From a virus (taxonomy: Duplodnaviria > Caudoviricetes): 26,279 nucleotides of DNA. Positions 1 to 26,279 of this stretch are shown here, piece after piece. Position 1 is the stretch's first letter; each line of letters begins with the position of its first letter. The notes under the pieces were generated by a model. The model worked only from the letters and a program-made list of their open reading frames with translations, did no database searches and had not been told where the DNA came from. The DNA is taken from positions 1 through 26,279 of IMG/VR virus record IMGVR_UViG_3300024240_000011. One strand, 5' to 3'. The position numbers were made by a program, and so were the translations under genes.

Positions 1-2
1 TA

Positions 3-329
3 ACTAAAAATTTGCTTGAAGAATTAACAAATTTATTATTGAATCCTAAAATAGAATTATTTATAAAAAAATGTTATGAATTAAATGAACTAAGAAATAA
101 AACTGTGCATAGATTAATAACAGTTAAATCAGTCAAATCAACCCTTGTTCAATGTAAAAAAGTAAAAAGATTATTCAAAGAAATTTTCAAATTGTTTGAA
201 AAAATATTTCATGAAATTCTAATTTCTATGCAAAATAAAGAATATTTTAAAAACGTAGAAAAATCTTTAGGAATTGATTCTATAAAAATTGAAAAATTAT
301 TGTTGGAATTTAAAAATCAACAGCAATAA
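3..329 (+). CDS. HEPN-motif protein, 3' part only (frame is open to the window edge)
   Basis: Helical Lys/Glu-rich protein with LNELRNKTVH, matching the R-x4-H HEPN RNase motif. No stop codon upstream of the annotated TTG at 12. Confidence 0.55.
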   Translation, partial: TKNLLEELTNLLLNPKIELFIKKCYELNELRNKTVHRLITVKSVKSTLVQCKKVKRLFKEIFKLFEKIFHEILISMQNKEYFKNVEKSLGIDSIKIEKLLLEFKNQQQ

Positions 330-411
330 TATTTTTTACTGCGGAAGTGTATGAGCATCCCCGTGCCCGTCTCCTCAACTCGGCGAGAACTTTTCATTCA
401 TACCGACCACC

Positions 412-540
412 AAAGTTACCTGCCTATGCTAATACGGAATTAGCCAACTACCTGCATTTTTAATCAAATTTCAATGAATATAGGTAACTTTCCCTGATTA
501 TTGCCTATACTGATTATATACTGCCTATATACTGCCCTAT
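412..540. repeat. Array of short repeats in the non-coding left end
   Basis: Perfect 10-bp inverted repeat AAAGTTACCT (412-421) / AGGTAACTTT (482-491). TGCCTAT at 421, 502 and 522, variant TGCCCTAT at 533. CTGATTA at 494 and 510. Confidence 0.65.
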
Positions 541-768
541 ATTTGAGCGTAAATGCGGTCTGGTGGCTTGATTTATGCCATCATTAGCCATTTATATACC
601 CTTATTTTATGCAATTTTTGAATGTTTTTCAATGATTTGAAATGAAATAAGTGTTGAAAAAATGAGCAGTTTAAGAGTGCTGGAAAGAACGTGCGGAAGG
701 TATAATCCCTGCCCACTTTCCTTATACTATTATATATAAACTTTTATATGAATGAATATAATCAAACA

Positions 769-1692
769 CTACTTCAGTTCTGGAATATGTTCTAATATAT
801 ACTTATATACTTCTGCTAGACTGAATGAACAGGCACCAGTTGTATAATTATTGTTCTTAATATATTTAAGTAAATAATCAGATTTAAAGTTTATTAAAGT
901 GTTCTGAATTATTTTATATAATGATTTATTAATTACTTTAATATAAGCAAACATTCTATATGAATGATGGGATTGTTGTTTATTAGTTAATAGTTCACCG
1001 AAGTCTTGACCTGAACCCCATCGTAACATTTTAAAATCATATTCATTTTTATTGGGAATATAGTTCTTGTCTTGTTTTCTTATTTCAAATACTTTAACAG
1101 CATTCAGATTATATTTAATATATTTAATTGATTCAATATGTTTACAAATAATATAGCATACATTAACAATTTTTTCAGAATAATCTGGGTCGTTTGGATT
1201 CTTTCCGTTTGTAAATATAGTTTGATGCAGTTCTTCTGAATATATTATATTTAAATCTAATTTGTTTCTTAGGAAAGTGATTGGTAATATGAAGCCAGTA
1301 TAGCCAGCAATTTTGTTTGATTGTTTAATAAATGCCCTTGCCACCATACTTGCCCTTCCGAATGGTGGATTTCCTATAATAAGTCTATTTTGTTTGAATG
1401 CTAAATTTAATTTTAAATAATCTGCTTTTATTATGTTCTTATTATTTTCTGGAAATAAATCATAAGCAACACATCCTTTAATCTGACTTGAGAATGCACC
1501 AGAACCCGCACTTGGTTCAATAATTTCTAATTCATTTATATTTACACCTTCTTTTTGCAGAACTAAAAATGTTTTTGTTATTAAATTTGATGCTAATTCT
1601 GTTGGAGTAAAATATTTGTCATTCGGAATAACATATTTTCGAGCTGCATATTTTGTGCAGTTGTCACCTTTTCGTTTTTCATTTTTACGCAC
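769..1692 (-). CDS. SAM-dependent DNA methyltransferase, probably N6-adenine (orphan)
   Basis: DKYFTP, motif I IIEPSAGSGAF, motif IV IIGNPPFG and FILP. GTG start. Confidence 0.85.
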   Translation of the reverse strand: MRKNEKRKGDNCTKYAARKYVIPNDKYFTPTELASNLITKTFLVLQKEGVNINELEIIEPSAGSGAFSSQIKGCVAYDLFPENNKNIIKADYLKLNLAFKQNRLIIGNPPFGRASMVARAFIKQSNKIAGYTGFILPITFLRNKLDLNIIYSEELHQTIFTNGKNPNDPDYSEKIVNVCYIICKHIESIKYIKYNLNAVKVFEIRKQDKNYIPNKNEYDFKMLRWGSGQDFGELLTNKQQSHHSYRMFAYIKVINKSLYKIIQNTLINFKSDYLLKYIKNNNYTTGACSFSLAEVYKYILEHIPELK

Positions 1693-1754
1693 AGGTCTTC
1701 TTCCATATTAAAAAAGGAAATGAAACCTGTTATAAAATTTATTAAATATTTTTA

Positions 1755-3059
1755 TTATTCGTTTGGTATGTTATCGTTTGAAACATCTGTATTGTCGTTT
1801 ATATTATTATCTTCAGTATTTACATCATTGTTTGAATTTGGATTCGTAATATTATTTAAACTTACTGGCGTGTTTAATCCTGGAAGTGGAGCGTAACCCA
1901 TATATTTTCTGTATTCGTTCCAAGTTAATCCACCTTTTAATCCTAATTCAAATTCTTTTAATGCATCTATATTTTCGATTCTTGGCAATAAATGTCTAAT
2001 AAAAATATTTTCCTTCGGGTATTGATTATAAATATATTTATTGAATGCAGAATCTATTATATGAATTTCTGGTAATAGAACATTCTTGTAATAATTTAAA
2101 GTATTTTGTTGACCTGTGGAGCGGTTCACAGTTGAAGAATCCCCGAGCATATCGCCAGGTAAAGCCCAGGGTTTCATTATTGCTTTTTCTGTTTCTTTTC
2201 GACCAGAAATAAAGTCCAAATCTTTAGCATTCCAACTTGTTGCAAATGGCTTTATTCCTTCATCTAAAAATGCTGTTTTTCTCGCATTATTTGGACCAGC
2301 AAATTGTGCGTTCCATTGTTCCAAAAATGTTCTTTTTGAATCTGCGGAATATTTTCTGTCTGAAAGTAGAATGAAATTTATTTGTGCATCATTCATCAAC
2401 TGACGTTCCTGATATCTTAATTGAGACTGGTAAAGAGAAAATGTTAATTCATTTTCATAAATAATACTTGTTCCAAAAAAATAATTTGTATTAAAACTAT
2501 TATTAGCAATATTTATATTTTTTACAGGTCCAATTATTTGATTTCTTTCAAATCTATTTCCAGTAATTCTGTCTTCAATTCCAGTTATATTATTATTTGA
2601 ATCTCTAATTATTTGAACTTGCATAGGATGAACCAGAACAATTTCTTTTGGCTTTCTATATTTAACGCCTCTTAGAACAACTGGAAATGCAGTTCCATAA
2701 ATCCATCTGTGAAGACAGATTGTTTGGTATAATTCGTTGGCAGTCATTTCAGATGAGGGATGCAATAATAAATCAATAAATTCATGTTGATTTAATTGTT
2801 CGTTGTCCATTGCATCAGTTTTGCGAAACATTACAGGTGTGGCTGTCGCAATGTCTGAAGCAATAAAACGCATTATATTCATTGGTAGCCCTTGAATTAA
2901 CTGGGTTAAAGAATAATTGCTTCTGTAAGTTAAATCGTGCCAATTCATATAAGCAACACCGAATCCTGGAATCCCTAAATTTGAATTAAATTCTTTTTCA
3001 AATGAGTTGTTTTCATTTCTTAAAAATCTGGTAATTTTATTTATTATATTCATCTGCAT
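1755..3059 (-). CDS. Phage portal protein, HK97 family
   Basis: IASDIA, LLLHPS..MT, WIYGTAF, FAGPNNARKTAFLDEG, KDLDF..GRK and LTWNEYRKYMGYAPL motifs. Lies directly after terL. ATG at 3059 or 3053 is more likely than the TTG at 3083. Confidence 0.92.
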   Translation of the reverse strand: MQMNIINKITRFLRNENNSFEKEFNSNLGIPGFGVAYMNWHDLTYRSNYSLTQLIQGLPMNIMRFIASDIATATPVMFRKTDAMDNEQLNQHEFIDLLLHPSSEMTANELYQTICLHRWIYGTAFPVVLRGVKYRKPKEIVLVHPMQVQIIRDSNNNITGIEDRITGNRFERNQIIGPVKNINIANNSFNTNYFFGTSIIYENELTFSLYQSQLRYQERQLMNDAQINFILLSDRKYSADSKRTFLEQWNAQFAGPNNARKTAFLDEGIKPFATSWNAKDLDFISGRKETEKAIMKPWALPGDMLGDSSTVNRSTGQQNTLNYYKNVLLPEIHIIDSAFNKYIYNQYPKENIFIRHLLPRIENIDALKEFELGLKGGLTWNEYRKYMGYAPLPGLNTPVSLNNITNPNSNNDVNTEDNNINDNTDVSNDNIPNE

Positions 3060-3092
3060 TCCCAAAAAATAACTGGACAACAAAATCTATTT

Positions 3093-4517
3093 TTATAAGC
3101 ACACAAATTCTGGCGCTTCTGTTTCAACTAATTCGGAACCGATTAAATAAATAGCATAACCAAGTGAATCAACTAAGTGACCGATTCCCTTCCCTTCCCG
3201 TGATTTGTCTAATTTTCCATTGGCTTTTAAAACTGCTTGTTCAATGTCTTTGATTGTTTCCTGACAAGATTCTGAATTTAAAAGCAATCCAACTTCTTTT
3301 TTTACATTTAAAACTTTGTCATTAAAAATTGAAACCCTGTCTGAATGAGTTGGATTTTGTTTTTTATAAGTGAAATTTGCTCCAGGGTAATGACTAAATA
3401 AAATGTCCCAAGCATTTTCATTATTTCCAGAAGCTAAATAACTTCTTGCACCACCTGCCGCATCCCCATACATCTCGAGATTTCCTTTCCAATCAATTTC
3501 ATTTAAAAATCTGTCAAGATGTTTCATTTGATTTTGTAGATTGCAGTTTGGATTTTTAAATTCCCAGTGGCAAATTATAACCTCATTCTGAAATGAATAA
3601 TCTTCTGGCAATGAAACATATTGCTGAATTACATATTTTGGAACCGACTGAAACATACACCAGCAATGCCAAGTTTGATTGAAGTCCATTCCAATAGAAA
3701 GTGGGAAATCTGGAAATATTGGAAATTCTTGTGAATGAATTTTTCTGTCGAAGTCTGGAAATGCTTTTCCGTCCATCGATTTAAATTTTGCTTCGTATTC
3801 TTGTTCAAATAAAACTGGATTTCTTTTTTTAGCTCTTTCAAGTTTTTCTTTTGTTACGAAAGGACTTTCATCACTTCTAAAAGTCCAACTTTTATATACA
3901 TCATTTTCTTGTTGCCCTAATTCCCAAAAATCAAAAAAGCGATTGAAACCGCGTGGAGTAGAAATAAAAACAACTTGCGAATCTGGAGTTAAATTTGCTT
4001 CTATTGCAATGTCATAAAAGTCATCTAAATTTTTATATACAGCTATCTCATCGAGCACCACAAAATCCATACGTACCCCAACTAAATTGTCACGTTTTTC
4101 CGCTGTGAATAAATAAATAATATTATTATTCGGGAATAATATACTTAATTCATGTTCGTTTGTTTTATAGCCGATTTGAATTTCTTCTAATTCTAATTCA
4201 GTTAATTGTCGTTTTGTTTTATTATTTTCTTTACAATATTCTTCTATTCTTCTTTTGTCAATTTCAGTTAATATTTGTTTTAGCAAACGCCAATATATTT
4301 TTTTCGTATTACTAAAGTTTTTAGAAATGATATATATTTCTTGCTGTTCTAATCCTTTATTCATTGCCCAATCAAGTGCAAGAACTGAACCCAACACCGA
4401 TTTACCAAAATAACGACCTGCGCAAACTATGCGAATTGGATGCTTGTCGTTATAAACTGCTAACTGCCCTGGGTGTGCATCGACGATTTTTCCAGATTTT
4501 GGAAATTCAAATTTCAA
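3093..4517 (-). CDS. terL: Terminase large subunit
   Basis: HPGQ adenine-binding motif, Walker A GRYFGKS, Walker B VVLDE, coupling motif ISTPRG, FEQEYEAKF, RNase H-like nuclease motifs GMDFN and HLVDSLGY. Confidence 0.95.
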   Translation of the reverse strand: MKFEFPKSGKIVDAHPGQLAVYNDKHPIRIVCAGRYFGKSVLGSVLALDWAMNKGLEQQEIYIISKNFSNTKKIYWRLLKQILTEIDKRRIEEYCKENNKTKRQLTELELEEIQIGYKTNEHELSILFPNNNIIYLFTAEKRDNLVGVRMDFVVLDEIAVYKNLDDFYDIAIEANLTPDSQVVFISTPRGFNRFFDFWELGQQENDVYKSWTFRSDESPFVTKEKLERAKKRNPVLFEQEYEAKFKSMDGKAFPDFDRKIHSQEFPIFPDFPLSIGMDFNQTWHCWCMFQSVPKYVIQQYVSLPEDYSFQNEVIICHWEFKNPNCNLQNQMKHLDRFLNEIDWKGNLEMYGDAAGGARSYLASGNNENAWDILFSHYPGANFTYKKQNPTHSDRVSIFNDKVLNVKKEVGLLLNSESCQETIKDIEQAVLKANGKLDKSREGKGIGHLVDSLGYAIYLIGSELVETEAPEFVCL

Positions 4518-4563
4518 CTATATTACCAATTATAAAAGAGAAGAAAACTTTGGTGTGTAAATT

Positions 4564-5145
4564 TTAAAGTAAACTTGAATTTAAGTCTTTGTTTGCTTTT
4601 TTTGTTATGTTTGTATTTGTTTTGTTGTCACTAATTCCTGTTAATATTTTGCTTACTTTTTCCTTCATTATATTATCTTTCCCATCAAATATTTCATCAA
4701 ACCAGTCGTACATTTTTTCTCTTAATTGAGAATTTCTTAAATTTTCCCTTATGGCGTTTTCTTGAATTATTTGCAAATTTAAAAATGCAAGAATTTTTTT
4801 TACAACTGCATTCTTTAAATACCTGCAAAGTTGATGTTCCGTTATTCCCATTTCTTCTGCTATTTTTTTCTGGGTAACATTGCCTAGAACGTTTCTATAA
4901 AGAATAGTTTTTTGGTATTTGTTTTCTAATTTTACAAATTCATCAAATAAATCTGGAGGTAATACATCCAGCAATTCATCTCGACTTTGAATAACCTTAA
5001 TTGGCAGGTCATCATTTTCCAATTGAATTTGAGTATTTGTTATTTCATATATATGCTGACAAAATCCACATTTACGAAGCATAGAATTACCTTCGACTGC
5101 TTCTTGACAATTTATTTTTCTACATTTAGGACACTCTATAATCAT
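4564..5145 (-). CDS. Probable terminase small subunit (N-terminal Zn ribbon plus HTH)
   Basis: Immediately upstream of terL. CPKC-x16-CGFC, HTH VTQKKIAEEMGITEHQLCRYL and a helical C-terminal half. Confidence 0.6.
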   Translation of the reverse strand: MIIECPKCRKINCQEAVEGNSMLRKCGFCQHIYEITNTQIQLENDDLPIKVIQSRDELLDVLPPDLFDEFVKLENKYQKTILYRNVLGNVTQKKIAEEMGITEHQLCRYLKNAVVKKILAFLNLQIIQENAIRENLRNSQLREKMYDWFDEIFDGKDNIMKEKVSKILTGISDNKTNTNITKKANKDLNSSLL

Positions 5146-5153
5146 TTAATTTC

Positions 5154-5402
5154 CTAATTATTTTTTTCTGCAAATTTTGAAACTATTTTTCCAGTAACTA
5201 AACTTCCCAATAAAACACCAACTAAAACTGTTATTCGGTCAAGTATGCTTAAATCAAATCCCCAATTTTTGCTTTCCAATGAAATTAGAATAAATATACC
5301 TTCTAAAATTGCAACTAAAATTAATCCCATTATAAGAGAAACACGCATTGAACTTATTTCTGGATTTTCACTAAATAACTTTTTTAAAAATTCTTTAATC
5401 AT
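5154..5402 (-). CDS. Holin-like two-TM membrane protein
   Basis: 82 aa with two hydrophobic segments, SSMR before TM1 and a charged C-terminus. Follows the tail genes. Confidence 0.6.
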   Translation of the reverse strand: MIKEFLKKLFSENPEISSMRVSLIMGLILVAILEGIFILISLESKNWGFDLSILDRITVLVGVLLGSLVTGKIVSKFAEKNN

Positions 5403-5406
5403 ATTT

Positions 5407-5673
5407 TTATATTCCTTTTACTAAAATTGCACCCAATATTCCGAGCACAAACGTAAATACACCAATTATAACAGATGTAATCCAAGCAGGTCTTTTATTT
5501 ATATTAATTTGTAATTCGTCAACTTTTTCTTTCATATTTTTGATTACCAAATCTGATTTTATTTCAGCTTTGTCTAGTGCTATTTTATGTAATTCAAAAG
5601 TTAAATCTACTCGTTTTCCTAATTCAATAAATTTCATTTCAATATATTCTTTTAAAGAAATTTCGTTTGCCAT
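5407..5673 (-). CDS. Small coiled-coil protein with C-terminal TM helix (lysis-cassette, XhlA-like architecture)
   Basis: Charged helical N-terminus, then WITSVIIGVFTFVLGILGAILV. AGGA RBS upstream. Confidence 0.5.
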   Translation of the reverse strand: MANEISLKEYIEMKFIELGKRVDLTFELHKIALDKAEIKSDLVIKNMKEKVDELQININKRPAWITSVIIGVFTFVLGILGAILVKGI

Positions 5674-5710
5674 TAATATTTATTCCTAATATTTTAAATT
5701 ACCAACTTTC

Positions 5711-7621
5711 TTAAAAAACTGATTCCCATTGCCCATTTGTATGATTTTGGCGAATCCAAGTGTCTATGTCTATACAACGAAATTCGAAGTCGTGGTCATA
5801 ATACATCTCACCCATAAATCCAGTTGAATTTGAATGTTCAATTGTTCGCATTGTATTTATAAATCTGGATGTTGTTATATTTCCAACAATTGAATTTGCA
5901 TTAAAAGTATTTACATTTGTTGTTCCAGAAACATAAAAATTTGATGCTGTAGCACTACTAAAATTTGCAGATAAACTTGCAACATTTCCTGCTGTTAATG
6001 TTTTTGTAAGGTAAATATCTTTTCCGAGAATGTCATTTGTCATTTTCAAATCGGAAGCGGTGATAGAATTTAATACAGAATTACCAGAAACATTTAAATC
6101 GCCAGTATTTGTTGTGCCATTTACATCAAGACCATCAGAAGATAATTCTTCACTTGCATATATACCTTTAGCGTTAATAGTATCAGCTGATAATCCTCTA
6201 TTAATTTTAAAATTAGTTCCGTTGTCAGTAATTATTCCAGTTCCAACACTTAGTTCAGTTGCTGTTGAATATTGAATTTTATTTGTTCCCGTAATAATAG
6301 GTGTTAATACACTTGTAATTCTTTCACCTGTGCCATTAACAATGGATGGAACAATATTTCCCTTAAATTCCACACCTTCACCAAAATCGCAATTATATAA
6401 AGTTAATTCGGTCGCGTCTATACAATTAAAAATTATATTTTGGAATCTAATGTTAGTATATATAAATGGATTTTCAGAATCATTCATATATAATTCAAAA
6501 CCATCATATACAATTCTACCAACTGCACCAGCACTTAATCCAGTTGTATCTGGGGCAATTTTGACACCAGCCCCCGATGCTTTAACGTGAACATAATCTT
6601 TTGGCTTTACAGACATTCCTATAACACCGCCAGCAGTTCCATTTCCTGGTATTATCGCGGTAATATTTTTATTTGATGTTGCATTAGCATTTGCATATGT
6701 TATTCCTTCGCTCCATGATGCATATACACTTCCTGTAGTTGTTCCATTTGGAATTATCCTAATAATATTCTGGCTTTCCTGATATGCACCTGAACCCATT
6801 GTGTTTATTCTTGTAGTAATTTCTGAATCAATATACCCTTTATTACTAAGATGCCAATTATTTGTAGGTGGACAACTACATATTGGTGGTATACGAGGTG
6901 ACATATCCAATGGTGTAAATGAAACAATATTTTTAAATACAGTCATTGAATCAACATATTGTGTATTTGAAGATGATAATACCAAACAACTTGTAATAGA
7001 ATCATCAACATATTTTTTTCTTGTTAAAGAATTATCAGTGTCTGGATTTGAATAACAAAAAGGAGCAGAAGCGTTATCAAATACTACAAAATTTTCAAAA
7101 CTTGCTATTGAATTAACATATTGAATATTATTTGAAGATAGTGCAAGATATCCCGTAAGTGCACCTGTTACAGAATTAATTTTATTGTCAATATATGTTT
7201 TATTCGTTAAATCATAAGGTGAAATAGGGTCTAAGTTTTGTTTTAATTGACCAGTAATATTTATTCCAATACCAGAACCAGTTTCAGATAAAATTGCAAC
7301 TTGCAACGTTCCTGAAAATAATTTTGTTCCAACTACTGTTTGATTATTAGATAAATCCATAAAATAACTATCGGGTTCACCAATCCACTGCATTCCAAAC
7401 CAAGTTTGCCATACATCATCAATATATAAACCACAATATTGCCAGCCTGTAATTCCGCTTGCTGTGTAATTACCTTCGTTATTTTGTTTTGTAAAACCTG
7501 AATATGAAATATAACTTCCCCAGGTATTACCAGAATATGTTTTGAAATTTACATTACTTTTTACTAAAGTTATATTAGGTGTTCCGTCGGGATTCCAAAC
7601 TCTAAAAGGTACTTCGGCCAT
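5711..7621 (-). CDS. Tail fibre / receptor-binding protein
   Basis: Three stalk repeats (DLTNKTYID, SLTRKKYVD, HLSNKGYID), a beta-rich Gly/Asn/Thr central region and C-terminal GFMGEMYYD..FRC..DTWIR. Last gene of the tail module. Confidence 0.75.
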   Translation of the reverse strand: MAEVPFRVWNPDGTPNITLVKSNVNFKTYSGNTWGSYISYSGFTKQNNEGNYTASGITGWQYCGLYIDDVWQTWFGMQWIGEPDSYFMDLSNNQTVVGTKLFSGTLQVAILSETGSGIGINITGQLKQNLDPISPYDLTNKTYIDNKINSVTGALTGYLALSSNNIQYVNSIASFENFVVFDNASAPFCYSNPDTDNSLTRKKYVDDSITSCLVLSSSNTQYVDSMTVFKNIVSFTPLDMSPRIPPICSCPPTNNWHLSNKGYIDSEITTRINTMGSGAYQESQNIIRIIPNGTTTGSVYASWSEGITYANANATSNKNITAIIPGNGTAGGVIGMSVKPKDYVHVKASGAGVKIAPDTTGLSAGAVGRIVYDGFELYMNDSENPFIYTNIRFQNIIFNCIDATELTLYNCDFGEGVEFKGNIVPSIVNGTGERITSVLTPIITGTNKIQYSTATELSVGTGIITDNGTNFKINRGLSADTINAKGIYASEELSSDGLDVNGTTNTGDLNVSGNSVLNSITASDLKMTNDILGKDIYLTKTLTAGNVASLSANFSSATASNFYVSGTTNVNTFNANSIVGNITTSRFINTMRTIEHSNSTGFMGEMYYDHDFEFRCIDIDTWIRQNHTNGQWESVF

Positions 7622-7661
7622 TTTATTTAATTCCTATATAAAAATATAATCGTAAACTTTA

Positions 7662-8180
7662 TTATGAAACCTGCTTTATCCCCCAGTTGACTGGATTGCA
7701 ACATCCAATATAATAAACTGAATTTGGATTTATCCAATTAAAATCATATTGAGGATACTTTGTTGTAAATTTTAAAACGAATCCTTCAACACCAACACCT
7801 GAATTTATCCCTGTTATAACATTTCTTAATTCAACTTCATCGTTTGTGCATTCAACTTCAAAATATCTCCATTCATATTCAGAATGAGGAATAAGAATTA
7901 ATATTTTATTATTAACTTTTGCCTGCAATAAATCTTGAATATAAAATGTATTAACTAAACGTGATAATGATTTAAAAGACAACTCAAAATCTAAAAGAAA
8001 ATATTCGCATTCATAATCCAATGCACCCCATAATAATTGTCGTTTTGTTCCAAAAAATCTTGGAATTTCTTTTATTCCTTCTTCATCACAACGGTCAAAG
8101 TTTAATACTTTTTCAATATTATAATTATCATCAGCAGTATGAATGACAGATGCCCTATTCCCATTTATATATTCTTTCAT
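7662..8180 (-). CDS. Tail tip protein (possibly distal-tail-like)
   Basis: 172 aa beta-rich protein between the tail hub and the fibre. Positional call. Confidence 0.4.
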   Translation of the reverse strand: MKEYINGNRASVIHTADDNYNIEKVLNFDRCDEEGIKEIPRFFGTKRQLLWGALDYECEYFLLDFELSFKSLSRLVNTFYIQDLLQAKVNNKILILIPHSEYEWRYFEVECTNDEVELRNVITGINSGVGVEGFVLKFTTKYPQYDFNWINPNSVYYIGCCNPVNWGIKQVS

Positions 8181-8218
8181 AATATATCCGAATAAAAGAA
8201 ATACGAAAATTTTTATAA

Positions 8219-10156
8219 TTATACCTGAAGTTGGAGCTCGAGCGTTGTCGTTTCTTCTTTAAAATCAATTTTCAAATTGTTAAGTCCATATATTCCATCT
8301 AAATCATTATTTGGAGCATTTACAATTCTGAATAAAGTAAGAGGATTAAATATTAATCCTTTATATTTTATAGTTAATTTTCTACTTTGTTTTTGATTTA
8401 AATACTTTAAAAAATTATTTTTAAAAATATCAGTTGTTGCATAATCAGAATATGTTTGTATTTTCCCGTCTGGTAAAATTTTATATAAACAATTTCCATA
8501 ATTTCCATTGAAAGCTACATCGTTTTCGTGAATTAAATTATCGTCATTTATATTAGCACAAGCACTTTGTCTACCATTGCTAACATCATATTGCCAGCCT
8601 AGTACTCCTGTTCCACCACCGTCGACAAATAAAATTGTATCTTTTGTTAATGTATAAATATCTGCACCATAATAATTTTCAAGTATGTCTTTAACTATTT
8701 GATAGGTCCAGCAAACAGAATCTTCGGAATAATATTTTTGCCATTCATTTGGAGAAAAATGTAATCCATATAATCCTGACATTCCTACAAATGGAATATT
8801 ATTTTTTGCATCCTGTCCGCCGTTTGTGAAAATATAAAATCTATTTCCTCTACGTATTGTTCCGAATCCAGAATTATTACCACCATAAAATTGTCCATCA
8901 TTTATGACTATAGAATCATATTCAATTTTTGATTGTGCTTTTGAAGCTGTAAATCCATCTCCATCGAATTTTCTATAATCTAAATCAATTACATTAAAAC
9001 TGTTTTCTAATTCACTTCTATTTTTTATATAAAATATTTCATTGTAATAAAAACAAATCCATCCATAAGAAAAGCATAATTTTTTTATGAATCCCCAAAT
9101 ATTTTCATTAGTTTGATAAATTCTTTCATAACCTGTTTTTAATAAAGTAAAATTATGATTTTCAGAATCTACTTTTTTTAATACTGGGTCTCTTGTACAT
9201 ATATAATCACTTAAAGAATCTTCTATCTGAAATATTGATTGATTATTTACTAAACTTTTTATTAACGTATTGAAATTTAATCTATAATTACTTGTAAAAA
9301 TCATTTCCATTCCGCCTTCTAGATGTCCGCTTGTGGGTGTAAGTTTTATTTCTTGAGAAGTAGTTGTAAAAGCATAAGAATTTCCTATACCACCAATTAT
9401 TTTTGAAACAATAGAAATTGAATTTCCAAAAGGAAATGAAGTTCCTGTAACAAAAGAACTATAATTATTTATGCAAGTATTTAAAATTGTTTCCTGTGGA
9501 TTTGCTATTTGAACATCAAAATGATACCCATGTCTCGGTGAAGTTTTAAAAGTATATATATCTGTTCCGATTGTTAAAGTGTCACCATCTTGCACCATTC
9601 CATATTGTTGTGAAAAATTTATAGTTCCTGTTGCATAAGTTCTTATGCCAGATGTGTCATATTCCCAATTTATTTTAGCTGGGTCTAATAATTGTTTATT
9701 CGATAAATAATTTCTAAGTTCTTTTAAAAATCCTAATGCTTGAACTTTTATTTCTTTATTATCATTTCCAATTTTAAATTGTTCTTCAATAGCTTCTTGA
9801 TTTACTATTCCCTTCCCGAGTAAATTATTATTTAAATCAAATATTTTTATTATATATTTTATATATGTTGTATCTTCAAATATTTTATAAAATATTTTTA
9901 AATAATTTTTATTCCAAGTTCCTGAACAAGTAAAAGTAATATCAGAATCTTCGAAAAATAAAATATTTTGTCCTGAATCGTCACTTGAATTATCAAATGA
10001 ATATTCTAATTCTCCAATGTCTAATATATAATCTTTTAAATTTATAGTTTCAGTTAATTGAGGTGTTGTATCCGTTGCAAAAAAATTAACACCTGTCAAT
10101 GCAGTTGTATCTGGCCATTGGTATTGTTCACAGGTAATTTTAAATTTGTTAATCAT
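8219..10156 (-). CDS. Tail tip / baseplate hub-like protein with an inserted Ig-like domain
   Basis: Directly follows the tape measure. C-terminal NNLKIDFKEETTTLEL strand pair typical of hubs. Inserted ATGTINF..DGDTLTIG..YTF..LEGG module. Confidence 0.6.
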   Translation of the reverse strand: MINKFKITCEQYQWPDTTALTGVNFFATDTTPQLTETINLKDYILDIGELEYSFDNSSDDSGQNILFFEDSDITFTCSGTWNKNYLKIFYKIFEDTTYIKYIIKIFDLNNNLLGKGIVNQEAIEEQFKIGNDNKEIKVQALGFLKELRNYLSNKQLLDPAKINWEYDTSGIRTYATGTINFSQQYGMVQDGDTLTIGTDIYTFKTSPRHGYHFDVQIANPQETILNTCINNYSSFVTGTSFPFGNSISIVSKIIGGIGNSYAFTTTSQEIKLTPTSGHLEGGMEMIFTSNYRLNFNTLIKSLVNNQSIFQIEDSLSDYICTRDPVLKKVDSENHNFTLLKTGYERIYQTNENIWGFIKKLCFSYGWICFYYNEIFYIKNRSELENSFNVIDLDYRKFDGDGFTASKAQSKIEYDSIVINDGQFYGGNNSGFGTIRRGNRFYIFTNGGQDAKNNIPFVGMSGLYGLHFSPNEWQKYYSEDSVCWTYQIVKDILENYYGADIYTLTKDTILFVDGGGTGVLGWQYDVSNGRQSACANINDDNLIHENDVAFNGNYGNCLYKILPDGKIQTYSDYATTDIFKNNFLKYLNQKQSRKLTIKYKGLIFNPLTLFRIVNAPNNDLDGIYGLNNLKIDFKEETTTLELQLQV

Positions 10157-10158
10157 AA

Positions 10159-12870
10159 TTAGTCAACCCTCTTGCTCTTCATATAAGATTTATATTGAGG
10201 TACTGTTTGTTTACTCCAAGAAAGTCCGTCCATGTTTGCACTAATATATACAGGTGTAATTGTTTGTTGTTTATTTCCTAAATTTCCTGAAACTAAACTT
10301 GCTAAATCTTGATTATTTACCATATATCCCGATTTTCCCATCAAAGCAAGTTCTGGTCCTCTTTCGCCAACTAAAAAAGCACCTGAATTAAAAGAACCAC
10401 CTTCGGCTAATGCTCCAATCATACCTTTTGCAGCTTCAAAACCCGCTGTCGCCAATGCTATTTCAGGTAATTCTTTTATAAGAGTCGCACCAAATGACAT
10501 TGTTGAATCAACAAAAACTTTTGCTATTTGTGCAAATAAAAGTGCTTGAATAAAATTAAGTGTTGATTGTAAAAGACCTTTTAATAATTCTTTAAATGCT
10601 TTTCCTGCACCTTCACCACTTGCGATTGTTTTAAAGAAATTTCCAAATGCACCAGCCAATTCGTGAATTGCATTCTTAACTTGTTCAGCTTGTTTTTTTA
10701 TTCTATCAAGTGGAGAATCTCCTTGTTCCCAAATATCATGTGCTTTATTTTTATCTCCCTCTGGTATATCATAACCCTGTCTTTCATCACCGTTTTTTCC
10801 TAATAAATTTTTAACTTGTTTTGTGTATAATTCATCTTTAAGTGTGATTAATTCTTTTGTAAGTTTTATTTTTTCTTCTAAATCAGTTGTTAATGATAAT
10901 TCAAGTTCAACTTGTTTTATATTTAATTTTAAATCATCTTCATTTAAATTGTGAAATAACTTATCACCCTCAAGTTGAAGATTAATATTTTTAATTAAAT
11001 CGTCATCTAAAGATTTTTTTTCTGAATTAATTAATTTTAATGCTTCACCATAATTTTTTACTATTGCCCATTTTTCTTTACTTGATTGATTACTTTCCCA
11101 ATCAGCTTTTGCACTTTCATATTTTTGTTTATAAATTTCAAATTGTGCATTTAAATCATCTTGTGTTAATTTTCCAGATTCTTTTTGTTGTTCTATATAT
11201 AATTTTAAATTTGCAATGTCTTGTTCATCAGGAGACATTGGATTAGTTTTACTACCTTTATCTTTTTTAGTATTATTACCTCCTGGTGGCTTTTTATTAT
11301 TTATAACTTCATAAGGGTCGACTTGAACAATTTTTCCATTTACAATTTTTTGAGCAGTACCACCAACTTCTTCACTTTCTTGGTCACGAGTTTTTTCTTG
11401 AGTGGGTGTTGGAATAGAAAATAATTCACCAATCCAATAGACTGCACTTTGTATCCATCCTATAAATGTTTTTACAGAATCAATAACTACGCCTAATTGA
11501 GAATTAAAAGATAAAGCAAAACTACTATTTGCAATCGTATTAAATAAATTTTTGAACCAGTTGTCGACATCTCTAAATGCACCAATTAGCCAACTTAATG
11601 CTTTCAAAATACCACCAACAATCCACATTTCAAGTTTTACAAACATCATGCCAACACCAAATAATACTTGAATAAATCCACCTAAAAATTTCATCAAATC
11701 TTGATTATCATCATAGAAGTTTTTAAATGCTTTAATTACAAAAAGGATTGCAGGCTTTAAATATTCAAATGCCTGTTTTAAAAAATTAACGCCACCTTGA
11801 ACTAATGCTATTAATGTATTTTTAAATGTTCCAACACTATTAGTAATCCCCAAAATATTTTGAACATCACTTAAAAATCCTTTTCCTAAATTTATAATCG
11901 CCATAATTGCATCTTCAACGATTGGAATTATATCTTTAATCACAACTAAAAATGGATTTAAACCTCCAGCAATCATTCCCCCGACCTTTTCTTCAGTTTC
12001 ATCCCAAAGATGTCCTAAAATAGATAATGTTCCTGCGAAAGTTTTTCCTTCAGCTTCAGCAAATCCACCAAATTTTTGTTTCATCAAATCAACAATTATA
12101 TTTGTTCGTTCCATTCCTTGTGCAGAACTAATCATTTTTTTATCATTGTCGGTCAATATAATTCCATACCTTGTTAATCCCGTAAATACTGCTTCATTTG
12201 TTTTACCTAACAATTTTGTTACTTGGTCTAAACTTGCTTCAGTATCACCTGATTTTTTCATTCCTGCAACAACATCAAGAATGGTAGGGATTGTTTTTGC
12301 AATTTGGTCACCCGCCATTCCATATACTGTTAAAAGTGCTTGTGCATTTTCAATATCTGCTTTTTTAAACATTGTAGTTGCAGAAAGTTCTTTTGCCTGT
12401 TGAACTAATTTTGGCAAAGAATTTCCAGATGAAACATTATTTAATCCTGTTTCTAATTTTGCTAATGATATTTGATTTTTTTCAAATACTTCAAGTGAAG
12501 ATTTTCCAAATTCTATAATTTCACTCGTAATTTTTTTCACGACTTCAAAACTAACAAATGCTTTAGCAACATTCATTATGCTGTCTTTAAGTCCATTCAT
12601 TGTATTTTGTAATTGAGAAAATCCAGAATGTGTTCCTTTTAAATCTTGAGTAATACCATTAATTTGACTTCTTAATTGAATTTTTTGTTGAGTTAATCCG
12701 TGAAGAGTTGTTTCAAGTTGTTTAAATTCAGTTGAGGCAGTTTTCCCTTGAAGTGATAATTTAGCTAAGTCACTTTCAACACTTTTGATTTGTTGATTTA
12801 ATGTTGTCCATACATTTTTATCAGATTCTAAAATTGCTTTTATTCTTATTTGTAAATCTTCACTTGCCAA
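10159..12870 (-). CDS. Tail tape measure protein
   Basis: 903 aa, N-terminal LQIRIKA and coiled coil, periodic F/W amphipathic region, C-terminal LAEGG..FLVGERGPEL motif. Confidence 0.93.
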   Translation of the reverse strand: MASEDLQIRIKAILESDKNVWTTLNQQIKSVESDLAKLSLQGKTASTEFKQLETTLHGLTQQKIQLRSQINGITQDLKGTHSGFSQLQNTMNGLKDSIMNVAKAFVSFEVVKKITSEIIEFGKSSLEVFEKNQISLAKLETGLNNVSSGNSLPKLVQQAKELSATTMFKKADIENAQALLTVYGMAGDQIAKTIPTILDVVAGMKKSGDTEASLDQVTKLLGKTNEAVFTGLTRYGIILTDNDKKMISSAQGMERTNIIVDLMKQKFGGFAEAEGKTFAGTLSILGHLWDETEEKVGGMIAGGLNPFLVVIKDIIPIVEDAIMAIINLGKGFLSDVQNILGITNSVGTFKNTLIALVQGGVNFLKQAFEYLKPAILFVIKAFKNFYDDNQDLMKFLGGFIQVLFGVGMMFVKLEMWIVGGILKALSWLIGAFRDVDNWFKNLFNTIANSSFALSFNSQLGVVIDSVKTFIGWIQSAVYWIGELFSIPTPTQEKTRDQESEEVGGTAQKIVNGKIVQVDPYEVINNKKPPGGNNTKKDKGSKTNPMSPDEQDIANLKLYIEQQKESGKLTQDDLNAQFEIYKQKYESAKADWESNQSSKEKWAIVKNYGEALKLINSEKKSLDDDLIKNINLQLEGDKLFHNLNEDDLKLNIKQVELELSLTTDLEEKIKLTKELITLKDELYTKQVKNLLGKNGDERQGYDIPEGDKNKAHDIWEQGDSPLDRIKKQAEQVKNAIHELAGAFGNFFKTIASGEGAGKAFKELLKGLLQSTLNFIQALLFAQIAKVFVDSTMSFGATLIKELPEIALATAGFEAAKGMIGALAEGGSFNSGAFLVGERGPELALMGKSGYMVNNQDLASLVSGNLGNKQQTITPVYISANMDGLSWSKQTVPQYKSYMKSKRVD

Positions 12871-13302
12871 TTATTTTACCAGATTATAAATGTAATTGAA
12901 ACTATGATTGCTAAAATATTTTCTTACATCATTTTTTAATTGTTGCCCTAATCCAAAAAACTCTCGAGGTGTTCCACCTTTATAAGAACCTGTTTGTTGG
13001 TATTTTGCGATATCTTTTCTATTGTCTGAAATATAAACTTCCCAATCTTCACCTAATTGTCGTTTTTTAACAGACTGAAATAATTGACCTGTTCGATTAA
13101 ATAATTGTGTACCTTTTTTATTCGGCTGTAAAGCAGAGCCAGTATTAAAATGAACACCTGATTGAATGTTATTTTCTTGTTTTTTTCTAACAATTTCTGC
13201 AATATCTTCAAGCACATTTTCTTTTAATTTTAATCCAATTGGAATTTTTGCAATTACTTCATTTATATTTGAATTGAACTCAATATTCAAAATTGTTCTC
13301 AC
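12871..13302 (-). CDS. Phage virion morphogenesis / tail completion protein (P2 gpS / Mu gpG-like)
   Basis: LFNRTGQLFQSV, AKYQQTG and PREFFGL match the L.xTG.L..S / A.xHQ.G / PxRxFxG pattern of this family. Confidence 0.75.
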   Translation of the reverse strand: MRTILNIEFNSNINEVIAKIPIGLKLKENVLEDIAEIVRKKQENNIQSGVHFNTGSALQPNKKGTQLFNRTGQLFQSVKKRQLGEDWEVYISDNRKDIAKYQQTGSYKGGTPREFFGLGQQLKNDVRKYFSNHSFNYIYNLVK

Positions 13303-13329
13303 AATTAAAAAATCAATACAAAATCTTTA

Positions 13330-14153
13330 TTAATTCTGACTTTGCTTATATTCACAATAATTTTCGTATTTAAGCCATAAGGAATAGTCTAAAAAATCTG
13401 ACATGTCAGTATTTTCTTCAATCCAATTTTTGTCTTTATAGTACCATTTAGTTAGTTTGTAAATCATATAATCAACAAAAACAAGTTCTGGAATTTCTGA
13501 ATAATCTGGAAATGGAATGTCAACACCTGATTTATCTGGAATTGTATATTTTTCTGAAATTATTTTTATATCCCTAAAATATTCGTAGTCGGTCTTGACA
13601 TCATTAGAAAAAAACTGAAGGTTCCTTTAATGAAATTAAAATATTCATCATAATCATCTTGTCCACCATCAGGTTCATAATTAATGCTTTCTGAGTTTTC
13701 ATAAACAATATTACACAATTCTTTTGCATTTTCATTTTCAAGAAAAAAATCTTCAACAATTTCATTTTTCATCAATTTTATTTTACTCATTGCAATAATT
13801 ACATCACCAGAACTTTCAAGAAATTTGTCCATTACTTCTTCATTCACTTTATCTTTTTTATTTGTCTTATCCACTAATTTTATCAGATTTTTATCAGAAT
13901 AAAGTTTATCAACCTTGTCTCTTAAATCTTTTGGAATATATTGATTTTCAAAATCAGTATATTTTCTTGAGAATTTAATTGCTGGAATACGATATTTTTT
14001 CCAGTTCTTGTTTCTGATTTTATAAACTATATCCTTATATTTATATTCACGTCTTTCTTTTAATTCATTTGCAATTATTTCAGTTGGTGATAATATTATT
14101 TCTTCATCAACTATTTCGTCACCACTGATTTCATCTTGTTTTTCTAATTCCAT
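13330..14153 (-). CDS. Tail assembly chaperone, long form (gpGT-like) via -1 frameshift
   Basis: In-phase slippery T TTT TTT (plus-strand A7 at 13608-13614). The -1 frame is open for 94 codons (FFSNDVKTDYEYFRDIKII...YCEYKQSQN*) to a TAA at 13330-13332 and fills the gap in the ORF track. Confidence 0.82.
13566..14153 (-). CDS. Tail assembly chaperone, short form (gpG-like)
   Basis: Acidic helical protein directly after the tail tube gene, with the slippery site near its 3' end. Confidence 0.75.
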   Translation of the reverse strand: MELEKQDEISGDEIVDEEIILSPTEIIANELKERREYKYKDIVYKIRNKNWKKYRIPAIKFSRKYTDFENQYIPKDLRDKVDKLYSDKNLIKLVDKTNKKDKVNEEVMDKFLESSGDVIIAMSKIKLMKNEIVEDFFLENENAKELCNIVYENSESINYEPDGGQDDYDEYFNFIKGTFSFFLMMSRPTTNILGI

Positions 14154-14203
14154 TTATTTTCTCAAAATATATTATAAAAAAGAAAAAATTACCGAAACAT
14201 TTT

Positions 14204-14770
14204 TTATCCTACCCAATCAACATATGGCTGACCAGCCGATATAGTTACTGTTGTTGCAGTTGTACTAATATTAAATCCCCCAGAGATTAAAGCGCCAGTT
14301 AAAGCAGAGGCACTAAATGTAATATCCGATGGAGCAACAGTTGAATCAAATGTGACTTTTACCTTTTCATCACCTTGTTTAACTGTTTGATTTGGGTCAA
14401 CAACTACTTGAAAATAAAGTCTATGTTGTTTATAGTTTGGATTATTATTTTTGTTAACATATAAACGATAGAATTTATCTTTTGATTCATCAGGTAAATT
14501 TAAAGTTGGTAAACCTGATTGCTGTAAGTTTGTTGTGAACGAAGGTTCTCTGTCTCTGTAAACAATTAAAAAAGGATTTGTCGTGTCATCAGCAAATTTC
14601 TTTTTAGTTGCTTTGTTATTAAATTCTGAACCGACGATATATCCTAAATCATAAGATTGATTACCTGTAGCACTTAAATCTGTACCATCTTCGTTTATTT
14701 CTTTTGCTACAACTACACCACCCCATATATCGCTTACTTGTAATTTTGTTCTACTAAAATTTAAACTCAT
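14204..14770 (-). CDS. Major tail (tube) protein
   Basis: 188 aa beta-rich protein with YDLGY and FTTNLQQS. AAGGA RBS. Precedes the chaperone and TMP. Confidence 0.72.
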   Translation of the reverse strand: MSLNFSRTKLQVSDIWGGVVVAKEINEDGTDLSATGNQSYDLGYIVGSEFNNKATKKKFADDTTNPFLIVYRDREPSFTTNLQQSGLPTLNLPDESKDKFYRLYVNKNNNPNYKQHRLYFQVVVDPNQTVKQGDEKVKVTFDSTVAPSDITFSASALTGALISGGFNISTTATTVTISAGQPYVDWVG

Positions 14771-14833
14771 TTTGATTGATTCCTTTTGCTTAAAGATAAA
14801 AGAAAACTAATTTGAAAAGAAAAAATTTGTCTT

Positions 14834-15475
14834 CTACAACAATGAAGTAAGAAGTCCGTTGGTAAATGTTGCAACTTTTGTTCCCATTGTTGCAGTTGTG
14901 CTAATCCCAGAAACTCCATTTGCAGAAATTGTTCCTGTTATATTTACCGAACCATTAATTGTTAAAGAGGATGAACTAAAATTTCCATAAATTAACGGAA
15001 CTGTTGAATTTGAATTATGAATATATAATGTATTTCCGTTTTTTTCTAAGCTACCAGCCATATACCCAATATGAACACTATTACTACCAGTCAATGAACT
15101 ACCAGCTTTATACCCAATTATTGTATTATTACATCCAACAGTATTTGCAGTAAGAGTAAGAGCACCTATTACAACATTATAAGCTGAATTTGTTTGTTGA
15201 GCTGCTGTGTCACCAATTACTACATTATAATTTGTATTCGTTAAAAATGGGTATCCACTTGCACCATCCCAACCAATTAAAGCATTATTCCCAATTGCAA
15301 TAGTGTTTCCTCCCTTCAAATCATAACCAGCTTGATATCCAATTGCTATATTATAACTACTATTTGTATTATAAAGTGAAGTAGTTCCTATTGCGACATT
15401 CCTTTGACCAGATACTGAATTTACTAATGTTTGACAGCCTATAGCCATATTATCACTAATATTTGTTCCTAAATT
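14834..15475 (-). CDS. YadA-head-like (N-x-A/V-I-G repeat) fibre cassette with no convincing start of its own
   Basis: About 14-aa repeats NMAIG, NVAIG, NIAIG, TIAIG, NVVIG x2, NTIIG, SVHIG, then LYIHNSNSTVPLIYGNF. The first ~58 aa of the listed ORF are an off-frame shadow of the upstream gene. First usable ATG is at 15448. Confidence 0.7.
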   Translation of the reverse strand, partial: NLGTNISDNMAIGCQTLVNSVSGQRNVAIGTTSLYNTNSSYNIAIGYQAGYDLKGGNTIAIGNNALIGWDGASGYPFLTNTNYNVVIGDTAAQQTNSAYNVVIGALTLTANTVGCNNTIIGYKAGSSLTGSNSVHIGYMAGSLEKNGNTLYIHNSNSTVPLIYGNFSSSSLTINGSVNITGTISANGVSGISTTATMGTKVATFTNGLLTSLL

Positions 15476-17259
15476 AAACTTACTATTAAACCTGATTGAA
15501 TTGTCATAACTTGTGTTCCAAGTAAAGCAGTTGTGGTTATCCCTGATAATCCATTTGAATAAATATTCCCACTTACACTTAAATTTCCGCTTACTGATAA
15601 TTTTTCTGTTGGTGTTCTTGTATTTATTCCAACGTTTCCAGTTGTCCATGGGTCTGAATTATCTGTAATATTTTTTGACCAAAAACCACACCAAGGTAAG
15701 TCAACACGACCAAGACCACCACCTCCACCAAATGGTAAAAAGTTTGAACTATCCCAATAAAGTTGTGCTATACCCCTATACACACTAAAAGTCTGACCAG
15801 CATGAATTGCCAAAGTATTTCCATCACAATGAATACCACAACTAAATCCACCGTTACCATCAGGCAATGGCCAATTTGTAGGAAAACCAATTGTATAATT
15901 TAAAGAATTTGAAGTTGTTCCAGCAAATTGTAATTGTGAATTTACTTTTACAATATCACCTGTATTACTTAATGTTGTTGCTGTTGTTGATTGTCTTGCC
16001 CATAAAGAAGGAATTGCAGTTAAACTACCAGTTGTTGCCAATCCTGAACTAAGACTATTAAGAAAATATGATGTTAATGAACTACTTGTTGCCAATCCAC
16101 CTGTGCAACTTGATAATGCATATGCACTTAAATCTGAAGTTAACGCATAATTTGAATGTGTATGGCTTGATAAACTTAATCCAGAGCTTAAACTATTTAA
16201 AAAGTATGCTGATAAAGAATTTGTAGTTGCTAATCCGCCAGTACAACTAGATAATGCGTAAGCATTTAAATTTGAACTTAAACTTGTAATCGAAGAATTT
16301 AAATTTGAAGTTGAAGAAACAAAGTTTGCTGTTGTTGCATAATTACTTAAAGCAGGTGTATCTGTTAAATCATTATAAGATTTTTCTGATAAACTTGATA
16401 ATGAATGATTGTGGCTTGAAGAACTATAAGCATTAAGATTCGGTAAATCATTTAAATTATTATAAGAATGATTGTGACCACTTAAACTAAAATTGCCAGT
16501 TAAACTATTTAAAAAATATCCTGATAAATTTATTCCTGTAATACTAGAATTTAAATTTGATGTCGCACTTACAAAATTTGCAGTTGTCGTAAAATTATTA
16601 AATTCATTTTGTAAATCGAGTTGATTATATATATTATCATCAATACTTCCCCAATGTCCGTTTATTCCAGAAACACTAATACCAGAAATACTTTGAATTT
16701 GTGATTCTAAATATGCTGAAGTAGAATTAGAGTCAACAATTTTTTCATAATCAATTAATATATTTGGTGGATTTATAACTGTTCCACTACCAGCAATATT
16801 TGTTCTATCTTGTAAATATTTTATCTTTAGAGCAAAACCAACTGTGACTCCGTTTTGACTAAATTCTAAAACTGCCATATTGTAAGGAAAACTTACATCA
16901 ATTATTCCCTCTATATTTCCGAGTCCAGTTCTATAAATTTCTAAAATACTATCGTCACTTGAATAACATCTGTTTAAATCATATAACATATTATCAGAAA
17001 TTTCTAAAATTGTATCTTGCGTGCATTTGCAATGAACTTTTATAATATATTCTTGATTATGATATTCACTGCCATTTTTTAAATCTTCAACATTTTCAAC
17101 ATCTTTTGCGAAATAACATGCAGAAGGAAAATTTAAACTTTCCCCTAGAAATGTTTCTCCAAATATTGCTTCCTGAATATCACTTAAATATCCTTTTTCA
17201 GGTTTGATTTTTAATAAATCATTTTTAAAACAATTATATATGTTTTTCGTTATAGTCAT
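15469..17259 (-). CDS. Tail-terminator-like N-terminal domain fused to a repeat-rich fibre
   Basis: First ~150 aa are globular and sit between adaptor and tail tube (terminator position). The rest is Ser/Thr/Gly-rich with HNH/HTH fibre motifs, SYNDLTDTP and GNVGINTRTPTEKLSVSGN. Confidence 0.65.
   Translation of the reverse strand: MTITKNIYNCFKNDLLKIKPEKGYLSDIQEAIFGETFLGESLNFPSACYFAKDVENVEDLKNGSEYHNQEYIIKVHCKCTQDTILEISDNMLYDLNRCYSSDDSILEIYRTGLGNIEGIIDVSFPYNMAVLEFSQNGVTVGFALKIKYLQDRTNIAGSGTVINPPNILIDYEKIVDSNSTSAYLESQIQSISGISVSGINGHWGSIDDNIYNQLDLQNEFNNFTTTANFVSATSNLNSSITGINLSGYFLNSLTGNFSLSGHNHSYNNLNDLPNLNAYSSSSHNHSLSSLSEKSYNDLTDTPALSNYATTANFVSSTSNLNSSITSLSSNLNAYALSSCTGGLATTNSLSAYFLNSLSSGLSLSSHTHSNYALTSDLSAYALSSCTGGLATSSSLTSYFLNSLSSGLATTGSLTAIPSLWARQSTTATTLSNTGDIVKVNSQLQFAGTTSNSLNYTIGFPTNWPLPDGNGGFSCGIHCDGNTLAIHAGQTFSVYRGIAQLYWDSSNFLPFGGGGGLGRVDLPWCGFWSKNITDNSDPWTTGNVGINTRTPTEKLSVSGNLSVSGNIYSNGLSGITTTALLGTQVMTIQSGLIVSLI
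16020..16590 (-). repeat. Intragenic mosaic repeats of the fibre shaft
   Basis: TTANFVS(A/S)TSNLNSSIT x2, YFLNSL x3, AYALSSCTGGLAT x2, H(N/T)HS x3. Confidence 0.8.
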
Positions 17260-17263
17260 GCTA

Positions 17264-17872
17264 TTATATTATTAATCTCTTATAACTGTCTAAAGTATTC
17301 AGAACCTCTTGCGAAACGTCACTGAATGTAATTGTATTTCCAGCATTTACCATACTTTTTATTCCAAGTTGAGGTTTTGTATTTTGCCCGCTTTTTTGAA
17401 ATGAATCTGTCACCAATTTTGCACAAGCCTCTTGTAAATCTTCAGGCATTGCTGTCAGTGAATAACCAGCAATGTAATTTGTTTTTAATTCAGTCCAACA
17501 AAATATATTTTTTAAAAATATTTTCCCTTCTTCTTTTCTTACTTCATAATCATTTGAATCAACTAAAGTCCATTCTGCAAACGGAGTCAAACGAACATAA
17601 ATTGCAGAAACTGACTGAATTGGATAATTATCGGTATTAAAATAATTATAATTAAATAAATTGAATGAATTGTAAAAATTATTATGATTGAAATAATAAC
17701 CTTCAAGTTCATTTTCGGCTAAACATCTATTTGTTTGGTGATTGCAAAATCGTGAAGCAGATGAAATCAAGGAATTATAAAAAGCAGATAATGAAATGTC
17801 TGATATTTTATTATATTGTTGAATATAATCAAATGTTATCAAATTAATATTATTTGTTAAATTTGTGTCCAT
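17264..17872 (-). CDS. Head-tail connector (adaptor, HK97 gp6 / SPP1 gp15-like)
   Basis: LISSASRFCNHQTNR, YPIQSVSAI, YIAGY..MPEDLQEACAKLV and VLNTLDSYKR motifs. Confidence 0.85.
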   Translation of the reverse strand: MDTNLTNNINLITFDYIQQYNKISDISLSAFYNSLISSASRFCNHQTNRCLAENELEGYYFNHNNFYNSFNLFNYNYFNTDNYPIQSVSAIYVRLTPFAEWTLVDSNDYEVRKEEGKIFLKNIFCWTELKTNYIAGYSLTAMPEDLQEACAKLVTDSFQKSGQNTKPQLGIKSMVNAGNTITFSDVSQEVLNTLDSYKRLII

Positions 17873-17886
17873 ATATTTTCATTTTC

Positions 17887-18042
17887 CTATTTTTGTATAT
17901 AATTTGAGAACATACGATTTTTATATTTCTTTAAATCTTTTTCTTTTATTAATTTGCCTTCATTTTTTTCGTTTATTTCTAACAGTAATAATTCAGTCAT
18001 GCCAGTAGTTCTACCAATTTTTTTGTTCTTTTTTTTCTTCAT
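17887..18042 (-). CDS. Small basic hypothetical protein (51 aa) after the capsid gene
   Basis: Likely start MKKKKNKK at 18042, since the listed TTG at 18111 lies inside a hairpin. Ends KNRMFSNYIQK. Confidence 0.45.
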   Translation of the reverse strand: MKKKKNKKIGRTTGMTELLLLEINEKNEGKLIKEKDLKKYKNRMFSNYIQK

Positions 18043-18061
18043 ATATTTTATATTAAAAATT

Positions 18062-18115
18062 AAAGTTGGGAGGTAAATGAAAAGTGTAATAACACAAAAG
18101 AAACCCCCCAACTTT
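18062..18115 (-). terminator. Stem-loop / probable intrinsic terminator or attenuator after the major capsid gene
   Basis: Minus strand AAAGTTGGGGGGT...ACCTCCCAACTTT followed by AATTTTT, with an inner GTGT-TATT-ACAC hairpin. Confidence 0.6.
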
Positions 18116-18160
18116 TTAACTAACTAAGGAGAAATTTAAATTGAAACTTTATTTTAAATA

Positions 18161-19186
18161 TTACTGAATAGTGTAAGGACTGCAAGAATCATAATATGTC
18201 AAACCAACACCAGCAAACATAAAGTAATGTAAATCAATTATTCCTGTGTCTGCATGTGTAGTTTGGTCAGCAATCATTTGGATTCCATTAATATTTCGTC
18301 CAATCCAGATTTGAGATAAATCCCCGAACACCCAATATTTTGTTGAGGATGCTGTCGTGCTTGTTGAATTTAAAACACCGTCAGCCACAACTTCAAATGG
18401 GAAATTACAAAATGATTTCGCACCAGTGTTTGCATCAAACAACGGTCTTTTGTTAGAATCCAATAATCCATTTAACAAAGTCCAATGTGTTCTGTCAATT
18501 ACAAATTTACTATTTTTCCAGAAAAATGGATTTGTAGTTCCGATGTGTCCAACGATATCTGCATATGTTACACCTGTAACTAATCCAGATGCACTTTGCG
18601 TATAAGCACTTCCGCCATAAGCACCTGTAAAAGTTGTGCCTTTACCTAAAGCATCCAAATCAAAATCTTGTGCAAATTTCATTCCCACTTGTGCATTAAT
18701 ATATTGCTGTAAGGAATAAGGAGATGTTTGAAGTAGTTCTTGTGTTAATTGAACTTTGGCATGGTATCTTTTCATGCTTATTGTTCTTGTTGCAATTGTT
18801 GGAGCAGAAGCTGTAGCAGAACTTGTTTCACCTAATCTTGCGTCGCTCAAATTTGCAGTTGTAGTTGGGATTGTCATTGAGTTGGAAGTGAAATCAAAAA
18901 TTGTGCAATTTCTTAAAGCAACACCTGCTATTTCAGCGCTCTCCAAAATATTTGGAGCAAACTGAGTTGGGACTAAAGTTGTGTTTGTGGTCATCGTTTT
19001 GTCAACATATTTACTTCTATTGTTATTAATTGAATCAAGTATAAATTCTTTATATTCTATTGCATTTTTTTGTTTATCTTCTTCTCCACTAAATATAACT
19101 TTCTTTTCAACTGGGTCATCTTCAACTAATTTTTCTAACTTTTCTAACTTTTCTAAAAGGTCTTTATATTCTTTATTTTCTTCCAT
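18161..19186 (-). CDS. Major capsid protein, HK97 fold
   Basis: Short coiled-coil delta domain, LVPTQFAPNILE, LTQELLQTS, ALGKGT, LLDSNKRPLF and VFGDLS. Follows the protease. Confidence 0.92.
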   Translation of the reverse strand: MEENKEYKDLLEKLEKLEKLVEDDPVEKKVIFSGEEDKQKNAIEYKEFILDSINNNRSKYVDKTMTTNTTLVPTQFAPNILESAEIAGVALRNCTIFDFTSNSMTIPTTTANLSDARLGETSSATASAPTIATRTISMKRYHAKVQLTQELLQTSPYSLQQYINAQVGMKFAQDFDLDALGKGTTFTGAYGGSAYTQSASGLVTGVTYADIVGHIGTTNPFFWKNSKFVIDRTHWTLLNGLLDSNKRPLFDANTGAKSFCNFPFEVVADGVLNSTSTTASSTKYWVFGDLSQIWIGRNINGIQMIADQTTHADTGIIDLHYFMFAGVGLTYYDSCSPYTIQ

Positions 19187-19303
19187 ATTATTTCCATATA
19201 AAAATGAAATACAAAATCATTTGTGTATAATAGTAATTTTATATTTGTGCGTTTTATTTAACCTAATATTTCCAACTTTTCAGTCTAATATTCCCAGTTT
19301 TTA

Positions 19304-20005
19304 TTATAATATTTTAGCAGTCAAATTTTCTATTCTTTGTTTTATGTTTTTTACTTCTTCAGTATTTTTTTCTTTCTCTTTTATTTCTAAAAGTTTAAAT
19401 AATTCCTCAATTCTTTTTTCAACAATTTCAAAATTCATTGTATAATTATTTTCAAATTCTTGTAGTTTTTGTTCAAATTTTATTACTTTTTCTTTTTGCT
19501 CATTCTTTTCTATTTCTTTTTCAAATATTTCTTTTAATTCTGGTGTCTTAACACTTTTATAAGCTAATGCTAAACTTTCTGAATTTGCTGGAACCGTTAC
19601 CGCACTATATTCAAGTAATTCCCAATTTTTATATACCAATTGTTCTGATTCATTTATTTCAATTTCTTTTGGCAAAAAGCCAATTGAAAATGCGCTCATG
19701 AATCCATCTTTGTATAATTTGGCTACCTCTTGACCGAGAGCAGTTTCTGCGAATTTTAATTTTGAAATAATATTATTGTCGTTGCTCTTAATCCATAGAG
19801 CTTTAGCAATTGGTAAACCTTTGGAATCATGATTTAATAATACAACTGGATTTTTTTGAAAGGCCGTGAAGTCTCCACCTTTTGCAGTTACTATTTCGTT
19901 ATAACGGTCTGGGGAATCTGAAGATATTTTTGCTATTAAAGTATTGTCGCTTTCATCAAAAGTAGAAGTTGAAGTGAATTGTTTAGTGCGAATTGTATTT
20001 TCCAT
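19304..20005 (-). CDS. Prohead protease, HK97 family
   Basis: DRYNEIV, NPVVLLNHD..LPIAK, AFSIGF and WELLEYSAVTVPAN. AAGGA RBS. Confidence 0.95.
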   Translation of the reverse strand: MENTIRTKQFTSTSTFDESDNTLIAKISSDSPDRYNEIVTAKGGDFTAFQKNPVVLLNHDSKGLPIAKALWIKSNDNNIISKLKFAETALGQEVAKLYKDGFMSAFSIGFLPKEIEINESEQLVYKNWELLEYSAVTVPANSESLALAYKSVKTPELKEIFEKEIEKNEQKEKVIKFEQKLQEFENNYTMNFEIVEKRIEELFKLLEIKEKEKNTEEVKNIKQRIENLTAKIL

Positions 20006-20218
20006 TTACTTTTTCCTTGCAAGAAAAATAGTAAGAAAACTGGAGTGGACTTATATGACATTCGTGTTATATGCCAATGCCACTAACTAATATGACATAT
20101 TGTGTTAACTAATATAAATAGTTTTGAATAGTTTATTAATTATGAAATTTTTTTGACTGTAAACTATTTGTGGTATGTTATGTAATTTACTTAATATATT
20201 TGCTAATAGCAAGTAATA
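20006..20218 (-). promoter_or_regulatory. Probable late-operon control region
   Basis: Only sizeable gap ahead of the structural operon. ATATGACAT-n-GTGTTA at 20053 and 20090, TAACTAATAT at 20084 and 20106, TAATATAAATAGT at 20110. Confidence 0.5.
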
Positions 20219-20710
20219 TTATTCTGTATATTCTAAAAGTTCAGCCTGTTCGAGTAATGCTGGAGTAATACCTGCCTTCCCTCGAGTATTGCCTTCGCTT
20301 TTTATTTTTTTAATAAATTTCTGTTTACTATTTTCAAATTCTGCTTTTCTCTTTTGTTCAATTATAGCAAGTTCAATCGGGTCTTCCACAAAGGTGCTTT
20401 CTTTAAACAAATCTTTAGGCACTTTTTTGCTTATATTTTCAAAATCAAATGTTAATATTATTTGATTATTTTTGACGAATTGAATTTTTAAAGATATAAT
20501 TTCTTTATATTCTTTTTTTATTTGTTCAAAAAATTCTGCAGGATTTATTAAATTAAAATTATCCTGAAAAATAATGTCGATGCTGGATGGCTTTATTCCA
20601 ATTTTAAATTTTCCATTATAATGGAATTTTTGTTTAACCATTTTCTCAACATTTTCTAAGTTTTTTAACATTCTCATTTCCTGTTCTTCAGTTAAATTTT
20701 CATAATTCAA
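20219..20710 (-). CDS. Hypothetical protein (163 aa)
   Basis: GGAG RBS before the TTG start. No family recognised. Confidence 0.7.
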   Translation of the reverse strand: MNYENLTEEQEMRMLKNLENVEKMVKQKFHYNGKFKIGIKPSSIDIIFQDNFNLINPAEFFEQIKKEYKEIISLKIQFVKNNQIILTFDFENISKKVPKDLFKESTFVEDPIELAIIEQKRKAEFENSKQKFIKKIKSEGNTRGKAGITPALLEQAELLEYTE

Positions 20711-20765
20711 TTAATTCTCCATTAAATCAAAATGAAACCATTATATAACTTTTACACGCTTGTTG

Positions 20766-21059
20766 TTACCCGCTTGTTGTTACCAGTAATTTCTTGTTTA
20801 TAAATTTAATTTCTATAATTTCTGGATGATTTATCTCGAGTTCCGCAATCGCATCATTAATTATTTTTTGAGTATTTCTTAACTCATCAGCGTAAGCCAT
20901 ATTTTTAAAAGCCTCGAGAATATGCTTACAATTTTTCGTTTCATCTTTCCTGAACTTAAATCCACGGCAAGAACAAAAATTTTTTTCACCGATTATGACA
21001 TCATAACCTTTTATTCTAAATTTTTTGCTTTCCAATTTCCATTCTCCATTAAAATCCAT
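20766..21059 (-). CDS. SWIM zinc-finger protein
   Basis: CSC-RGFKFR-x5-CKH, the CxC-xn-CxH SWIM motif. Confidence 0.8.
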   Translation of the reverse strand: MDFNGEWKLESKKFRIKGYDVIIGEKNFCSCRGFKFRKDETKNCKHILEAFKNMAYADELRNTQKIINDAIAELEINHPEIIEIKFINKKLLVTTSG

Positions 21060-21102
21060 TTTATTTTTTCTTTTAAATAAATATTACTGAAACCTCTTTT
21101 TA

Positions 21103-21576
21103 TTACAATAAATCTTTTGGATTCAAAGTTATTAATCCTGGAATGTCACCAATCGGAACAATTCGACCTTCTGAATGATAATAACAGTTTGTTGTTTTAG
21201 TTGTTCCGTTTTCAACTTTATATTTTGTTAAATCTAATTTCTGCAGATTTTTTGGATTGAAAATATAAATTTTATAATTGGAAAAATCAGTTTCGTTTAT
21301 CACCGTGTAAAAAATCAAATCTGCCTTACAATAGGAAGCCCAGCCTTCCTGATTTGTTGATTTATTGCTTATTGTCTCCGCAAAGATTGAACCCCATAAA
21401 ACTTTTTGAGCTTTAAGACTTATTTTTTTTATTTCTTCTTTAGAATTTTCAATTAATAAGTCGACATCTTGTTCTTGGAGGCTTTTGAAAAAATCATTTT
21501 TATTATAATCGCAAAAACAAAATTTGCAGTTGCTACGGATTAATAAAGGTCTTATAATTCTACGGTAACATTGCAT
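21103..21576 (-). CDS. Putative PD-(D/E)xK-like phage nuclease
   Basis: QEQDVDLLI, ISLK and GSIFAETISN...EGW..YCKADLIFY resemble a common phage restriction-fold family. The start may lie further upstream (ATT at 21612). Confidence 0.5.
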   Translation of the reverse strand: MQCYRRIIRPLLIRSNCKFCFCDYNKNDFFKSLQEQDVDLLIENSKEEIKKISLKAQKVLWGSIFAETISNKSTNQEGWASYCKADLIFYTVINETDFSNYKIYIFNPKNLQKLDLTKYKVENGTTKTTNCYYHSEGRIVPIGDIPGLITLNPKDLL

Positions 21577-21624
21577 CTCTAATTTTTCATCTTTTTTGTT
21601 TAAACAACTAATTTTATTATCTCC

Positions 21625-21864
21625 TTATTTTATGTTATAATCATAATCTAAATTCGGGAATTGATTATATTCCTGTTCTTGCAGGTATAATTCTTGTAAT
21701 TCATCTATATATTCATTATAACCTGAGTATAGATTCTCGGGTATTTCTTGTTCTGCAACTTTTTTTTCCGCATCCCCGAGTATATCTTCTACTGTGTATC
21801 CCAAATCTTTGTAAATAAAAGTTGTGTTTTTTCTTAAATCATTTATATTTATGCTTCCGTTCAT
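21625..21864 (-). CDS. Small acidic hypothetical protein (79 aa)
   Basis: AAGGA RBS, Glu/Asp/Tyr-rich, directly after rep. Confidence 0.65.
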   Translation of the reverse strand: MNGSININDLRKNTTFIYKDLGYTVEDILGDAEKKVAEQEIPENLYSGYNEYIDELQELYLQEQEYNQFPNLDYDYNIK

Positions 21865-21876
21865 TATTATTTTTCC

Positions 21877-23175
21877 TTATAAATGCCTTTCTTTAAATGG
21901 TATGAAATCCTGAGAAATTGGCACTTCAATTTTCTTATTGTTTCTATTTGTTTTCCATTCTTCTTCATATTCGTCAATATGATTAATAACGTATAGCCAC
22001 CCTTCTTCTTCAGTTGGATTATTATTTATTCTATAATATTCACCAAATTTTTCCTGGCAAATTTCATAATTTATTTTGTAATTCTTTTCTTTAATAATTT
22101 TATTTATTGCTTCTTTTACTTCTTTATATAATTTAACTGATTTATCATATGACGCTTTTCTTTTTTCAAAAGAATCCTGAAAAATCTCCTGAGGTGGATT
22201 AATTTTCTTTATTTCTTTTGAAAATGCAGGCTGGTGTTCTGGGAGTTCTGGGTGCTTTTGAACTGGATGAACCACTGCCTTACCTTCTTCTTTTTTTGTT
22301 TCTTCTTTTATTTTTCCCTTCAAAAAAGATTCCTGAGGTGGGAAAGAATGCAAAACCTCTTCTTTTATAGGTGCAGGCTGGTGTTCTATTTGTTGTGTTT
22401 GTTCTTCAAATTTAAGAACTGGAGCCTTACCCTCGGGTGTATTATTTGTTTCTTCTTTTTCTTTTCCTTTTGAAAAAGATTCCTGAGATGATTGGGGATT
22501 TTCTACTTTTTCATTTCCAGATTCATTTAAAGAATTTGAAAGCGGACCACTCTCTGCTGTATTCTCTTGGGTATTTTTTTGAGAATTATATGAAGTATTA
22601 TATGTAGTATTATATGTATTAGATTTCTGATTTTTGCCTTCCCATTTCTGATTTTCAGAAGTGCATTTCTGATTTTTGCCTTCCCATTTCTGATTTTTAA
22701 CATTCATTTCTGATTTTAATAGTTCCATTTCTGATTTTTCACTATTGCATTTCTTAAAATCAGAAATGCACTTCTGAAAATCGGAAATGAATAAATTAGT
22801 TATCCTATAATGAATAACTGGATGTCCATAAGCCTGGCTTTTCATTCTTTCAATAAATCCTAATTTTTCTAATTTAACTGCTACCAATTCAGTTTGATTT
22901 TTTGTTAAATGAATTTCAGATTCCCATTCAGAATAGCTTTTATAAATCCACCCGAAATATTTTCCTTTGTCAATCCAATACATCAATTGAGAAAAGAATA
23001 TAGATGCATTTATTAATGGAGTTATTTTTTTAGATTGAAAAAATGAAATTAAAATTTGAGGAATCACCAAGCATTTTGAATCGCCAGTGGAGTTTTTGAT
23101 TAATTCTTGCCATTCTTCTTTTGAAATTATTGCAGGATTTTCTCGAGCGGAAATTACTTCTTTGAGTGATTTCAT
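21877..23175 (-). CDS. Phage replication initiator (lambda O-like architecture, N-terminal winged HTH)
   Basis: ASIFFSQLMYW..GWIYKSYSEWESEIHLT..KLEKLGFIE..HYRI wHTH, followed by DNA iterons inside the gene. Confidence 0.85.
   Translation of the reverse strand: MKSLKEVISARENPAIISKEEWQELIKNSTGDSKCLVIPQILISFFQSKKITPLINASIFFSQLMYWIDKGKYFGWIYKSYSEWESEIHLTKNQTELVAVKLEKLGFIERMKSQAYGHPVIHYRITNLFISDFQKCISDFKKCNSEKSEMELLKSEMNVKNQKWEGKNQKCTSENQKWEGKNQKSNTYNTTYNTSYNSQKNTQENTAESGPLSNSLNESGNEKVENPQSSQESFSKGKEKEETNNTPEGKAPVLKFEEQTQQIEHQPAPIKEEVLHSFPPQESFLKGKIKEETKKEEGKAVVHPVQKHPELPEHQPAFSKEIKKINPPQEIFQDSFEKRKASYDKSVKLYKEVKEAINKIIKEKNYKINYEICQEKFGEYYRINNNPTEEEGWLYVINHIDEYEEEWKTNRNNKKIEVPISQDFIPFKERHL
22590..22789. 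repeat. Iteron array plus AT-rich tract: probable replication origin inside rep
   Basis: CATTTCTGATTTT-type units at 22622, 22643, 22664, 22685, 22705, 22726, 22748 and 22769 (spacing 20-22 bp), the last two with dyad symmetry. Adjacent GTATTATAT repeats at about 22595-22620. Confidence 0.85.
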
Positions 23176-23218
23176 ACTTGTCCTTTGTTATACAAAAGAC
23201 GAAACCTGATTTTTTCAT
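23030..23218 (-). CDS. Putative leader ORF (62 aa) overlapping the rep start out of frame
   Basis: Its initiation region AAAGGACAAGTATGAAA is identical to that of rep, 43 nt downstream. Confidence 0.45.
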   Translation of the reverse strand: MKKSGFVFCITKDKYEITQRSNFRSRKSCNNFKRRMARINQKLHWRFKMLGDSSNFNFIFSI

Positions 23219-23285
23219 ACTTGTCCTTTTTTAATGCTGGTAGCCAGGACAGGGTATGAAGCCTTTTTAACTACCAGCATTTTTT
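23170..23285 (-). promoter_or_regulatory. Structured RNA leader of rep (duplicated RBS, anti-RBS loop, RBS-sequestering hairpin)
   Basis: 17-bp direct repeat at 23170-23186 and 23213-23229. Perfect 11-bp stem 23233-23243 / 23271-23281. Loop 23246-23260 is complementary to the repeat. Hairpin GUCUUUUGU-AUA-ACAAAGGAC at 23180-23200. Confidence 0.7.
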
Positions 23286-23629
23286 AAATAAATATATTAA
23301 CTTGGGATTAATATAATATAAATAGTATTGAAGAACATTTTATTTGAAAATTATTTTTGCCTTATTAAATCCTCTTATATAAATAGTCTCGAGATTCCTG
23401 TAAATTGAAAAAATTGTTGTCGATTTATTGTTTTTTTAACAATCTTTTTTATACTAAATCTTATTAATAATATACAAAATATCTTTAAAAGATTCATAAA
23501 AAATTGTTATCATTTTATTGTTTTTTCATACCTACTATTTATAAGGTATAATTTATAAATAATCTCTATAATAATTTACAAATATTTCTACAAATTGTAA
23601 AGCATTTTTAAAAATATTTTTGCAGGGAT

Positions 23630-24589
23630 TTATAAATTAATTAGCCAATTGCAAACTGAAAATAATTGTTCTTCACCATTTAAATTACAAGCGTTGTCTA
23701 ATAAATTGTTCTCGAGTTGATTCCATATTTCCGATGCCATACTTATTGCGATTGCCGCACCAATAAAAAATGTTTTAGGATTTAAATTTTCTTCTCTAAA
23801 AGAAGTTTTAATTCTTGCTAATGCAGAAAATGCAGTTTTCCAATGTTCATCTGCGCCTGCAGGGTCAATTCCACCTTTTAATTCACCTAAAGCAATGTAT
23901 TTATTCCCTTCGATTGATTTCTTTTTTCCTTTTCCATTAATCCTATAGTCACCATTTATTAAAATTAAATCAATATTTTTAGTAACGATTTTAAGAGTTG
24001 AATTAAATAAAAGAGTTCTGTTGTTTTCACCGTTTTTCCAATAAAATCCTTTTGTATGCGATTCAATATTTCTATCTTCTTCTTTTTTCTTTGCCCATAT
24101 ATATTTTTCTGAATCGAGCCAATAAAATTCAACATCATTTATATTCAAAGTTGCTACAAGTGCTCTCATAAATTTTACTTCTGCTAAATACCCCACAACA
24201 TTACGCATCTGTCCTCCAAGAGAATCTCCTTTTACTAACAAATAACGAAAAATTAGTTCATCAACAAAATATTCTCCAGCAGGTTCAAGAAATTTTTCAA
24301 TTAAATTATTTATTGCATTAACTTTGTCTTCATCTTTTAAATGTCCAATAGCTTTATCAGATAAGCCAGAAGCAGTTAACAAAGAATGATAAATCTCTTC
24401 CATTTTTAATAATTCAATGGGAGATTTTAACTTTGAAATTTTTGATTTAAGTGCTTTAGCTTCCAGAACCATCGGTGTAGCCCTCTTATTTTTTTCTAAT
24501 GCTTGCGCAACAAAACCAGCCCTTACCGATTCGTAAGTTGTTTCTAAATCTTTTGAAGAAGTGAGGTGACTTTTGTAAGTGTAATTCAT
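23630..24589 (-). CDS. Type II restriction endonuclease, BsoBI/AvaI family (predicted CYCGRG)
   Basis: RAGFVAQALEKN, RYLLVKGDSLGGQMRN, KNID and the catalytic region ALGELKGGIDPAGADEHWKTA recognised as the BsoBI/AvaI signature. Confidence 0.92.
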   Translation of the reverse strand: MNYTYKSHLTSSKDLETTYESVRAGFVAQALEKNKRATPMVLEAKALKSKISKLKSPIELLKMEEIYHSLLTASGLSDKAIGHLKDEDKVNAINNLIEKFLEPAGEYFVDELIFRYLLVKGDSLGGQMRNVVGYLAEVKFMRALVATLNINDVEFYWLDSEKYIWAKKKEEDRNIESHTKGFYWKNGENNRTLLFNSTLKIVTKNIDLILINGDYRINGKGKKKSIEGNKYIALGELKGGIDPAGADEHWKTAFSALARIKTSFREENLNPKTFFIGAAIAISMASEIWNQLENNLLDNACNLNGEEQLFSVCNWLINL

Positions 24590-26001
24590 TATATTTTACT
24601 CCATTTATAAATGCATTTTCTTAATTCGTTCCTTCCGTGTTTTCCCATTTGTTGACTGCTATTTCCTTTTCCCTTTTCTAATATGTAAATATTGTCAACA
24701 TTAAATCCGACTGTTTCTGCAAATTCACTTAATATTAAATCAACTGGAATAATTTCGCCTGCATACTGAACATTATCATTTACATAATAGACAGTACCAC
24801 CTCTTCTCAAAGTTCTATGCATTTCGTAAATCAAAAAAGCGTGTTCATAAAAATAATGTCGAATCATTTTAATAATTCCATTATTATTTAATTTTTTTTC
24901 TTTCTTATATTCTTCTAATATCTCAAGAACTTCATTTAAGGCATTATTTTCAGTTCCCAATCTGTCCAGCATATTAAAAACATTTTCACCATATTGGGAA
25001 GTATAAAATTCTTTTAAATAAATTTTTCTACCATTTGATTCCACTGTGCTGGAAAGTAATGTTTGTCTTAAATTTCTAATTTCAATTTCATCTATTCCCA
25101 AATACACAAGTTCTAAAGCATATATTCTTGAATAATCATACCTGTTTACATATGGAGGTGAAGTTATTACCAAATCAAAAAAATTATTCTCGAGGCTGGG
25201 CAATATATTAAAAACATTACCAGAAATTAATTCGGTGTTTATATTTTCATTCTGGAAATCAATTCTTGAAGTTTCCTGTATGATATCATTTCTGATTATA
25301 TTTAATTTTTCATTTAACGCATCTTTAAAAGTTGGAATATGGCCTTTATTAAAATCGCTACTTCCTTTTTTTGCTCGGGCATCCCATCTTAAACATTGAC
25401 CATCTTTTCTTGTGTAACTTATTTTTTCCAAAATAGAAAAACAGGCAAAATTTATAATTTGTTTAACATTTAAATCAATATTCAGATTGCTAAAATAATA
25501 TAAATATTTATTCAAGGCATTTTCATTATTCCTTGAGAATGCTTTTTCCGTAATCTTTATATGTTTATAATTTGTTTCTGGGTTTGTTTCTAAATTATTA
25601 TAATCAAGGTTAACAATATTTTCAATTGCATCATTTAATATTGTGATATTTTCCAGATTTTCAAAAGCCAATCTTGTTTTAATTATAAATTCTCCAATTG
25701 GCAATAATTCAATTCCAACACTATTTATATTGTTTTCTTTTGATGTAAACAATGTTGTTCCAGACCCTGCGAATGGGTCGAGAATATTATTTATATTATT
25801 CCTGCCAAATTCATCTATTAAATACTGAACTAATTTAGATGCAAAGCCTTCTTTATATGGAAACCAGTTATATATAGGTGCTTTTTTATTATCTTGATTG
25901 CTTATAAGTTGTCTATTTAAATCAAAATTAGTTGTAATTATACTTTCATATTTATTTTCTAATTCGTCTCGAGATGTATTATGATTAATATTATTGGGCA
26001 T
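24589..26001 (-). CDS. Cognate N4-cytosine DNA methyltransferase (M.AvaI/M.BsoBI-like)
   Basis: WFPYKEGF, motif I ILDPFAGSGTT, motif IV ITSPPY and C-terminal KGNSSQQMG. TAATG stop/start overlap with the REase. Confidence 0.92.
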   Translation of the reverse strand: MPNNINHNTSRDELENKYESIITTNFDLNRQLISNQDNKKAPIYNWFPYKEGFASKLVQYLIDEFGRNNINNILDPFAGSGTTLFTSKENNINSVGIELLPIGEFIIKTRLAFENLENITILNDAIENIVNLDYNNLETNPETNYKHIKITEKAFSRNNENALNKYLYYFSNLNIDLNVKQIINFACFSILEKISYTRKDGQCLRWDARAKKGSSDFNKGHIPTFKDALNEKLNIIRNDIIQETSRIDFQNENINTELISGNVFNILPSLENNFFDLVITSPPYVNRYDYSRIYALELVYLGIDEIEIRNLRQTLLSSTVESNGRKIYLKEFYTSQYGENVFNMLDRLGTENNALNEVLEILEEYKKEKKLNNNGIIKMIRHYFYEHAFLIYEMHRTLRRGGTVYYVNDNVQYAGEIIPVDLILSEFAETVGFNVDNIYILEKGKGNSSQQMGKHGRNELRKCIYKWSKI

Positions 26002-26089
26002 ATTTCAAAATAATTAATTGAATTGTTATAAAAAATTACTTTTAATATGCACTAAATAATTTACTTAAAAACGGAAGTTAATTAATTAC

Positions 26090-26278
26090 CTATTCTACAT
26101 TTCGTATATAGCTTTTTAAATATTCATTTGAACCTATCTGAGAATAATCCTTTTTTGAATTAGTATAAATAAAAAACAATACAAGAAAAACAATTTCAAC
26201 TGTTTTAAGACTTATTATAATAATTATAGGAATATTCATATAAAAGCATAGGAAATTAAATCTACTGAATAGATTATA
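26090..26278 (-). CDS. 3' end of a probable membrane protein (truncated by the window edge)
   Basis: Frame open from the edge: YNLFSRFNFLCFYMNIPIIIIISLKTVEIVFLVLFFIYTNSKKDYSQIGSNEYLKSYIRNVE*, with TAG at 26090-26092. Confidence 0.5.
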   Translation of the reverse strand, partial: YNLFSRFNFLCFYMNIPIIIIISLKTVEIVFLVLFFIYTNSKKDYSQIGSNEYLKSYIRNVE

Positions 26279-26279
26279 T

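Follow-up and report, generated by a model that had tools for sequence, protein, structure and literature searches.

Comparison of five distinct elements indicates that the leader of the replication operon in a prophage of Ignavibacteria carries a conserved sense-strand structure, in which two exposed boxes match, element by element, two copies of the translation initiation site that follows. This loop-target pairing is very probably real and regulatory. With moderate confidence, the hairpin, which lies where the lytic operon begins, is proposed to be a repressor RNA that is processed and acts in trans, and by which the prophage would be silenced; its processing, its action in trans and the direction of its effect are the parts of this proposal that we infer.

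The window, that is the whole stretch of 26,279 nt analysed, is a prophage of Ignavibacteria with a GC content of 28.5% and holds most of an HK97-type prophage, whose portal, terminase, capsid, protease and tape-measure genes all lie on the minus strand. A 32.4-kb provirus record is identical to the window across the tested 6.3 kb and brings an integrase at its far end, while a contig of an Ignavibacteriae bacterium MAG shows 99% identity to it; the three were counted as one element. The replication initiator gene rep opens a co-oriented run which includes the head, tail, terminase and portal genes and has the packaging genes at its end. Iteron-like direct repeats with 21-nt spacing and a 34-nt inverted repeat are found inside rep (window 22622-22789), the repeat number differing among strains (418- and 432-aa variants). 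Upstream of the leader, a BsoBI-like restriction endonuclease and an N4/N6 methylase are encoded (window 23630-26001). The features of the leader, in window coordinates, are:

21877..23175, minus strand: rep, lambda O-like replication initiator (phrog_9773, E 2.2e-18)
23030..23218, minus strand: 62-codon leader ORF opened by target copy 1, out of frame with rep and overlapping it by 146 nt, not conserved
23170..23186, minus strand: target copy 2 (exact 17-nt repeat), RBS and AUG of rep
23180..23200, minus strand: predicted 9-bp hairpin burying the RBS of copy 2, from folding
23199..23206, minus strand: box Y, GGUUUCGU, able to pair with the AUG region of copy 2
23213..23229, minus strand: target copy 1 (exact 17-nt repeat), RBS and AUG of the non-conserved leader ORF
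23233..23243, minus strand: 3' arm of stem P1, from folding and the five-member alignment
23246..23251, minus strand: anti-RBS box, UGUCCU
23254..23260, minus strand: anti-AUG box, UUCAUAC, in the apical loop of P2
23262..23264, minus strand: 5' strand of P2, AGG, with 100% of cells paired and one-sided changes only
23271..23281, minus strand: 5' arm of P1, an 11-bp stem
23322..23327, minus strand: candidate -10 hexamer, TACTAT, inside the conserved TACTATTTAT block
23345..23350, minus strand: candidate -35 hexamer, TTTTCA, with 8/12 consensus matches

The 11-bp stem, the 27-nt loop (23270-23244, minus strand), its 7 + 6 bp complementarity to the initiation site, the 17-nt repeat, the 9-bp hairpin and the plus-strand T-run which an earlier sequence-only reading of this DNA had described were all found where it had placed them. 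The 141-nt region containing the hairpin folds at z = -3.96. Absent from that description was P2, an inner stem of 3-4 bp within the large loop, whose 5' strand is AGGU or GGGU in the relatives and whose partner, CCU or ACCU, follows directly after the anti-AUG box. The anti-AUG box has a predicted opening cost of 0-0.9 kcal/mol in all five elements, and the anti-RBS box, placed on the 3' side of the internal loop, varies in sequence among them. In every element the hairpin is a single stem of 49-53 nt with the internal loop and the inner stem. No Rfam family overlapping the motif was found in the window at E<=1 or in the five members at E<=10; the microRNA matches returned by Rfam were rejected as artefacts of the iteron inverted repeat in rep.

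The leader was found in five distinct elements, namely the window, two related prophages and two non-virion elements. A search with Rep in 401 genomes of the host class gave 3 matches, and a contig of one genome (G259 C56), whose Rep is 34% identical, was found to carry the leader as well with a different sequence; a covariance model made from the window alone recovers it at 31.6 bits. The model made from two sequences found the motif in 3 of the 116 genomes searched in the host order, so that it is rare, and added two copies in a second genome, G299 (66.6 and 44.7 bits). The four-sequence model, built without it, added a second contig of G259, C35, at 76.2 bits (E 2e-10). Both G299 elements are complete prophages akin to the window in head, tail, terminase, portal and integrase genes, and both G259 elements consist of an integrase and cargo, with no virion gene similar to those of the window. 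The leader has the same position in all five, before the first gene of the replication operon. Two elements have an O-like initiator there and one has a 430-aa protein; the remaining two have a short ORF (86 or 49 codons), its stop overlapping the start of a 399-aa protein related to the 430-aa one. The downstream proteins are of two unrelated types, and since the genes after the leader differ between elements, the leader moves independently of the replication gene.

Some properties of these proteins and elements were recorded in passing. The nearest Atlas cluster of the 430-aa protein is named PolA-palm-like (score 0.97), which is a lead only; proteins of this kind (399-430 aa) stand in the place of rep in three elements (L225:1619-2911, L226:1883-3082 and L353:160-1359) and are possibly an unstudied replication protein family. 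The two that were scanned gave no Pfam match and no informative PHROG match, and for the 399-aa protein a profile search gave no meaningful PDB match and the AlphaFold model was too poor to use (pLDDT 44.7). The cargo of the G259 C56 element (L019:4162-16543 and L020:1882-10846) is defence-like, with GmrSD, an OLD-like TOPRIM, REase-ARP and a dynamin-like pair, and also includes an apparent type I restriction-modification locus recognised by reading rather than by domain scan.

Wider searches returned no further member. Those based on Rep gave mainly distant relatives without the motif, and a search of 1.8 billion proteins gave no close Rep relative, the single match at E<=1e-30 being Rep itself. 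Model R2 matched 0 of 98 rep-type loci (97 of 160 fetched loci and L018), and model R3 matched 0 of 12 loci of the PolA-like proteins (of 14 fetched). With R3, samples of 150 class and 150 phylum genomes yielded only the window's own phage and 40 family genomes yielded no new member; as these genome scans scored just 23-88 candidates per genome, they mean 'not found' and not absence. Five further genomes had distant tail-protein matches, and the regions scanned from four of them (all but G098) contained no motif. Several candidates were discarded. A loose DNA pattern matched 169 of the 401 genomes by chance, and the architecture was present in none of 11 viral loci returned by a loose pattern; a further 119 viral loci found with a loose pattern, 100 of which were scored with R2 (best E 0.21), were all filtered by motif and are chance matches as well. 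Three weak R3 matches in L350-L352 (31-40 bits) miss the boxes and look like unrelated intergenic hairpins.

Two observations beside distant Rep relatives are of a different kind. In L180 and L184, a different stem-loop lies 150 nt upstream of the rep homologue, with a loop complementary to a stretch of 12 nt or longer just before the RBS, and is possibly a second RNA control with similar logic. In L018 a CRISPR-like repeat array (L018:40-600) ends about 300 nt before the gene of a distant Rep homologue.

The structure and the match between its loop and the RBS and AUG of the replication gene, which the sequence-only reading had proposed to check by conservation and covariation in homologues, are kept in 5/5 elements, and 9 of the 11 P1 pairs change on both sides. 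In the five-member alignment 96.2% of 104 cells are paired against 38-46% in slid controls, and none of 500 shuffles reached this pairing or the covariation score, counts that are not to be taken as probabilities because the alignment was fitted to the model and holds five sequences, some of them related. P2 and the box Y:AUG helix show no two-sided change. On the sense strand, G.U pairs outnumber A.C mismatches by 11 to 1 in the modelled columns.

Pairing with the targets was specific to each element. When the five loops were compared with the five targets, the cognate pair was best in 5/5 rows, for copy 1 and copy 2 alike. Over the five elements, the anti-AUG box can form 6-9 bp with the AUG region in 9/10 target copies, and 5-7 bp are possible between the anti-RBS box and its cognate GGA box in 10/10; the window loop gives 7 bp across the AUG and 6 bp across the RBS of each copy. 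Shuffled window loops equalled the real loop on copy 2 in 2 of 5000 trials (1-10 of 5000 among the elements). An architecture descriptor, written with the members known, was applied to the 1123 candidate ATGs in 344 kb and selected four, each of them a known member; the ORF of the fifth member is below the descriptor's length cut and passes on a direct test. The two elements residing in G299, and likewise the two in G259, differ in their anti-RBS box, as expected of immunity determinants. As bare duplexes, on the other hand, the cognate targets are surpassed by other sense-strand sites in 4/5 elements, copy 2 being best only in G259 C56, and no pairing site within 250 nt upstream appears among the five best sites per element. 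Consequently, specificity must come from geometry or proximity, and proximity favours pairing within the same transcript.

The two target copies are identical at 20 of 21 nt around the exact 17-nt repeat. The earlier proposal that the 62-aa leader peptide is a functional part is not borne out by the relatives, in which copy 1 opens ORFs of 6, 3 or 2 codons or, in G299 C8, has no AUG; the three short leaders end 24-41 nt before AUG2, and the exact sequence of the 62-codon ORF gave no match in the protein collection. Between the copies lies box Y, which resembles the AGGU-UUCAU segment of the loop and is also able to pair with the 3' strand of P2. Its helix with AUG2 has six pairs, 29 of 30 cells being paired in the five-member alignment with zero two-sided changes. 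The 9-bp hairpin said to hide the RBS of rep is present in the window, but its exact form is specific to the window and the conserved feature is the pairing of box Y with AUG2. The predicted cost of opening RBS2 ranges from 1.2 to 10.4 kcal/mol among the elements and is higher in 4/5 when copy 1 is blocked. With a 30S footprint on copy 1 it becomes clearly lower in only 2/5 and is higher in the window, where, by this folding model, only translation that reads through the leader could melt the 9-bp hairpin.

A single sense transcript is predicted to start near 23315, which in the window is about 35 nt ahead of the stem. The candidate -35 hexamer, which with 8/12 consensus matches is not among the promoter-like sites that a scan of 22900-23700 listed, recurs with its spacing of 17 nt in both G299 prophages and a similar site exists in G259 C35, while the TACTATTTAT block is found in 4/5 members, the fifth having a one-base variant farther upstream. 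Upstream of this predicted promoter lies a 46-nt imperfect direct repeat (window 23408-23543), one copy of which contains a third GUAUGAA (23531); this opens an ORF of 4 codons and fits the anti-AUG box and not the anti-RBS box. A GGA-type RBS motif precedes 13 of 19 window genes and 106 of 516 background ATGs, and because of this enrichment the GGA box that the loop would mask is probably a used RBS.

From these features the following sequence of events is proposed. A promoter just upstream would give one sense transcript on which, in a naive cell, ribosomes at copy 1 would cover or traverse box Y and loosen the Y:AUG hairpin, so that the replication gene would be translated. The hairpin of about 50 nt would be excised and accumulate, and would then bind copy 2 directly and also copy 1, which would leave Y free to close on AUG2. 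With its first gene untranslated, replication would be off and, by polarity, probably the downstream virion genes too, and the variable anti-RBS box would set the immunity type of each element. A block of initiation is suggested by the pairing because both RBS and AUG are covered. Release of the hairpin and action in trans are suggested because a block in cis would lack an input and be sterically strained at copy 1, and because the boxes of co-resident elements differ. A larger claim, which is possible and advanced only tentatively, is that of an independently evolved, protein-free lysogeny switch in tailed Ignavibacteria phages and satellites, in which the 50-nt hairpin would be both immunity repressor and immunity-type determinant, a decoy start and a mimic box would hold a new transcript in the ON state until excised hairpin has accumulated, and the whole would be a portable module placed before unrelated replication genes.

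Somewhat doubtful, yet the strongest of the alternatives, is a pseudoknot acting in cis only, in which the loop would pair within its own transcript and choose between copy 1, box Y and copy 2. The targets are indeed near, 6-10 nt (copy 1) and 49-58 nt (copy 2) from the stem, and such proximity would offset the non-unique energies of the bare duplexes. Pairing of the loop with the Y region is possible in 5/5 elements, with 4-9 contiguous bp and -4.4 to -10.7 kcal/mol, and matching changes are seen (CCUG/CAGG in two members, CCUA/UAGG in two), although the cognate combination is best in only 2/5 rows and tied in one. In a variant of this explanation, translation could be activated as it is in IncI plasmids, the CCU of the loop pairing with the AGG that begins Y and so detaching Y from the AUG; what the loop covers, however, is the RBS and the AUG, a sign of inhibition. 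Moreover, a second helix of 13-15 bp formed through a closed loop of 27-30 nt, with a 6-nt linker over an 11-bp stem, would be sterically hard, and the resulting block would be constitutive, with no evident input signal.

Regulation of the hairpin by a counter-transcribed antisense RNA, as by Inc RNA or CopA on plasmids, is improbable. It had been suggested from the plus-strand T-run after the stem in the window (23280-23285), 2 of whose 6 bases belong to the stem, and it has precedent in IncI1 and R1 (in the available part of PMC8053102); the antisense strand also folds comparably in 4/5 elements and as well or better in 2/5. The antisense U-tract, however, exists in the window only and is missing in the other 4/5, the scan of 22900-23700 gave no promoter-like site on the plus strand upstream of the stem, and the G.U pairs favour the sense strand. 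That part of the earlier reading is accordingly not supported. No intrinsic terminator-like site was found in 22900-23700, and after the stem the sense strand has four U's in one member and none in four, hence no terminator U-tract.

The earlier remark that no protein repressor is visible holds for the CI type, since no HTH_3/S24 match was obtained in the five elements among the ORFs scanned, those of at least 45 aa lying within the locus borders, whereas such a repressor is present in a motif-free control prophage from the same host order, a more distant one. It does not hold without qualification, as the three prophages have in common a divergent, basic gene of 101-105 aa (33-36% identity) at the rep-proximal edge, facing away from the lytic operon (L004:1781-2098, L346:13302-13607 and L348:11950-12255). 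Its product has a predicted helix-helix-helix-wing fold with weak winged-helix matches (best E 0.18) and a HARE-HTH lead, and may be a regulator or an excisionase; by this prediction it could be a protein repressor. A Trans_reg_C match was found in one G259 element. Slightly more improbable than an antisense RNA is an explanation in which the three boxes, one inverted and two direct, are DNA operators for Rep or for this shared winged-helix protein: the candidate in three prophages and the co-variation of the three copies within each element would suit it, but the covarying 11-bp stem and the inner stem would be left unexplained, the internal spacer of the inverted copy differs, the boxes coincide exactly with RBS and AUG, and the downstream proteins are unrelated between elements. 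A chance arrangement or a recent local duplication without function, which the AT-rich region and the rarity of the element (3/116 genomes) might suggest, is very improbable given the compensatory changes in five elements and the lack of any stray match among 1123 ATGs.

The preferred reading, a trans-acting repressor RNA, is best placed next to the immunity RNAs of phages P1 and P4, so that the comparison with C4 and CI made in the earlier reading was an apt one. According to the available sections of PMC5320573, loops a' and b' of C4 confer specificity and RBS occlusion. As in C4 of P1/P7, two unpaired boxes, one of them variable, pair with an RBS-containing target, which is seen here in 5/5 elements; C4 is cut from a larger transcript and serves immunity and lysogeny (PMC5320573 and PMC8198154, available parts), processing here being a proposal. 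C4 has, however, three stem-loops in about 77 nt and an RNase P cut, whereas the present hairpin, of about 50 nt, consists of a single stem that encloses an inner one and is not matched by the C4 covariance model; unlike in C4, the AUG is covered by one of the boxes and it is the anti-RBS box that varies. C4 controls icd/ant (antirepressor) under the C1 protein repressor, and the hairpin faces the replication gene directly.

With P4 CI RNA it shares the same strand and the leader of a replication operon in 5/5 elements, although the promoter is here only predicted. In the available part of PMC4825925, CI RNA is processed from a transcript under its own control and blocks the element's own replication operon in the lysogen, an effect that is proposed here. 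CI acts by termination and has one pairing site upstream, seqA, and another downstream, seqC, whereas both targets of the hairpin are downstream; unlike CI, it has duplicated RBS and AUG targets with box Y between them, no Rfam match and an Ignavibacteria host. The best reading is thus that the hairpin works like P1 C4 and P4 CI RNA and is a member of neither family, because of the lack of a model match, the other fold, the position of both targets downstream and the other regulated gene.

Plasmid and prophage systems offer further likenesses. In IncI1/IncB repY-repZ and R1 tap/CopA, a stem-loop before rep, an RBS-hiding hairpin and a second upstream start are likewise present (PMC8053102, available part), but there pseudoknots activate translation, a counter-transcript blocks them and the leader peptide must be translated, whereas in these elements the match of the loop is to the RBS and AUG themselves, there is no conserved leader peptide, and a terminator for a counter-transcript is seen in 1/5. 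IsrK of the Salmonella Gifsy-1 prophage is also a short RNA from the 5' end of an operon that acts in trans on its own long transcript with coupled translation (PMC4825925, available part); it activates translation and is made by termination, whereas the present boxes cover the initiation site and the hairpin is not followed by a terminator U-tract.

A literature search, outside of which lay most subscription journals and motif-discovery supplements, returned no earlier description of an RNA motif of Ignavibacteria prophages or of a matching immunity RNA. Most of what is known of RNA-based phage immunity concerns the C4 and CI RNAs of proteobacterial phages. The leader is best filed as a variant of RNA-based immunity and as a real regulatory RNA module, uncatalogued until now, that belongs to prophages and satellites of Ignavibacteria. 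The RNA differs in structure, its hosts form a distant group that is mostly uncultured, and it is aimed at the point where the replication operon begins, in prophages where no CI gene is recognisable. Its five natural loop/target pairs form a ready set for tests of cognate versus non-cognate repression and are possibly a compact family of orthogonal translational repressors. If the proposal is true, it would explain both the dormancy of these prophages and how two of them share one host.
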